Source of the DNA: an uncultured Actinomycetes bacterium | GTDB lineage: Bacteria > Actinomycetota > Thermoleophilia > UBA2241 | Reading direction: 5' to 3' | DNA length: 64,000 nt | Assembly: GCA_963709345.1 (NCBI GenBank) | Contig: CAVPVX010000002.1 | Span: forward strand, 96,001 to 160,000 | Part shown: piece by piece, positions 1 to 64,000 of the stretch | Position numbering within the stretch: the first letter of the stretch is position 1 | Layout of the letters: every line of letters starts with the position of its first letter | Notes under the pieces: generated by a model | Databases searched by the model: none | The model's input: the letters and a program-made list of their open reading frames with translations, nothing else | Told to the model about the DNA's origin: nothing | Position numbers and translations under genes: made by a program

Positions 1-732
1 GTCCCTGAACGGCGCCGACGGCTCCAGCGGCGGCCCCTCGTACAAGAGGGCGTCGGGCAGACCCGCGACCCCCTTCGTCGTGTAGCCTGCCTCACCGAGC
101 GTCACGCGCGCCGCCGGCATACCCCCCCGAAGATGGTTCACGCGCAGGCAGCGCTCCGGGGGCGCGTTCGCAGCCGCGAGGTAGCGATCAGCCGCGGCGT
201 CTCCGAGATCGCGGCGCACCAGCTTCACGAGCCAGGGCGCATAGCTCAGCCGCACCGACCAGGCGCGCGTGTCGGCGCCCTCTCCGAGCTCTGCGAGTTT
301 GGCGCGCCCATCCGCCGCCACCCGCCGAAGCACGGCGTTGACGAATCCGCCGGCCTTACGGCCCTTGCGCGACACCATGGCGACGGCGTCGTCGACGACC
401 GCGTACGCCGGCACCCGATCGAGGAAGAGAAGCTGAAAGGCGGCGAGGCGCAGAGCGTCTCGCACCGCGGGGTCGGCGTCGCGCAAGGGCGCCTTGGTGA
501 AGGCGCCCAGCACGGCGTCTATGGACCCTCTCCGTTTGACCGTGCCGATGATCAGCTCGTTCGCAAGGCCGCGGTCGCGAGGGTCCAGCGTGCGCAACTC
601 CGGCAACGACGCCAGGGACTCGTCCAGCCGCGCTCCGGACGAGCGCACTCGCCGAAGAGCGGCGAAGGCGGCGACGCGCGCTGGACTGGCCGCAGCCGTC
701 GAGCGCTTCCCCGCTTCGCCCCCGGAGCTCAC
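1..732 (-). CDS. rsmB: 16S rRNA m5C967 methyltransferase RsmB/Sun (5' part; runs off window edge)
   Basis: Not in the ORF track; translated by hand from GTG 732, which overlaps the fmt stop (GTGA). NusB-like N-domain (DRGLANELIIGTVKRR...LRLAAFQLLFLDRVPAYAVVDDAV...GFVNAVLRR), then SYAPWLV and LRVN motifs. Classic def-fmt-sun order. Confidence 0.9.
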   Translation of the reverse strand, partial: MSSGGEAGKRSTAAASPARVAAFAALRRVRSSGARLDESLASLPELRTLDPRDRGLANELIIGTVKRRGSIDAVLGAFTKAPLRDADPAVRDALRLAAFQLLFLDRVPAYAVVDDAVAMVSRKGRKAGGFVNAVLRRVAADGRAKLAELGEGADTRAWSVRLSYAPWLVKLVRRDLGDAAADRYLAAANAPPERCLRVNHLRGGMPAARVTLGEAGYTTKGVAGLPDALLYEGPPLEPSAPFRD

Positions 733-1622
733 AGCCGCCCCAGGGTCCGGCCGGCGCCGCGCAGAAACTCGCCGGCCGGCATCCGCTTGCGTCCGTCCTG
801 CTGCACCTCGAGCACGTCCAGCCACCCGTCGCCGGTGCGCATGCAGAGGCGTCCGGAGCCGGACGACGGCAGCGGTCCGGCTCCGACTGCGGCGCGCCAG
901 ACGCGCAGGCGGCGACCGCCGAGCTCCGTCTCGGCCCCGATGTGGGGTGAGAGAGCACGCACCTGGTCGGCGATCGCCGGCGCGGGACGCCCCCAGTCGA
1001 TGAGCCTGTCGTCACGACCGATCTTCGCCGCATACGTCGGCGCCCCCGCCTGCGGCCGCCAGACGACGGTCCCCGCAGCGATTCCTTCGAGGGTCGTCGA
1101 GACGCCCTCGACGGCCGCCGGCGCGAGCAGCTCGTAGGCGCGGCCCGCGTCCGCATCGCGAGGCACGTGGACCATTCGGATGTCGCCCACGGGGCCTTCG
1201 TCGACGCCCGCGGTCATGAGCAGGGTGCAGACCCCCAGTTCGGTCTCGCCGGCCATGAGCGCCCGCTCCACGGGCGCAGCCCCGCGCCAGCGCGGCACCA
1301 GGGACGGGTGCACGACGATCGTGTCGAGCGCGTCCAGCACCGTCTGGCCGACGATCTGCCCGTAGGCGCAGACGACGAACACATCCGGTGAGAAAGCAAG
1401 CAGATCGCGAAGAGAGTCCGGCGCCGACACGTCCTGCGGCTGCACGACGGTCACGCCGGCGGCCGCGGCCTCGCCCTTGATCGGCGGCGCCTGCGGCGTG
1501 CCGCGGCGGCCTCTGGGCCGGTCGGGATTGGTGACGAGCGCGACGATCTCGACTCCGCGAGCGAGCAGGCCCTCGAAGACGAGTCCCGCGAAGGGCGCGG
1601 TACCCGCGAAGACGGCCCGCAT
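729..1622 (-). CDS. fmt: Methionyl-tRNA formyltransferase
   Basis: VFAGTAPFA, VTNPDRPRGR, VCAYGQI and VHPSLVPRWRGAAPV motifs; next to def. Confidence 0.96.
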   Translation of the reverse strand: MRAVFAGTAPFAGLVFEGLLARGVEIVALVTNPDRPRGRRGTPQAPPIKGEAAAAGVTVVQPQDVSAPDSLRDLLAFSPDVFVVCAYGQIVGQTVLDALDTIVVHPSLVPRWRGAAPVERALMAGETELGVCTLLMTAGVDEGPVGDIRMVHVPRDADAGRAYELLAPAAVEGVSTTLEGIAAGTVVWRPQAGAPTYAAKIGRDDRLIDWGRPAPAIADQVRALSPHIGAETELGGRRLRVWRAAVGAGPLPSSGSGRLCMRTGDGWLDVLEVQQDGRKRMPAGEFLRGAGRTLGRL

Positions 1623-1627
1623 GCGAC

Positions 1628-2203
1628 TCAGAGGCCGCCGCCGGACGCGCCGAAGACGCCCGCGTCCTCGCGGTCGCGCAACGCGCGCAGCGCGGCGGCC
1701 CGGGCGCTCCTGCTCGTGCGGTCGACGATCAGGACGCCGTCGAGATGGTCGGTCTCGTGCTGGATCACCCGCGCCTCGAGACCCTCGGCGTGGAAGTCGA
1801 CCGGCTCTCCGGAAGCGTCGAACCCCTGCACGCGCAGACGCACGGCCCGCTCCACGGGCATCGTGACGCCGGGCACGCTCAGGCAGCCCTCGTCGGCCTC
1901 CTCGATCTCGTCCGACACCTCGGACAGGACGGGATTGACCAGCGCGCGCGGGTCATCGTCGATGTCGTAGACGAGCAGGCGCTGCAGCACACCCACCTGC
2001 GGCGCCGCCAGCCCCACGCCCGGCGCCTCGTGCATGACCCGGATCATGTGCCTGGCCAGTTTGCGCAGACTGCGGTCGAACTCGGTCACGTCTCGCGCGT
2101 GCTCGCGGAGCACGGGGTCGCCGATGACATGGATCTCCCGGAGAGCTTCACGCTGGCGCCTGGAGACCTCTTCGTACTGCGCGGTGTCGGTGCTTTCGCT
2201 CAT
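1628..2203 (-). CDS. def: Peptide deformylase
   Basis: GVGLAAPQVG, EGCLS and QHETDHLDG motifs. Start placed at ATG 2203, 6 nt after a TACCAT -10 box. Confidence 0.96.
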   Translation of the reverse strand: MSESTDTAQYEEVSRRQREALREIHVIGDPVLREHARDVTEFDRSLRKLARHMIRVMHEAPGVGLAAPQVGVLQRLLVYDIDDDPRALVNPVLSEVSDEIEEADEGCLSVPGVTMPVERAVRLRVQGFDASGEPVDFHAEGLEARVIQHETDHLDGVLIVDRTSRSARAAALRALRDREDAGVFGASGGGL

Positions 2204-2209
2204 GGTGTC

Positions 2210-2215
2210 ATGGTA
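2210..2215 (-). promoter_or_regulatory. -10 hexamer TACCAT of a probable leaderless def promoter
   Basis: TANNNT box 6 nt before the ATG; no SD between them. Confidence 0.55.
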
Positions 2216-2228
2216 CCTCAAGTCTCCC

Positions 2229-4625
2229 TCATAGCCACTGCGGGTCCACGTCGGGGACAATGCGAACACCCCTGGCCGCATACCGGTCTCGGTTCGCCGC
2301 CAGCCAGAGGCGCAGTGTATCCGAGGTGTTCCCGATTTCGCCGGTCTTTATCACGACGCGGCAGGTGTGCCTGCCTCTCTCCCGCCACAGCGGGCCCGGT
2401 CCCAGGACCTCGGCGACACCCCCGAGCTTGGCCGTGAGCCGCTCGGCGGTGAATCGCCCCGCGACCTCGACCTTCTCCTCCGAAGCGCCCGAGACTTCAA
2501 GCGCGACGAGTGAGCCGGCGGGCGGGTACCCGAGCTCCCGCCGGCGCTGGAGCTCCTCGGCGTAGAACCCCTCGTGGTCGTCGCCCGCCGCCGCGGCTAT
2601 GGCCCGGGCCTCCGGGCTCAGGGTCTGCACGATGACCCGCCCGGGCTTGCCCCCCCTGCCGCTGCGACCCCCGACCTGAACGAGCATCGCGAACGTCCGC
2701 TCCTCGGCCCGGAAGTCCGGGAAGTGCAGGGTCAGGTCGGCGTTCACCACACCGACGAGCGTCACGTCGGGGAAGTGGTGCCCCTTGGCGATCATCTGCG
2801 TGCCGACCAGCACCTTCGCCCCCGGGGCAGCGAACCGGGCAAGCACGTCCTGAAGGCGCGCGTACGACCCCGCCACGTCGGAGTCGAGACGCAGAAGGTC
2901 GACGCCGGGCAGCAGCAGGCGCACCTCGCGCTCCAGTCGTTCAGTGCCGAAGCCGAAGCGGATCAGGTCGGAGCTCCCGCAGCCCGGACACGAGGCGGGC
3001 GCCGGTTCGCCGTGCCCACAGGTGCGGCAGCGCAAGCCGCGCCCGCCGAAGAGAGTCAGCGTGACATCGCAGTGCGGGCACCCCCACGTGTGACCGCAGT
3101 GGTCGCAGACGAGGTAAGAGGCGAAGCCGCGTCTGTTGAGGAAGAGGATGGCCTTGTCCCCGGCGTCGACGGTCGCCGAGAGAGCCTCGGCCAGCGGCGG
3201 TGAGAACACCCCGTGGTGAGCGCGCATGTCCACGATCTCGAGCGCCGGCGGCTGCGACCCGTCGACCCGCTGCCGCAGGCCGGCGTGCAGAGGAACGCGC
3301 GCGTGGCTCTCGACACTGGGCGTCGCCGACCCGAGCACGACCACGGCCCCGGATTCCTCGGCCCGCCAGCGCGCGACCATGCGCGCGTCGTAGGCGGGCT
3401 CGCTCTCCTGCTTGTACGAGGTGTCGTGCTCCTCGTCGACGATGATCAGGCCGAGGTCGACCAGCGGAGCGAAGACGGCCGAGCGAGCGCCGATCACGAT
3501 GCGCACCTCGCCGCGGGCCACGGCGCCGTACGCGAGAAGCCGCTCCCCCGCCGACAGCCCCGAGTGAAGGACGGCGACCGGGGTGGCCGCGAACCGCCGC
3601 CGGACGCGGGCGACGGTCTGCCCCGTGAGGCCTATCTCCGGCACGAGAAGCAGGACCGACCGTCCGGCGCCAAGCGTGGCCTGGGCAGCCTGCAGATACA
3701 CCTCGGTCTTGCCGCTGCCCGTGACCCCATGGAGCAGCACCTCGTCGCCGGGGCGGGCCTCGCAGAGGACGGCGTGCAGAGCCCGTCGCTGCTCCTCCAG
3801 CAGATCGGGGACGTCGCCGAGCGTCGCACAGCCCTGGAGGCGCGCCGCCTGCGCCGGCGCGGCCGGGCCCTCGCAGTCGTCGTCCGGGGCTTCACCGTCC
3901 ACTTCGGCGGCTCCCACCGCCGCCTCGCCGTCCGGGACGGCCACCAGCGCGCCGCTCTCGACCAGCCGGCGCAGTCCGGCCGCCGAGACGCCGCCGGCCG
4001 CGCGAAGCTCGCGCTCCTCGAGCACGCCGGCCTTCTCGACGAGTGCCAAGGCGGCGCGCTGCCTGGGGCCAAGGCGCGCGGGCGTGTCCGGGCCGCGCCG
4101 CAGCCTCCGCCCCGCCGGGGTCACTCCCACGACGTGTACCTGATACGAGATCCTCAGCCACCCTTTGCGCCGATACCGGTCGGCCGGCCCCGCAAGACTT
4201 CCACCGGGGAGCTTGAGATCGGCGAGATCCGCGAGCCCGTCCTCACCGGCATCCAGAGCCGCACGCCCCGCAGCCGTCAAGTGATACCGGCGCACGACCT
4301 TCAGAGCGCCCGTCGGGGGACACACGAGACCGAGCGCGGCGGCGAACGAGGTGAGATAGTACTCCTCGACGCGGCGCGCCAGGCGCAGAAGCGGCTCGGG
4401 GATGGCCGGTACGTCGAGAAGGTCTCGCACGGGGAGGATCCGGCCCTCGTGAGCCGTGGTCTCCCGGAGTTCGAGGACGACGCCGATCACCGTCTGCGGC
4501 CCGAGCGGGACGGCGACGAGGGTGCCGGGGCGCAGCCGCCCTTCGAGCTCGAAGGGGATGTGGTAGTCGAATGCCTCCGTGAAGGCGCGCGTGCGCACAA
4601 GCGGGAATACGGCGGCGTAGCTCAT
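2229..4625 (-). CDS. priA: Primosomal protein N' (replication restart helicase)
   Basis: GVTGSGKTEVY, DEEHDTSYKQ, four CxxC pairs, GTQMIAKG and DFRAEERTF. Start chosen at MSYAAVFPL. Confidence 0.95.
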   Translation of the reverse strand: MSYAAVFPLVRTRAFTEAFDYHIPFELEGRLRPGTLVAVPLGPQTVIGVVLELRETTAHEGRILPVRDLLDVPAIPEPLLRLARRVEEYYLTSFAAALGLVCPPTGALKVVRRYHLTAAGRAALDAGEDGLADLADLKLPGGSLAGPADRYRRKGWLRISYQVHVVGVTPAGRRLRRGPDTPARLGPRQRAALALVEKAGVLEERELRAAGGVSAAGLRRLVESGALVAVPDGEAAVGAAEVDGEAPDDDCEGPAAPAQAARLQGCATLGDVPDLLEEQRRALHAVLCEARPGDEVLLHGVTGSGKTEVYLQAAQATLGAGRSVLLLVPEIGLTGQTVARVRRRFAATPVAVLHSGLSAGERLLAYGAVARGEVRIVIGARSAVFAPLVDLGLIIVDEEHDTSYKQESEPAYDARMVARWRAEESGAVVVLGSATPSVESHARVPLHAGLRQRVDGSQPPALEIVDMRAHHGVFSPPLAEALSATVDAGDKAILFLNRRGFASYLVCDHCGHTWGCPHCDVTLTLFGGRGLRCRTCGHGEPAPASCPGCGSSDLIRFGFGTERLEREVRLLLPGVDLLRLDSDVAGSYARLQDVLARFAAPGAKVLVGTQMIAKGHHFPDVTLVGVVNADLTLHFPDFRAEERTFAMLVQVGGRSGRGGKPGRVIVQTLSPEARAIAAAAGDDHEGFYAEELQRRRELGYPPAGSLVALEVSGASEEKVEVAGRFTAERLTAKLGGVAEVLGPGPLWRERGRHTCRVVIKTGEIGNTSDTLRLWLAANRDRYAARGVRIVPDVDPQWL

Positions 4626-4707
4626 AGTGCGCCGCAGCGGGCTCATGGAGCGGGCCTCCGTAGGCTCACCGCTCAGGCCACGCCGCCGTCCGCCCGCGGC
4701 AGACTCG

Positions 4708-5922
4708 TCAGCCCGTGAGGCCGGCGGCCGCGCGAAGCGCGTCGGCCTTGTCGGTGCGCTCCCACGTGAAGTCGCGATCGTGACGGCCGAAGTGACCATA
4801 CGCAGCCGTCTTCTGGTAGATCGGGCGCCGCAGGTCGAGGTCGCGCAGGATCGCCGCCGGGCGCAGGTCGAAATGCTCGCCGATCAGTCGCTCGATCGAG
4901 TGGATCTCGACCTTCTCGGTATCCTCACAGTCGACCATCACCGAGACCGGGTGCGCGACGCCGATGGCATACGCCACCTGCAGCTGACAGCGCTCGGCCA
5001 GGCCGGCGGCAACGATGTTCTTGGCCACGTACCGGGCCGCGTAGGCGCCGGAGCGGTCGACCTTGCTGGGATCCTTGCCCGAGAACGCGCCGCCGCCGTG
5101 CGGAGCGGCGCCGCCGTACGTGTCGACGACGATCTTGCGACCCGTGAGGCCGCAGTCGCCCATAGGCCCGCCGATCACGAACTTGCCGGTGGCGTTGATC
5201 ACCGTGATGTCCTCTAGCTTGCTCGCGTCGTACATGCCCTTCGGGAGGATCGGCTCGACCACGTGCTCGAGCAGGTCCGGGTAGATGATGCTCTGCAGGT
5301 CGGCGCTCTCCGCATGCTGCGACGCGAGGACGACCTTGACGATCTCCACCGGCTGCCCGGCCTCGTAGCGGACCGTGACCTGGGTCTTGCCGTCAGGACG
5401 CAGGTACGGGAGGATCTCGGCCTTGCGCACGTCGGCCAGGCGGCGCGACAGCTTGTGCGCCAGCGAGATCGGCAGCGGCATGAGCTCCGGAGTCTCGGTG
5501 CAGGCGTAGCCGAACATCATCCCCTGGTCGCCGGCGCCCTGCGTGTCGAGGACGTCGTCGTCGTTCACGTCCGTGCGCACCTCGAGGGCGGACGAGACGC
5601 CCTGGCCGATGTCCGGCGACTGCTCGTCGAGGGCCACCATGACGCCGCAGGTCTCGTAGTCGTACCCGTAGTGGGCGCTGGTATAGCCGACGTCCTTGAC
5701 CGTCCGGCGGACTATCTTGGGGATGTCGACGTACGTCTCGGTGGTGATCTCGCCGGCAACGAAGGCCAGACCGGTGGTCACGAGCGTCTCGCAGGCGACG
5801 CGGCCATACGGGTCGTCGGCGAGGATCGCGTCGAGGATGGCGTCGGAGATCTGGTCGGCGAGCTTGTCGGGGTGACCCTCGGTGACCGACTCCGAGGTGA
5901 ACAGATAGTCCCTCTTGTCCAA
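4708..5922 (-). CDS. metK: S-adenosylmethionine synthetase
   Basis: [19 protein letters not shown] and [16 protein letters not shown] motifs. TTG start after a GGAGGA SD. Confidence 0.97.
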
Positions 5923-6050
5923 AGTTCCGTCCTCCGGGGGACACGCGGCGCGGCCCATGCCGGCGCGGGTTGGATGCGGCGTCTGGCGGCCGCGCGAGGC
6001 CCGACGGGGCGCCCTCCGGGCGCCGGGACGGGCGGCTCGCGGCCTGGGCG

Positions 6051-6080
6051 AGTCTACCAGACGGCCGTGACGGGCGGCAA
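6051..6080 (-). promoter_or_regulatory. Sigma70-type promoter for metK-priA (TTGCCG-18-TAGACT, extended TG)
   Basis: Minus strand reads TTGCCG-N15-TGG-TAGACT in the gpsA-metK intergenic region. Confidence 0.6.
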
Positions 6081-6153
6081 CGCGACCGGAACTCCCCGCC
6101 CCTCCTCGCGACGGGCAGGGCGAACAGACGAGCAGCGGTTGAGAGCGGGGGCC

Positions 6154-7148
6154 TCAGCCGGCGTGGCGTTCCCTCTTCGGAGAGCGGCCCATCAAGTCGG
6201 CGACGCTCTCCTGCGGCGTGCGGTTGCTCTCGAGCACCTGGTATACGTTCTCGGTCACCGGCATGTCGATGCCGAGGCGCCCGGCCAGGTCGTGGAGGGC
6301 ATACGCCGTCGGGATTCCCTCCACGACCTGGCCGACCTGCGCCTGGACCTCGGCCGGCGAAGCCCCCTGGCAAGCAGTTCGCCCGCCAGCCGGTTGCGGC
6401 TGTGCCGCGACGTGCAGGTGGCGATGAGGTCGCCTATGCCGGCAAGACCCGTGAACGTCGCGATGTGCGCGCCTTGGATCATGCCGAGGCGCGTCATCTC
6501 GGCGACGCTGCGTGTGATGAGGCTGGCGCGGGAGTTGTCGCCGAAGCCGAGGCCGTCGGACATGCCGACAGCCACGGCGATGGGGTTCTTGACGGCGCCG
6601 CAGAACTCGACGCCGACGAGGTCGTCGTTGGTGTACACGCGGAAGGTCTCACTCGTGACGACCGCCTGCAACTCGAGCGCCAGCGCCTCGTCCGCGGCCG
6701 CGATCACGGTCGCCGAAGGCATGTCTTTGCTGACCTCTTCGGCGTGGTTGGGGCCGGAGAGCGCCGCGGCGGCGGCCCCTGTCTCCTCCTCGATCACCTG
6801 CGTCGGCCGCTTGAGCGTCCCGAGCTCATACCCCTTCGCCAGCGAAAGCTGCAGCGAGTCCGAGGCGCGCCGGGGCGCGATCCAGCCCGCAACCTCGCGC
6901 ACGGCTTGGGTGGGCACGGCATACACCAGCAGCTCGGCGTCGCCGAGATCGGCGTCATCCATCGCGAGAAAGCGGATGCTCTCCGGAAGCCGCACTCCGG
7001 GAAGGAAGTGCGGGTTCTCGTGTGTCGCCTCGAGCTCGACGGCCTCGGGCCGCGTGAGCGCCAAGACCTGGACGTCGTGGCCGCGATTCGCCAGCAGACG
7101 CGCGAAACCACTCCCCCAGCTTCCCGACCCGATCACGGTGACTCTCAT
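6154..7148 (-). CDS. gpsA: NAD(P)H-dependent glycerol-3-phosphate dehydrogenase, with a 1-nt frameshift near 6365
   Basis: GSGSWG, SGPNHAEEV, KNPIAVAVG and GIGDLIATCTSRHSRN motifs. The native C-terminus (VVEGIPTA...IDMPVTENVYQVL) continues in another frame to TGA 6154. Confidence 0.92.
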
Positions 7149-7169
7149 CCCGCTCCCCTCCCAAGCCCG

Positions 7170-7796
7170 CTATGCCGCCGATCGTTGCCGCGTCCACGGA
7201 AGCGTCACGCGGTTCTCTTCGCCGGCGAGCAGACGGCTGATGTTGCCGCGGTGCGCCCACCAGACCAAGACGGCCACGAGCACGCCGGCGATCTCGTAGG
7301 GCAGCGGCTCGCCGAACGCGATGGTGAGGATCGGCACCATGAGAGCCGCGACCAGCGACGCCACGCTCACATACCTCGTCACGACGATGAGCAGGAGCCA
7401 TGTCGAGAAGATGATGAGGAAGGCAACGGGCACGAGCGCCAGCACCACGCCTGCACCGGTGGCGATGCCCTTGCCGCCCTTCCCCTTGAGGAAGATGGAG
7501 TAGATGTGCCCGAGCACCGGCGCTGAAGCGATGAAGATCGCGACCCACGGGTCGAAGAGCGCCGCGGCGACGACCGCGGGGATGTAGCCTTTGAGGATGT
7601 CGCTGATCATGACGGCGATCCCGGCCTTCTTGCCGAGCACGCGAAAGACGTTCGTCGTGCCGACGTTGCCGGAACCGAGTTCGCGGACGTCCACGCCGTA
7701 GAAGACCTTGCCGACGACGAGCCCGAAGGGGATCGACCCGGCGATGTACGCCAGGAAGAGCAGGACGGCGAACCCGATCACCTGGAGCGCGATCAC
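7170..7796 (-). CDS. plsY: Glycerol-3-phosphate acyltransferase PlsY
   Basis: GSIPFG, GSGNVGTTNVFR, GHIYSIF.KGKGGKGIAT and HRGNISRL motifs. Confidence 0.96.
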   Translation of the reverse strand: MIALQVIGFAVLLFLAYIAGSIPFGLVVGKVFYGVDVRELGSGNVGTTNVFRVLGKKAGIAVMISDILKGYIPAVVAAALFDPWVAIFIASAPVLGHIYSIFLKGKGGKGIATGAGVVLALVPVAFLIIFSTWLLLIVVTRYVSVASLVAALMVPILTIAFGEPLPYEIAGVLVAVLVWWAHRGNISRLLAGEENRVTLPWTRQRSAA

Positions 7797-9106
7797 TTCT
7801 TGCCCTTGAAGTCGATCACGAGGGGCACGCCCTCAAGTCCGTAGCGGGCCCTGAGCCGGTTCTCGACGAAGAACCCGAAGTCGCGCGTGACCAGTGTGCG
7901 GTCGTTCACCTCGATGGCGAACCGCGGCGGAGAAGTCCCGAACTGAGAGATGTAGTACATCTTCAGGCGCTTGCCGTGCTTCATCGGTGCGCTGCGGTCG
8001 CCGGCGAGGTCCGCGAGGGCGCGGTTGAGCTCGCCGGTCGAGAGGTGGGCCGTGTAGCGAGCGTGCAGGCCGGCGATCGTCGCGAGCAGGTCACGGATGC
8101 CGCGACGCGTCTCCGACGAGACGACGACCACCGGAGGCCTCTGGCGGAGTTTCCGGCTGGCGATCCCCTCGATCTCCTCGAGGTCCGGCTCCACGAGATC
8201 CGACTTGCTCACCGCGATGACGGTGGCGCAGTGGTTACGGGTCGCCTCGGTGCAGATCGAGAGGTCGCGTTCCCCGAACCGCACGGTCGCGTCGGCGACG
8301 ATGACGGCGACATGAGCGCGACTGAGGCTCTGGACGCTGCGCAGGTACGAGTAGTACTCGACGCCGCTGACCTTGGCCGCCTTGCGCATCCCGGCCGTGT
8401 CGATGAAGCGGAAGGCGCCGTGGGGCGTCTGCACAAGCGTGTCGATCGAGTCCCTGGTCGTACCCGCGATCTCGCTGACGATCGTGCGTGTCTCGCCGGC
8501 GATGGCGTTGAACAGCGACGACTTGCCCGCGTTCGGCCGGCCGACGATGGCGACCGGCGTCTCGAGCGGCGCCGCGACCTCGGGCTCGCCCTCGACGGGC
8601 CGCTCGGCGCCGCTGACCTCGACGAGGCGGTCCAGCAACTCCCCGGTACCGAGCCCGTGGACGGCCGACACGATCAGGGGCTCGCCGAGACCCAACTGAT
8701 AGACCTCGGGAGCCGCGCTGGTCACCGCCGGGTCGTCCACCTTGTTCGCCACCAGGACGACCGGCACGCGGGCGCGGCGGAGGACGTCGGCGATGCCGTG
8801 GTCGTCGGCGAGAGGCCCGGTCCGGCCGTCGACCACGAACAGAACCGCGTCGGCGGTCTGGATCGCCCGCTCGACCTGATCGCGAATGTGCCCGGCGAAC
8901 GGGGCGTCCTCCGTCGTGTCGTACCCACCGGTGTCGACGAACAACATGCGGTGGCCCGTCCACTCGACCTCGATCTCCTTGCGGTCGCGCGTGACGCCCG
9001 GCGTCTCGTGGACGACAGCCGTGCGCGTACCGCTGAGCCGGTTCACGAGAGTGGATTTGCCAGCGTTCGGCGAACCGACGATGATGATGGTGGGTCGTTG
9101 ACTCAT
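7793..9106 (-). CDS. der: Ribosome biogenesis GTPase Der/EngA
   Basis: Two G domains (GSPNAGKSTL/DTGG and GRPNAGKSSL/DTAG) plus a KH-like C-terminus. Confidence 0.96.
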   Translation of the reverse strand: MSQRPTIIIVGSPNAGKSTLVNRLSGTRTAVVHETPGVTRDRKEIEVEWTGHRMLFVDTGGYDTTEDAPFAGHIRDQVERAIQTADAVLFVVDGRTGPLADDHGIADVLRRARVPVVLVANKVDDPAVTSAAPEVYQLGLGEPLIVSAVHGLGTGELLDRLVEVSGAERPVEGEPEVAAPLETPVAIVGRPNAGKSSLFNAIAGETRTIVSEIAGTTRDSIDTLVQTPHGAFRFIDTAGMRKAAKVSGVEYYSYLRSVQSLSRAHVAVIVADATVRFGERDLSICTEATRNHCATVIAVSKSDLVEPDLEEIEGIASRKLRQRPPVVVVSSETRRGIRDLLATIAGLHARYTAHLSTGELNRALADLAGDRSAPMKHGKRLKMYYISQFGTSPPRFAIEVNDRTLVTRDFGFFVENRLRARYGLEGVPLVIDFKGKK

Positions 9107-10401
9107 CGGCACAGTGTAACAAACGCGTCGCGCAACGTATCAGCGACGAGAAGACGACCGCCGCACGCGGCACTCAACTCCTCCTCGCCGACGTCGTCCA
9201 GCGTCCGGCCGAGCGCCGCGGGAATGAACACGCGCGGAGCCACAAGCCACTCGTCCGCCGCCAGGGGCCGGCGGCCGAGCGCGGCCATCACCTCTTCGCC
9301 GCCGAGGAGACCCGTCACGGTCACATGCGGCCCGAAAAGCCGGTTCTCGACCGCGAACGGCCGAGTAGGCACGCCGGTCGCCGACGCCACCAGGCCACAC
9401 GCCCGCTCCACGACCGGCAGCGCCAGAGTCCCCGTGAGCAACCGTGCGGCGGCGGCGGCGGTGCCCGACCCCGGCATCGCGCCGAGCCCGGCGGCCTCGG
9501 CGAGCAGCGAGGCCGAGATGCCGACGCCGTTCTCGTACTGATCCGGAGCGTCGCCGAGCGGGGGCTCCGCTCCGGCGAGCAGGAACAACTCGTCGGCGCC
9601 GTGCACGACGTCTCGCCCGCGGCGCGCGCGGAACCGCCGCTGCGCACCGTCCACCACCTCAAGGACCGCTGCGGCATCGGCCGCGGTGACACGCCGGAGC
9701 TCACCTTCGGCGGCCAGCGACACGGGCACGATACCGAGGTCCGCGACCGCACCCAGATCGCCGGCGCGCGCGATGGTCTCCTCGAGCACGGCACCGTCGT
9801 TCCAGCCCGGGCACAGCACCACCTGCACGTGCAGATCCAGGCCGGCCGCCGCGAGCCGCTCCAGAGCGGCTCGAGAGCCGGCCGCGGCCCGCCCCATCAG
9901 ACGGACGCGGGCCTCGTCGTCCCAGGCATGCAGCGAAACGTACAGCGGTGACAGCCGCAGGTCCTCGATGCGACGCAGGTCGTCCTCGTCGAGATTGCTC
10001 AGCGTCATGAAGTTGCCGTGGAGAAAGGAGAGTCGGTAGTCGTCGTCCTTCACGTACAGCGCCGGTCGCAGACCAGCCGGCACCTGGTCGACGAAGCAGA
10101 ACCGGCAGGCGTTGCGACAGGTCCGCGGCTCGTCCCCCAGCCCGCCCTTTTCCAGCGAGACGCCGTGCCACTCACCCGCAGGCAGCGCGACGACGAGATC
10201 AAGGGGATGCCCGTCGCGCAGGACGGTCAGCCACAGGGCGCCGTCGGCGGCGGCGTCCTCGAGGTCCAGCACGTCCACGGGCCGCTTGTCGTTCAGACTC
10301 ACGATGCAGTCGCCGGCGCGCAGACCGGCGCGCGCGGCGGGCCCCCTGACGTCGGCGACAGTGACACCTGCGCCGGCGCCCCACCTCCGGGGCTCACTCA
10401 C
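9103..10401 (-). CDS. PDZ + radical SAM-like DUF512 Fe-S protein (TIGR03279-like)
   Basis: N-terminal PDZ (GPAARAGLRAGD), CRNACRFCFVDQ, LYVKDDDYRLSFLHGNF, QYENGVG and VTVTGLLGG. GTG start overlaps the ispH stop region. Confidence 0.88.
   Translation of the reverse strand: MSEPRRWGAGAGVTVADVRGPAARAGLRAGDCIVSLNDKRPVDVLDLEDAAADGALWLTVLRDGHPLDLVVALPAGEWHGVSLEKGGLGDEPRTCRNACRFCFVDQVPAGLRPALYVKDDDYRLSFLHGNFMTLSNLDEDDLRRIEDLRLSPLYVSLHAWDDEARVRLMGRAAAGSRAALERLAAAGLDLHVQVVLCPGWNDGAVLEETIARAGDLGAVADLGIVPVSLAAEGELRRVTAADAAAVLEVVDGAQRRFRARRGRDVVHGADELFLLAGAEPPLGDAPDQYENGVGISASLLAEAAGLGAMPGSGTAAAAARLLTGTLALPVVERACGLVASATGVPTRPFAVENRLFGPHVTVTGLLGGEEVMAALGRRPLAADEWLVAPRVFIPAALGRTLDDVGEEELSAACGGRLLVADTLRDAFVTLCR
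9113..9121 (-). promoter_or_regulatory. Extended -10 (TG-T-TACACT) for leaderless der, inside the 3' end of the DUF512 gene
   Basis: Box ends 6 nt before ATG 9106; locally AT-rich within GC-rich coding DNA. Confidence 0.6.
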
Positions 10402-11353
10402 CGCACAGGTCCAGAAGCGTGCGCACCGTCGCCTCGATCTCCGCGTCGGGCGTCGAGGCGCCTGCGGTGACTCCGATCCGCCGTGCGCCCCGCAGCCACT
10501 CCGCGCGCAGTTCCGCCGCCGATTCGATGTGGTGCGTCTGTGGCTCAATCGCCCGGCAGAGCTGCGCCAGGCGCGCTGTGTTGGCGCTGTTCCGCCCGCC
10601 GACGACGAGCACGACGTCCACCTCCCCGGCGAGCTCGCACGCGGCGGTCTGTCTCTTCTCGGTGGCGTCGCAGACCGTGTTGAAGACGAGCAGCTCTCGG
10701 GCGACCGGCGCCAGCGCCGCGGCCACGCCCGAGAGGTTGGCGCGCGTCTGCGTCGTCTGCACGACCACGCCCACGCGCCGCCCGCAAAGCAGTTCCAGCG
10801 GCAGTCCGGCCGCATCCTCGACCACCACCGCTTCAGCGCCGGCGAACCCCTCGAGGCCGGCGACCTCGGGGTGGTCGCGCTCACCGAGGATCACCACCGC
10901 ATACCCGGCCTCCTGCAACCCGGCCGCCTTGCGCTGCGCAACGGCGACGAAGGGGCACGTCGCGTCGACCACGTTCAGACTGCGCGAGCACGCCCGCTTG
11001 AGCACGTCAGGCGAGACGCCGTGGGTACGCACGATGAGTGTGCCGACGCCGGCCTGCTCGGCCTCGTCGACGTCGCCGACGACGTCGACGCCCCGAGCCT
11101 GCAGACTGCCGACGACGCTGGGGTTGTGGATGATGGGGCCGAGCGTCGCCACCGGCGCGGGGGCCGCATCCACGGCCTCCCCCGTGAGTCGCAGGGCACG
11201 CTCGACGCCGTAGCAGTACCCGGCGTACCGCGCGACCACGATATCGACCCCGCCGCGGCGCGCGTGACGCAGGTCGGCGCGCCGCTCGGGCTCGTCATCG
11301 TACGGCGGGCCGCCGAAGCAGGCCCCGCCCGCCGCGTCGTCAGAGCTGCGCAT
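10394..11353 (-). CDS. ispH: 4-hydroxy-3-methylbut-2-enyl diphosphate reductase (start uncertain)
   Basis: AGYCYGVERA, IIHN, RTHGV, DATCPFV, HPEV, NTVCDATEKRQ, SANT and TAGASTP motifs. Confidence 0.93.
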   Translation of the reverse strand: MRSSDDAAGGACFGGPPYDDEPERRADLRHARRGGVDIVVARYAGYCYGVERALRLTGEAVDAAPAPVATLGPIIHNPSVVGSLQARGVDVVGDVDEAEQAGVGTLIVRTHGVSPDVLKRACSRSLNVVDATCPFVAVAQRKAAGLQEAGYAVVILGERDHPEVAGLEGFAGAEAVVVEDAAGLPLELLCGRRVGVVVQTTQTRANLSGVAAALAPVARELLVFNTVCDATEKRQTAACELAGEVDVVLVVGGRNSANTARLAQLCRAIEPQTHHIESAAELRAEWLRGARRIGVTAGASTPDAEIEATVRTLLDLCGE

Positions 11354-11981
11354 ACAGGTCCGCGACGTCGGCCTGCATCCGCCGTGCGGCCTCGTGATAC
11401 GCCTTACTGCCGCGACCGCCGATGTCGCTCAGGTCGACCGGAGGGCCGACCAGGCCACGCAGGGCCGGCAACCCGGGCCGCCCGGCCCGGATCATGCGCT
11501 GTGTCCCATCCATCGCCAGCGGCACCACCGGTGCGCCGCTACGCAGCGCGATCATGCCCACCCCGGGAAGGAAGTCGTGGACGGCGTCGTCTCTCTGGCG
11601 GTGGCCCTCGGGGAACATCAGCAGCACCTCGCCGCGGCCGAGGATCTCGAGAGACGTCCGGAGCGCCTCGCGATCGCCGGCCCCGCGGTCGATCGGAAAC
11701 GCGCCCAGGCTCACGATCAGCTTGCGGAACACCGCGTTGCCGAACAGCTCCTTCTTCGCCATGTACCGCAGGGGCCGGTCGAAGATCATGCCGGCGATGA
11801 CGGGGTCGAAGTACGCTTTGTGATTCATGATCACCATCGCGGGCCCGTCGGCCGGCAGGTTTCCGGCCCCCCGGACCCGGCAACGGTAGACACCGCCGAA
11901 GAGCGGGACGGCGAACCAGCGGCAGAACGTGTACAGGCCGCTCTCGCCGTGACCGGCGAGCGGTAGTCCCCAGGCCCTCAC
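11340..11981 (-). CDS. plsC: 1-acyl-sn-glycerol-3-phosphate acyltransferase
   Basis: NHKAYFD (HX4D), MAKKELF, FPIDRG and FPEG motifs. GTG start overlaps the cmk stop. Confidence 0.9.
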   Translation of the reverse strand: MRAWGLPLAGHGESGLYTFCRWFAVPLFGGVYRCRVRGAGNLPADGPAMVIMNHKAYFDPVIAGMIFDRPLRYMAKKELFGNAVFRKLIVSLGAFPIDRGAGDREALRTSLEILGRGEVLLMFPEGHRQRDDAVHDFLPGVGMIALRSGAPVVPLAMDGTQRMIRAGRPGLPALRGLVGPPVDLSDIGGRGSKAYHEAARRMQADVADLYAQL

Positions 11982-12640
11982 GACGGGCCCGCCCCTTCCA
12001 GGACGACCCGCACGACCACGGTCACGACCTCGTCGAGCGTCATGTCCGACGTGTCGACCTCGATCGCGTCCTCGGCGCGGCGCAGAGGCGCGACGGCGCG
12101 CTCCGTGTCCCGCCGGTCGCGCTCCATCACCGCCTCCAGGACGTCGCCGGGGTCGACCTCGTCGCCCTTGGCCCACAGCTCGTCGGCGCGGCGCCCCGCC
12201 CGGATCTCCGGGCGCGCCGTGAGAAAGATCTTGACCGCCGCGTCGGGAAACACGTTGGTGCCGATATCGCGCCCTTCCATCACGGTATCGCCGCCGGCGC
12301 CCAGCGACCGCTGGCGCTCCACCAGCAGGGCGCGCACGGCCGGCAGCGCCGAGACGCGCGACGCGGCCGTGCCCATCTCGAGCGTGCGTATCGCATCGCC
12401 GACGTCGCGGCCGCCGGCGAACAGCCGGCCGGAGGCGTCAAAGCGCAGTTCGACGGACTCGGCGACACCCAGCACGGCGGCCTCGTCGTCCAGAGGCACG
12501 CCCGCCTCGGCCGCCAGCAGGCCCACGGCTCGGTACATCGCGCCCGTGTCGAGGTACAGGTACCCGAGTTGCTCCGCGGCGCGGCGCGCCACCGTGCTCT
12601 TGCCCGAGCCCACGGGACCGTCGATGGCCACGACGGTCAT
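11978..12640 (-). CDS. cmk: Cytidylate kinase
   Basis: AIDGPVGSGKST, YLDTGAMYR and MEGRDIGT motifs. Confidence 0.96.
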   Translation of the reverse strand: MTVVAIDGPVGSGKSTVARRAAEQLGYLYLDTGAMYRAVGLLAAEAGVPLDDEAAVLGVAESVELRFDASGRLFAGGRDVGDAIRTLEMGTAASRVSALPAVRALLVERQRSLGAGGDTVMEGRDIGTNVFPDAAVKIFLTARPEIRAGRRADELWAKGDEVDPGDVLEAVMERDRRDTERAVAPLRRAEDAIEVDTSDMTLDEVVTVVVRVVLEGAGPS

Positions 12641-13749
12641 GCCACTTCCGCCCGGGTGCTGACCTCGAAGCCCAGGCTGCCGAGCACGTGAGCGGCACGC
12701 GCGCAGACGTCGCTTCCGAGGACGTAGACGGTCAGGGTGCCGCCCAGCTCGGCGCTCATGTGATGCATGGCGAGGTCTTCGACGTTGATGCCGGCGTCGC
12801 CGAGCGCCACCATGATCTCCTGGAACACCCCGGGCCGGTCGCTCACGGGGATGATGAGGCGGTACAGGTCACGCGCCGGCAGGCTGCCGGCCGCGAGCAG
12901 ACGCTCACGCTGCTCCGCGGCGCGGGCGATCGTGCCGCCGAGCTGCTCGGCGTCTCCGGCGGCCAGCGCCTCCAGCACCTCCTGAAGGCCGTCCTGGAAG
13001 GTCGCCAGAGCCGCGAGCATCGCGGCACGGTTCTCGAGGAAGATGTCGGTCCAGACACGGCGGTTGCTGCCGGCGATGCGCGTGAGGTCGCGGAAGCTGG
13101 GGCCGGCGGAGAGCAGCGCGTCGCGCGCGCCCGCGTGCTGGCCTGCCTGGCTCATCAGGATGTTGGCCAGCACGTGCGGCAGGTGACTCACCACCGCCAT
13201 GACCCGGTCGTGCTCTTCCGGGTCGACAGCCACCGGACTGGCGCCGATCTCGCCCAGAAACCCGTACAGAAGCTGGTAGGCGTCGGCGTCGACGTGCGCA
13301 CCGGGCGTGACGAAGTAGGTCGCGCCCTTGTACAGCGAAGCGCGCGCGTTGGCGACCCCTGCGGTCTCCGACCCGCAGAGGGGGTGTCCGCCGATGCAGC
13401 GCCGCTGTTCGGACGGCGTCAGCGCGCGCATGAGCGCCCCCTTCGTGCTGCCGACGTCGGTGACGACCGCGTCCCGCGGCGCAGCCGCGAACGCGGCTTT
13501 GACGTGTCCCACCACGAGCCGGACCGGCGTGCAGACGAAGACCAGGTCGGCGCCGGCCACAGCCTCTTCGAGAGTACCGCAGGCGTGCGTCACAGCGCCG
13601 CGCTCGAGCGCCAGATCGAGCGTCTCCCGCGTCTGGGTGAACCCGCGGACCTCGCCGACGCCGGCACGCTCGCGCGCGGCAAGGCCCAGCGAGCCTCCCA
13701 TGAGGCCGACGCCGACGAGCGCGACGGTATCGACGCGCCTGTCGTTCAC
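12637..13749 (-). CDS. tyrA: Prephenate dehydrogenase with C-terminal ACT domain
   Basis: GVGLMGGS, DVGSTK, GGHPLCGSE, HDRVMAVVSHLPH, GPSFRDLTRIA and ACT motif DRPG. Confidence 0.92.
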   Translation of the reverse strand: MNDRRVDTVALVGVGLMGGSLGLAARERAGVGEVRGFTQTRETLDLALERGAVTHACGTLEEAVAGADLVFVCTPVRLVVGHVKAAFAAAPRDAVVTDVGSTKGALMRALTPSEQRRCIGGHPLCGSETAGVANARASLYKGATYFVTPGAHVDADAYQLLYGFLGEIGASPVAVDPEEHDRVMAVVSHLPHVLANILMSQAGQHAGARDALLSAGPSFRDLTRIAGSNRRVWTDIFLENRAAMLAALATFQDGLQEVLEALAAGDAEQLGGTIARAAEQRERLLAAGSLPARDLYRLIIPVSDRPGVFQEIMVALGDAGINVEDLAMHHMSAELGGTLTVYVLGSDVCARAAHVLGSLGFEVSTRAEVA

Positions 13750-13753
13750 GGCG

Positions 13754-14770
13754 TCAGACGACCCTCTTGCCGGTCCAGCGCGCAAGATCGAGGACACGGC
13801 CGGCGTACTCGCCGAATACGGCCGTCGGCAGCGACTGGGGCCCGTCGCACAGGGCGTGCTCCGGATTGGGGTGCGTCTCCACCAAGACCCCGTCGGCACC
13901 GGCGGCGACGCCGGCCAGCGAGAGCGGGAGCACCAGATCGAGGCGCCCGGCCGAGTGACTCGGGTCGACCACGATCGGCAGGTGGCTGGCGAGTTTGACG
14001 ATCGGGACCGCGCTGACGTCGAACGTGTTGCGCGTCGCCGTCTCGAAGGTCCGGATACCGCGCTCGCAGAGGATCACGTCGCGGTTGCCCTCCTTCACCA
14101 CGTACTCCGCCGCCATGAGGAGCTCTTCGATCGTGGTGGAAGGACCGCGTTTGAGCAGCACCGGCTTGCCGGTCTTGCCGAGCTCGGCGAGAAGCAGGAA
14201 GTTCTGCGTGTTGCGGGCGCCGACCTGCAGCACGTCGGCGTAGTTGCACACGACGTCCAGGTCGCGCGGGTCCATCACCTCGGTGACCACCGGCAGACCG
14301 GTGTCGTCGCGCGCGGCGGCCAGCATGGCCAGACCCTCTTCGCCGAGACCCTGGAAGGCATACGGCGAGGTGCGCGGCTTGAAGGCGCCGCCGCGCATCA
14401 TGTGGCCGCCGGCTTCCTTGACGGCGCGCGCTGCCTCGAGGACCTGCTCCGGTGTCTCGACCGAGCAGGGTCCGGCGATGAGCGCGAAGTGGCCGCCGCC
14501 GATCTTCACGCCGTTCACGTCGATGACGGTGTCTCGCTGCTGGAACTCGCGGCTGACGAGCTTGTACGGCCGCAGGATCGCCACCACGCGATCGACCCCC
14601 GGCATGGCCTCGAGAGGCAGCTGCGTCACGGCCTCGCGGTCGCCGATGACACCGACGACGGTGACGCGCTCGCCCGACGAGATGTGGGCGCTCGCGCCCG
14701 CTTCCTCGACGCGCGCGATCACGTTGGCGACCTCCTCTTCGGTCGCCGCCTCGTGCATGATGACCATCAT
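13754..14770 (-). CDS. aroF: DAHP synthase, type I-beta, with N-terminal regulatory domain
   Basis: IAGPCSVE, GGAFKPRTSPYAFQG, LCERGIRTF and DPSHS motifs. Confidence 0.95.
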   Translation of the reverse strand: MMVIMHEAATEEEVANVIARVEEAGASAHISSGERVTVVGVIGDREAVTQLPLEAMPGVDRVVAILRPYKLVSREFQQRDTVIDVNGVKIGGGHFALIAGPCSVETPEQVLEAARAVKEAGGHMMRGGAFKPRTSPYAFQGLGEEGLAMLAAARDDTGLPVVTEVMDPRDLDVVCNYADVLQVGARNTQNFLLLAELGKTGKPVLLKRGPSTTIEELLMAAEYVVKEGNRDVILCERGIRTFETATRNTFDVSAVPIVKLASHLPIVVDPSHSAGRLDLVLPLSLAGVAAGADGVLVETHPNPEHALCDGPQSLPTAVFGEYAGRVLDLARWTGKRVV

Positions 14771-14772
14771 GC

Positions 14773-15903
14773 TCAGCTCGGCCTCCCTTCATCGACTTCC
14801 CGCCCGCCCGCCTCGAGAGAGGCCAGCTTGCGCAGGAAGAACTCGATCTCGTCTTCTGTACCCACGCTGACGCGGGCCCACCCGGGACACCCGAGCGCAT
14901 TCCCGTCGCGCACGATCGCGCCCATCTCGAGGAGCGCCCCGCAGACCTTGTCGTGCGGATGCTGCAGGTCTCGCGTATCGACGAGCATGAAGTTCGCCTG
15001 GCTCGGCACGCTCCCGCGCCCGCGCTCTCGCAGGCGCGCCGCAAGATGCCCGCGGAGCCGCGCGTTCTCGTCGCGCCTCATCGCCACCTGAGCGCTCAGA
15101 GGCAGCGCGGCTAGCGCGGCGACCTGCGCCACACGGCTGACGTTGAAGGGCTGCCGCATCTTGTCGATCGCCCCCGTGATCTCGGGGTCGCACAGACCAT
15201 AGCCGACGCGCAGACCGCACAGACCGTAGATCTTCGAGAAGGTGCGCAGGACGACGACGTTGTCGTGCGCCTTCTGGATGGCCAGCGCGCCCTGGCTGTC
15301 GTCGGCGGTGACGAACTCATTGTACGCCTCGTCGATGATGATCAGCACGTCCTCCGGCACCGACTCGACGAGCTTCTCGACGGCGGCGGCGGGAACGTAC
15401 GTGCCACTGGGGTTGTTCGGATTGCAGACGATCACGAGCCTCGTGCGAGGCGTGAGCGCGGCCGCCATGGCCTCGAGGTCGTGGGCGAAGTCGACGAGCG
15501 GCACCGCCACCGGCACGGCCTCGTGCCGCAGGCAGATGTCGTTGTACACGACGAACGAAGGGTCGGCGAACACCACCTCGTCGCCCTTCACGAGCACGGC
15601 GTCGCCCAGCAGCATGAGCAGTTCGCACGAGCCGGCGCCGACGATCACGTTCTCCGGGGTGCGCGCGTAGCGCTCCGCCAGAGCGGCGCGCAGGTCGGTG
15701 CTGAAGCCGTCCGGGTAGCGATTCAGGTCGTCGAGCGCGTCGACGACGGCCTGCTTGACCTCGGGAAACGGGGGCAGAGGGTACTCGTTCGAGGCGAGCT
15801 TCACGACCTCGCTGAGCCCGAAGCGCCGCATGACGAGCTCGAGCGGCAGGCCGGGCTGATACGCCGTCATCCGCTCAAGAGCCGGGATCAGTCGTACGCC
15901 CAT
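14773..15903 (-). CDS. hisC: Histidinol-phosphate/aromatic aminotransferase
   Basis: KLASNE, NRYPD, CNPNNPSG, DEAY and RTFSKIYGLCGLRVGY motifs. Confidence 0.92.
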   Translation of the reverse strand: MGVRLIPALERMTAYQPGLPLELVMRRFGLSEVVKLASNEYPLPPFPEVKQAVVDALDDLNRYPDGFSTDLRAALAERYARTPENVIVGAGSCELLMLLGDAVLVKGDEVVFADPSFVVYNDICLRHEAVPVAVPLVDFAHDLEAMAAALTPRTRLVIVCNPNNPSGTYVPAAAVEKLVESVPEDVLIIIDEAYNEFVTADDSQGALAIQKAHDNVVVLRTFSKIYGLCGLRVGYGLCDPEITGAIDKMRQPFNVSRVAQVAALAALPLSAQVAMRRDENARLRGHLAARLRERGRGSVPSQANFMLVDTRDLQHPHDKVCGALLEMGAIVRDGNALGCPGWARVSVGTEDEIEFFLRKLASLEAGGREVDEGRPS

Positions 15904-15907
15904 GCGC

Positions 15908-16282
15908 TCACTCCGGCAGGTCGAGGCGCAGCTGTCGCGCGCCGTGCAGGTAGACGTGGTGGACGGCCCGGTCCCGAGGCACGTACACGTGCATGAGCAC
16001 CCGGATGCAGCGCTCGATCGCGCCGTCGACCACGATCTCCTGGCAGCAGAGCAGAGGAGTCTCCGAGAGGCCGACGCCCCGCGCCGCCGCGGCGGGGAAG
16101 CCGGCGCGAAGGTCCGGCGTGGCGCTGAAGATCGCACTGACGACCTCGTCGACCGCGAGCCCGTTGCGCTCCAGGATCGCCGTGACGAGCTCACCGGTGC
16201 GATAGCCGATGGCATCGCTCGTGTCACGGACGACGGTCGTCGCGCCGCGGATCGCGCGGAGTCGCTCCGAGGATTCGGTCAT
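15908..16282 (-). CDS. aroH: AroH-type chorismate mutase
   Basis: RAIRGATT, FPAAAAR, CIRVLMH and VYLHGARQLRLDL motifs. Confidence 0.93.
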   Translation of the reverse strand: MTESSERLRAIRGATTVVRDTSDAIGYRTGELVTAILERNGLAVDEVVSAIFSATPDLRAGFPAAAARGVGLSETPLLCCQEIVVDGAIERCIRVLMHVYVPRDRAVHHVYLHGARQLRLDLPE

Positions 16283-16312
16283 GTGGGAAGAGGGCGCATA
16301 GGGAACGAAAGA

Positions 16313-17137
16313 CTATACACCCGCAAGACCTTCGTCCGCGGCTTCGACGGGCGCGGCTTCGGCAGCCAGCGGCACCGGTGGCCCCTCCACCTCCTGCGAG
16401 ACCTCGCCGTCGACCGACTCACCGGCGCGGCGCAACGACTCGACCTCCTCGGCCGACAGCTGACGGTGTCCACCGGGCTCGAGGCCCTTGTCGGTCAGCG
16501 TGCCGTACCGGCGGCGGCTCAACTCCTCGACCGGCAGGCCCACAGCCGCGAACATGCGCCTGACCTGGCGCTTGCGACCCTCGTGGATGGTGAGCTCTAC
16601 CAGCGCCGTCTTCGCGCTCTGCTTCCTGAGCTTGGCGTCCGCGGGTGCGGTCGGCCCGTCTTCCAGGTCGACTCCCTGGCGGAGCGTGCCCAGTGCCCGG
16701 CGGCTGACCTTGCCACGCACCCGCGCGACGTAGGTCTTGGGGACGCCGTAGCGTGGGTGCATGAGCTGGTTCGCCAGCACGCCGTCGTTCGTCAGAATGA
16801 TGAGGCCGGTCGTATCGACGTCGAGGCGCCCGACTGGGAACAGCGCCCGGCCGCCGGGGACCATGTCGACGATGACCTTCTCGGCGTGGGGGTCGCTGCG
16901 CGTGCTGGCCACGCCGCGCGGCTTGTTGACGAGGACGTAGCGCAGCTCACGAGCCTCGACCGGCTCGCCGCGCACGGCGACGACGTCGTCAGCGCCGACC
17001 TTCTGGCGCGGGAAGGTGACCACTTCGTCGTTCACGGTCACGACTCCCTCGCGGATCAGCTCATCGCACGAGCGCCGGGAGCCGACTCCCGAGCGAGCGA
17101 GGAACACGACCAGATTCATTGGCTGGGCGGGGCTCAT
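16313..17137 (-). CDS. rluB: 23S rRNA pseudouridine synthase (RluB/RsuA family)
   Basis: S4 domain plus NKPRG, PVGRLDVDTTGL and EGRKRQVRRM motifs. Confidence 0.9.
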   Translation of the reverse strand: MSPAQPMNLVVFLARSGVGSRRSCDELIREGVVTVNDEVVTFPRQKVGADDVVAVRGEPVEARELRYVLVNKPRGVASTRSDPHAEKVIVDMVPGGRALFPVGRLDVDTTGLIILTNDGVLANQLMHPRYGVPKTYVARVRGKVSRRALGTLRQGVDLEDGPTAPADAKLRKQSAKTALVELTIHEGRKRQVRRMFAAVGLPVEELSRRRYGTLTDKGLEPGGHRQLSAEEVESLRRAGESVDGEVSQEVEGPPVPLAAEAAPVEAADEGLAGV

Positions 17138-17709
17138 AGCCCTCTCCTCTCAGCGTTGGCGTGGAGGCGTGAGCGGATCTCCTCTACCTCGTCCGCGCGC
17201 AGGGCGAACTCTTCGAGCGGCGGCAGCTCCGCACGGCCGGACAAACCGAAGAGCTTCAGGAAGCGTTCTCCCGTGCCGTACAGGATCGGCGCTCCCGGGG
17301 TGCCGGCCCGGCCCTGCTGCTCGACCAGGCCGCGCTCTTCCAGCGACCCGAGCGCCCACTCCGACGAGACGCCCCGTACCTCGGCGATCTCTGCCCGCGT
17401 GAGCGGCTCGAGATAGGCGACCACGGCGAGCGTCTCGAGCAGCGCGGGGCTCAGATCCTCCGGTCGCTCAGCGCCGGTGAGGCGCCGTACGTCTTCCGCG
17501 CACTCCTCGGTGACCGCGAACGTCACGCCACCGGCAATGTCCCGCACAAGAAGCCCGTGGCGACCTGCGGCGTACTCCTCGCGCAGCTCCGCGAGGGCCT
17601 CCGCGACGTCGTCCTCTGAACGCTCGCAGGCCGCGGCCAGACGAGCGACCGAAAGAGGACGCGATGATATGAAGAGGAGCGCCTCGAGGCGCGTGGTGAG
17701 CGATCGCAT
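17134..17709 (-). CDS. scpB: SMC-Scp complex subunit ScpB
   Basis: LEALLF, LSPALLETLAVVAY.EPLTRAEI.EVRGV and YGTGERFL.LFGL motifs. Confidence 0.94.
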   Translation of the reverse strand: MRSLTTRLEALLFISSRPLSVARLAAACERSEDDVAEALAELREEYAAGRHGLLVRDIAGGVTFAVTEECAEDVRRLTGAERPEDLSPALLETLAVVAYLEPLTRAEIAEVRGVSSEWALGSLEERGLVEQQGRAGTPGAPILYGTGERFLKLFGLSGRAELPPLEEFALRADEVEEIRSRLHANAERRGL

Positions 17710-17767
17710 GCTGGCCTGTGTCGAGTGCCGGGACGCGGTCGATGCTACCGCACACCGCCGTCCGGCG

Positions 17768-18586
17768 TCACCCGGTGGCGACGGCGGCCCTGCTGACGAA
17801 GATATCGCCGAAGTGCCGCGTCTGCCGGAGGCGAGCCTCGCCGGCGGAATGCAGTTCCAGCAGAGCGAAGAAGGTGACGGCTCGCTCGAGCCTGTCCGCA
17901 GGCGCCACCTCGGCGAACGTGAACTCGCCCTCGTCGCAGAGGATCAGCCGCAGCCGGCGAAGCTCCTTCACGAGCGAGACGGCGAGATCGGCCAGGTGGC
18001 TCGTATCCGGCACGGGCGGCTCGCGCAGGAGCGGCGCCAGCGCGTCGCCCAGCGCCTGCGCCGGCAGCGCGCCTTCTGCGGCCGGCCGGCGCAGGAGCTC
18101 AGCCGGCACCGGCACACCCCGATACAGCCTGCCGCTGTGCTCGTCCCAGCGAGCGCGCAGGCCTACGGCCGCGGCGCGGAACTGGCTATAGCGCACGAGA
18201 CGCTCGAGGAGCTGCCGCGCGGCCTCGTCCGGGTCGAGATCATCGAACTGCTCCTCGACGTCCTCTTCCAGAAGGAGCCGCGACTTCATCTCGAGCAGGG
18301 CGGCGACGAGCACGACGAACTGCGAGGTGGCGTCGAGATCGAACTCGCCGCTGTCGGCAAGCCGCAGCACGTACTCGGCGATGATGCGCGAGACGCGCAC
18401 CTCCCAGATGTCGATCTCGTCACGCAGGATAAGCGTGACCAGCAGATCGAACGGACCGTCGAAGACGTCGAGGTCGAGGTCGAATGAGCGGCGATCCTGC
18501 GGCGCCCCGCTCGCCGGTTCGCCTGCGGCGGCCAGTCCGACAGGCGGTGTGGCGACGGCGCTCGCTTCAGCGCGCATCGCCGTCAC
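17768..18586 (-). CDS. scpA: Segregation and condensation protein ScpA (kleisin)
   Basis: FDGPFDLLVTLI, AALLEMKSRLLL, TFFALLEL and Q.RHFGDI motifs. Confidence 0.93.
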   Translation of the reverse strand: MTAMRAEASAVATPPVGLAAAGEPASGAPQDRRSFDLDLDVFDGPFDLLVTLILRDEIDIWEVRVSRIIAEYVLRLADSGEFDLDATSQFVVLVAALLEMKSRLLLEEDVEEQFDDLDPDEAARQLLERLVRYSQFRAAAVGLRARWDEHSGRLYRGVPVPAELLRRPAAEGALPAQALGDALAPLLREPPVPDTSHLADLAVSLVKELRRLRLILCDEGEFTFAEVAPADRLERAVTFFALLELHSAGEARLRQTRHFGDIFVSRAAVATG

Positions 18587-18686
18587 CTCCTCGCTCGCTC
18601 ATGCCGGCGTCAGCCCGTCTCGCCACGCGAGCACGACGTCCGCGAGTCGCCGCCCGCCACTGCGTCCGCGTCGTGCACAGCGCGTA

Positions 18687-19880
18687 TCATTTCTCGGGCT
18701 GATTCACAAAGGACGGGATGTCGAAGGCTCCGCTCTCGAAGTCCGGCGCGGGACCGAAGGGTGTGCCCCGGTCTTCCGCGGGCTCCCGCGGCGCGGCCCG
18801 CCCTGCGGGGGGATCAGCGGACGGCGGCGCCGTGCGCGCCGCCTCCTCTCCGAAACCGGTGGCCACGACGGTGATCGAGATCTTGCCCTCGAGACGCTCG
18901 TCCACGACGGCGCCGAAGATGATGTTGGCGTCGTCGTCGGCGGCCTCGCTGATGACTCCTGCCGCCTCGTTCACCTCGTAAAGCGTCAGATCCTCGCCGC
19001 CGGTGATGTTGAGCAGCAGCCCCCGCGCGCCGTCGATGCTCGTCTCGAGCAGCGGCGAGTTGATCGCCATGTCGGCGGCGGCCTGGGCGCGGTTCTCGCC
19101 GCCGGCGACGCCGATGCCGAGAAGCGCCGTCCCGGCGTCGTGGACGATGGTCCGAACGTCCGCGAAGTCGAGGTTGATGAGGCCGGGCACGGTGATGAGA
19201 TCCGTGATCCCCTGCACGCCCTGGCGCAGGATGTCGTCGGCGTGCTGGAACGCCTCCACGACGCTCGTGTTGCGCTCGACCACCTCGAGCAGCCGGTCGT
19301 TGGGGATCGCGATCACTGTGTCCGCGGCCGCGCGAAGCGCCAAGATGCCCTCGGCGGCCTGTCGCTGGCGGCGGTTGCCCTCGAAGCCGAAGGGCCGGGT
19401 GACGATGGCAATGGTGACCGCACCGAGCTCGCCCGCGACCTGCGCCACGACCGGCGACCCTCCGGTGCCGGTCCCCCCACCTTCGCCGGCGGTGACGAAG
19501 ACCAGGTCGGCGCCGCGCAGCGCCGTCTTCAGCTGGTCGCGGCTGATCTCCATGGCCTCGCGCCCGACCTCCGGGTCGGCGCCCCCGCCGAGGCCGTGAG
19601 TGAGCTCCTGGCCGATGTGGATCTTGACATCGGCGTCACACACGTCGAGCTGCTGAACGTCGGTGTTGACGGCGATGAACTCGACGCCCTTCACGCCCGA
19701 GTCGACCATGCGGTTGATGGCGTTCGTGCCGGCCCCGCCGATGCCCACGACCTTGATGCTGGTGACGTACGGGCGACCCTTGACCGGCGCGTCGGTCCCC
19801 GCGTCGGGAACAGTACCGCCGCTGTCCGTGCGCCGGAAGAGCTCGCTCAGTCCATCCTTCATGCTAGGACGATCTGCCAT
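18687..19880 (-). CDS. ftsZ: Cell division protein FtsZ with a ~38-aa N-terminal extension
   Basis: [24 protein letters not shown] tubulin signature, T7 loop NLDFADV and C-terminal conserved peptide FDIPSF. ATG 19880 follows a GGAGG SD. Confidence 0.97.
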
Positions 19881-20622
19881 TGAGCACCTCCCGCGCGAGG
19901 GCACGGTACGCTTCTGCTCCCCTGCCGGTTGGATCGTACTTGAGGACCGAGGCCCCCGTCACGGGCGCCTCGGCGAACTTGATGGTCTTGCGCACCACCG
20001 TGTCGAAGACGAGGTCGCCGAAGTTCTCGCGCAGGACCTCGATCGACTCCCTGCCGTGCAGCGTACACGCGTCGAAGAGCGTCGGTAAGATGCCCTTGAT
20101 GCGCACCTCGGGATTGAGATTCTCGCGGATCATCTCGAGCGTCCGCTCCAGCTGCAACAGCCCGCGCAGCGAGAGGTACTCGCACTGGACGGGCACGATG
20201 ACTCCTTCGGATGCAGTGAGCGCGTTGATGGTGAGCAGGCCGAGGCTCGGGGGCGTGTCGATCAGGATGTAGTCGTAGCGCTCACGTACCGCGTCGAGGG
20301 CGCGCTGCAGAGCCCGCTCGCGCCCGATCATCGTCGCCAGCGCCATCTCGGCGCCGGCCAGGTCGATCGTGGAGGCGGCGACGTCGAGTTCGCGCTCGTA
20401 GATGACGTCCTCGATGGGCGTACGATGCACGAGCACGTCGTACATGCTCTTCTCGAGGTCCTCGGTGTCGATGCCCTGACTCATCGTCAGGTTGCCCTGC
20501 GGGTCCATGTCGACCGCGAGCACGCGCAGATCGTGCTCCCGGAGGGCCGCGCCGAGGTTCACCGTCGAGGTGGTCTTCGCCACCCCGCCCTTCTGATTGG
20601 CGAACGCGATGACATGCGCCAT
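19864..20622 (-). CDS. Soj/ParA-family ATPase (orphan; no adjacent parB)
   Basis: Deviant Walker [41 protein letters not shown] and FAEAP motifs. Confidence 0.94.
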
Positions 20623-20692
20623 GTGAGCGTTACCCCTGTGTCGACTCCACGTCAGAACGCAGTTCTGTACGCAGGCAAGAATCCCTGCACGA

Positions 20693-20723
20693 CACGGGCC
20701 CCGCAGGTTCTGCGGGGCCCGTG
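20693..20723. terminator. Perfect 14-bp stem-loop downstream of yajC (terminator-like, no U-tract)
   Basis: CACGGGCCCCGCAG-gtt-CTGCGGGGCCCGTG, 40 nt after the yajC stop. Confidence 0.5.
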
Positions 20724-20763
20724 GGAGGTTCCTTTGAGATCATCCCGGTCGAGGTCGGGAGCG

Positions 20764-23511
<2,748 letters not shown>

Positions 23512-23515
<4 letters not shown>

Positions 23516-24081
23516 CGCGACCTCTTGCGCGCCGCACGCTGCTGCCACGCGTCCCACTTGCTCGCGGCGCAGCCGCAGTAGGGCTGCCGGTACAGGTCGA
23601 ACCGCCGGCTCTCCGCATAGCTCTGCCGGAACGACTCGCGCAGGTCGAGGTAGACGAAGGTGACGCCGTGCTCGGCGGCAGCCGCTTCGCCGGCCGCCTC
23701 GATGAGATCGTGCCGCTGGTAGGGGCTCACGCTGAGGGTCGTGCTGAACCGAGGTACGCCGAGCCGGGCGGCCGCAGCGGCGGCCGCACCGAGGCGGAGG
23801 CCGAGGCACGTGGCGCAGCGCTCGCCCGGCGTCGCGACCTTGAGCGACGCCTCCCACTCGCGCCACACCGCCACCGGAGCCGGCTCGCATTCCTCTACGA
23901 GTTCGACGCCGGCCGCGCGGCTGAAGCGCCGCAAGCTCTCGGTGCGGCGCTCCACCTCAGCGGCCGGCTGGATGTTCGGGTTGTGGAACCACGCGACGGG
24001 CTCGACGGCGCGATCGCGCCAGGCAGGCACGACGACGGTCGAGCACGGTCCGCAGCACGCGTGCAGGAGCAGATCGGTCAT
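23512..24081 (-). CDS. queH: Epoxyqueuosine reductase QueH (DUF208)
   Basis: LLHACCGPCS, NPNI, RCATC, FSTTLSVSPYQ and YRQPYCGC motifs. Confidence 0.92.
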
Positions 24082-24087
24082 CGTCCG

Positions 24088-24093
24088 AGTATA
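24088..24093 (-). promoter_or_regulatory. -10 TATACT for leaderless queH-queA-tgt-yajC
   Basis: Box 6 nt before ATG 24081; no SD. Confidence 0.6.
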
Positions 24094-24208
24094 GCGCGAC
24101 GCCTGGGGCGGCTCCCATCCTGGGACGGGTCCGGCCGGACGACCGGCATCCCGCGCTTCACGGCGGCACCGGGCGCCTGAGCGGTTGCGAGCGACTCCGA
24201 CCCCCCGG

Positions 24209-25243
24209 TCAGCTTTCGTCGAACAGGGTGCCCGACTGCGCCGGCGGCGTGAGACCGCAGTGCTGGAATCCGCTGCGCGTCAGCACGCGCCCGCGCGGAG
24301 TGCGCTTGAGAAACCCCTGCATGATCAGATAGGGCTCGTACACGTCCATGACCGTGTCGGCCTCCTCACCCAGCGCCACCGCAAGCGTGTCGAGGCCGAC
24401 GGGCCCGCCGTCGAACTTCTGCGCGATGGCACAGAGGATGTCGCGGTCCAGCTTGTCCAGCCCTTCAGCGTCCACCTGGAAGAGCTCCAGAGCGTCCAGG
24501 CAGATGGGGCAGTCTATGATCCCTTGGTGGCGGACCTCGGCGAAATCACGGACGCGCCGCAACAGCCGGTTGGCGACGCGCGGCGTGCCGCGAGAGCGGC
24601 CGGCGATCTCGAGCGCCGAGTCGTCGTCGATCGTCACACCGAGGATCCCGGCGGACCGCCGCACGATCGCCGCCAGCTCCTCGATCTCGTAGTACTCGAG
24701 CCGCTGCCAGACGCCGAAGCGGTCGCGCAGCGGCGTCGTGAGCAGGCCGGTGCGCGTGGTCGCGCCGATCAGCGTGAACGGCTGCACCTGCATGCGGATG
24801 CTGCGCGCCGCAGGGCCCTCGCCGATCATGATGTCGATCTCGTAGTCCTCCATCGCAGGATAGAGGACCTCTTCGACCGCCGCGTTCAGACGGTGGATCT
24901 CGTCGACGAAGAGGACGTCGCCCTCCTGGAGGTTGGTGAGCAGCCCGGCGACGTCGACCTTGCGCTCGAGAGCCGGTCCCGACGTCGTATGCATCCCAAC
25001 GCCCAGCTCGTGCGAGATGATGCCGGCCAGCGTGGTCTTGCCGAGGCCGGGAGGCCCTGCGATGAGCACGTGGTCGAGCGTGTCGCCCCGGTTGCGCGCC
25101 GCCTGGACGAAGATCTCGAGCTGCTCCTTGGCCGCGCGCTGACCGACGAAGTCGGTGAAGCGGCGCGGCCGCAGACTCAGCTCCAGGTCGCGGTCGTCGT
25201 CGCGCTCGTTGGGGTCGCCGATACGATCGACCGGCGGGCTCAT
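24209..25243 (-). CDS. ruvB: Holliday junction branch migration helicase RuvB
   Basis: [34 protein letters not shown] and RTPRGR motifs. Confidence 0.97.
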
Positions 25244-25845
25244 CCGGCGTTCCGGTCACGCGTGAGCGCGAACTTCACGAGATCCTCGAGCGGTACGCCC
25301 TCGGGAGCGCCGCGCAGAGACTCCTCCGCCTCGCGCAAGCTCAGCCCCAGATTCTGCAGCGCCGACCGCGCCGCGATGAACGAGTCGGTGGGCGCGGGGT
25401 CGCCGGCGCCCACGGCTTCGCCGGAGCTCACCGGCGGCAGCTCGCCCACCTTGTCTTTGAGCTCGACGACCAAACGCTGGGCGAGCTTCTTGCCGATGCC
25501 CGGGATGCTCTCGAACTTCTTCACGTCGTCGCGCGCGACGGCCAGCTCCAGCTCCTCCACCGGGTACCCGGACAGCACCGCCAGGGCCACCTTGGGTCCC
25601 ACCCCGCTGACGGCGATCAGCCAGAGGAAGAAAGCGCGCTCGCGCACGCTGCGAAAGCCGAAGAGCTGCAGGGCGTCCTCACGCACGTGAAGGTGCGTGT
25701 GCAGCGTGACCTCGTCACCGAGCTGTGCGCTCAGACTGCCGAGTGTGCGCCCCGACGCCAGCACCTCGAGACCGAGGCCGCCGAGCTCCACGACCGCATG
25801 ATGGCGGTCGACCAACTGCAGCGTACCGCGCACGACGGCGATCAC
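25240..25845 (-). CDS. ruvA: Holliday junction DNA-binding protein RuvA
   Basis: [20 protein letters not shown] and [19 protein letters not shown] motifs. Confidence 0.96.
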
Positions 25846-26357
25846 CTGCGGCCTCCCGAAGGCCGGCGCATCGCGTCCTGAAAGGCACGGCCGTTGTGGT
25901 GCGTGTGCGTGATCGCCACGGCGAGCGCGTCGGCCGCGTGGTCTGGCTGCGGAATGTGGGAGAGCCCCAGAATGACCTTGGTCATCTCCTGCACCTGGAT
26001 CTTGCTCGCGCGGCCGTACCCCGTGACCGCCTGCTTGATCTGCAGGGGCGAATACTCGCGCGGGGCGGTCTCGAGCTCCGAGGCAGCCAGGTACAGGACG
26101 CCCTTCGCCTGCCCGACCGCCAGGGCCGTCTTGACGTTCACGTTGACGAAGAGCTCCTCGAGTACGACGATATCGGGTTCGAAGCGACGGATGAGCCCGC
26201 GCGCCTGATCGTGGATCTGCCGCAGGCGGACGTGCGTTTCGTCCTTGGCTGAGGTGACGATGCAGCCGTGGCCCAGCGAGCGGAGCTTGTTGCCGTCCTG
26301 CTCGATCACGCCCCAGCCGGTACTCGCCGTTCCTGGGTCGAAGCCCAGCACGACCAT
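25842..26357 (-). CDS. ruvC: Crossover junction endodeoxyribonuclease RuvC (start may be TTG 26408)
   Basis: LGFDPG, EELF, IKQAVTGYGRASK and DHAADALAVAITH motifs. Confidence 0.95.
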   Translation of the reverse strand: MVVLGFDPGTASTGWGVIEQDGNKLRSLGHGCIVTSAKDETHVRLRQIHDQARGLIRRFEPDIVVLEELFVNVNVKTALAVGQAKGVLYLAASELETAPREYSPLQIKQAVTGYGRASKIQVQEMTKVILGLSHIPQPDHAADALAVAITHTHHNGRAFQDAMRRPSGGRR

Positions 26358-26411
26358 CTTGCCCCCCGGCCGCTGCGGGTGCGCGGCCGCCCCCCCGGGC
26401 TTCGTCAACGG

Positions 26412-27161
26412 TCAGCCCGCCAGGGCCTCGAGGACGTCCTCGGGGATGTCGAAGTTGGCGAAGACCTCCTGGACGTCGTCGCTGTCTTCGAGCGCGTCGA
26501 CGATCTTCATGGTCTTTCGGGCATCGTTCTCCACGAGTTCGACCGTGTTCTTCGGGATCATCGTGAGCTCGGCCTGCACGAACTCGATGCCGGCGGCTAC
26601 GACGGCGTCGCGCACCGCCGCGAACTCGGCCGGCTCGGTGAGCACCTGGAACTCGTCGCCGTCCTGCGCCACGTCGTCGGCGCCGGCGTCGATGGCCGCC
26701 GCCATGATGTCGTCCTCGTCGAATCTGGTGCCGTCGATGACAATGGAACCCTTGCGCTCAAAGACCCACGCCACTGCGCCGGGCTGCGCCAGTTGACCGC
26801 CGTGTTTGCTGAAGATATTGCGGATGTCGGCAGCCGACCGGTTCTTGTTGTCGGTGAGCACGTCGACGATGATCGCGACTCCGGCGGGCCCGTAGCCTTC
26901 GTACATGATGCTCTCGTACGCGGCGCCGTCGGTGCCGCCACCGCCGCGCTGGATCGCGCGCTCGATGTTGTCTTTGGGCATCGACTCGGCCTTCGCCTTC
27001 TCGACTGCGTTGGCCAGTGCGATGTTCATGCTGGGGTCGGTGCCGCCCTCACGTGCGGCCACGGTGATGGCGCGCGAGAGCTTTGAGAACAGCTTGCCCC
27101 GTTTGGCGTCGGTCTTGCCCTTCTTGTGCTTGATCGTCGCCCACTTGGAGTGTCCGGACAC
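26412..27161 (-). CDS. yebC: YebC/PmpR family protein
   Basis: SGHSKWATIKHKK, YEGYGPAG, TDNKNR and DDVQEVFAN motifs; AAGGGAGG SD upstream of GTG. Confidence 0.95.
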   Translation of the reverse strand: MSGHSKWATIKHKKGKTDAKRGKLFSKLSRAITVAAREGGTDPSMNIALANAVEKAKAESMPKDNIERAIQRGGGGTDGAAYESIMYEGYGPAGVAIIVDVLTDNKNRSAADIRNIFSKHGGQLAQPGAVAWVFERKGSIVIDGTRFDEDDIMAAAIDAGADDVAQDGDEFQVLTEPAEFAAVRDAVVAAGIEFVQAELTMIPKNTVELVENDARKTMKIVDALEDSDDVQEVFANFDIPEDVLEALAG

Positions 27162-27180
27162 GAGGACACCACCTCCCTTC

Positions 27181-27927
27181 TTAGCGGTGGCCGGCGGCCG
27201 CTGCGGCGGCGCGGCCCGGCTCGCCGGAGGCTTGCGGCTCGGCCGCGCCCCGAGGCGCGGCCGCCGCAACCGCCCGGCGGCGGATCATCGTGATGAACAG
27301 CCCATGCATGCGGGCATCGTCGGTGAGCTCGGGGTGGAACGCCGTCACGAGTACGGCTCCCTGCCGAGCGGCGACGATGCGGCCGCGGTACGTGGCCAGC
27401 ACCTCCACGGACGGCGCCGCATTCTCGATCCACGGCGCGCGGATGAACACGGCCCGCACCGGCGCGCCGCCGATGCCTGCAACCGCAAGATCGGCTTCGA
27501 AACTGCGCACCTGACGGCCGAACGCGTTGCGACGGGCGACGATGTCCATGAGACCGAGCGTCGGCGGCGTGCCCTCGACCGTCTCTCGCGCGACCGTGAT
27601 GAGGCCCGCGCAAGTGCCGAAAATCGCGCCTCCCCCCGCGGCGAACTCCCGGATGGGGCCGGCCAAGCCGTACGTCGCCATGAGCTTGCTGATCGTCGTG
27701 CTCTCGCCGCCGGGGATGACCAGCCCGTCGAGACCGGCCAGGTCGGAGACCCTGCGGACCTCACGCGTCTGCACGCCAAGACCTTCGAGCATGGTCCGGT
27801 GCTCGCGAAAGTCGCCCTGCAGAGCGAGCACGCCCACGACCACGCCGACGCCCGGACCACGAGGGTCGAGCGCCGGCTCCGGTGACAGGATCCAGTCCAG
27901 TCGCTGCGTACGGCCGAAGGCGGTCAC
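27181..27927 (-). CDS. pdxT: PLP synthase glutaminase subunit (start 27927 or 27843)
   Basis: [39 protein letters not shown] and FHPEL motifs. Confidence 0.95.
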
Positions 27928-27940
27928 GGTGCCCCCGGTC

Positions 27941-28825
27941 TCACCAGCCGCGGTGCTGGATCTTGGCTTCTTCGGGCATGCCCGCCGCGTCGATGCCGGG
28001 CATCGCCTCGCCGAGACCGACGCTGACCTCGGCGAGCACGGCGGCGTCGCGGTAGTTGGTCGCCGCCTTGACGATGGCGTTGGCGCGGCCTTGGGGGTCC
28101 TCGCTCTTGAAGATGCCGCTGCCGACGAACACACCCTCGGCGCCCAGTTGCATCATGAGCGCGGCGTCGGCCGGGGTGGCGATGCCGCCGGCGGAGAAGT
28201 TGACCACCGGGAGCTTACCGTTCACGGCGACCCATTTGACGAGGTCGTAGGGGGCCGGCAGCTCCTTGGCGGCCACGAAGAGTTCGTCAGGGTCGAGCGT
28301 CTGCAGATGGCGGATCTGGCCCATGATCGTGCGCATGTGGCGCACCGCCTCGACGACGTCGCCGGTGCCGGCCTCGCCCTTGGTGCGGATCATCGCGGCG
28401 CCCTCGCCGATGCGCCGGAGCGCCTCGCCGAGGTTGACGGCGCCGCAGACGAAGGGCACGTCGAACTTCCACTTGTTGATGTGGTTGGCTTCGTCGGCCG
28501 GCGTGAGCACCTCGCTCTCGTCGATGTAGTCGACCTCGAGCGACTCGAGGATCTGCGCCTCGACGAAGTGGCCGATGCGCGCCTTGGCCATGACGGGTAC
28601 CGAGACGCAGGCCTGGATCTCCTGGATCTTGGTGGGATCGGCCATGCGGGCGACGCCGCCCTGGGCGCGGATGTCCGAGGGGACACGTTCAAGAGCCATG
28701 ACGGCGCAGGCGCCGGCATCCTCGGCGATCTTCGCCTGCTCGGCGTTGGTGACGTCCATGATGACGCCGCCCTTGAGCATCTCGGCGAGGCCGCTCTTCA
28801 CGCGCATGGTGCCGATATCAGTCAC
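27941..28825 (-). CDS. pdxS: PLP synthase lyase subunit
   Basis: [29 protein letters not shown] and [10 protein letters not shown] motifs. Confidence 0.97.
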
Positions 28826-28852
28826 GGGGACCTCCGTTGGGTTGCTGCACTG

Positions 28853-28858
28853 ATTCTA
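28853..28858 (-). promoter_or_regulatory. -10 TAGAAT for the pdxS operon
   Basis: Near-consensus hexamer 27 nt upstream of the GTG start, with a GGAGG SD between. Confidence 0.5.
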
Positions 28859-28939
28859 TCGCAGCGCCCAGACATCACGCCACCGGTGGGAGCAGCCCAG
28901 AATGCCCACCTTTGCGGGGAAAACCGTACCGAATTGGCG

Positions 28940-31012
28940 TCAGCCCTTGTGCGCTTCTTCTTTGTCCTTGGCGGCTTGGTCGACGATCTTCTGGGTCAGG
29001 TGAGCCGGGACTTCCTCGTAGCGGAGCATCTCCATGTGGTAGTCACCACGGCCGCCCGTCATCGACGTGAGGTCGGGTGCGTACGTCAGCATCTCGGCCA
29101 GCGGTACCTCGGCGCCGATCACGTTGCTGTGCCCGCGCGGCGTGGTGCCGAGCACCCGGCCGCGCCGCGAGTTGAGGTCGCCGATGATATCGCCGACGTT
29201 GTCGTCGGGCACGGTGATCTCGACGCTCATGATCGGCTCCAGCAGTACAGGTTGGGCCTTCTCGGCCGCGGCTTTGAAGCCGATGGAGCCGGCGATCTGA
29301 AACGCCATGTCGCTCGAGTCGACCGGGTGGTACTTGCCGTCGTAGAGCTTGACGTGGACGTCGACGACCGGATAGCCGGCGAGAAAGCCCTCGGCCATGG
29401 CTGCGCGCACGCCCTTCTCCACGGCGGGGATGTAGTTGCGCGGGATCGCGCCGCCGACGACCTTGTTCTCGAACTCGAACCCGTCGCCACGTGGCTGCGG
29501 GCGGACCTCCATCCAGGTGTCGGCAAACTGGCCGCGCCCCCCCGTCTGCTTCTTGTGCTTGCCCTCGGCCTTCGCCGTGCCCTTGACTGTCTCGCGATAC
29601 GGCACGCGCGGTGGCTTGAGCTCCACCTCGACACCGAAGCGGCGCCGCATGCGTTCGACAGTGACCTCGACATGGACCTGGCTCATGCCGCCGACGATCA
29701 TTTCGCCGGTCTGGTCGTCATGGTGCACCTCGAGCATGGGATCTTCTTCGCTGAGGCGCCGGAGGGCGGTGATGACCTTGTCTTCCTCACCCTTGCTCTT
29801 GGCAGTGATGGCGAAGCTCATGAGCGGCGTCGGGAAGGCGATGGGCGGGAAGCTCACGATCTCGGACTCAGCGCACAGCGTGTCGCCGGTGACGACCTCT
29901 TTGAGCTTGGCGATCGCGCCAATGTCGCCGGCGACCAGCGCCTCCGAGGGCTTGCTCTCCTTGCCCATCGTCTTCAGCAGCTGGCCGAGACGCTCCTTGT
30001 GGCCGTCACGCGCGATGACGACCTGGGAATCGCTGCTCACTGTGCCCTGGAAGACGCGGAACACGTTGACGTGGCCGCTGAAGGGGTCGGCGAGCGTCTT
30101 GAAGACGAAGGCGACCGCGGGCTTCGCGGGATCGCACCCGAGGGGTACCGCTTCCCCGTCACGGAAGGCGACGGGCAACGGGACGTCGGCGGGCGACGGC
30201 GCCAGAGCGAGCACGTCGAAGAGGTGATCGACGGCGACGTTCGCGGTCGCTGAGGCGCAGGCCACCGGGAAGAGCTGGGCGCCGGCGACGGCGCCGGCGA
30301 ACGCCGCATCGAGCTCGGCCTCGGTGATCTCCTCGTCCATGAGGTACTTCTCGGCGAGGTCGTCGTCTGTGCTCGCCACCGCGTCGACAAGCTTGTCGCG
30401 GGCCGCGGCGGCCGCGTCGGCAAGCGCGGCGGGAATGTCGCCCACGCTGGGTTTGCCGCCGACGTAGGTGTAGGCCTTCATCGAGAGCAGGTCGACCACA
30501 CCGCTGAAGTCGTGCTCCTTGCCGATCGGCAACTGCACGGCGACGACCTGCGCCCCAAACGACTCCTGCAAGAGCGAGACGGCGTGCTCGAAGTCGGCGC
30601 GTTCACGGTCGAGCATGTTGCAGACGATGACGCGACCGAGGCCGCGAGTGGCCGCGCGGTCCCACATGCGCTCGGTCTGGACCTCGACGCCGAGGACTGT
30701 GTTGATCACGACGAGAGCGGTCTCCACGACCTGCAGCGAGGCGATTGCGTCGGCGACGAAGCTCGAGTCGCCGGGCGTGTCGATGAGGTTGAACGAGAGC
30801 CCCCCGCGGTCGACGTGCGCCAGACCGGCCGAGAGGCTCATCTGGCGCTTCTTCTCGTCATCGCCCCAGTCGGAGACGGTCGTGCCATCGGAGACGTTGC
30901 CCAGACGAGTGACCCCACCGGCGTCGAAGAGCAGCGCCTCGAACAACGACGTCTTGCCGGTACCGCGGTGGCCGACGAGAGCGATGTTCCTGATCTTGGC
31001 TGGGTCGTTCAT
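28940..31012 (-). CDS. Elongation factor G-like paralog (EF-G2/FusA2)
   Basis: Full five-domain EF-G layout (PRVPYRET, KKQTGGRGQF, DGKYHPVDSSDMAF, GDLNSRRG). Non-canonical G motifs; not in the rpsL-rpsG-tuf operon. Confidence 0.93.
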   Translation of the reverse strand: MNDPAKIRNIALVGHRGTGKTSLFEALLFDAGGVTRLGNVSDGTTVSDWGDDEKKRQMSLSAGLAHVDRGGLSFNLIDTPGDSSFVADAIASLQVVETALVVINTVLGVEVQTERMWDRAATRGLGRVIVCNMLDRERADFEHAVSLLQESFGAQVVAVQLPIGKEHDFSGVVDLLSMKAYTYVGGKPSVGDIPAALADAAAAARDKLVDAVASTDDDLAEKYLMDEEITEAELDAAFAGAVAGAQLFPVACASATANVAVDHLFDVLALAPSPADVPLPVAFRDGEAVPLGCDPAKPAVAFVFKTLADPFSGHVNVFRVFQGTVSSDSQVVIARDGHKERLGQLLKTMGKESKPSEALVAGDIGAIAKLKEVVTGDTLCAESEIVSFPPIAFPTPLMSFAITAKSKGEEDKVITALRRLSEEDPMLEVHHDDQTGEMIVGGMSQVHVEVTVERMRRRFGVEVELKPPRVPYRETVKGTAKAEGKHKKQTGGRGQFADTWMEVRPQPRGDGFEFENKVVGGAIPRNYIPAVEKGVRAAMAEGFLAGYPVVDVHVKLYDGKYHPVDSSDMAFQIAGSIGFKAAAEKAQPVLLEPIMSVEITVPDDNVGDIIGDLNSRRGRVLGTTPRGHSNVIGAEVPLAEMLTYAPDLTSMTGGRGDYHMEMLRYEEVPAHLTQKIVDQAAKDKEEAHKG

Positions 31013-31093
31013 CCGGGGTCTCCTCGTGTGTCCTTCGCCGGCACCTCGCGCACGGGCGCGCGAGCGACCGGTCGTGTCCTGTCGGAAGGGTGA

Positions 31094-31102
31094 AGTCTAG
31101 CA
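31094..31102 (-). promoter_or_regulatory. Extended -10 (TG-C-TAGACT) for the EF-G paralog
   Basis: Intergenic, about 80 nt upstream of the ATG. Confidence 0.55.
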
Positions 31103-31141
31103 CAGGGCCCGGGGATCAGACGCGCCTCCGGCGGCCTCTCG

Positions 31142-32398
31142 TCAGGGCGTCTCACCCGCGGCCGTAACGAGCTCGTCCGGCCCCGGCGCACCGGGATGGA
31201 AGGACCGTGCCGGCGACTCCCGCTCGAGGCACCCGCGCGCAAGAGCGCCGCCGGCGAGCGTGAGCGCTTTGAACCCATACTTCTCGCGCACCTTGTCGAC
31301 AGCCTCGCCGAGCGCGACCTCGCGCCAGCCGTCGTCGAGCGTGAGCTGGAAGGCGTTGTGGGTGAAGCCGCTCATGCTCACGCCGACCAGGCGCACCCAG
31401 CGCGCCCCGACATCGAGCTCGTCGAGCAGCGCCGCGGCCGTCTCGTAGAGAGGTCGCGCGGCGCCGACCGGCAGCGCCAGCGTGCGACGCCGGCTCACCG
31501 TGTGGAACGTGGAGAACCGCACCTTGAGCGTCACGGTGCGTGCCGCCAGCCCCTTGCGCCGCAACTCCGCGACGGCGTGATCGGTGAGCGAGAGCAGCGT
31601 CGCACGCAGAAGACCGGGGTCGTTGACGTCGTTGCCGAAGGTGACTTCGCGGCCGACCGACTTCGGCAGCGGCCGCTCGCTGCGCACCGGCGAGAGACTG
31701 CGCCCCAGTGCGAGCTGGCGCAAGCCGTGAGCGCCGCGGCCGAAGGCCGCGGCGAGCAGCGGGAAGGGCACGTCTTGCAGCATCCCTACCGTGGCCAGGC
31801 CGAGAGCGGCGAGCCGCTCCTGCGTGACCGGCCCGATGCCGCAGACCTCGCCCACCGGCAGGTCGCGCAGGCGACCGTGCACGTCGGCGGCGGTGAGCTC
31901 GCCGATGCCGGCCGGCTTGTACATGCCGGCGGCCAGCTTGGCCAGCACCTTGGTGGATCCGATGCCTATGGAACAGGTGACGCCATGAGCGTCGAACACC
32001 TGCTCCTGGATGCGGTGAGCGATGGTCCGCGGCGGACCGAACAGCCGCCGGCTCCCGGTGACGTCGAGGTACGCCTCGTCGATGGACGCCACCTCGACGA
32101 GATCGGTGTACCGCCCCAGCAGTTCCACGAGGGAGCGATGCACCGCCAGGTACGCCTGCATGTCGACCGGCAGGAACACCCCGCTCGGGCAGAGCCGCTC
32201 GGCCCGCATGATGGGCAGCGCGCTGTGCACCCCGTAAGCGCGCGCCTCGTAGGAGCAGGCCGAGACCACACCACGGCCGCCGCGCTCACCGCCGACGATC
32301 ACCGGCAAGCCGCGCAGCTCGGGACGACGCGCCTGCTCGACCGAAGCGAAGAAGGCGTCCATGTCGAGGTGGAGGATCTGCCGTTCGGATACGAACAT
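31142..32398 (-). CDS. dinB: DNA polymerase IV
   Basis: ILHLDMDAFFASVE, SYEARAYGV, SIDEAYLD, LAKLAA...KPAG and KSVGREVTF motifs. Confidence 0.95.
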   Translation of the reverse strand: MFVSERQILHLDMDAFFASVEQARRPELRGLPVIVGGERGGRGVVSACSYEARAYGVHSALPIMRAERLCPSGVFLPVDMQAYLAVHRSLVELLGRYTDLVEVASIDEAYLDVTGSRRLFGPPRTIAHRIQEQVFDAHGVTCSIGIGSTKVLAKLAAGMYKPAGIGELTAADVHGRLRDLPVGEVCGIGPVTQERLAALGLATVGMLQDVPFPLLAAAFGRGAHGLRQLALGRSLSPVRSERPLPKSVGREVTFGNDVNDPGLLRATLLSLTDHAVAELRRKGLAARTVTLKVRFSTFHTVSRRRTLALPVGAARPLYETAAALLDELDVGARWVRLVGVSMSGFTHNAFQLTLDDGWREVALGEAVDKVREKYGFKALTLAGGALARGCLERESPARSFHPGAPGPDELVTAAGETP

Positions 32399-32407
32399 AC
32401 GTTCGTA
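32390..32407. promoter_or_regulatory. LexA (SOS/Cheo) box TACGAAC-ATAC-GTTCGTA overlapping the dinB start codon
   Basis: Exact match to the Gram-positive/actinobacterial CGAAC-N4-GTTCG consensus, with 7-bp arms. Confidence 0.88.
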
Positions 32408-32436
32408 CCCTACTCCCGGCAGGGCCGCGCGGTCAA
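32407..32436 (-). promoter_or_regulatory. dinB promoter TTGACC-18-TAGGGT
   Basis: Good -35 and -10 boxes; the -10 ends 8 nt before the ATG. Confidence 0.65.
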
Positions 32437-32826
32437 TGCGGAGGTGACCCCCGCATCCTCAGCAGGTGGCGGCGACCGACGTCCACGGTGTACATGATGG
32501 CGCCCGGAATACCCTTGAAGGCGCCACGGGAACATCCGATCCCGACGTCGCGCCAGCGCGCGCCCAAAGTGATGCGCCGGTGGCTGCTGGGGCGCATCCA
32601 TTGCCTGAACACGCTCTCGGAAGTCCCGCGCGCCGCCGTACCCCAGGCGATCATTTCCCCCACCGACCACCGGGAACTGCCACGAAGGCCGTACCCGGCA
32701 CGGCGCGTCCGAGGGGAGCGGCCGCCGCCATTCCCGCCGAACTGGTCACCATGAGTACGGCGATCGCCGCAAGGATCAGGCTGGTCCCGAAAGCCTCCCC
32801 TGAGAAGTCGGGCGTTCAGGCGTCAT
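32433..32826 (-). pseudogene. Remnant of a secreted CAP (SCP/PR-1) domain protein
   Basis: C-terminal half of a CAP domain (RAGY...WSVGEMIAWG...WMRPSSHRRI...RDVGIG...YTVDVG). A signal-peptide-like stretch (SLILAAIAVLMVTSSAGMAAAA) is in a different frame, and the N-terminal half of the domain is absent. Confidence 0.65.
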
Positions 32827-32841
32827 CCGGCGTCGGGAAGC

Positions 32842-33189
32842 TCAGCCCTGCTCACCGAGCGGCAACCGCGGCACGTCACCCCACAGCGTCTCGAGCCTGT
32901 AGAACTCGCGCGCGGTGGTGGTGAACACGTGGACGACGACGTCGATGTAGTCGATGAGAACCCACTCTGCTTCACGGTCGCCCTCGACGCGCGCGGGTCG
33001 CCGTTCCGGCCGCAGTTCGATCTGGATCTCGTCGGCGATCGCCTTGGTCTGACGCGTGTTGGCGCCGGTGCACACGACGAAGTAGTCGGTGTAGCTGACG
33101 GTGTCGCCCATCTGAAGGACGACGATGTCCTCGGCCTTCTTGCCGGCCGCGAGAGCGGCGATGTCAAGCGCCAGACGTTCTGCGCTCAT
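32842..33189 (-). CDS. rsfS: Ribosome silencing factor
   Basis: KKAEDIVVL, TDYFVVCTG, WVLIDYIDVVVHVF and REFYRLETLWGD motifs. Confidence 0.95.
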   Translation of the reverse strand: MSAERLALDIAALAAGKKAEDIVVLQMGDTVSYTDYFVVCTGANTRQTKAIADEIQIELRPERRPARVEGDREAEWVLIDYIDVVVHVFTTTAREFYRLETLWGDVPRLPLGEQG

Positions 33190-33206
33190 GAGTTCGGCGT
33201 CGGCGG

Positions 33207-34367
33207 CTACGGCTGGTCCTTCGATGTCGGTTGCGCCGCCTTGAAGTCGGCCCCGAGGATCACTTCGACGGTGGCCGGCGGCAGTTCGGCGCCGTCGAGG
33301 ACGACGCCGCGGCCGAGTATAGCACGGACCTCGCGAGCCACCGGGAGCGTCTCGGGCCCCGCAAGGATCTGCGTCCGTTCGTACGAGAAGCTGTCGGCGT
33401 TGAGAGGCGCCGGGAGATTGACGTCGAGGCTGGAGAGCAGTTGCACGGCAGCTTCGCCGACGCCGACCCTGCCGCTCCCGTTGCGTACCTGCACGGTCAC
33501 GTCGGCCTCGTACTCGGGAGCGCGACGCGTGATCTCGGCCATCACGCCCTCGGGGTCGGGGACGAAGGCGAACTGGCCCTCGGCCACCCTCGTCCAGGAC
33601 GGGAACCTCGTCACGGACGCTGCGCCCGCGGTGATCCGGTCCACGACCGCCGCGAGACCCAGCCCCGTCTCCGGTGACGCCGCCCCAGGGCTCTCCGGCG
33701 GCGGCGAAGATCCGCCGGCCGCGCGCAGCGCCGCGGCCTCGAGCGCCGACTCGACCAGGGCGACCTGGAGGTCGACAACGTCTTCCCGGTCGGCGCCCGT
33801 CGCCGTGAAGACCGCGGGAAGATCGGCCGTCGCGACCATGTCGCCGTCCTCGACCACCCGGCTGCCCGTCTCCAGGTCGATCGCCACGGGCTGCTCGAGA
33901 GTGACCTGCAGCTGGTCCGCTCCACTCCACTTCCCGAGAGAGACCACCGGCAGACGATGGACGGCGTCGATGGGCGCACGCACCACCCGCGAGAGGTCTT
34001 CGCGGAGGTTGCCGGCCGTCATGGCGTCGCCGGCGAACACGTACTCCCCGTTCGGGCCCTCCAGCAGGAGATCCGGCGGGACGAGGTGGACGGCGGGGTC
34101 GGAGCCGACGGGGTCCTGCACGACGAGCAGCGCCGCGACCGGGTCGTCCTCTCCGTCCGCGGTCAGCTCGATCGCGACGAGATAGCCGCTCCGCTCGGGA
34201 GCCGGCTCGCCCCCGATCCAGCGTGCCGCCAGATACCATGCCCCGAGGACCGCCACGAAGGCCACGGCGGCGGCGAGGACGTAGAGCATCCAGGCCTGCG
34301 AACGCTCGACCGACGAACGACGACGGCGTCGCAGGCGGTCGGTTCTGTACCCCTTACGTTCCGGCAT
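33207..34367 (-). CDS. Membrane-anchored degenerate LCP-like protein with LytR C-terminal domain
   Basis: Basic N-terminus and single TM; C-terminal VQVRNGSGRVGVG...NADSFSYERTQI...VEVILGADF (LytR_C). Conserved nadD-yqeK-X-rsfS position. Confidence 0.75.
   Translation of the reverse strand: MPERKGYRTDRLRRRRRSSVERSQAWMLYVLAAAVAFVAVLGAWYLAARWIGGEPAPERSGYLVAIELTADGEDDPVAALLVVQDPVGSDPAVHLVPPDLLLEGPNGEYVFAGDAMTAGNLREDLSRVVRAPIDAVHRLPVVSLGKWSGADQLQVTLEQPVAIDLETGSRVVEDGDMVATADLPAVFTATGADREDVVDLQVALVESALEAAALRAAGGSSPPPESPGAASPETGLGLAAVVDRITAGAASVTRFPSWTRVAEGQFAFVPDPEGVMAEITRRAPEYEADVTVQVRNGSGRVGVGEAAVQLLSSLDVNLPAPLNADSFSYERTQILAGPETLPVAREVRAILGRGVVLDGAELPPATVEVILGADFKAAQPTSKDQP
33316..33324 (-). promoter_or_regulatory. 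Possible internal extended -10 (TG-C-TATACT) for rsfS
   Basis: Formed by AT-rich GCT-ATA codons inside the upstream gene, about 125 nt before rsfS. Confidence 0.4.
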
Positions 34368-34923
34368 GGCTCTCGTTGTACAACGCCAGCGCGGCCGGCA
34401 CCACCCCACGTCCGCGGCCGATGATGTCGAGGAGACTGAGCTGCGCCGCCGCTGCCGCCGCGTCGTCGAGAGAGATACGCGCCAGAGCGCGCACCCTCTC
34501 GACGCCGGGGAAGTCCCGGCCCGGTTCGCAGTAGTCGGCCAGATAGACGCACTTCTCGAGCACGCTCATGCCGGGACCACCCACCGTGTGCAACGCGATC
34601 GCCGCCGCGATCCGCGGGTCGAGGCCCGCGGCGCCCAGTTCGGCCGCGGCCACGGGGCCGTGCAGGATGTGCTTCGGTCTGCTCGCCTCGACCGGCCCCA
34701 CCGGTATCCCGTAGCGCTCCGCCGCCGCCAGCGTCTCGGCATCGGTCAGCTCTCGGCAGTAGTCGTGCAGCAGACCCGCGACCTCGGCCGCCGCGGGGTC
34801 GGCCCCGTAGCGTCTCGCCAGGACGACCGCCTCGGTGGCCACGCGATGAGCGTGCCTGCGACGCTTGGCGCTCAGGCGCTCGGCGATCAGCCGCTCCGCC
34901 GTCTCGCGATCGATCGCCGTCAC
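34354..34923 (-). CDS. yqeK: HD-domain hydrolase YqeK (symmetrical Ap4A hydrolase family)
   Basis: RRRHAHRV, LLHDY, LHGP, HTVG and LADYCEPGR motifs; follows nadD. Confidence 0.9.
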   Translation of the reverse strand: MTAIDRETAERLIAERLSAKRRRHAHRVATEAVVLARRYGADPAAAEVAGLLHDYCRELTDAETLAAAERYGIPVGPVEASRPKHILHGPVAAAELGAAGLDPRIAAAIALHTVGGPGMSVLEKCVYLADYCEPGRDFPGVERVRALARISLDDAAAAAAQLSLLDIIGRGRGVVPAALALYNESHAGT

Positions 34924-35519
34924 CGGTACAGGCCGAGCTCGTGGATGCGCTGCTCCACCGGGCCCGGCACGAGATAGCGGATGGGTCTGCCCGCGGCGAC
35001 ACGAGCCCGAACATCCGAGGATGAGATGCCGAGCAGCGGCGCCGCGAGCAGCGTGAAGCGGTCGGCGCCCCAGCGCTCCGCCGCCGCGGCCACGGCCTCC
35101 GGCGAGTGCCCGGGACGCGGCGCCACGGCGATGGAACAGGTCGCGAGCATCGCCTCGGGATCATGCCAGGTCTCGAGCTGGAGCAGGGAGTCCGAGCCCA
35201 TGATGAAGACGAGGTCCCTCCCCGGATAGCGCTCGGCGAGAGCCGCGAGCGTGTCCTTCGTGTACACGAGGTCCTGGTCCATCTCGATGCCGGAGGCGGT
35301 GAAGCGCAGGTCGTCCAGCACAGCCCGCTCGGTGAGCTCCAGCCGAAGAGGCGCCGAGGCACGTTTCGCCGGCTTCTTGTGCGGCGGGGCCGCCGCGGGC
35401 ACGAACAGCACCCGCTCGAGGGCCAGCGTATGAGCGGCTTCGGAGGCGATCGCCAGGTGAGCGATATGCGGAGGGTCGAAGCTCCCCCCCAGCACGCCGA
35501 GACGAGGTCGCGGCGCCAT
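34920..35519 (-). CDS. nadD: Nicotinate-nucleotide adenylyltransferase
   Basis: GGSFDPPHIAH, PPHK, FIMGSDSL and ISSSDVR motifs. Confidence 0.94.
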   Translation of the reverse strand: MAPRPRLGVLGGSFDPPHIAHLAIASEAAHTLALERVLFVPAAAPPHKKPAKRASAPLRLELTERAVLDDLRFTASGIEMDQDLVYTKDTLAALAERYPGRDLVFIMGSDSLLQLETWHDPEAMLATCSIAVAPRPGHSPEAVAAAAERWGADRFTLLAAPLLGISSSDVRARVAAGRPIRYLVPGPVEQRIHELGLYR

Positions 35520-35526
35520 CACCAGG

Positions 35527-36774
35527 TCAGCCTCGCACCTGCCCATCACCCCAGAGCTCGTACTTGACACACGTAAGCTCCTGCAGGGCGATCGGCCCCC
35601 TGACGTGCAGCTTCTGCGTCGAGATGCCCATCTCGGCGCCAAGGCCGAACGCGCCGCCGTCGGTGAACCGCGTCGAGGCATTGACGTAGACGCACGCCGC
35701 GTCCACCCCGGAGGTGAAGCGGCGCGCCGCCGAGACGTCCTCGGTCACGATGGCCTCGGAGTGCCTGGTGCCGTACGTCGCGATGTGGTCGAGCGCGTCG
35801 TCGAGCGAGTCGACGACGCGCACGGCGAGCTTGAGCGAGAGAAACTCGGTAGCGTAGTGCGTCTTCGTAGCGCGCTTCAGCGACGCATCGCCGATCGCCT
35901 CGGCCGCCGCCTTGTCGACGACGAGCTCGACGCCCCTGCGCTTGAGCTCCTCCGCCACGCGCGGCAGGACCTCGACTGCGACGTCGCGGTGCACGAGCAG
36001 TGTCTCGGCCGCGTTACACACGCCGGGACGCTGGCACTTCGCGTTCACCACGATCGGCACGGCCTTCTCAAGGTCGGCCGCGGCGTCGATGTATACATGG
36101 CAGTTGCCGCCGGCGGCGTAGATCACCGGCACCTTGCTGTGCTCCAGGAGATACTCCTTGAGTTCTTCGCCGCCGCGGGGGATCACGAGGTCGACGAAGC
36201 GCCGCTGCTGGAGCAATTCCGTGAGCTGGCGACGATCCGGCGCCAGGTACGACACCGCTTCTCGCGGCAGCCCCGACTCGATCACGGCGCCCTGCACCAC
36301 GTCGGCGAGGATGCGGTTCGTGTGCTTCGCCGCGCTCCCTCCCCGGAGCACGACGGCGTTCCCCGACTTGAGACACAGCGCCGCCGCGTCGACGGTCACG
36401 TTCGGCCGCGCCTCATAGATGACCGCGATCACCCCGAGCGGCACACGGACCTTGCGCAGCTCGACGCCGCTGTCCAGCCGCCATCCCTCGACGATCTCGC
36501 CCACCGGGTCCGAAAGGGCCGCGATATCCCTCACCGCAGCCTCGACGTCCCGGAGCCGGTCCTCGTCGAGAAGCAGCCTGTCGATCAGCGCGTCGGCCAG
36601 CCGGTTGTCACGCGCCAGACGCACGTCCTCGTCGTTCTCGCTCAAGATCTCGGCGGCCCGCCGGGACAGCGCGTCGGCGACGGCGAAGAGCGCGTCGTCC
36701 TTCGTCGCACGCGGAAGGGCCGCGAGGGTCCGCGCCGCCCGCTGCGCCGCGGCGCACATCTGTTCGATACTCAT
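35527..36774 (-). CDS. proA: Gamma-glutamyl phosphate reductase
   Basis: PLGVIAVIYEARPNVT, CNAAETLL, NASTRFTDG and STQKLHVRGP motifs. Confidence 0.96.
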   Translation of the reverse strand: MSIEQMCAAAQRAARTLAALPRATKDDALFAVADALSRRAAEILSENDEDVRLARDNRLADALIDRLLLDEDRLRDVEAAVRDIAALSDPVGEIVEGWRLDSGVELRKVRVPLGVIAVIYEARPNVTVDAAALCLKSGNAVVLRGGSAAKHTNRILADVVQGAVIESGLPREAVSYLAPDRRQLTELLQQRRFVDLVIPRGGEELKEYLLEHSKVPVIYAAGGNCHVYIDAAADLEKAVPIVVNAKCQRPGVCNAAETLLVHRDVAVEVLPRVAEELKRRGVELVVDKAAAEAIGDASLKRATKTHYATEFLSLKLAVRVVDSLDDALDHIATYGTRHSEAIVTEDVSAARRFTSGVDAACVYVNASTRFTDGGAFGLGAEMGISTQKLHVRGPIALQELTCVKYELWGDGQVRG

Positions 36775-37877
36775 TCCGCCTCCTCGCCGACGAGCACCAG
36801 GCAGTCCCGGTGCACGACCTCGTCCTCGAGCTGGGGGCTGAGGGCGCGCAGCTCCTCGCTGCGCAGCCCGCACACGCGCCGCAGGTCGCGGGCGCTCATC
36901 GTGCTGAGGCCTCGGGCGATCTCGGCGCCTCCCGGTCCTACGATGGTGACCGCGTCACCCGCCACGAACCCGCCGTGCACGCTGAGAACACCCACGGGGA
37001 GCAGACTCCCGCCACGACGCGCCAGCGCTCGCGCAGCCCCTTCGTCGACCTGCAGGGTACCACGCACGGGCTTCGCGTAGCGGAGCCAGAGCTTGAAGGC
37101 CGATACGTTCGTCGGCCGGGCCGCTATCAGCGTCCCCACCTCTTCCCCGCCGGCGGCCGCGCCAAGGACGCCCGGCCGCGACCCGTTGGCGATGACGGTC
37201 CGCACGTCGGCGGCCGCAGCCATGAGCGCCGCCGCCGTCTTGCCGCGCATGCCGCCGGCGCCACGCCGGGAGGCGTCGCCGACATCGAGAGCGGCGAGGT
37301 CCGCGGGGTCGCCGACCACCCGCACCAGCTCGGCGGAGCCGTCGGTGCGGGGATCGCCCGTGTAGAGCCCGTCCTGATCCGTGAGCAGCACGAGCAGGTC
37401 GGCGCGCAACATGATGGCGACCTGCGCGGCAAGCACGTCGTTGTCGCCGAAGCGGATCTCGTCGGTCGCGGTCGTGTCGTTCTCGTTGACGACAGGGACG
37501 ACGCCCCACGAGAGCAGTCGGCGGAGCGTGTTGCGGCCATTGACGTAGCTGGCGCGGCGGGCGAAGTCCTCGCTCGTGAGAAGGATCTGGGCCGCCGTCA
37601 GCTCGCGGTCGGCGAAAAGGCGCTCATAGTGAGCGAAGAGGCGCCCCTGGCCGACGGCGGAGGCGGCCTGCAGCGCAGGCACCTGCCGCGGCCGTTCTGT
37701 CAAACCGAGCACGTGCTGCCCGCAGGCGATGGCCCCGCTCGACACGAGGACCACCCGCCGGCCGTCGTGCACCAGCGCGGCGACGTCGGCGACGAGCCCC
37801 GAGAGCAGCCGGCGCCGAAGACGCAGGCGGTCGTCGGCGACGGTGCTCGAGCCTACTTTGACGACGATGGTCTTCAC
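36771..37877 (-). CDS. proB: Glutamate 5-kinase with PUA domain
   Basis: VVKVGSS, SSGAI, NENDT, FGDNDVLAA and GGMRGK motifs. Confidence 0.95.
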   Translation of the reverse strand: MKTIVVKVGSSTVADDRLRLRRRLLSGLVADVAALVHDGRRVVLVSSGAIACGQHVLGLTERPRQVPALQAASAVGQGRLFAHYERLFADRELTAAQILLTSEDFARRASYVNGRNTLRRLLSWGVVPVVNENDTTATDEIRFGDNDVLAAQVAIMLRADLLVLLTDQDGLYTGDPRTDGSAELVRVVGDPADLAALDVGDASRRGAGGMRGKTAAALMAAAADVRTVIANGSRPGVLGAAAGGEEVGTLIAARPTNVSAFKLWLRYAKPVRGTLQVDEGAARALARRGGSLLPVGVLSVHGGFVAGDAVTIVGPGGAEIARGLSTMSARDLRRVCGLRSEELRALSPQLEDEVVHRDCLVLVGEEAE

Positions 37878-37920
37878 GACGACGATTCCAGCAAGACGCC
37901 CTTCGTGGCCGGCCGAGCGC

Positions 37921-39192
37921 TCACGAGAACTCGAACTCCCGGGCGCCGACCACGACGCTGTCGCCCGGGACGGCACCGGCGCGCCGCAGCGCCTCGTTGA
38001 GGCCCGCGCGCTCGATCACCTCCTGCAGGTACGCGACCGCGTCCGGGTTGTCGAGATCCGCTTTGGCAAAGAGCCGCTCCAGCTGGGTGCCGTGCACCAC
38101 GAAGCCTCCGTCCTGCGCGTCCACCGTGAAGGCGGCGAGGCGGTCCGCTCCGGGCCGCAGCACGGTCGCCGGACCCGCATCCGGCGCGCTCTCCGCCGCC
38201 GCGGAGCGGACGGCCATGACTGCGGCGAGCGCGTCCACGACGGCCTTGAGGCCGCGGCCGTCGACGGCCGAGACGAGCAGCCCGGCCGAGGGCCACGTGA
38301 GCCCTCCCAGGAAGGCCCGGGCCGACTCCTCCTCCGAAGGGTCGAGCAGGTCGGACTTGTTCAGCAGGACGACGGATGGCCGCTCGAGAAGCTCGGGACG
38401 GAACTCGGTGAGCTCGACCCGGACGGTGGCGAGCGCGTCCGGCCACGCGTCCACGCCCTCTCCTCCGTCCAGAACGTAGACGATCACCGCCGTGCGCTCG
38501 ATATGTGCCAGAAAGCGATGCCCCAGACCCGCGCCGCGGCTGGCGCCCTCGATGAGCCCGGGGATGTCGGCGATCACCACCGGCCCGTCCTCGAGCCGCA
38601 GGACCCCGAGGTTGGGCTCGACGGTCGTGAACGGATAGGCGGCGACCTTGGGCTTCGCCCTGGTCAGCGCCGCCAGCAGCGACGACTTGCCCGCGTTGGG
38701 GAGCCCCACCAGGCCGACATCGGCGAGGAGCTTCAAGTAGAGCGTGAGCCACGACTCATCGCCGTCCAGCCCGCGCTCCGCGAAGCGAGGCGCCTGGCGC
38801 GTCGAGCTCTTGAAGCAGACGTTGCCGCGGCCGCCCTCGCCGCCGCGCGCCGCCACCAGCAGCTGGCCCTCGCGAACCAGATCCCCGAGCAGCTCACCCT
38901 CGGCGTCGCGGACCTCGGTGCCGACGGGCACCTTGACCACGAGCGCGGCGCCGTCGGCGCCGCGTTTGTTGGCCCCGCGTCCGTGGCCGCCGTCGACGGC
39001 CCGGAAGTGATGCTTATGGCGGAAGTGCGAAAGGTCGTGCAGTTGGCGGGTGGCCAGGAGGACGACGTCACCGCCGGGCGCGCCGTCGCCGCCGTCGGGC
39101 CCGCCTTTGGGCACGTACTTCTCGCGGCGGAAGCTCATGGAGCCGTTTCCGCCGCGACCTCCGCGCACGCTGATGCTGGCCCTGTCGAGCAT
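37921..39192 (-). CDS. obgE: GTPase ObgE/CgtA
   Basis: Gly-rich Obg fold, GLPNAGKSSLL, YPFTT, DIPGLIEGA, NKSD and a C-terminal OCT domain. Confidence 0.96.
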   Translation of the reverse strand: MLDRASISVRGGRGGNGSMSFRREKYVPKGGPDGGDGAPGGDVVLLATRQLHDLSHFRHKHHFRAVDGGHGRGANKRGADGAALVVKVPVGTEVRDAEGELLGDLVREGQLLVAARGGEGGRGNVCFKSSTRQAPRFAERGLDGDESWLTLYLKLLADVGLVGLPNAGKSSLLAALTRAKPKVAAYPFTTVEPNLGVLRLEDGPVVIADIPGLIEGASRGAGLGHRFLAHIERTAVIVYVLDGGEGVDAWPDALATVRVELTEFRPELLERPSVVLLNKSDLLDPSEEESARAFLGGLTWPSAGLLVSAVDGRGLKAVVDALAAVMAVRSAAAESAPDAGPATVLRPGADRLAAFTVDAQDGGFVVHGTQLERLFAKADLDNPDAVAYLQEVIERAGLNEALRRAGAVPGDSVVVGAREFEFS

Positions 39193-39223
39193 GATGTCTG
39201 CAGCCGGCCGGAGCCGGCGGCGA

Positions 39224-39478
39224 TCAGGCCTCGGGGACGACCGAGATGAAGCGGCCGGCGCCCTTCTCGGTGAAGACGAGCTTGCCCGTCACCTTGGCGA
39301 AGATGGTGTGGTCGACGCCGATGCCGGCGTTCTCGCCGGGGCGAAAGCGGGTGCCGCGCTGGCGCACGATGATCGATCCTGCCGGGACCACCTGGCCGGC
39401 GAAGACCTTGACGCCGAGGCGCTTCGCCTCGGAGTCGCGGCCGTTGCGGCTGGTGCCGGCGCCCTTTTTATGCGCCAT
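39224..39478 (-). CDS. rpmA: 50S ribosomal protein L27
   Basis: [16 protein letters not shown]...RLGVK...IVRQRG. Confidence 0.97.
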
Positions 39479-39482
39479 GCTG

Positions 39483-39821
39483 CTACTCCTTGCTGGCCTT
39501 GAGGGTGATCGACTCGATCGTCAACTTGCTGAGACGACTGCGATGACCCTTCGTCTTCTTGAACGTGCTCTTCGGCTTGTACGTGAAGACCTTGATCTTC
39601 TCGCCGAGGAGATGCTCGCTGACCTTCGCCTTGACCTTGGCGTGCTTGGCCGCGTCGGCGTCGTACGTGCCGCCGCCGTCGCGCACCGCAAGGGTGTCGA
39701 GCGTGATGCTCTTTCCCTCGTCGGCGTCGACGCGGTCGACGACGATGGTGTCGCCGGCGCTGACCTTGAACTGCTGACCACCGACGCGGACGACCGCGTA
39801 GGTCTCACTGGACTTCGTCAT
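39483..39821 (-). CDS. rplU: 50S ribosomal protein L21
   Basis: [23 protein letters not shown] and GHR motifs. Confidence 0.96.
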
Positions 39822-39850
39822 TTCAACTCCCCACAAGACAACGGCAGGAA

Positions 39851-39856
39851 ATGATA
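39851..39856 (-). promoter_or_regulatory. -10 TATCAT for rplU-rpmA
   Basis: AT-rich intergenic region, 29 nt upstream of the ATG. Confidence 0.5.
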
Positions 39857-39875
39857 GCCAAACGCACCGGCGAAA

Positions 39876-42710
39876 TCAATTCGCTGCCTGCTTTTTCACG
39901 ACGGCGCGCGCACCGGTGCGCGCCGTCTCAGTGATCCGGACCTTGCGCCGCTTGCCGAGATGCTGGCGGCCGCCCTCCACGATGACCATGTAGCCGTCAA
40001 CGTACCCGACCGCGTCGCGAGGACTGTAGGTGAGGCTGAACTCGAGCTCCACAGTGACTTCCTGACCCTCCCTGACGGGGATCCGCTGCTCCTGCACGTG
40101 TTCCACGCTGCCCTCGGCGATGACGCGGTACGACTCGACGGAGAGCGTGGTGCCGCCTTCGAGGAAGACGCGGCGCCCGATCTGCTTCTCGAGGCGCTTG
40201 AGGCGTGCTCCGCTGAGTCGCTCGGCCACTCCGCCGCTCACCTCGATCAGCCACGCCTTCGCCTGCGACTTACGCGCCAGGGCGCGGACCTTGCGCTCCA
40301 CGTTGAGCGCCATCGTCTCGTCGCTCAGAACGCGGGCCTTACCCGAGCAGACAGGACAGGCGCGGGTCATGATGCCCCTCGCGCCGTCGGTCGTGTTCTG
40401 GCGCGTCATCTCGATGAGGCCGAGCGGCGAGAGCTCGACCACGTAGGTCTTGGTGCGGTCCATCTCCAGCTCGGCCTCGAGCGTCGCCAGCACCATCTCG
40501 CGGTTCTTGGCGTGTGCCATGTCGATCGCGTCGATGATGATGATCCCACCGATGTCGCGCAGCCGCAGTTGGCGCACGACTTCGCGAGCCGCCTCGAGAT
40601 TCGTCTTGGTGATCGTGTCCTCGAGTCCTTTGCCGCGAGTGAAGCGCCCGGTGTTGACGTCGATCACCGTCAGGGCCTCGGCGTGATCGATCACGAGGTT
40701 GCCGCCGCTCGGCAACGGCACGCGGCGTTCGAGAGCCTGGGCGATCTGCACGTCGACGCCGTAGGCCTCGAAGAGCGGCTCGCTCCCCGTGTGCAGACGC
40801 ACCTTGGGCAGCAGCTCCGGGGCCTCCTTGTCGAGGAACGACAGGATGGCCTTGTGGCGCTTGGCGTCGTCGACGATCAGACTCTCGCAGGTGTCGTTGA
40901 AGAGGTCGCGCGTGACCTCGAGCGAGACGTCGACCTCTTTGTGCACCAGGCCCGGCGCCTTGACGGTCTCGGCCTTCTTCTTGAGGCGCGACCACAGCCG
41001 CGAGAGGTAGCGCATGTCGCGCCGCAGGTCCTCGAGGCCGTGTCCCTCGGCGATGGTCCGCACGATCAGGCCGGCGTTCTTCGGCTTGAGCTCCTTGGAG
41101 ATGTCGCGCAGGCGCTCCCGCTCGCTCTGGCGCAGGCGACGCGACACGCCCACGCCGCTCCCACCCGGCACGTAGACGAGGTAGCGTCCCGCCAGCGAGA
41201 TCTTGGTGCTCAGCCGGGCGCCCTTGTGACCCATGGGATCCTTGGTGACCTGGACGAGCACCTGCTGACCGTTCTTGAGCGCATCACCGATGCGGCGGGC
41301 GCGCTTCTCGCCCTCGGGCGTCGTCACCTCGTCGACGTAGAGGAACCCGTTCTTCTCGAGGCCGAAGTCGACGAACGCCGCGTCGATACCGTTCATCACG
41401 TTCTCGACCTTGCCCTGGTAGATGTCGCCCAGGTACGACTTCCTGTCGGGGCGCTCTATGTAGATCTCCGCCAGCCGGCCATCCTCGACCAGCGCCACCC
41501 GGAGCTCTTCTCCGTCGTCCGTCACGAGGATGATCTTCCGCTCCGGCTTCTCGGCGACGACGTCCGACCGCCGGCGCCCGAGCTCGACGGGGCCGTCGCT
41601 ACCGAAGCCGCTGCCCTCGTCCTGACGGACGATGGCCTTGGGACGGCGGTGATCGCGACGCCGCGATTTCGCCTCGTCGCCGGAGGGCGAGGGCTTCTTC
41701 CTGCCGCCGTCCGGCTTGTCGCTCGCTGCGGCCGCGTCGCCGGCGGCCGGCGCCGTCGCCTCCGCGCCGACGACTGCGGGCTCACGCCGGCCGCGGCCAC
41801 TGCGCCCTCCTCGGCGCCGGCGCGTCGCCGAGCTCTCGCCCTCGCGGGCGGCGTCCGCCTGATCCCCGCCGACGCCGTCGCCGGGCGTCTCCACGATCTC
41901 CGCCGCCTCATCGCCCTTCGCCGGCTCACCGGCGGCCTCTTCGGCCTCCCGGGTGACCTCTTCGTGCTGGATCTCCACTTCCTTCTTCCGGCGACGACCT
42001 CCGCGGCTACCACGCCGCCGGCGCTTCGCCGGCGACTCCCCGCCGGCTGCGGACACGACGGCGCCCCCAGCTGCGGCGCCTTCGGCAGCGGTCGCCTCAG
42101 CGTCCCCCTTTCGAGACACCGCGTCTCCGGTCTCTGTCTTGCGACCTCTCTCAGGCGGGACCTGCCCTGCGACGGCTGCGGCGTCAGCACCGGCGGGCAT
42201 CGTCTCGCGCGGCGCGGAGCCGCCGGCCTCCGGCTCGGCGATCACGCTCCGCGACCGGGGGCGCGAGCGCGCCCGGCGGCTGCGCCTGACCGGCGCTTCC
42301 TTCTGCTCCCCCGTTGCGCGGTCGTCGCCGGCCGGCGACGCCGGCGCGGGCGCCGCGGGCGTGGTGACTGCCGGAGCACCGGCGGTCCGACCTCCGCCTG
42401 CGGCCCCGACCGGGATCAGGGGCGCGGTCGGCAGAGCATCCAGCGCGCCCCTCGCATCCTTCCGGGCTGAACCGTCCTCACCCGTCGGGGCAGGGGTCGA
42501 CGAGGCGGCCTCCCGCTCCGCGGACACGGCGCCGGCGGCCGGCCGCTTGTGGCGCCGGCCTCCGCGCGTACCCCTCCGCCGTCGCGCCGCCGGCGCCGAG
42601 CTTCCCGCCGCCGCGTCGCCGACGGACGAGCTCGTCGGCGCTTCGGATGCGGTCTTGTCTGTGGAGGCGGCCTTCGGCTTCTCGCCGCCGTCGTTCTCCG
42701 CTCTGGTCAC
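39876..42710 (-). CDS. rne: Ribonuclease E/G family with long disordered N-terminus and C-terminal TRAM-like domain
   Basis: S1 domain (GDIYQGKV, AAFVDFG), KDPMGHKGARL, IDVNTG, LRLRDIGGIIIID and CPVC zinc link. GTG start overlaps the upstream stop. Confidence 0.93.
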   Translation of the reverse strand: MTRAENDGGEKPKAASTDKTASEAPTSSSVGDAAAGSSAPAARRRRGTRGGRRHKRPAAGAVSAEREAASSTPAPTGEDGSARKDARGALDALPTAPLIPVGAAGGGRTAGAPAVTTPAAPAPASPAGDDRATGEQKEAPVRRSRRARSRPRSRSVIAEPEAGGSAPRETMPAGADAAAVAGQVPPERGRKTETGDAVSRKGDAEATAAEGAAAGGAVVSAAGGESPAKRRRRGSRGGRRRKKEVEIQHEEVTREAEEAAGEPAKGDEAAEIVETPGDGVGGDQADAAREGESSATRRRRGGRSGRGRREPAVVGAEATAPAAGDAAAASDKPDGGRKKPSPSGDEAKSRRRDHRRPKAIVRQDEGSGFGSDGPVELGRRRSDVVAEKPERKIILVTDDGEELRVALVEDGRLAEIYIERPDRKSYLGDIYQGKVENVMNGIDAAFVDFGLEKNGFLYVDEVTTPEGEKRARRIGDALKNGQQVLVQVTKDPMGHKGARLSTKISLAGRYLVYVPGGSGVGVSRRLRQSERERLRDISKELKPKNAGLIVRTIAEGHGLEDLRRDMRYLSRLWSRLKKKAETVKAPGLVHKEVDVSLEVTRDLFNDTCESLIVDDAKRHKAILSFLDKEAPELLPKVRLHTGSEPLFEAYGVDVQIAQALERRVPLPSGGNLVIDHAEALTVIDVNTGRFTRGKGLEDTITKTNLEAAREVVRQLRLRDIGGIIIIDAIDMAHAKNREMVLATLEAELEMDRTKTYVVELSPLGLIEMTRQNTTDGARGIMTRACPVCSGKARVLSDETMALNVERKVRALARKSQAKAWLIEVSGGVAERLSGARLKRLEKQIGRRVFLEGGTTLSVESYRVIAEGSVEHVQEQRIPVREGQEVTVELEFSLTYSPRDAVGYVDGYMVIVEGGRQHLGKRRKVRITETARTGARAVVKKQAAN

Positions 42711-43396
42711 GAAGACACACTCCTTCCATCTCCAGCGCCGTGCGCCGGAGGCATCTCGTCCCAAACGATGCGACGGCGCTCCAGGCCACACATCGCCGGT
42801 TCGACCTCCGCCCAGCGGGCGATCAGGTCGACGAATTCCTGTGGACGAGCGGCGCCGTCGGCCCGATAGGCGATGGTGAACCCCAAACGGGCTCCATCGG
42901 CGACGGGGTCGACGGTGATGTCGCTCACATACTCCTTCAGATCCAGGCGTCTCTCGCCCTTGGGCGAGACACGCACGCAGATCGCGTGATCCTCATTGCC
43001 GTAGCGTTCGACGGCAGCCTGCAAGGCGCCTGCGTCCCCGGTGATCACACAGGCGTACTCGGCAGCCTTCGGCTGCGGCCTGGGATGGCGCTCGCCGACG
43101 CCCTCCAGGCACTCGACGACGACGCCGGGCGGACTCGCGGCGCGTAGGGCACGCAGCGTCTCGGACGTCAGCCGCACCTCGTCGGGCACTTCGACGACGG
43201 CCAACTCCCGCAGGCCGGCCGCGCCCACGGGCAGCGGCAACGGCAGCGAGATCCGCGGCTTCGGGCGCATGCCTTGCGACAGGGCGATGGGTACGCCGGC
43301 GCGCGCAAAGGTGCGTTGCACGACGCGCGCCGTGTCGAGATGCGAGAGATACCGCGCGGATCCGCCGCGGGAGAAGGTGACGAGCCACCAGCTCAT
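42707..43396 (-). CDS. Radical SAM-linked protein (TIGR03936/DUF2344-like)
   Basis: RYLSHLD...RTFARAGVPIALSQG..PKPRIS..LPLPVG; adjacent to its radical SAM partner. Confidence 0.87.
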   Translation of the reverse strand: MSWWLVTFSRGGSARYLSHLDTARVVQRTFARAGVPIALSQGMRPKPRISLPLPLPVGAAGLRELAVVEVPDEVRLTSETLRALRAASPPGVVVECLEGVGERHPRPQPKAAEYACVITGDAGALQAAVERYGNEDHAICVRVSPKGERRLDLKEYVSDITVDPVADGARLGFTIAYRADGAARPQEFVDLIARWAEVEPAMCGLERRRIVWDEMPPAHGAGDGRSVSS

Positions 43397-45159
43397 CCCA
43401 GCACCTCCATCGCGATACCGCCGCCGCAGACGCCGCACGCGACGCACTCCCCGTCGCGGCAGTCGGGCGTCAACTCGCCCTCGCGACCGCGCGCCAGCTC
43501 GCCGGCGAGGAACGACTCCGTCAGGCCCGCGTCCACCGCGGTCGCCCACGAGGCGGCGCCGTCGAATGCGCCGAGCGCGACGCCGGACGCCGCTGCGGCT
43601 GCTTCCCAACGCCGCGGATCGAACCACTCGCTCCAGCCGTCGAAGCGCGCCCCGAGCCTCCAGGCCGCCTCGACGAGCCGGTCGCTGCCGGGACCGCCAC
43701 GAGCAAGGGACGCCTCCACCGTCGAGGCCCCTACGTCGTGGAACGAGGTGCGCACACCCCGCGGCATGAGCTCGCGCAGCAGGGACTGGCGATGCCGCAG
43801 CGTCTCGGCTCCGGCAAAGGGCTCCAACTCGTACGGCGTGTGCGGCTTGGGGATGTATGAGGAAACGGAGACGGACAGCCGGGCGCGGCCGCGCGCGATC
43901 TCCCTGGCGAGGCGAGCGGCCGTCGCGGTCATGCGGGCGATCCCGCGCACGTCGTCGTCGGTCTCGCCCGGCAGCCCGATCATGAAGTACAGCTTGAGTC
44001 CGGTGAACCCGCCGGCGAACGTCGCCCTCACCGCGTCTTCGAACTGCGTCTCGTCCACGCCCTTGTTGATCGCGTCGCGCAGCTGCTGCGTGCCGGCTTC
44101 GGGGGCGAGCGTGACGGAACCGCGCTGGTCGGCGGCGAAACGCGACAGACTGTCGGCCGCGGAGTCGATACGCAGCGAGGGGAGCGACACGCGCAGGCCG
44201 GGGCGCAGCGCCCTGATGCGCCTCAGCGCGTCCTCGACCCCGCTGTAGTCGCAGGAGCTGAGCGAGAGCAGCGAGACCTCGTCGCAGCCGGTCTCGTCGA
44301 GCAGCCGGTCGGCAGCGTCCACGACGAGTTCGACCGGCCGCTCCCGGACCGGCCGGTACCACATGCCGGCCTGGCAGAAGCGGCAGCCGGCAGTGCAGCC
44401 GCGCATGACCTCGACCACGGCGCGGTCGTGGACCGCCTCGAGCACGGGAACGATGGGGCGAAGCACCGGCGGGCTCGCCGAGAACCCCATGAAGATCTGG
44501 CGCTCCGCCGGTCCGCCGCCGCTCCCCGGCAGCCACACGCCGGGCACCTCGCCCAGCGCCGCAAGCCTTCCCCGCCGGTCCGGCAGACCCAGGGCGGCGA
44601 CGATCGCGTCCAGGCGATGCTCCACTTCGCCGACGAAGAAGGCGTCGAAGAACGGCGCCAGCGGCCATGGGTTCGCCGCAGCCGGTCCGCCGCCGAGCAC
44701 GATCGGGTCTCCCTCACCGCGCTCGACGGCGTGCAGCGGCACGCGCGCCAGATCGAGCATCTCGAGAACGTTCGTGTAGCACAGTTCGTGCGGAAGCGTG
44801 ATGCCCCAGAGGTCGCAGCCGGCGACCGGGGCCATCGTCTCGAGGGACCACAGCGGCACGCCGGAGGCGCGCATCAGGTCGGCCATGTCCGGCCACGGGC
44901 AATACGTCCGCTCGGCCGCGGCCGGCGTCGTGTCGTTCATCTGGCTGTAGAGGATCTGGAGAGCGGGGTTCGATACCCCGATCTCGTAGACGTCCGGGTA
45001 GGAGAGGACGACACGGGGACGTGCTCCGGGCTTCGCACGGGTGTTGAACTCACCACCCGTGTAGCGCCCGGGGCGCGACACACGCGCCAGTAGTCTCGCT
45101 ATTTCATCCGGAGGCCAGTCTCCGCAGCGGCCCGGGGATCCGGGAGCGTGCTCGTTCAA
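43393..45159 (-). CDS. B12-binding radical SAM protein (TIGR03960-like; start uncertain)
   Basis: PGRYTGGE, YPDVYEIG, RGCTAGCRFCQAG, APEAG, KLYFMIGLPGE, PKPHTP and a C-terminal CxxxxCxxCGVC. Confidence 0.9.
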   Translation of the reverse strand: MNEHAPGSPGRCGDWPPDEIARLLARVSRPGRYTGGEFNTRAKPGARPRVVLSYPDVYEIGVSNPALQILYSQMNDTTPAAAERTYCPWPDMADLMRASGVPLWSLETMAPVAGCDLWGITLPHELCYTNVLEMLDLARVPLHAVERGEGDPIVLGGGPAAANPWPLAPFFDAFFVGEVEHRLDAIVAALGLPDRRGRLAALGEVPGVWLPGSGGGPAERQIFMGFSASPPVLRPIVPVLEAVHDRAVVEVMRGCTAGCRFCQAGMWYRPVRERPVELVVDAADRLLDETGCDEVSLLSLSSCDYSGVEDALRRIRALRPGLRVSLPSLRIDSAADSLSRFAADQRGSVTLAPEAGTQQLRDAINKGVDETQFEDAVRATFAGGFTGLKLYFMIGLPGETDDDVRGIARMTATAARLAREIARGRARLSVSVSSYIPKPHTPYELEPFAGAETLRHRQSLLRELMPRGVRTSFHDVGASTVEASLARGGPGSDRLVEAAWRLGARFDGWSEWFDPRRWEAAAAASGVALGAFDGAASWATAVDAGLTESFLAGELARGREGELTPDCRDGECVACGVCGGGIAMEVLG

Positions 45160-46024
45160 CTTGACGGTTGATCCTTTGTATGCGCGAGACGCGGAGCGGC
45201 GCTCCCGCCTCGAAGTACGCGATGGCGGCCTGGCCGAGCGCGATCGTACCCGAGAATCCGACGGCGCCCTTGACGGCCCAGCCGAATCCCGGCACGAAAT
45301 CGAGCGCCTGGCGCGCCAGCGTGCGGAGGACGAATCCCGTGCCCACGATCGAGAGGATCTCGAGCGCCCTGTCGAGGCCGAGTTCCTCGCCGTAGGCATG
45401 GGCGATCTTGAGCACCATGCGGATCTGATTGGCCGTCATCGCCGGCATGTCCGCCCCCGGGATGATGACGACGACGCCGATGACGCCGTTCTGGGCGGCG
45501 TTGGCGAGTACCACATGATCACAGTAGGCGCGGCGGATGGACGGCAGGCTCAGCGCGAGGGCGCCGGCGGCGTCCCCGGCGGCGTCGATGAGGCGATTCT
45601 CCAAGGTCGGTTTGCCGGCAGGCGTGACGCCCACCCCACGAGCGATCTCGTCGTCGAAGAACCCGGCTTCGCTGACCCACACATCCGCGTCGTGACCGGT
45701 GACGAGAGCGATGACCCTGCAGCCGGCGCGCCGGGCCGCGTGTACGACCGGCGCAGCTTCCGCGGCGGCACACCCGGCCGCGACCGCGACGACGATGTCC
45801 CACCGGCCGGCGAGCGCCGGGTCGCGCGGGAAATCCGTGGGGGCGAGCGCATCGAGCGCGGCCGAGACGCCGCTCTGCTCGTCCGCGGCGCCCACGGACA
45901 CAGCGGCGACCACGTGAGCCAACTCGGGTCCGCAGCCGACGACGCAGAGCCTCGGCGGCGTCTCCGTGCCTCGCGCGTCGGTGACGGCTTTGACGATCTT
46001 CGAGAGCTTCAGTTTACTGGCCAA
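45104..46024 (-). CDS. DUF697/YcjF-like protein
   Basis: C-terminal IIPGADMPAMTANQIRMVLKIAHAYG...VPGFGWAVKGAVGFSGTIALG; N-terminal alpha/beta region without an intact P-loop. Confidence 0.78.
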   Translation of the reverse strand: MASKLKLSKIVKAVTDARGTETPPRLCVVGCGPELAHVVAAVSVGAADEQSGVSAALDALAPTDFPRDPALAGRWDIVVAVAAGCAAAEAAPVVHAARRAGCRVIALVTGHDADVWVSEAGFFDDEIARGVGVTPAGKPTLENRLIDAAGDAAGALALSLPSIRRAYCDHVVLANAAQNGVIGVVVIIPGADMPAMTANQIRMVLKIAHAYGEELGLDRALEILSIVGTGFVLRTLARQALDFVPGFGWAVKGAVGFSGTIALGQAAIAYFEAGAPLRVSRIQRINRQVERARSRIPGPLRRLASG

Positions 46025-47162
46025 GCCGCCCCCTCGTGCCGGGAGTGATCGCCGCCCGCAGATGGATCGCCTCGAGCAGGCCGACGAAGATCAGGAACGC
46101 GATCATCGCGGTACCACCATAGCTTACGAAGGGCAGAGGGATACCGGTCACCGGCATGATACCAATCGTCATGCCGATGTTCACGAACACCTGGAACAGG
46201 ATCATGAGGGCGACGCCCCCGGCGAGGATGCTGCCGTACATGTCGCGCGCCACCACGGCGATGCGCAGAGCGCGCCAGATGAACAACGCATAGAGCACGA
46301 GCAGGACACTCGCGCCGAGAAAGCCGTTGCGCTCGCTGATCACCGCGAAGATGAAGTCGGTGTGGTGCTCGGGCAGGAAGTCGAGCGTCGTCTGCGTCGC
46401 CATGTCACCGCGTCCGGCAAGAGCCCCCGAGCCGACCGCGATCATGGACTGGATCACGTTGTAGCCGGCCACACCCGGGTCGTGCCCGGGATTGATGAAC
46501 ACGAAGAGTCGGTCGATCTGGTACTGGTGGATCAGGTTGATGCCGGCCATGGGCAGTACCTTCAAGGCGACGACGAAGGCTCCGAGACCGGTCCCCGCGA
46601 GGACGGCGAAGTGCGTCCACGACGTGCCGTAGAAGAAGAGCATCGCCAGGGTGAGCATGACCATGGCCATCGCCGACCCGAAGTCCGGCTCCTGATAGAC
46701 GAGGAGCGCCGGCAGCGCGACAAGGGCGAGGGCGACCAGCGTGATCCGCTTCGACCCGAGCATGTCCATCCGGTCGGCGAGAAAGGCGCCGATGCTCAGA
46801 GCCAGCAGGAGCAGCGCGGCGGCCGAAGGCTGGAAGCGCGTGAAGCCGAGGTCGATCCAGCGCGTCGCGCCGTTCACGACCTCGCCGAGGGGCAGCACGA
46901 GGGCGACGATCAGGACGGCGATGGCATAGAGCAGCCACTGGAAGCGCCGGTAGAGCTCGTAGTCGAGCACCGACGCCACGAGCGCCAGCACGACGCCAAC
47001 GGCCACGGCGATGAGTTGCTGGCGCACGAAGTAGAGAGGGGCGCCGGCAACATCCTCGCGCGTTGCGAAGTAGATCATCGTGATGCCGTAGGTGATCAAC
47101 CCGGCCGTCGCCAGGATCAGCAGGTAGTCGAGATGCCTCAGGTAGGAGCGCCAGTCGGGCAC
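46014..47162 (-). CDS. rodA: Rod shape-determining SEDS glycosyltransferase RodA
   Basis: GATRWI, FQPS, EPDFGSA, GYNVIQS.IAVGSG, PEHHTDFIF and TGIPLPFVSYGG motifs. Confidence 0.95.
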   Translation of the reverse strand: MPDWRSYLRHLDYLLILATAGLITYGITMIYFATREDVAGAPLYFVRQQLIAVAVGVVLALVASVLDYELYRRFQWLLYAIAVLIVALVLPLGEVVNGATRWIDLGFTRFQPSAAALLLLALSIGAFLADRMDMLGSKRITLVALALVALPALLVYQEPDFGSAMAMVMLTLAMLFFYGTSWTHFAVLAGTGLGAFVVALKVLPMAGINLIHQYQIDRLFVFINPGHDPGVAGYNVIQSMIAVGSGALAGRGDMATQTTLDFLPEHHTDFIFAVISERNGFLGASVLLVLYALFIWRALRIAVVARDMYGSILAGGVALMILFQVFVNIGMTIGIMPVTGIPLPFVSYGGTAMIAFLIFVGLLEAIHLRAAITPGTRGRLGQ

Positions 47163-47163
47163 G

Positions 47164-49191
47164 TCAGTCGCTCCTGACCGGGCCGATGACCTTGTCGCTC
47201 TTCACGTGGAAGAGGCTGTCGTAGATCATCCGAGTGGCCGGGGCGGCGACGGTGCCCCCGTGCCCCCCCTTCTCGATCATGACGACGACCACGTATTTGG
47301 GGTCGCCGGCCGGTGCGTAGCTCGCGTACCACGCGTAGTCGACGTACCGGCCGTCGTCCCAGACCTCCGCGGTGCCGGTCTTGCCGGCTACCGTCACGTC
47401 ATACCCGGCGAACACCGCCGCGGACGTGCCCGAGGACGAGTTGGCGGCCTCGTGGAGCCCACGCTGCACGAGGCCGAGGGTGCTCCCGGAGATGTCGATC
47501 TTCTTCTTCGAGCGCGGCGCCAGGTCACGCACGGTCTTCCCGGCCGCGTCGGTGATCTTGAGACCCAGATGAGGGGTCACGATCCGCCCACCGTTGGCGA
47601 TCGCCGCGTACGTGACCGCCAGCTGCAGGGGGGTCGCCTCGAGATCCCCCTGGCCAATGGCGAGGTTGATGGAGTTGCCCGGTGTCCAGACCTTGTCGAC
47701 CTCACTCTCGAAGTAGGACTGGCGCCACGCCGGGGTCGGCACGCGGCCGGCGACCTCCCCGGGGATGTCGACCCCGGTCTCCTTGCCCATGCCGAGCCGG
47801 ACGGCCCAGTCGGCCAGCTCGGTGCCCTGACGGAGGTAGAAGCGATAACCCAGGTTGTAGAAGTAGACGTCGCACGACTGCGTGAGCGCGCCGACCAGGC
47901 TCAGGCTACCGTGGCCGTCCTTGGCCCAGCACCCCCACACCGCCTCGTCCCAGGCGATCGGCGGCTTGTAGCTTCCGTCGCAGAAGAACGACTCGTAGGG
48001 GGTGACCACGCCTTCCTCGAGACCGGCGATCGCGTCGACGACCTTGAAGGTGGAACCGACGGCCTTGGCGGACTGGACGGCGCGGTTGAACAGCGGTGTG
48101 TTGCGGCGCGGGTCGCGGTACTTCTTGTAGTCTTTGACGCTGATCCCCCCCACCCACTCGCTCGGCGAGAAGCTCGGATAGCTGGCCATGCCGAGGATCT
48201 GCCCGTTGCGCGCGTCGAGCACGACGGCGGCCCCTCCGTTGGCCTCGTACTTGCCGTCCCGGTACGCCAGGCTGATGCCCTCGCGGAGAGCCCGCTCGGC
48301 GGCAGCCTGCACCTTGCCGTCGATCGTCGTGACCAGCGTATGACCCGGCTCGGGAAGGCGGCCGCCGGAAACCGGGTCGCTCTGCTTCGGCTGCCCGAAA
48401 GCGTCGACCTCGATCTTGGCGATGCCGTCACGCCCACGCAGCCACTTGTCGTAGGTCCACTCCAGCCCGGCCTGTCCCACCACGTCGCCGGCCTTGTATC
48501 CCTTGAAGTGCTGATCCTTCAGCTGCTCCCTCGAGACCTCCCCCAGATTCCCGAGTACGTGGGCGGCCAGCCGCCCCTGCGGGTAGGAACGAAGGTAGTT
48601 CTTGTGGATTTCGACGCCGGGGAAGCTGTCGGTGCGCTCGAGGAGATACGAGACGACGCGCTTGCCGACATCTTCCTTGACGACGATGAGGTCGAGGCTC
48701 ACGCCCCTGCCGGCGACGATGTTCTCCCACGTCAGCGGGATCTCAAGTGGCCAGCTCGGCCGCAGGTGGTCCTTGATCCTGGTACGGATGGCCGCCGGCC
48801 GCGTGCGCAGCACGCGGCCGAGACGAACGACCTGGGCGTCGAGTTCGCCCTCGGGCACGTCCATGAGGCGGACGCCGACCGCAAGACCCGGCCGGTTCTC
48901 GACGATGACCTCGCCGTGCCGGTCGACGATCGCGCCCCGCGGCGCGGCCACCTTCATCGAGCGCAGGCGATTGTTGTTGGCCTGCGCCTCGAACTCCTCC
49001 CCGCTCAGGATCTGCAGGAACCAGAGCCGGAAGAGCACGACGCCTAAGAGTACGGCGGCGATGCCGATGACGACCGCGACGCGCAGCGCGATGGAGGGCA
49101 GGTGGATGATCGGCTTATCTCGACGGCCGGTCCGTATGGGCCGCTCGCGGCGGCCCGGGTCGTTACCGAGCACCTGCAACACGGAGATCAC
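47164..49191 (-). CDS. mrdA: Penicillin-binding protein 2 (class B)
   Basis: TM, APRGAIVDR, GSTFK (SxxK), SCDVYFY and KTGTAE motifs. Confidence 0.94.
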   Translation of the reverse strand: MISVLQVLGNDPGRRERPIRTGRRDKPIIHLPSIALRVAVVIGIAAVLLGVVLFRLWFLQILSGEEFEAQANNNRLRSMKVAAPRGAIVDRHGEVIVENRPGLAVGVRLMDVPEGELDAQVVRLGRVLRTRPAAIRTRIKDHLRPSWPLEIPLTWENIVAGRGVSLDLIVVKEDVGKRVVSYLLERTDSFPGVEIHKNYLRSYPQGRLAAHVLGNLGEVSREQLKDQHFKGYKAGDVVGQAGLEWTYDKWLRGRDGIAKIEVDAFGQPKQSDPVSGGRLPEPGHTLVTTIDGKVQAAAERALREGISLAYRDGKYEANGGAAVVLDARNGQILGMASYPSFSPSEWVGGISVKDYKKYRDPRRNTPLFNRAVQSAKAVGSTFKVVDAIAGLEEGVVTPYESFFCDGSYKPPIAWDEAVWGCWAKDGHGSLSLVGALTQSCDVYFYNLGYRFYLRQGTELADWAVRLGMGKETGVDIPGEVAGRVPTPAWRQSYFESEVDKVWTPGNSINLAIGQGDLEATPLQLAVTYAAIANGGRIVTPHLGLKITDAAGKTVRDLAPRSKKKIDISGSTLGLVQRGLHEAANSSSGTSAAVFAGYDVTVAGKTGTAEVWDDGRYVDYAWYASYAPAGDPKYVVVVMIEKGGHGGTVAAPATRMIYDSLFHVKSDKVIGPVRSD

Positions 49192-49723
49192 CAGTTCCTC
49201 TCAGCCAGATGCGCACGACAAGGTAGAGCGGCGCGGCCAGCAGGGTGTTGAGCACGACAGATGGCGCCAGCACGCGCCCGATGAAGAAGCCCAGAGGGAC
49301 CTCGCGCGCAAGGAGGAACTGGGTCACCGCCAGCAAGACGTTCGCGAGCACGGTCGCCGCGAAGACGCTGAGCAGCGGAGCGAAGCCCGCGGTAAGGTCG
49401 GCCGTCTCTGCGTAGCGCCCGGCGAGGAATCCGACGAGGACGAACACGAAGGCGCTCAACCCGAAGGGCTCCATGAGCGCGATCGCCGTGAACATCCCCG
49501 TGAGAAAACCGAACACGGCGCCGATCTCGGAGCCCTTCACGAGCGCCACGCAGACGACGATGATGAGCGCGAAGTCGGGGTACGCGCCGAGCAGGCGCAG
49601 ATGAGGCGCCACGGTCGTCTGCAGGAGCGTCGCCACGAGCAGCGCCACAGCCAGCTTGGCGACCTCGACCCATGTCGGCCACTCGAACGCCGAGGTGTCG
49701 GAGACGGTTCGGGTCAGCCTCAT
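49163..49723 (-). CDS. mreD: Rod shape-determining protein MreD
   Basis: Multi-TM protein with PDFALII and GAVFGFLTG; lies between mreC and mrdA. Confidence 0.88.
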   Translation of the reverse strand: MRLTRTVSDTSAFEWPTWVEVAKLAVALLVATLLQTTVAPHLRLLGAYPDFALIIVVCVALVKGSEIGAVFGFLTGMFTAIALMEPFGLSAFVFVLVGFLAGRYAETADLTAGFAPLLSVFAATVLANVLLAVTQFLLAREVPLGFFIGRVLAPSVVLNTLLAAPLYLVVRIWLRGTGDLRVAGAR

Positions 49724-50550
49724 CTGACGACCACCTGGACGAGGTCGAGCTTGCGGAAGTCGACGAATGGGCGCACGGCGATGCTCTGGTACAACTCGAC
49801 CTCCTGGGAGCCGACGCTCTCGACGACCCCGATGGGGATGCCCCGGACGAACACGGAGCCGCTGCGCCCCGACGTCACCACGTACTGGCCCACCTTCACC
49901 TTCTCGTTCTTGTCCACGTACTCGAGCGTCACATCGCCGGTCACGCTGCCGCCGACGATGCCCTGTGCGCCACCGGGCTCGACCATCGCGTCGACGAAAC
50001 TCTGCTGGTCAGTGACGAGCATGACCTGGGCCGCGTTCGCGCTGACCTTCGTGACGCGGCCCACGAGGCCGGCTCCGCACACCACCGGGTCGTATACGTC
50101 GACGCCGGCGCCGCTCCCGACGTTGATCGTCACGGTCGAGTACCAGGAGCTGGTCGAGCGAGCGACGACGCGCGCCGTGACCAGCTCCACACCGGCTGGG
50201 AAGATCTTGTCCTCCTGAAGAGCGACGAGGCCACGAAGCTGATCGTTCTCGGCCTGGGTGGTCAGCTCTCTGGCGAGGCCGGCCCGCAGACGCTCGACCT
50301 CCTTCTTGAGCGCCCTGTTCTCCGACTTGGCGCTGAACAGGTCGCCGACCCAGTTCCAGCCGTCGCGGAACGGCTTGGTGACGCGCGCCGTGCCGCTTTG
50401 CATCGGCGACACGACGCGCAGCACCCCATCCTGGACGCCGCGTGCGAACCCGCTGTCGGATTCGCGGAAGTAGAGCGTGAGCAGAGCGACGGAGAGGAGC
50501 AGCAACACACCCACCACGATCCGCCGCCGGAGTGCGCGCCGGCGATTCAC
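49720..50550 (-). CDS. mreC: Rod shape-determining protein MreC
   Basis: TM, coiled coil, GLVGRV, VVTSG..SVFVRGIPIG and PFVDF motifs. Confidence 0.94.
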   Translation of the reverse strand: MNRRRALRRRIVVGVLLLLSVALLTLYFRESDSGFARGVQDGVLRVVSPMQSGTARVTKPFRDGWNWVGDLFSAKSENRALKKEVERLRAGLARELTTQAENDQLRGLVALQEDKIFPAGVELVTARVVARSTSSWYSTVTINVGSGAGVDVYDPVVCGAGLVGRVTKVSANAAQVMLVTDQQSFVDAMVEPGGAQGIVGGSVTGDVTLEYVDKNEKVKVGQYVVTSGRSGSVFVRGIPIGVVESVGSQEVELYQSIAVRPFVDFRKLDLVQVVVR

Positions 50551-50569
50551 AGATCAGCGACGGGCGGCG

Positions 50570-51613
50570 CTACCGGCCCCGCGGCCGGGAGTTGCGCTTG
50601 CTCTTGACGAGGACATCGAACTCCTCGAGGTACTTGCCGGATCCGACGGCTACGCAGGTGAGCGGCGATTCCGCTAGATGTACCGGCATCTGGGTCTCTT
50701 CGCGCAGGCGCTCGGGGAGCCCCTGCAGCAGCGAGCCGCCGCCGGCGAGCATGATGCCGCGGTCCATGATGTCGCTGGCGAGCTCCGGAGGTGTCTTGTC
50801 GAGCGTCGCCTTGATCGCGTCGATGATCGCCTGTGTCGGCTCCTCAAGGGCGGCCCGCACCTCTTCAGACGACAGGACGATGGTCTTGGGCAGGCCGGTG
50901 ACGAGATCGCGACCGCGGATCTCGGCCTGCTCCTCCTGTGGCAGCGGGTAGGCCGAGCCGATCTCAAGCTTGATCTCCTCCGACGTCTGGCTGCCGATGA
51001 GGAGCTTGTACTCCTTCTTGACGTAGCTGATGATCGCCTCGTCGAGCTCGTCGCCGCCGACCCGGATCGACTGGCTGACGACGATGCCGCCGAGGGAGAT
51101 CACGGCCACTTCGCTGGTGCCGCCGCCGATGTCGACGATCATGCTCCCGGTGGGCTCGGCGACCGGAAGGCCGGCGCCGATAGCGGCGGCCATCGGCTCC
51201 TCGATCAGGGTCGCCCAGCGGGCGCCGGCCGAGTAGGTCGCCTCCTCGACGGCGCGTTTCTCGACGCCGGTGACACCGCTGGGCACGCAGATGACCACGC
51301 GCGGGTGCGCCCAGCGGTTCTGCATGACCTTGCGGATGAAGTGACGGAGCATCTGCTCCGTGATGTCGAAGTCGGCGATGACGCCGTCTTTGAGCGGCCG
51401 CACGGCGCTGATCGTCGCCGGCGTGCGGCCGAGCATGCGCTTGGCCTCCCCGCCGACGGCGTGGACCTCGCCGCTGCGGTGGTCGATGGCGACGACGGAC
51501 GGCTCGCTGAGCACGATGCCGCGGCCGCGGAGATAGACGAGCGTATTGGCGGTTCCGAGATCCACCGCCATGTCGCGGGCGCCGAAGCCCGTCACGAAGC
51601 CGAGGAAGCTGAT
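50570..51613 (-). CDS. mreB: Actin-like MreB (probable non-canonical ATC start)
   Basis: [33 protein letters not shown] and GGGSLL motifs. AAAGGAG SD 6 nt before an in-frame ATC. Confidence 0.96.
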
Positions 51614-51646
51614 GAGGAGCTCCTTTCGGTGAGATGTCGAACAGCG

Positions 51647-51652
51647 ATTGTA
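51647..51652 (-). promoter_or_regulatory. -10 TACAAT for the mre operon
   Basis: Near-consensus hexamer 20 nt upstream of the SD. Confidence 0.6.
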
Positions 51653-51785
51653 TACGGTGCCCCCACCCATAGCTACCGGCGGCAGGCTCGCCGCGACGGG
51701 CGGCAGGGAGACGCGCAGCGTCTGATTCGGCGCCCGGAGACCAGTCCCTCCCGACCGTCCGGGCGGGCAGCTCAGGCGTGGTGCG

Positions 51786-52403
51786 TCAGGAGGACGGCGG
51801 CGCGCCGAGCCAGCCGAAAGGAGGCACGCCAAAGGCCGCCAGAAGCCGCAGCAGCTCCGCGACCGGCAGACCCACGACGTTGAAGTAGTCGCCTTCGACG
51901 TGCTTCACCAGCGCCGACCCGATGCCTTGGATCGCGTAGGCGCCGGCGCGGTCGCGCCACTCGCCGCAGGCGACATACGCTGCGAGATCGGCGTCGGTGA
52001 GCGGGCGGAAGGTCACGCCGGTGATCACATGATTCGCGACCGCCATCTTCCTCGAAGTGAGGTACAGACCGCTGTACACCTCGTGACGTCGGGCGGCGAG
52101 GCGGCGCAGGTAGCGCGCCGCCTCCGCGGCGTCGGCCGCCTTGCCAAGGATCTCGCCGCCGCTGACCACCACCGTGTCGACGCCCAGCACCAGCTCGCCG
52201 GGCCGCAGATCGGCCCGGGTGAGAACGTCCTCGGCCTTGCCCCTGGCGTTCTGCTGAACGGTGTGGGCGGGGTCTCCGTCGCGGACGTCTTCAGCGTGCT
52301 CGCTGACCACGACCCGAAAGGGGATCGAGAGCTGCTCGAGCAGCGCCCGGCGCTGCGGCGAACGGGACGCGAGGACCAGCCGAACCGGCGGCCGAGTCGG
52401 CAT
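51786..52403 (-). CDS. maf: Maf family nucleotide pyrophosphatase (start uncertain, up to 52460)
   Basis: [31 protein letters not shown] and [10 protein letters not shown] motifs. Confidence 0.92.
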
Positions 52404-52446
52404 CGCGCCTTGCGGCGCGCCCGCGGCGTGAGGCGGAGCGCTCATG

Positions 52447-52860
52447 CTAGACGAGCTCACCCTCGCCGAAGAACAACCCGATCTCCCGGGCGGCGCTCTC
52501 CGGGCCGTCCGAGCCGTGGATGACGTTCTCCTCCTTGCTGAGCGAGAAGTCGCCGCGGATCGTGCCGGGCGCGGCTTGAGCCGAGTCGGTGACTCCCATC
52601 ATGGCGCGAGCGACGGTGACGGCCTCCCGGCCCTCCCACACCATGGCCACGACCGGGCCCGAGGTGATGAACGCGGCGAGACTTTCGTAGAACGGCTTGC
52701 CGACGTGTTCCGCGTAGTGCCGCTCGGCGAGATCGCGGTCGATGCGCAGCACCTTGATGCCACGCAGCACGAAACCGCGGCGCTCGAAGCGGGCGACGAT
52801 CTCGCCGACGAGCCCGCGGGCGACGCCGTTGGGTTTGACCATGATGAACGTACGCTCCAT
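52447..52860 (-). CDS. ndk: Nucleoside diphosphate kinase
   Basis: [26 protein letters not shown] and NVIHGSD motifs. Confidence 0.96.
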
Positions 52861-52946
52861 AAGAGAGACCTCCGGGATGTGATGAGAAGAGAGCCGTGGA
52901 AGTCCGGCCGCCGGTGTCGCCGGCGCCGTCTCGCCTCCGGCGCGGG

Positions 52947-53486
52947 CTACACGCGATCGAACGCCGGCGGGGCCATCTGCACGTCGGTCTCGCAGTACGG
53001 GCAGACGCGCCACTGCGGATCGATGGGCTTGCGGCACGAGGGACATGAGGTCCGGAGCCGGCGCCCACACGTCGGGCACACCAGGTAGTCCTCGCGCACC
53101 GGCGTCTTGCAGAACGAGCAGCGCTCTTCCTCGCCGATGCGCTGCTCCATCATGAGCACCTCGAGTTCCCGCTCCCGGCGGTCGGCGATGGTCTCCGCCG
53201 GCCGGACGATGGCGTAGACGATCAGCCCGACGGGCCCGAAGACGATCCCGGTGAGCACCGCGACGGCCAGCACGATCCTGTCGTCGATGCGGCGGCGGGC
53301 ATCCTTGAACACCCAGAAGGCGCACGAGACCCAGAGCACCACGAGGAAGAAGTAGAACATCAGCGTGACGAAGCGCCAGGCGGGCGACGTGAAGAAATCC
53401 ATCACCGATTGGAACGGGTTGCTGCTGTCGGTCGTCGTCTTGGTAACGGTGGTCTTCGTGGCCGCGAGGATGATCCAGTGAGGCAC
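52947..53486 (-). CDS. Membrane protein with C-terminal double zinc ribbon
   Basis: Two hydrophobic helices flanking WVFKDARRR, then CSFC/CPTC/CPSC/CPYC; strong AGGAGG SD. Confidence 0.82.
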
Positions 53487-53566
53487 CCTTCCTCCTCAGG
53501 AGAGCTCCGTCGAGGGTGCCTCCGGCCCCTCCACGCGATGACGGCCGCAGGCGCGAGCGGAGAGGA

Positions 53567-55048
53567 TCAGCCCCCCGCCGGCGTATCCGACCGGCTGGCC
53601 TCGGCGACCAGCGCCGCAATCATACCCGAGAATATCCTGCCGTGGACAGGATAGAGTCCGTACCAGTAGGCAAGGCCGGGCAGGCCGCGCGGCGCGAAGT
53701 ACGCGGTCTGCACCAGCAGCGTGCCGTCCCCGCGCGGGAGCGTCTCGAACTGGAGCCAGGCCGAGCCCGGCACCTTCATCTCCGCGCGGAGACGCAGCAG
53801 ACGCCCGGTCTCGACCGCCTCCACGCGCCAGAAGTCGAGCGCGTCGCCGACGCGGAGGTCGTCGGGGTCGCGGCGGCCGCGGCGCAGCCCGACGCCGCCG
53901 ACGAGACGGTCGGCGGCGCCGCGCAGCTCCCAGGCCCAATCCCAGGCGCGGTAGCCGCGCTCACCGCCGATCGTCAGAAGCACGTCGAAGACATCCTCCG
54001 GAGGCGCGTCGACCACGGCCTGGCGACGCTCGATCAGCTTGCCCTCCTGAGTGGCCAGCGCGACCGGCTGCACGTCCCCTCCGCTGGTCACCAGCGCATC
54101 CGCCCAGCTCGTCTCGACCTCTCCCGTGTCGAGACTCGCGACCGCCGCGCACACCGCGGTCAGGTATCCCACCGGGTGGATCGCGGGGAACAGGTCGTGA
54201 GCGCACTGGTCCCGTACCACCGTCTCGTTGCGCAGGCCCTCGATCAGGGGGCGGGCGATCGTTGCCGGGATAGGGGTCACGAGGTGGACCCAGTAGGACG
54301 AAAGCTTGGGCGTCAACACGGGGACAGGCTGCAGGCGCCGCCGGAGGCCGCGGGCCCGGGCGTAGCCGCGCATCATGTCGCCGTACGTGAGGACGTCCGA
54401 GCCCCCGATCTCGACGATGCGCCCTGCGCTCCCGCGGACGTCCAGCGCCGCGACGAGATACCGGAGCAGGTCGTCCACGGCGATCGGCTGGACGCGCGTG
54501 TACACCCACTGGGGACAGATCATGACCGGGAGACGCTCGGTGAGGTAGCGGATCATCTCGAACGAGATGCTGCCGGAGCCCACGACGACGGCCGCCCGGA
54601 ACTCGGTCACCGGCACGCCCGCCTCGCGCAGAGCCTCGCCGGTCTCCTGCCGGGACCGCAGGTGCTTCGAGAGGTCGGCGGCCGGATCACCGAGGCCGCC
54701 AAGGTAGACGATGCGCTGCACACCGGCGCGGGAGGCGGCCCCCGCAAAGGCCCGCGCCGCCGCCAGGTCACGCTCGCGATAGCCCTCTCCGCGAGCCATC
54801 GAATGGATCAGGTAGTAGGCGACGGCGACGCCGGCCAGAGCCTCGTCGAGACTCGCCGGCCGCAAGACGTCGCCGGTGGCGATCTCGACGCGCGACGCCC
54901 AGTCACGGCCCTCGAGACGGCGCGGGTCGCGCACCATCACACGTACCCGGCGACCCGCGTCGAGCAGCCTCGGGACGAGGCGTCCACCCACGTATCCGGT
55001 GGCGCCGCTGACGAGGATCAGGGGACCGGCAGACGACTGGGTATCCAT
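53567..55048 (-). CDS. NAD(P)-binding atypical SDR with DUF2867 domain (YbjT-like)
   Basis: [53 protein letters not shown] and GLAYWY motifs. Confidence 0.88.
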
Positions 55049-55093
55049 TGTCCCTCCTGCGGCCGCCGAGGCCGACGCGGGTGGCGTGTGAGC

Positions 55094-55240
55094 CTAGAAG
55101 ATACCCGGGAAGGCTGGAGCGAATGCGGCAAGCTTCATGCCGATGAGGTAGCCGACGAAGAAGGCGACGAGCGCGACGGCGATAACGATCAGGAGCGCGA
55201 CCAGGAACCGTACGGCCGGATGCGCTTTCTTCTGTGCCAT
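55094..55240 (-). CDS. 48-aa single-pass membrane protein (not in ORF track)
   Basis: MAQKKAHPAVRFLVALLIVIAVALVAFFVGYLIGMKLAAFAPAFPGIF*; GGAGGGG SD, own promoter, GC-rich third codon positions. Confidence 0.75.
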   Translation of the reverse strand: MAQKKAHPAVRFLVALLIVIAVALVAFFVGYLIGMKLAAFAPAFPGIF

Positions 55241-55263
55241 TCACCCCTCCACGAGTCTGCGCC

Positions 55264-55291
55264 AGTATACCCGACCACCGAGGCCGGACAA
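55264..55291 (-). promoter_or_regulatory. Promoter TTGTCC-16-TATACT for the small membrane protein and YbjT-like gene
   Basis: Both hexamers are visible just downstream of the folC stop. Confidence 0.6.
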
Positions 55292-55297
55292 GCAGGC

Positions 55298-56767
55298 TCA
55301 GAGGCCTCCGGCGAGAACGTCGCGCAGGTCCTCAAGGAGGTACAGGGATCCACCGATCAGGACGCTGCCGCGCGGCCCCGCAAGCTCGAGAGCGCGGTCG
55401 AGCGCGCCGTGGGCGTCGGGGACGCTCTCCACCAGCGCCGGCGCCGCGGATGCCGCCGCTGCGCGGGCCGCCGCCGCCAGCTCGTCCGCGGTAAGGCTGC
55501 GCGCCTCGTCGGCCTGCGTGCAGACGACCGCGTCGAGCAGCGGCAGCAGCCCCCGGAGCATCTCCTCGTACTGCTTGTCGCGCATGATGGCGAGGACGCC
55601 GATGGTAGGCCGCGGCACGTCCACGGCGCCGAGGCTCCGCGCGAGAACGCGCACGCCGTCCGGGTTGTGGGCGCCGTCCGCGAGCACCAGCGGCCGCTCG
55701 CCTATCTTCTGCAGGCGTCCGGGCACGGCCGTGGTCGCCAGGGCCCGACGCACGGCCGCCTCGTCAAGGCGGCCGAGCAGCAGACGAGCCGCGGCGACAG
55801 CCAACGCCGCATTGTGGACCTGGTAGAGCGCCGGTGTGGGCACGCTGAGCCCGGACCAGCGCTCGGGCGCGGACCCCTCGCCGCCGGTCATCGTCACGGC
55901 GAAGTCGGGCGGGACGCCTTCCACTACGAAGTCGCCCTCGTGACTCACGACGCCGGGACGCGGGTCGACATCCGCCGGCGGCAGTCCCGTCGGGCCCCCC
56001 GCGGCTTCCATGCTCGCGGAGCGCAGGAAGTACGGGGCGGCGCCGGCCGAGGCGCAGGCGCGACGCGCCTCCGTCTCGAGGCCGTCGAGCTCGCCGAATA
56101 CGACATCGCCCCCTTTGATCACGGCCGCCTTCTCCGCGAAGATGAGCTCTCTCGTGTCGCCCAGCACCTCAGTGTGCTCGAGTGCGATGTTCGTGAGGAC
56201 GACGACGGGCGCCCAGACGACGTTGGTCGCGTCGAGGCGCCCCCCGAGCCCCGCCTCCAGCGCCACCGCCTCCATCCCGCTCTCCGCGAACGCCAGCAGA
56301 GCGGCCACTGTGAGTACCTCGAACTGCGTGGTCTCCCCCAGATCCCCGCGCAGACCGGCGACCTCACGGGCGACCCGCTCGACGGCGGCGCCGAGGAGGG
56401 CGTCGGACACAGGGCGCCCATCCACGAGCACACGCTCGCTCCAACCCGAGATGTGCGGCGAGAGATACGCGCCGGACCGCAGGCCGTGAGCACGGAGCAG
56501 AGCCTCGCAGTACCGCACCGTCGACGACTTGCCGTTCGTGCCGACCACGTGGATGACCCGATACGACTCGTGAGGGCGACCGAGCACGTCGAGAAGAGCG
56601 CTCACGCGCTCCAGCCCCGGCCTCATACCGAAGGCCGCGAGCGAGACCAGGTACGCCTGCCACGAGCCGGAGGCGGAGGCGGCGGGCGTGAGCACGTCGC
56701 CGGCGCCGCCGCCACGCGATTCCGCGCGCCCCGAGCCGGACGGCGGAGCAGCAGCCGTGCCGCTCAC
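55298..56767 (-). CDS. folC: Folylpolyglutamate synthase/dihydrofolate synthase
   Basis: IHVVGTNGKSS, SPHI, EAGLGGRLDATN, PGRLQ, DGAHNP and GGSLYL motifs; follows valS. Confidence 0.94.
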   Translation of the reverse strand: MSGTAAAPPSGSGRAESRGGGAGDVLTPAASASGSWQAYLVSLAAFGMRPGLERVSALLDVLGRPHESYRVIHVVGTNGKSSTVRYCEALLRAHGLRSGAYLSPHISGWSERVLVDGRPVSDALLGAAVERVAREVAGLRGDLGETTQFEVLTVAALLAFAESGMEAVALEAGLGGRLDATNVVWAPVVVLTNIALEHTEVLGDTRELIFAEKAAVIKGGDVVFGELDGLETEARRACASAGAAPYFLRSASMEAAGGPTGLPPADVDPRPGVVSHEGDFVVEGVPPDFAVTMTGGEGSAPERWSGLSVPTPALYQVHNAALAVAAARLLLGRLDEAAVRRALATTAVPGRLQKIGERPLVLADGAHNPDGVRVLARSLGAVDVPRPTIGVLAIMRDKQYEEMLRGLLPLLDAVVCTQADEARSLTADELAAAARAAAASAAPALVESVPDAHGALDRALELAGPRGSVLIGGSLYLLEDLRDVLAGGL

Positions 56768-56777
56768 GGCGCCGCCC

Positions 56778-59414
56778 TCACTCCTCGCGCAACTGCGCGA
56801 GACGGGCGGCGAGGCCGTCGCGGTCGGCAACGTACCCGGCAAGCTTCTCGCGCTCCTTGGTGACGACGGCCTTGGGGGCTCGCCCGACGAACTTCTCGTT
56901 CGCAAGCTTGGCCTCCCCGCGCTCGACCTCCACCTGTACCCTGGCCAGTTGCTGCTCGAGCCGGGCCACCTCCTCGGCCCTGTCGACGGCGGCGGCGACG
57001 TCGAGGCGGCCACCGGGGATACGCACGACGGTGGCGTCGGCAGGCGCGTCGCCGTCGAAGGCGATCTCCGTCTTCGCGAGCGCGCGGATCGCGGCGGCGT
57101 AGGGGGCATATCTCGCCGCCGCGCCGTCACCGTCACCGGCGAACACCGCCTTGAGCACCTTGCCCGGAGGCACTTCGGCCTCGGCGCGCAGGCGCCGCAG
57201 CGCGTCGACCGCCGCCTGCAGGTCGCCGATCGCTGCTTCGGCGTCGGGAGCGAGCTGCGCCTCGTCGCGCCGCGGGTGCCGCTGCTCCAGCAGCGGCGCG
57301 GTGCCGTACTGCGCCGCGATCTCCTCGGTGACGAACGGGAGGAACGGGTGCAACAGCCGGACGATCTGGTCGAGCATGTGGCGCGCATGCCCTGCGGCCC
57401 CCGCCTTCTCGGCCTCGTCGTCTCCGTACAGCCGCACTTTGACGAGCTCGAGGTACCAGTCGCAGAACTCGTTCCAGACGAAGTGGTAGAGCGTGTCGAC
57501 GGCGGCGGTGAAGTCGTAGACGGCGACCGCCTCCTCCACGGCCACCAGACAGCCCTGGAAGCGGCTTGCGATCCAGCGGTCGACGACGTCGGCCTCGCTG
57601 CGCTCGGCCGCGTACCCCTCGCTGCCGAGAAGGACGAAGCGGGCGGCATTCCACAGCTTGTTGGCGAAGCCGCGGCCCATGGCGATCTTCTCTTCGCTGA
57701 AGCGCACGTCCTGGGCACTGCTCATGAGCAGCAGGCCGAAGCGCGTGGCGTCGGCGCCGTGCTTGTCGATCATCTCGAGCGGGTCGATGCCGGTGCCCAG
57801 ACTCTTGCTCATGCGCCGTCCATCCGGCGCCTGGATGACGGAGTGGATGTACACGTCGCGGAAGGGGATCTCGCCAACGAACTCGAGGCCCATCATGACC
57901 ATGCGCGCGACCCACAGGAAGATGATGTCGCGCGCCGTGCTCAGCACGTTGGTCGGATAGAAGTAGGCGAGGTCGGGAGTGTCGTCCGGCCAGCCGAAGG
58001 TGGCGAACGGCCACAGCGCCGAACTGAACCACGTGTCCAGGACGTCGGTCTCGCGATGCAGGGACGCGCCTCCGCACTTCGGGCACGCGGAGGGCGCCGT
58101 CTCGGCGACGATCGTCTCGCGGCACTCCTGGCTCTCGCAGTACCACACGGGGAGCTGATGCCCCCACCAGAGCTGGCGGCTGATGCACCACGGCCGCAGC
58201 TCGTCCATCCAGTCGATGTACACACGGCCCCAGCGCTCGGGGGTGAACGTCACCAGGCCGTCGCGGACGACCTCGGTCGCCGGCTTCTTGAGTTCGTCCA
58301 TGTCCATGAACCACTGCTCGCTGATCAGCGGCTCGATGGGCGTGCCGCAGCGATCGCAGGTGGCGACGCTGTGCGCGTAGTCCTCGACCTTCTCGAGGGC
58401 GCCGAGCTCGCGCAGGTCGGCGACGACGCGCTCGGCCGCCTCGTCGACCGCGAGGCCGGCGTAGGGGCCGCCGGCCGCGGTGATGCGGCCGTCCTGGCCG
58501 ATGGCTTGGACGGCCTCCAGCCCGTGCGTGCGGCCGATGTCGAAGTCGGTGAGGTCGTGGGCCGGCGTGATCTTGAGGGCGCCGGTACCGAAAGCGGGGT
58601 CGACGCGCTCGTCGGCCACGATCTTGAGCTCACGCCCGAGCAGGGGCAGCACGGCCGTCTTGCCCACGATACCGGCGTACCGCTCGTCGTCCGGATGCAC
58701 CGCCACCGCCGTGTCGCCGAGCATGGTCTCGGGCCGCGTGGTGGCGATCGTCACGCTGCCGCCGCCCTGTACCTCATAGCGGACGTGGTTCAGCGTGCCG
58801 GGCATCTCCTTGTAGGCCACCTCGAGGTCACTGATCGCCGTGCCGCAGCGAGGGCACCAGTTGACGAGATAGCTGCCCTTGGAGATGTACCCCTTCTCGT
58901 AGAGCGCGACGAAGACCTTGGTGACGGCGCGGGCGTAGCCGTCGTCGAAGGTGAACCGCTCACGCTCGTAGTCGCAGGCGCAGCCCAGACGCTTGAGCTG
59001 CGAGATGATCGTGCCGCCGTACTCGCGGCGCCACTCCCACACGCGCTCGACGAACTCCTCGCGGCCGAGATCCTCCTTGGTGCGCCCGTCGTTGCGCAGC
59101 ATCTTCTCGACGACGTTCTGCGTGGCGATGCCGGCATGATCGGTGCCCACCAGCCAGCAGGCGTTCTCGCCCAGCATGCGGTGGTAGCGCGTCAGGGCGT
59201 CCTGGATCGTGTCGTTGAGAGCGTGGCCCATGTGCAGTACGCCGGTGATGTTCGGCGGGGGGATGACGATCGAGTACGGCTCGCGGCCGGGGTCCGGCTC
59301 GGCGTGGAAGAGGTGCTCGTCCAGCCAGTGCCGCATCCAGCGGGCTTCAACGGCGGCGGGTTCGAAACGGGTGGTCTGCTGAAGATAGTCGGTGCCGCTG
59401 CTCGGGTCGCTCAT
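56778..59414 (-). CDS. valS: Valine--tRNA ligase
   Basis: PPPNITGVLHMGH, DHAGIATQ, WCISRQLWWGH, DVLDTWFSS, RMSKS and a C-terminal coiled-coil arm. Confidence 0.97.
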   Translation of the reverse strand: MSDPSSGTDYLQQTTRFEPAAVEARWMRHWLDEHLFHAEPDPGREPYSIVIPPPNITGVLHMGHALNDTIQDALTRYHRMLGENACWLVGTDHAGIATQNVVEKMLRNDGRTKEDLGREEFVERVWEWRREYGGTIISQLKRLGCACDYERERFTFDDGYARAVTKVFVALYEKGYISKGSYLVNWCPRCGTAISDLEVAYKEMPGTLNHVRYEVQGGGSVTIATTRPETMLGDTAVAVHPDDERYAGIVGKTAVLPLLGRELKIVADERVDPAFGTGALKITPAHDLTDFDIGRTHGLEAVQAIGQDGRITAAGGPYAGLAVDEAAERVVADLRELGALEKVEDYAHSVATCDRCGTPIEPLISEQWFMDMDELKKPATEVVRDGLVTFTPERWGRVYIDWMDELRPWCISRQLWWGHQLPVWYCESQECRETIVAETAPSACPKCGGASLHRETDVLDTWFSSALWPFATFGWPDDTPDLAYFYPTNVLSTARDIIFLWVARMVMMGLEFVGEIPFRDVYIHSVIQAPDGRRMSKSLGTGIDPLEMIDKHGADATRFGLLLMSSAQDVRFSEEKIAMGRGFANKLWNAARFVLLGSEGYAAERSEADVVDRWIASRFQGCLVAVEEAVAVYDFTAAVDTLYHFVWNEFCDWYLELVKVRLYGDDEAEKAGAAGHARHMLDQIVRLLHPFLPFVTEEIAAQYGTAPLLEQRHPRRDEAQLAPDAEAAIGDLQAAVDALRRLRAEAEVPPGKVLKAVFAGDGDGAAARYAPYAAAIRALAKTEIAFDGDAPADATVVRIPGGRLDVAAAVDRAEEVARLEQQLARVQVEVERGEAKLANEKFVGRAPKAVVTKEREKLAGYVADRDGLAARLAQLREE

Positions 59415-59536
59415 GGGCCTCAGTCTCGGTCTGCCCCGCGGGGCCGGGAGGCGCCGGGAGGACGGTTCACACGGATGAGCCCGCGCGCGGGCTCTGCGGC
59501 CGCAGGTCCGGCTCCGCCGCCCGCGGCCGAATGAGA

Positions 59537-59542
59537 AGTATA
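59537..59542 (-). promoter_or_regulatory. -10 TATACT for valS-folC
   Basis: Intergenic AT-rich hexamer about 120 nt upstream of the valS ATG. Confidence 0.55.
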
Positions 59543-59581
59543 CCGGGAGGCGGGCGGCGCTGCCGAGCGCCCGCCCGCTCC

Positions 59582-59770
59582 CTACTCCGTCTCGGGCGGG
59601 GCGTCGCCGCCGCTGGCCTCAAGAGCGCAGACCTGGCAGAACTCGTGCGACCCCTCGATGAGGGCGCCGCACTGTGAGCAATGCTTCTCCAGTCTGCCGC
59701 TGCCCGCGTCCACGCCCGGCTCTTCGGTGGAACCCGGTGTCTGATGATCGTGGTCGTGCGTATCGTGCAT
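59582..59770 (-). CDS. 62-aa His-rich zinc-ribbon protein
   Basis: MHDTHDHDH...CSQCG-x9-CQVC; ATG 1 nt after the lon stop, with an AGGAG SD. Confidence 0.65.
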   Translation of the reverse strand: MHDTHDHDHQTPGSTEEPGVDAGSGRLEKHCSQCGALIEGSHEFCQVCALEASGGDAPPETE

Positions 59771-59771
59771 G

Positions 59772-62198
<2,427 letters not shown>

Positions 62199-62208
62199 GC
62201 CGGTCTGC

Positions 62209-63480
<1,272 letters not shown>

Positions 63481-63519
63481 CTCGCTCCTCCTCGTGCGAA
63501 GACGCCGTCGCTCGCCGCG

Positions 63520-64000
63520 TCAGCGGTGCGCGATGACGTCGTCGATGATGCCGTAATCCTTCGCTTCGGCCGCGCTCATGAAGTAGTCGCGCTCCGTGTC
63601 CGCGCGGACCTTGTCGATCTCCTGACCGGTGTGGTCGGCGATGATCTCGTCGAGCCGCTTGCGCAGGTTGAGGACTTCTCGCGCGTGGATCTCGATGTCT
63701 GTGGCCTGGCCCTCGTAGCCACCGGCCACCTGGTGGATGAGGACGCGGGCGTTGGGCAGCGCGAAGCGCTTGCCCTTGGCGCCACCGGCAAGCAGCAGCG
63801 CGCCCATGCTCATGGCGCTGCCGACGCAGATCGTACTCACGTCCGGCTTGATGAACTGCATGGTGTCGTAGATCGCCAGCCCCGCGTAGACGCTGCCGCC
63901 CGGGCTGTTGATGTACAGGCTGATGTCCTTGTCGGGGTCGTCGCTCTCCAGGTGGATGAGCTGCGCCACGATCAGGTTGGCGATCTCGTCGACCACGGGC
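63520..64000 (-). CDS. clpP: Clp protease proteolytic subunit (5' end outside window)
   Basis: [19 protein letters not shown] and ERDYFM motifs. Confidence 0.96.

Follow-up and report, generated by a model that had tools for sequence, protein, structure and literature searches.

MipZ of Caulobacter and the MinCDE system act on a single housekeeping FtsZ, with MipZ needing ParB and the Min system needing MinC and MinE. To our knowledge, the gene for the ATPase does not form an overlapping pair with ftsZ in either system. What they may share with the locus described here is a ParA/MinD-family ATPase that sets the site of FtsZ assembly (available text of bioRxiv 10.1101/766287). In Myxococcus xanthus, the available text of PMC7993993 describes PomXYZ as a complex of a nucleoid-bound ParA/MinD ATPase and a filament-forming partner that positions the Z ring, and describes that partner, PomX, as activating the ATPase, with a short, conserved, positively charged N-terminal peptide that is followed by an unstructured region. 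For actinobacteria, PldP of Corynebacterium glutamicum (Cg1610) and Rv1708/MSMEG_3743 of mycobacteria are reported to affect septum placement (available text of bioRxiv 10.1101/2025.07.02.662783 and PMC10482377). PldP is not stimulated by ParB, and its partner "has yet to be identified" (bioRxiv 10.1101/2025.07.02.662783). The window analyzed here, the whole stretch of 64,000 nucleotides, contains a parA gene that overlaps a gene encoding an FtsZ.

ORF calling placed parA at positions 19864 to 20622 of the minus strand (252 amino acids, with the deviant Walker A motif KGGVAKTT) and the ftsZ gene, called ftsZ2 below, at 18687 to 19880 of the same strand (397 amino acids plus stop, counted from the ATG). 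Genus-level orthologues have open frames that begin exactly at the methionine encoded at 19880, which makes that ATG the likely start. The original prediction of an intact ftsZ that overlaps parA by 17 nucleotides was borne out: the protein scored 409.2 bits on the NCBIfam model TIGR00065 (cutoff, 295.2) and carried GGGTGTG, the T7 loop NLDFADV and a C-terminal DIPSF, and the stop/start overlap was located at 19864 to 19880 (minus strand), where it likely couples translation of the two genes. Downstream, also on the minus strand and also as predicted, lie scpA (17768 to 18586) and scpB (17134 to 17709; TIGR00281, 109 bits against a cutoff of 89), then a gene for an rluB-type pseudouridine synthase (16313 to 17137; TIGR00093, 163 bits), mentioned for context. 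Neither ftsQ, ftsA, mur, sepF nor parB was found near the window ftsZ, in keeping with the earlier reading. Further neighbors are ruvCAB-queA-tgt upstream and hisC, DAHP synthase, prephenate dehydrogenase, cmk and plsC downstream. The 569-nucleotide intergenic region between tgt and parA (20623 to 21191, minus strand) is likely the promoter region of the operon; a scan of this region for the sigma-70 consensus came back empty, which is weakly informative in a genome of 70% G+C.

The window gene had been taken for the cell's ftsZ displaced from the dcw cluster, and a dcw ftsZ elsewhere had been named beforehand as a finding that would make it a specialized paralog. In the window genome, which is 98% complete, such a gene was found at G000:C2:296951-298012, directly after murF-mraY-...-murG-murC-ftsQ, on the same contig and 182 kb from the window gene. 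Its product scored 440 bits on TIGR00065 and is 65% identical to the window protein, and it is this copy that sits at the end of a mur/fts cluster, as a housekeeping ftsZ does; the window copy follows parA instead. Against a 440-bit second ftsZ in that position, the idea that the window gene is the organism's only ftsZ, moved out of dcw and next to parA, kept no supporting point after checking and deserves virtually no credence. Since the genome also has a canonical dcw copy, we conclude that the window ftsZ is a paralog, here named FtsZ2.

To see how far the pair extends, 71 Thermoleophilia genomes from 10 families, each at least 90% complete, were surveyed. Two ftsZ matches were present in 69/71, an orthologue of the window-type ParA was likewise present in 69/71, and the two genomes without the ParA were the same two that showed a single ftsZ. 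Where ParA was carried, ftsZ2 lay directly downstream of parA on the same strand in 67 of 69 genomes, so that the adjacency looked for in the original prediction is kept nearly throughout. In genomes from six other families, one ftsZ was dcw linked and the other ParA linked in every case (16/16). At each of the 25 loci examined, the window's own among them, the parA stop and the ftsZ2 start overlapped by 1 to 71 nucleotides; an ftsZ in the slot directly after parA, stop/start overlap and all, is thus a classwide arrangement. The pair persists over a span in which ParA is 61 to 75% and FtsZ2 53 to 63% identical. Because it recurs in 67/69 ParA-carrying genomes of the class, we conclude that the adjacency is far above chance. 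All relatives examined belong to one class, however, and the conserved pairs therefore count as one evolutionary origin and not as independent events.

The predicted link to scpAB stood for the window's own family and failed beyond it. While scpA directly followed ftsZ2 in own-genus and own-family loci, none of tgt, queA, scpA, scpB and rluB was detected near parA-ftsZ2 at the 16 loci from the six other families (0/16). A stretch of 6 kb around ftsZ2 showed no scpA in any of these 16 genomes, and in five other-family genomes that were checked for scpB, it lay 14 kb to 1.07 Mb from the pair or on another contig.

Phylogenetic analysis grouped the ParA-linked FtsZ proteins as a single clade in two trees (26/26 and 17/17 rows; SH-aLRT, 91 in both). 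The GTPase core (codons 41 to 344; 18849 to 19760, minus strand) showed the FtsZ secondary-structure pattern in an AlphaFold2 model, with pLDDT mostly above 90. Among 25 FtsZ2 orthologues, GGGTG[ST]G was kept in 24 and the T7 loop N.DF.D in 22, the remaining three reading NLDLAD with both aspartates kept. The C-terminal segment (codons 345 to 397; 18690 to 18848, minus strand) consists of a linker that is disordered over residues 345 to 389 in the model and a terminal peptide, FDIPSFV, which completes the fold, linker and C-terminal peptide of an FtsZ. A peptide of the DIPSF type is retained in most families and is missing from eight f2-type (Miltoncostaeaceae-like) sequences, seven of them within the 25-row orthologue table. 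Mean core identity was 63.8% for FtsZ2 versus 75.9% for dcw FtsZ, the FtsZ2 value being the lower one in all but one of the 136 genome pairs (135/136), and the core comparison found no residue fixed differently between the two. The core is complete as judged from these motifs and presumably polymerizes. The best explanation of the sequence data is that FtsZ2 is an old ftsZ duplicate retained throughout Thermoleophilia beside the normal dcw ftsZ.

FtsZm of magnetotactic bacteria is another second FtsZ beside a canonical one. The truncated FtsZ of Hyphomicrobiales and archaeal FtsZ1/FtsZ2 are further examples, lineage-wide ones, and bacterial FtsZ paralogs are described as often truncated; a ParA link of such paralogs is not mentioned in the available text of the same source (bioRxiv 10.1101/2025.09.29.679267). 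Thermoleophilia FtsZ2 differs in being full length and N-terminally extended, with ParA as its defining neighbor.

The ATPase of the pair has the features of ParA/Soj proteins with a deviant Walker A motif. KGGVAKTT, D38, D40 and D122 (Walker A, A′ and B) were invariant in 25 orthologues, and the nearest solved structures were ParA/Soj proteins (8RAY, 1e-60; Thermus Soj 1WCV, 3e-54; and 2BEK); matches to ParA-family models all fell below equivalog cutoffs. The original description of the gene as an orphan was accurate, and the suggested genome search for parAB located a canonical parA-parB pair apart from the window: the only ParB (TIGR00180, 168 bits) is encoded on contig C1 beside another ParA, to which the window ParA is 43% identical. 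In two Corynebacterium genomes, the best matches of the window ParA (48 to 50% identity) precede scpA(-scpB) and the second-best (42 to 43%) adjoin parB, and the canonical ParA of the window genome prefers the parB-linked genes. By these matches and the gene order in the two Corynebacterium genomes, we assign the window ParA to the PldP/Rv1708-type orphans. Like them, it is the genome's second ParA, away from parB, and precedes scpA-scpB in the window's family, with ftsZ2 in between. The lineages differ in that Actinomycetota outside Thermoleophilia mostly have one ftsZ per genome (177/186 in a phylum sample). In the 98% complete window genome, no match to MinC_C was found, and the best MinD match reached 50 bits against a cutoff of 212.9. 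No FtsA scored above cutoff in that genome.

What sets FtsZ2 apart from dcw FtsZ proteins, in which sequence comparison found no counterpart, is an N-terminal peptide (codons 1 to 18; 19827 to 19880, minus strand) with the consensus M..R.SMREGPLSELFR.T. It was conserved in all 25 orthologues of the alignment, with L11, L14 and F15 invariant and conservation of 90% or more at R4, S6, M7 and T18. Residues 8 to 16 are predicted to form a short amphipathic helix, which AlphaFold2 modeled at low pLDDT, ahead of a disordered stretch and the confident core. The linker (codons 19 to 40; 19761 to 19826, minus strand) is variable and disordered (pLDDT below 50), and across the 25 orthologues, the distance from the motif end to the first G-box ranged from 30 to 157 residues, without sequence conservation. 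Of the codons that differed, 720/1310 (55%) were synonymous in the motif versus 174/3420 (5%) in the linker. We conclude that the peptide is under protein-level selection. The motif matched once only in a six-frame translation of the window genome. A profile search with the peptide returned only FtsZ-domain proteins among the Pfam-annotated matches of at least 260 amino acids within the best 120 listed, and it gave nothing significant in any of five non-Thermoleophilia actinobacterial genomes (best E value, 0.43).

The charge of the peptide varies between lineages. The first 22 residues contain two to six Lys/Arg across the 25 orthologues, and in the window's genus four Lys/Arg face four Asp/Glu, for a net charge near zero. 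Family f6 has only two or three Lys/Arg, and there the Arg after LF is replaced by Gln or Leu; [ED] is conserved at two positions within the helix. The peptide is not strongly cationic, and a membrane or another protein would be just as plausible a binding target for its amphipathic helix, which has an M/L/L/F face; both observations count against an ATPase-docking role.

FtsZ2 has the sequence layout expected of a ParA/MinD-activating partner of the ParB, MinE, PomX or ParG type, namely, a short Lys/Arg-enriched N-terminal stretch (of near-zero net charge in the window's genus), a flexible region and an interaction domain, and it is encoded with its ATPase in 67/69 genomes, overlapping it in 25/25 loci. 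By analogy, this order of peptide, linker and core corresponds to that of ParA/MinD activators such as ParB and PomX. As in PomXYZ, a conserved N-terminal peptide on an unstructured region occurs beside a ParA-type ATPase; here, however, the peptide is borne by an FtsZ paralog, such that a single polypeptide would serve as scaffold, activator and tubulin, and the ATPase, characterized from its sequence, is a Soj-like protein of the PldP type. With ParB/Spo0J, FtsZ2 shares a short Lys/Arg-containing N-terminal peptide, the spacing hydrophobic-x-x-G-L-x-x-L-hydrophobic and a gene just downstream of that for its ParA. The N terminus of the window genome's own ParB carries KKALGKGLGALI, the likeness of which to the FtsZ2 peptide lies in the hydrophobic spacing pattern only, as noted by eye. 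Unlike ParB, FtsZ2 has no ParB fold, parS or CTP-binding module, and the cargo would be a polymer instead of DNA. Because FtsZ2 is coupled to parA and carries a ParB-like tail, a ParA that positions a division protein directly is suggested.

The original proposal that an FtsZ in the partner slot may be the direct cargo or activator of ParA gains support because the pair is classwide, with overlapping genes, and the peptide is limited to ParA-linked FtsZ. We consider it somewhat better than an even chance that the PldP-type ParA has FtsZ2 as its direct partner and cargo and that the FtsZ2 peptide docks on and activates the ATPase. ParA and FtsZ2 would be expressed from one message, probably with translational coupling. 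Like the N-terminal peptides of ParB, MinE and PomX, the peptide would dock onto the ParA dimer, nucleoid associated and in its ATP-bound state, and stimulate ATP hydrolysis. The FtsZ2 filament would be a multivalent cargo, its place relative to the nucleoid set by ParA. So positioned, it might seed the Z ring or restrict it, both by coassembling with FtsZ and through C-terminal-peptide partners that the two share, such as SepF. Such coupling to the divisome would not be uniform, since the C-terminal peptide has been lost in one family. That FtsZ2 binds ParA, activates its ATPase and acts in division is our inference, and so is any direction of regulation, be it recruitment or occlusion. Our literature search found no paper describing FtsZ2 as the direct partner of this ParA.

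The helix itself suggests another reading, in which FtsZ2 and ParA serve the same process, ParA perhaps acting on the FtsZ2 core in the manner of MipZ or MinCD, and the peptide is a membrane-targeting helix or a dock for another protein. The invariant L11, L14 and F15 form one helix face with M7, flanked by basic residues, an arrangement that membrane-targeting helices typically show as well. The small net positive charge of the peptide in some lineages fits as well, and an extra membrane tether is plausible because the genome has no FtsA above cutoff. Conserved acidic residues within the helix would be unusual in a membrane anchor, however, and parA is the only gene constantly linked to the peptide-bearing FtsZ; moreover, a position at the extreme N terminus, before a disordered linker and in a gene that follows the ATPase, is a recurrent layout of ParA/MinD activators. 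We regard this reading as unlikely but worth keeping in view.

Two other explanations were considered. FtsZ2 could form nucleoid-associated cytomotive filaments and, together with ParA and in the window's family also ScpAB, serve chromosome organization or segregation instead of division. The absence of the scpAB linkage from 16/16 other-family genomes makes this improbable, as do the retention by most FtsZ2 proteins of the C-terminal peptide, the element with which FtsZ binds divisome partners, and a core without any residue fixed differently from dcw FtsZ; on its side are the position of the pair directly before scpA-scpB in the window's family, the faster evolution of FtsZ2 cores and a report that the mycobacterial orthologue of the ParA binds ScpA and ParB (available text of PMC10482377). 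Alternatively, the adjacency could be inherited gene order only, the duplicate having come to lie behind parA by chance in the ancestor of the class and having stayed in place. A single clade with one origin would allow conservation to be partly inertia, but the flanks were reshuffled between families while pair and overlap survived in 67/69 genomes, the two proteins diverged to the identities given above with the pair intact, and ParA and the second ftsZ are missing from the same two genomes. Inertia as the whole explanation is therefore distinctly improbable.

With direct partnership as the preferred reading, Thermoleophilia may have a two-gene positioning system, for the division site or for a nucleoid-linked cytoskeleton, in which the cargo of ParA is FtsZ2, at once polymer and ATPase activator, and which positions itself; we put the chance of this fuller picture a little short of even. 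If it is correct, FtsZ2 would be a self-positioning FtsZ with no need for PomXY, MinC, ParB or a similar adaptor. The partner of PldP/Rv1708 in other actinobacteria would then, by extension, be found within the FtsZ/divisome sphere.

The stretch from 17134 to 20622 holds four genes in the same orientation on the minus strand: parA (19864-20622; 252 aa, with ParA-family NCBIfam matches), ftsZ (18687-19880; 397 aa from its ATG; TIGR00065 at 409 bits, cut-off 295), scpA (17768-18586; ScpA NCBIfam match), and scpB (17134-17709; TIGR00281 at 109 bits, cut-off 89), and rluB (16313-17137, minus strand) is the next gene after scpB. As the original prediction had it, the ftsZ is intact and contains GGGTGTG, NLDFADV and a C-terminal DIPSF, its ATG and the parA stop overlap by 17 nt, and scpA-scpB follow. 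Comparison supports the start at 19880 over an upstream GTG at 19904, as the open frame of genus-level orthologues starts exactly at that methionine. The wider minus-strand order is ruvC-ruvA-ruvB-queA-tgt, a 569-nt gap, parA-ftsZ-scpA-scpB-rluB-hisC, DAHP synthase, prephenate dehydrogenase, cmk and plsC. The rluB-cmk order of Mycobacterium tuberculosis, to which the locus had been likened, is broken here by hisC and the DAHP synthase and prephenate dehydrogenase genes (12637-16227, minus strand). A scan for promoters and terminators gave no signal above shuffle expectation with the sigma-70 consensus, which is a weak guide for a genome of 70% G+C.

The locus had been read as one in which the organism's ftsZ lies outside the dcw cluster, and that premise fails. 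When the window's own genome (G000; 3.11 Mb, 98% complete), in which the window is C2:96001-160000, was searched with the window FtsZ, another ftsZ was found at C2:296951-298012, on the contig that carries the window, encoding a protein 65% identical to the query. The other copy matched TIGR00065 at 440 bits and was located directly after murF, mraY, murG, murC and an FtsQ-like gene. As the genome has a normal dcw ftsZ, we conclude that the window copy is a paralog, here called FtsZ2, an outcome foreseen in the original prediction should a second ftsZ be found in a dcw cluster.

The loci nearest to the window in public data were all from Thermoleophilia metagenome-assembled genomes. In a first draw of relatives, six other families supplied 16 complete genomes, each of which had exactly two ftsZ matches, and when 6 kb was taken on either side of each match and the neighbours were identified by tblastn, one copy followed murG-murC and the other followed a ParA 64-71% identical to the window ParA in all 16. 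A class-wide draw of 71 Thermoleophilia genomes (at least 90% complete, 10 families) gave two ftsZ matches in 69 and a ParA orthologue (E ≤1e-65) in 69; genomes G269 and G272 had both a single ftsZ and no ParA orthologue. An ftsZ match lay directly downstream of parA on the same strand in 67 of the 69 genomes with ParA, the match ends being −14 to +490 nt apart, and the parA-ftsZ2 adjacency is kept across the class; in the fragmented assemblies G273 and G256, the two genes were on different contigs. A phylum-wide draw comprised 201 genomes, 15 from Thermoleophilia and 186 from elsewhere, and included eight flagged as unpublished, each with one ftsZ match. Two ftsZ matches were found in all 15 Thermoleophilia, and the 186 others had one (177 genomes), none (2) or two (7). 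The genomes compared are samples of their groups and the evidence for the pair is wholly comparative; because all relatives share one origin, the counts show retention rather than independent recurrence.

The surroundings of the pair were less constant. The order queA-tgt-parA-ftsZ2-scpA-scpB-rluB was shared by the window's genus and by the public loci most closely related to it, as far as L040, whose FtsZ2 is only 68% identical, but none of Tgt, QueA, ScpA, ScpB or RluB was detected within 6 kb of the pair in the 16 loci of other families (tblastn, E ≤0.01). The predicted link to scpAB thus holds near the window and is lost farther away. In the family search, scpB was 1.07 Mb from the pair in G030, 14 kb from it in G036, near the dcw ftsZ in G028, and on other contigs in G027 and G029. 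We note that on G028:C4 and G030:C1, scpB was 11-24 kb downstream of the dcw ftsZ, away from parA-ftsZ2. In each of the 25 loci with both ends defined, the end of parA ran 1-71 nt into ftsZ2, which indicates co-transcription. We conclude that parA and ftsZ2 are probably translationally coupled and were kept together while their surroundings were reshuffled. In three loci of family f6 (L122, L132 and L142), ParA was longer by about 18 residues at its C terminus and the overlap was 68-71 nt; the FtsZ2 N-terminal peptide is encoded inside this overlap in another frame.

To place FtsZ2, a tree was built from 111 FtsZ cores under LG+G4. The 26 ParA-linked FtsZs formed a single clade (SH-aLRT 91), sister to a clade (90) of dcw-linked or context-unknown Thermoleophilia, Corynebacterium and Rubrobacteraceae FtsZs, and the joint node had a support of 97. 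Another tree, which had 75 rows, 20 additional actinobacterial families and the site-heterogeneous LG+C20 model by PMSF, again gave one FtsZ2 clade (17 of 17 rows, 91), within an actinobacterial clade (96), and the family-level branching of FtsZ2 roughly paralleled that of the dcw copies. In both trees, FtsZ2 branched with weak support (83-90) as the sister group of the remaining actinobacterial FtsZs, and an AU test did not reject a single clade of both Thermoleophilia copies (p 0.27). From the single FtsZ2 clade and the AU result, we infer that the duplication is at or before the class ancestor and was followed by vertical inheritance. The cores of FtsZ2 evolve faster than those of the dcw copies: mean pairwise core identity was 63.8% versus 75.9%, and of 136 genome pairs, 135 had the lower value for FtsZ2. 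No core position was found to be fixed differently between the two clades. Of the seven non-Thermoleophilia genomes with two ftsZ matches, five were examined, and in all five the genes were in tandem, 353-606 nt apart. These tandem genes (L146-L155; G083, G124, G137, G162 and G221, of families f35 and f56) had no ParA link and formed two separate sister clades, of which one had a long branch, and their duplication was therefore independent of that of FtsZ2.

At the N terminus of every ParA-linked FtsZ was a conserved peptide that reads M..R.SMREGPLSELFR.T in consensus. Among 25 sequences, L11, L14 and F15 were invariant and R4, S6, M7 and T18 were at least 90% conserved. The peptide was absent from dcw FtsZ, which begins about ten residues ahead of the first glycine box. 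In FtsZ2, the peptide was followed by a non-conserved linker, with 30-157 residues from the motif end to the first glycine box. Beyond it, the core was intact and the C-terminal linker disordered, and in most families the protein ended in a peptide of the DIPSF type. An AlphaFold2 model from the 25-row alignment (mean pLDDT 79.9) showed, with low confidence, a single isolated helix spanning residues 8-16; residues 17-40 and 345-389 were disordered, and residues 41-344 formed an FtsZ core of high confidence. Eight FtsZ2 sequences from the Miltoncostaeaceae-like family f2 (L064, L068, L092, L094, L114, L124, L134 and L144) lacked the DIPSF-type peptide and retained the N-terminal peptide and ParA linkage. 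In f3-type FtsZ2 (L115, L125 and L136; proteins P0001, P0009, P0033, P0049 and P0096), a second conserved island, ..LE[AE]TVEHV[YH]DF.., occurred in the long linker between peptide and core.

Synonymous changes made up 720 of 1310 differing codons in the motif versus 174 of 3420 in the linker next to it, and it is the protein sequence of the peptide that is under selection. The overlap of the genes does not account for the conservation, as in the window parA reaches no farther than the fifth or sixth codon of ftsZ2. The motif had a single match in a six-frame translation of G000, and a profile of the peptide, from the 25-row orthologue alignment, had no significant match in five of five actinobacterial genomes outside Thermoleophilia (best E 0.43). 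When a peptide profile was run against a collection of 5.8 billion proteins, 7396 of 8000 scored candidates had an E of ≤0.01; by these numbers Thermoleophilia appear common in environmental samples, and the parA-ftsZ2 system may be widespread in nature. Among the best 120 matches listed, all Pfam-annotated ones of at least 260 aa carried FtsZ domains, and one long match without Pfam annotation, P0018, spanned a ParA C terminus into the FtsZ2 frame. The short matches inspected were truncated calls of FtsZ2 N termini.

With the window ParA as query (E ≤1e-5), exactly two ParA-like genes were found in G000, that of the window and one 43% identical that adjoins the sole parB of the genome. The search for parAB thus returned a pair elsewhere and left the window ParA as an orphan. 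In two Corynebacterium genomes, the window ParA matched best the ParA encoded ahead of scpA(-scpB) (48-50%) and less well the parB-linked one (42-43%), and the canonical ParA of G000 had the reverse preference; a Rubrobacteraceae genome had a parB-linked parA only. The catalytic motifs were invariant in 25 orthologues, and the closest solved structures were ParA/Soj proteins. By sequence comparison, we conclude that the locus is a PldP/Rv1708-type orphan locus.

Other division genes were also sought in G000. No MinC was found and neither MinD nor FtsA was above cut-off. A weak match to the FtsA model (50 bits, cut-off 176) at about 50669-51250 of the window (G000:C2:146669-147250, minus strand), in a frame of 444 aa, is probably another actin/Hsp70-fold protein rather than FtsA. 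The genome has DivIVA (C2:78364-78756) and, as a search for sepF revealed, two SepF genes, one next to divIVA and some 16 kb ahead of the first position of the window (C2:79733-79948) and the other at C7:741111-741317. SepF was rejected as a class-wide FtsZ2 partner: 57 of 71 genomes had one SepF, and genomes with at least two were confined to the window's genus and some of f2. The second SepF is not tied to FtsZ2, as most other class genomes have a single copy.

The reading that we favour is that FtsZ2 would be the cargo of its ParA. In position, architecture and gene order, FtsZ2 resembles the ParA/MinD activators for which PomX is the template. The PomXYZ paper states that a Lys/Arg-rich N-terminal stretch on any interaction domain can make an activator and that the N-terminal domains within a filament of PomX work without depending on each other (PMC7993993). 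FtsZ2 fits that template and has 2-6 Lys/Arg in its first 22 residues, and is for these reasons proposed as ParA cargo. A preprint on PldP reports that its ATPase is not stimulated by ParB and that its partner is still to be found (bioRxiv 10.1101/2025.07.02.662783), and the mycobacterial orthologue of this ParA is described in another paper as implicated in septum placement and as binding ScpA and ParB (PMC10482377). FtsZ2 filaments would be the cargo of the window-type ParA, which would position them relative to the nucleoid, and their link to the Z ring would be made by co-assembly with FtsZ and via the C-terminal peptide that the two proteins share.

Three observations weaken this reading: the predicted amphipathic N-terminal helix of FtsZ2 could equally bind the membrane or another protein, the peptide carries almost no net charge in the window's genus, and the f6 peptide lacks the Arg after LF. 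Complex prediction of two ParA, two ATP and the N-terminal 45 residues of FtsZ2, from 25-row alignments, scored 0.20 and 0.14 (mark, 0.32), which speaks neither for nor against binding.

Full-text literature searches for a second ftsZ together with ParA and Thermoleophilia returned no description, and supplements (PMC9871819 and a Hyphomicrobiales preprint, bioRxiv 10.1101/2025.09.29.679267) may list actinobacterial duplicates; in the main text of these two papers on FtsZ evolution and paralogs, Actinobacteria are not mentioned. What we propose as new, from comparison of the loci, is FtsZ as the partner in an otherwise known ParA/MinD-activator type of positioning and a new kind of FtsZ paralog, N-terminally extended rather than truncated.

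To our knowledge, Actinobacteria have neither Min nor the known nucleoid-occlusion systems, and septum placement in them is for that reason an old question, and the orphan ParA (PldP/Rv1708) is a candidate for regulating it. A class-wide ParA-FtsZ pair with an activator-like tail, probably translationally coupled, offers a concrete hypothesis that is testable with two proteins. If FtsZ2 is indeed positioned by its ParA, a cytoskeletal polymer would be a new type of cargo in the ParA/MinD positioning family.

Follow-up and report, generated by a model that had tools for sequence, protein, structure and literature searches.

The window, a 64,000-nucleotide stretch of DNA, encodes a second FtsZ (FtsZ2) that carries a short conserved peptide ahead of its GTPase core and whose gene directly follows that of a ParA/PldP-type ATPase (ParA2). 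Residues 1–19 of FtsZ2 are probably a partner tag for this upstream-encoded ATPase, borne on a disordered tether, and the best reading of the sequence comparisons is that a tag for ParA2 moved onto an FtsZ paralogue. Actinomycetota are not known to possess Min or any established nucleoid-occlusion factor for placing the division site. A natural tag–FtsZ fusion provides a testable lead that, in one class, ParA2 talks to FtsZ. Throughout, 'the class' is that of the window genome, and the relatives are labelled Thermoleophilia.

A tagged second FtsZ encoded behind parA2

19864..20622, minus strand: parA2, ParA/PldP-type deviant Walker A ATPase, 252 aa (Pfam AAA_31, CbiA, weak MipZ)
19885..19892, minus strand: Shine–Dalgarno-like GGGAGGTG serving ftsZ2, inside the last parA2 codons (read from the sequence)
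18687..19880, minus strand: ftsZ2, complete second FtsZ gene, 397 aa plus stop (Pfam PF00091 and PF12327)
19824..19880, minus strand: N-terminal tag of FtsZ2, residues 1–19, candidate ParA2-partner peptide (translation, conservation and hhalign)
19758..19823, minus strand: variable G/P/T/D-rich tether of FtsZ2, residues 20–41, not conserved across families
18705..18722, minus strand: DIPSFV, C-terminal peptide of FtsZ2, which in translation resembles the FtsZ C-terminal anchor-binding motif

FtsZ2 has the domains of a complete FtsZ, with Tubulin/FtsZ GTPase at residues 41–201 (PF00091, 6.1e-45) and FtsZ_C at 250–343 (PF12327, 4.5e-34); the GTPase core runs from residue 42 onward. The GGGTGTG box (G134–G140) and the T7-loop residues N236, D238, A240 and D241 are invariant across 21 orthologues. 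An ftsZ gene is typically, but not obligatorily, located in the dcw cluster after ftsQ. The canonical FtsZ1 of this genome is encoded in a dcw cluster elsewhere, whereas ftsZ2 lies outside that cluster, after parA2, and the two proteins are 65% identical over an alignment that begins at FtsZ2 residue 37. FtsZ2 sequences form one clade in the FtsZ tree (SH-aLRT 96); the outgroups of this tree were poor (five rows, of which two are long-branched and one is a mislabelled relative inside FtsZ1), and we therefore limit the claim to FtsZ2 being a single clade. C-terminal peptides of the (D/E)(I/L/V)PxF type bind FtsZ to membrane anchors. This type of C-terminus occurs in FtsZ1 of 16/16 genomes and in FtsZ2 of most families, and is absent from three sequences of one family (f2). 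In the genus, a single genome (G009, 95% complete) gave an FtsZ1-type match only.

The end of parA2, stop codon included, and the start of ftsZ2 share 17 nt; ftsZ2 codons 1–6 lie within the end of parA2, and the Shine–Dalgarno sequence of ftsZ2 lies within parA2. The GGAGG core of GGGAGGTG is 6 nt upstream of the ftsZ2 ATG, and, of the 21 orthologous loci printed, most have a GGAGG-like sequence at the same place, within the codons for the ParA C-terminal 'AREVL'. FtsZ2 is likely to start at the ATG at 19880. The initial annotation had missed both that this gene is a second FtsZ paralogue and that it overlaps parA2. The peptide is encoded directly behind the ParA-like ATPase and is translationally coupled to it, an arrangement that recurred in all class genomes examined: ParA2 is directly upstream of FtsZ2 in 32/32 genomes from other genera in the class (two sets, 16/16 each) and, within the genus, in the 18/18 loci that reach upstream of ftsZ2 (19 loci were fetched, L004–L022, and L021 is cut inside ftsZ2). 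Because the genes downstream of ftsZ2 vary between families, the conserved unit is the parA2–ftsZ2 pair.

ParA2 is 43% identical to the parB-linked Soj of its own genome, where the Soj–ParB pair sits elsewhere. Identities are 62–83% across the class and 47–55% to ParA2-type genes of other classes. In the ParA tree, ParAs linked to FtsZ2 and those linked to the small protein described below fall together, and the branch between them and parB-linked Soj has SH-aLRT 99. ParA2 and the mycobacterial structure 4PFS have in common the KGGVAKTT Walker A, the T-H-x-R-(D/E) and the FAEA motifs. In nine RNA runs, only 5–6% of sampled words were present. Contigs from four RNA-library runs of one study (at least 88% likeness) come from relatives of the window organism; the parA2/ftsZ2 junction is spanned by a 485-nt contig (two runs, about 89% alike) and by a 421-nt contig, both from relatives. 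Such contigs cannot show transcript, strand or start, and therefore provide no evidence of expression.

About 38 residues had been noticed ahead of the FtsZ GTPase fold, and these (19767–19880, minus strand) are indeed residues 1–38 of the 397-aa open reading frame. Alignment of orthologous FtsZ2 N-termini bears out the suggestion, made from the single sequence, of a conserved island on a variable linker. L11, L14 and F15 are invariant and S6 nearly so (17 sequences from 7 families), R4, S6 and M7 are nearly invariant among 21 sequences, and position 8 is K or R in every sequence printed. Tether length, measured from the motif to the GxGGxGxN box, differs widely across families, with some 25–31 residues at the short end and some 170–180 at the long end. 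The AF2 model of FtsZ2 has a low-confidence helix at residues 7–16 and pLDDT below 50 for residues 16–37. Among 20 sequences of the genus, tag codons 10, 11 and 14–18 vary only synonymously and amino-acid changes occur from residues 19–20 on, a substitution pattern which indicates that the motif is translated and under purifying selection. The net charge of the tag in the window genus is near neutral (R4, K8, R16 and R17 against D3, D9, E13 and D19), and most families have 4–5 basic residues in it. ATPase-activating tails are characteristically enriched in positive charge, with a critical Lys or Arg. The near-neutral charge runs counter to the positively charged activating tails described in PMC7993993.

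A 40-column profile of the FtsZ2 N-terminus matched once per genome in 32/32 members of the class (per-genome E between 5e-16 and 6e-9) and gave 0 matches in 369 other genomes of the phylum; in a database of 5.8 billion proteins, it found 7781 proteins at E ≤ 0.01. As judged from these profile searches, the recurrence is far above chance. Within its own genome (six-frame translation, 9484 rows), a tag HMM scored FtsZ2 at 34.6 bits and the next matches at 9 bits or less. No Pfam domain was present in 77/120 tag-bearing proteins among the matches listed, and these were considered as genuine small tagged proteins of the class. We inspected 19 of the 120: 14 are short proteins with no Pfam domain that resemble FtsZ2 N-termini truncated at contig ends or by frameshifts (one of which, P0011, has at its end an out-of-frame copy of the GTPase start), two are ParA-tail read-throughs, two are full-length FtsZ2, and the remaining protein has 298 aa and a hydrophobic tail and is encoded on a 2.8-kb contig.

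A homologous tag on a small protein of other Actinomycetota

The initial annotation had likened the peptide to small proteins with an 'ELFR' N-terminus encoded after orphan ParAs. They exist: behind ParA2/PldP-type genes in other Actinomycetota are small proteins that begin MSRRASLPGADELFRxT. The consensus start after ParA2-type genes of other classes is (M/V)SRRASLPGA(D/E)ELFRxT, present in 120/120 among the database relatives listed. The small protein has no Pfam family, is annotated as 'hypothetical protein' and comprises at least 8000 sequence clusters; 26/26 loci fetched through it have a ParA2-type gene within 1.5 kb. Searched by tblastn against 72,556 plasmids, it gave no match.

The hhalign alignment of the FtsZ2 tag with the small-protein tag starts at Met1 and spans 19 columns; it has a probability of 90.7%, E 1.3e-6 and a score of 23.0, a score that was reached by 0/300 column shuffles (maximum 17.7). 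At the level of sequence profiles, the two N-termini are homologous; compared with the small-protein tag, that of FtsZ2 is longer by one or two residues, which lie between S-M and E-L-F. A narrow HMM made from six near-identical small-protein 15-mers aligns only ELFRRT of FtsZ2 (about 5.5 bits) and, genome-wide, fails to single out the FtsZ2 tag. Because this HMM misses the FtsZ2 tag, the homology rests on the profile–profile comparison together with position. The two carriers have complementary distributions: the FtsZ2 tag is confined to the class (32/32 genomes, 0/369 others), and the small protein occurs in 93/369 genomes outside the class and, by whole-protein profile, in 0/32 within it.

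Only the tag is common to the two proteins. The C-terminal ribbon-helix-helix (RHH)-like domain of the small protein (HDEKITFY...DRGRIVR) is absent from FtsZ2, which has the FtsZ core instead. The predicted structure of the small protein combines a disordered N-terminus and linker with a confident C-terminal strand-helix-helix domain, and its best structural neighbours are almost all RHH proteins (pCXC100 partition protein, Z 4.4; omega, Z 3.7), with modest Z scores of at most 5.7. A Foldseek search of the model against the PDB returned nothing at E ≤ 0.001 (best relevant row 3NO7, E 3.9). On these structural comparisons, the domain is likely to be RHH-like.

Adaptors of the ParG type (type Ib) have flexible N-terminal tails that bind the ParA–ATP dimer and stimulate its ATPase. 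The tails of ParG are reported to contain an arginine-finger-like motif (PMC7308502). Like FtsZ2, type Ib adaptors (ParG of TP228, omega of pSM19035 and ParB of pCXC100) have a short N-terminal peptide on a flexible tail and a gene just downstream of that for a small ParA-type ATPase, and their RHH domain is matched by the RHH-like domain of the small tagged protein. Here, however, the carrier is FtsZ, the locus is chromosomal and the FtsZ2 tag has no sequence similarity to ParG.

The likeness to the LG(R/K)GL motif of ParB/Spo0J that had been proposed for the FtsZ2 peptide was not supported: hhalign against six ParB N-termini gave a probability of 3.1% and a score of 10.4, inside the shuffle range, and the tag HMM missed the ParB N-terminus of its own genome in the six-frame search (9484 rows). 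The LG(R/K)GLxAL N-terminus of ParB/Spo0J also has basic residue(s), a glycine, an L-x-x-L-hydrophobic pattern and a tethered N-terminal position, but the sequence similarity is without statistical support, and the analogy to ParB is one of architecture only. PldP of Corynebacterium glutamicum is reported not to be stimulated by the ParB of that species (bioRxiv 10.1101/2025.07.02.662783).

What the tag might bind

According to published accounts, partners activate ParA/MinD ATPases by means of short N-terminal extensions that are positively charged and are grafted onto a variety of domains (PMC7993993; bioRxiv 10.1101/2022.06.09.495121). In a complex prediction with two ParA2, two ATP and the 40-aa FtsZ2 N-terminus, made without controls, the runs scored 0.34, 0.00 and 0.01 (mark 0.32), which speaks neither for nor against binding. 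The neighbourhood contains further candidates for a partner.

17768..18586, minus strand: scpA, immediately downstream of ftsZ2 (Pfam SMC_ScpA)
17134..17709, minus strand: scpB (Pfam SMC_ScpB)

The order parA2–ftsZ2–scpA–scpB is kept within the genus, and scpA–scpB also follow the gene for the small tagged protein in several other classes. The tag could bind another conserved partner of this kind (SMC–ScpAB, ParB or DNA), with parA2 and the tagged gene merely co-expressed in one pathway; a mycobacterial ParA2 homologue has been reported to interact with ScpA and ParB (PMC10482377). We consider this unlikely. ScpA/ScpB matches are absent from the ftsZ2 loci of the other class families examined, in which 16 downstream ORFs scanned from 12 loci are genes other than scpAB, whereas ParA2 is always adjacent. 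The position of the tag, its tether and its N-terminal site also fit the partner-tail design of ParA/MinD systems as set out in PMC7993993.

It is improbable that the peptide serves instead to regulate FtsZ2 itself, either as a phosphorylation or degradation signal at Ser6 or as a segment that would fold back onto its own core. The R/K-x-S context with a nearly invariant Ser6 would suit such a signal, and cyanobacterial FtsZ is reported to have conserved N-terminal peptides with roles in polymerisation (PMC6175996), but self-regulation leaves unexplained why the same tag is found on an unrelated small protein downstream of parA2, and in the AF2 model the peptide is undocked on the core (pLDDT below 50). 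A regulatory role could coexist with binding of ParA2.

Slightly less probable again is an amphipathic membrane-targeting helix that anchors both FtsZ2 and the small protein, a reading that fits the data less well than does a tag for ParA2. Membrane-targeting helices of this kind have about 10 residues or more and a broad, lipid-binding hydrophobic face. Although L11, L14 and F15 share one side of a short helix, with R16 and R17 after them, no more than three or four residues make up this hydrophobic face, and it is interrupted by conserved acidic positions 9 and 13, a conserved serine and Gly/Pro. A membrane anchor would be unexpected on a likely DNA-binding, RHH-like protein that bears the same tag; moreover, FtsZ2 retains its C-terminal anchor-type peptide and the window genome has two SepF genes. 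Conservation at the nucleotide level, arising from the parA2 overlap or from translational coupling, is hardly credible: codons 1–6 overlap the end of parA2, but the motif runs 13 codons past the overlap with synonymous variation at fixed residues, and across families the same residues are encoded by different codons with different overlap lengths.

A proposed link between chromosome and Z ring

Outside the class, most Actinomycetota with the homologous tag have it on the small protein, encoded at the corresponding site behind parA2; within the class, the small protein was not found, and the bearer of the tag is a duplicated FtsZ. If the tag is a partner peptide for ParA2, ParA2–ATP dimers would reside on the nucleoid, where the tethered tags, one or many, displayed by FtsZ2 monomers or filaments would engage ParA2 and set off hydrolysis of its ATP. 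As a ParA cargo, much like PomXYZ clusters, carboxysomes or plasmids, FtsZ2 would thereby take up a position relative to the chromosome, and its intact GTPase core and C-terminal peptide would let it seed or steer the Z ring that it forms with FtsZ1. The role of ParA2 might be positive (placing FtsZ2) or negative (keeping FtsZ2 off the nucleoid, as MipZ would).

ParA/MinD ATPases are also coupled to Z-ring placement in the MinD–MinC, MipZ and PomXYZ systems. These reach FtsZ through an adaptor or through the FtsZ core, whereas FtsZ2 itself bears the candidate tail; PomZ is described as activated by a 22-residue N-terminal peptide of PomX (PMC7993993). A pair of FtsZs that divide roles between them is known from archaea (FtsZ1 and FtsZ2), and heterocystous cyanobacterial FtsZ has a conserved N-terminal peptide, a lineage-specific extension; in the accounts consulted, these differ from the window FtsZ2 in lineage and peptide and have no ParA linkage. 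No FtsZ with a ParA/MinD partner tail of its own was found in our searches, and FtsZ2 would, if the proposal is true, be the first case found. It would also extend the idea of a modular tail grafted on any cargo, as presented in PMC7993993, to the cytoskeleton.

PldP (C. glutamicum), Rv1708–MSMEG_3743 (mycobacteria) and ParA2 SCO1772 (Streptomyces) are second, 'orphan' ParAs implicated in division-site placement. The window parA2 groups with the non-ParB-linked ParAs and, in the window genus, has the parA2 ... scpA–scpB–rluB neighbourhood that is seen in other classes with ParA2-type genes; unlike at those loci, the next gene after parA2 is ftsZ. The literature searched describes no tag-bearing partner for this group, and a partner of PldP 'has yet to be identified' according to one account (bioRxiv 10.1101/2025.07.02.662783). 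The 15–19-residue tag singles out a widespread, uncharacterised small protein as a likely ParA2 partner elsewhere. The proposal in its full extent is tentative, and we place it somewhat short of probable: that, classwide, an FtsZ paralogue replaces the DNA-binding adaptor of a chromosomal ParA2/PldP, making the cytokinetic polymer the cargo of a nucleoid-based ParA ratchet in an adaptor-free link between chromosome and Z ring, and that the tag also marks the small RHH-like protein as the missing partner of orphan ParA2/PldP in Streptomyces and many other Actinomycetota.

The window ParA2 has one unusual residue.

20065..20067, minus strand: parA2 codon 186, Cys (TGT), which is Arg in relatives (alignment)

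Position 186 aligns with the arginine of 'DGRT' in Thermus thermophilus Soj, which is reported to be DNA-binding (bioRxiv 10.1101/2025.07.02.662783), and D-x-R-T is found at this site in 16/17 class representatives and 15/16 sequences of the genus. The window ParA2 may be atypical in having Cys186, or the base call may be wrong.

The second FtsZ and the ParA gene upstream of it

The genome (3.11 Mb in 11 contigs) has two FtsZ genes. FtsZ1 (362 amino acids) is encoded behind murG–murC–ftsQ in the dcw cluster, approximately 180 kb away, so the copy in the window is a paralogue, which we name FtsZ2. The two proteins are 65% identical over an alignment that starts at FtsZ2 residue 37, and FtsZ1 has no N-terminal extension of the FtsZ2 kind. 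Gene order in the window is yajC, parA2, ftsZ2, scpA, scpB and rluB, with parA2 directly upstream of ftsZ2 on the same strand:

19864–20622, minus strand: parA2, ParA-like ATPase of 252 amino acids (Pfam AAA_31, CbiA and weak MipZ)
20065–20067, minus strand: codon 186 (TGT, Cys) of parA2, Arg in relatives
18687–19880, minus strand: ftsZ2, translated into 397 residues
15908–17137, minus strand: rluB-like pseudouridine synthase (Pfam S4 and PseudoU_synth_2), type I chorismate mutase, downstream of scpB

The end of parA2, with its stop codon, and the start of ftsZ2 share 17 nt. The sequence GGGAGGTG lies 5′ of the ftsZ2 ATG at 19880, with a GGAGG core 6 nt upstream, and this Shine–Dalgarno sequence sits within the last codons of parA2; the alternative starts GTG 19904 and ATG 19862 have no comparable site. 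Residues 1–38 correspond exactly to 19767–19880 and comprise a 19-residue peptide and then a stretch rich in Gly, Pro, Thr and Asp. The GTPase core begins at residue 42 (Pfam Tubulin/FtsZ GTPase, 41–201; FtsZ_C, 250–343), and the C terminus is a peptide of the usual FtsZ kind, which we take to be an anchor-binding motif. An AlphaFold2 model has a low-confidence helix at residues 7–16, undocked from the core, and disorder beyond it up to residue 37; the core is confident and the tail disordered. Because all GTP-binding and T7-loop residues are retained (21 aligned sequences) and the C-terminal peptide is kept in most families of the class, FtsZ2 is probably an FtsZ capable of polymerising and of using the anchors that FtsZ1 uses.

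A canonical soj–parB pair occurs elsewhere in the genome; its Soj shares only 43% identity with the window ParA, and no further ParA/MinD relative was found in this genome at E ≤ 0.001. Codon 186 of parA2 encodes Arg, within D-x-R-T, in 16 of 17 class representatives, in 15 of 16 genus sequences and in RNA-library contigs of relatives. The codon aligns with a Soj arginine that is needed for DNA binding, according to bioRxiv 10.1101/2025.07.02.662783. Cys186 may be genuine, or it may reflect an error in the consensus. The genome also has two FtsA-family (PF14450) matches, one inside the window (50648–51139, minus strand) and one at G000:C7:97143–97637 in this assembly, and two SepF matches (G000:C2:79733–79948 and C7:741111–741317), and several division components may be duplicated.

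Conservation of the peptide and of the gene pair

At 78–87% identity, the relatives are public MAGs labelled Thermoleophilia. Of 40 related genomes, the 16 that belong to six other families of the class each carry two copies of ftsZ, one after murC and the other directly after a ParA-like gene, and 23 of the 24 genus genomes have an FtsZ2-type match (G009, 95% complete, has the FtsZ1 type only). FtsZ2 sequences form one clade in the FtsZ tree (support 96), with longer branches than those of FtsZ1 and outgroups too poor to date the duplication. A ParA gene is immediately upstream of FtsZ2 in sixteen further class genomes (in one, the contig ends just after). The genes 3′ of ftsZ2 vary by family (gamma-glutamyltranspeptidase, YdjC or an aminotransferase, with scpAB in this genus only), and parA2–ftsZ2 is therefore the conserved unit.

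The peptide occurs in all eight sampled families (seven aligned, plus f8), with the consensus M-x-(R/K)-R-A-S-M-R-E-G-P-L-(A/S)-(E/D)-L-F-R-x-T. Across 17 sequences representing seven families, L11, L14 and F15 are invariant and S6 nearly so. R4 and M7 hardly vary in 21 sequences, and position 8 holds either K or R. Between peptide and GTPase core lies a stretch of about 25 to about 180 residues that is unconserved across families. In 20 genus sequences, codons 10, 11 and 14–18 vary synonymously only and residue changes begin at 19–20, so the peptide is both translated and under selection as protein.

A 40-column profile of the N terminus gave one strong match per genome in 32 of 32 class genomes (one genome also had a weak, stop-containing match); 369 genomes from other classes in the phylum gave no match. 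Against a collection of 5.8 billion proteins it matched 7781 at E ≤ 0.01; among the 120 matches listed, 42 contain FtsZ domains, a single one results from a ParA read-through and 77 are short and without a Pfam domain. The 14 short proteins inspected look like truncated or frameshifted FtsZ2 N termini. One 298-residue database protein, P0027, combines an FtsZ2-type tag and an f3-family linker island with a hydrophobic, membrane-like C-terminal part; its contig is 2.8 kb long, so the protein may come from a chimeric assembly or represent another cargo. Such islands are extra, family-specific conserved segments in long FtsZ2 linkers, ...TVEHV(H/Y/P)DF... in family f3 (loci L035, L045 and L056) and ...RL(R/N)xAFS(A/S)DIPD(N/D)VL... 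in family f5 (L040 and L060), that recur in database proteins P0013, P0024, P0030 and P0033 and may serve as further short binding motifs. At 19793–19803, in the linker-coding part, RNA-library contigs of relatives show a net gain of 3 nt by insertion, consistent with in-frame variation in tether length.

Small proteins encoded after ParA2 in other classes

With the window ParA as query we searched a further 50 genomes of the phylum, then took the surroundings of 20 among the strongest other-class matches, leaving out genomes flagged as unpublished. Seven are soj–parB pairs and 13 are ParA2-type genes, 47–55% identical to the window ParA. Six of the 13 have scpA and/or scpB within about 2 kb downstream (two also have rluB), a neighbourhood also described for PldP, Rv1708 and SCO1772. 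The order parA2...scpA–scpB–rluB is seen again in other classes. Immediately 3′ of these ParA2 genes, small ORFs (113–165 amino acids) start with (M/V)SRRASLPGA(D/E)ELFRxT; the ‘ELFR’ proteins that the initial annotation had mentioned downstream of orphan ParAs do exist. The family, for which there is no Pfam model, comprises at least 8000 sequence clusters; among the members listed, all names are ‘hypothetical protein’, many are from Streptomyces, and 120 of 120 have the start motif.

In an AlphaFold2 model based on 30 sequences, the N terminus and linker of the small protein are disordered and a C-terminal domain (residues 57–119, pLDDT > 94) is confident, in which a single strand-like segment is accompanied by two to three helices. 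Foldseek returned nothing significant with this model, and the top matches of a structural search against representatives were almost only ribbon-helix-helix (RHH) proteins (Z: TraM 5.7, ParD2 4.8, PutA RHH 4.8, pCXC100 partition protein 4.4, omega 3.7, Arc 3.5), a consistent but modest signal for an RHH-like fold. With a disordered N terminus and linker before such a domain, the small protein is built like a type Ib partition adaptor. In one of these adaptors, ParG, a flexible N-terminal tail binds and activates a ParA-type ATPase (PMC7308502), and PMC7993993 and bioRxiv 10.1101/2022.06.09.495121 present this as a general principle.

A candidate ParA2 partner tag

Profile–profile comparison (hhalign) of FtsZ2 N termini (17 sequences) with small-protein N termini (21 loci) aligned 19 columns from Met1 (probability 90.7%, E = 1.3e-6, score 23.0); none of 300 column-shuffled controls reached 23.0 (maximum 17.7), which bears out the suggested resemblance between the two. 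Between S-M and E-L-F, the FtsZ2 tag is longer by one or two residues, and a narrow HMM built from six near-identical small-protein 15-mers did not recover the whole tag, so homology rests on the profile–profile result and the identical position. The likeness to ParB proposed at the same time did not hold beyond a pattern. The ParB of this genome has KKALGKGLGALI near its N terminus, alignable by eye with the tag, but hhalign against six ParB N termini gave a probability of 3.1% and a score of 10.4, within the range of shuffled columns (mean 7.7, s.d. 2.3). The ParB N terminus of this genome is also absent from the 9484 rows that the FtsZ2-motif HMM reported for the six-frame translation.

Of 401 genomes sampled across the phylum, 93 encode the small protein (82 of 390 without 11 flagged as unpublished), none of them among the 32 class genomes, whereas the FtsZ2 tag has the reverse distribution. 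Flagged genomes enter the tallies of tag, window-ParA search and small protein, and no alignment or tree. All 26 loci fetched via the small protein have a ParA2-type gene less than 1.5 kb away. The most economical reading is that the peptide would be a ParA2 partner tag, moved in this class from an RHH-like adaptor to a duplicated FtsZ; binding to ParA2, activation of its ATPase and a direction of regulation are what we would infer for it. The literature searched contained nothing on a second or ParA-linked FtsZ in this class, nor, for Streptomyces, on the small protein or on a partner of ParA2. bioRxiv 10.1101/2025.07.02.662783 says of the PldP partner that it ‘has yet to be identified’, and describes PldP as not stimulated by ParB; PMC10482377 reports interactions of mycobacterial Rv1708 with ScpA and ParB, and one review describes ParA2 (SCO1772) as ubiquitous among actinobacteria.

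A ParA tree of 64 sequences (a quick search, with the root assumed on the parB-linked group) separated eight parB-linked sequences from the rest (SH-aLRT 99), and placed the 17 FtsZ2-linked ParAs in one clade (98) and the small-protein-linked ParAs in another (96), with one scpA-linked sequence inside. A third ParA2-like subgroup is sister to the FtsZ2-linked clade (SH-aLRT 89), and downstream of its genes are encoded small zinc-ribbon-like proteins whose N terminus differs:

L167:3759–3992, plus strand: zinc-ribbon-like small protein
L171:3846–4139, plus strand: zinc-ribbon-like small protein

One zinc-ribbon-like protein contains ...DPLGKAALFSQ..., and one genome, G071, has both pairs, ParA2-like with zinc-ribbon and ParA2 with small RHH.
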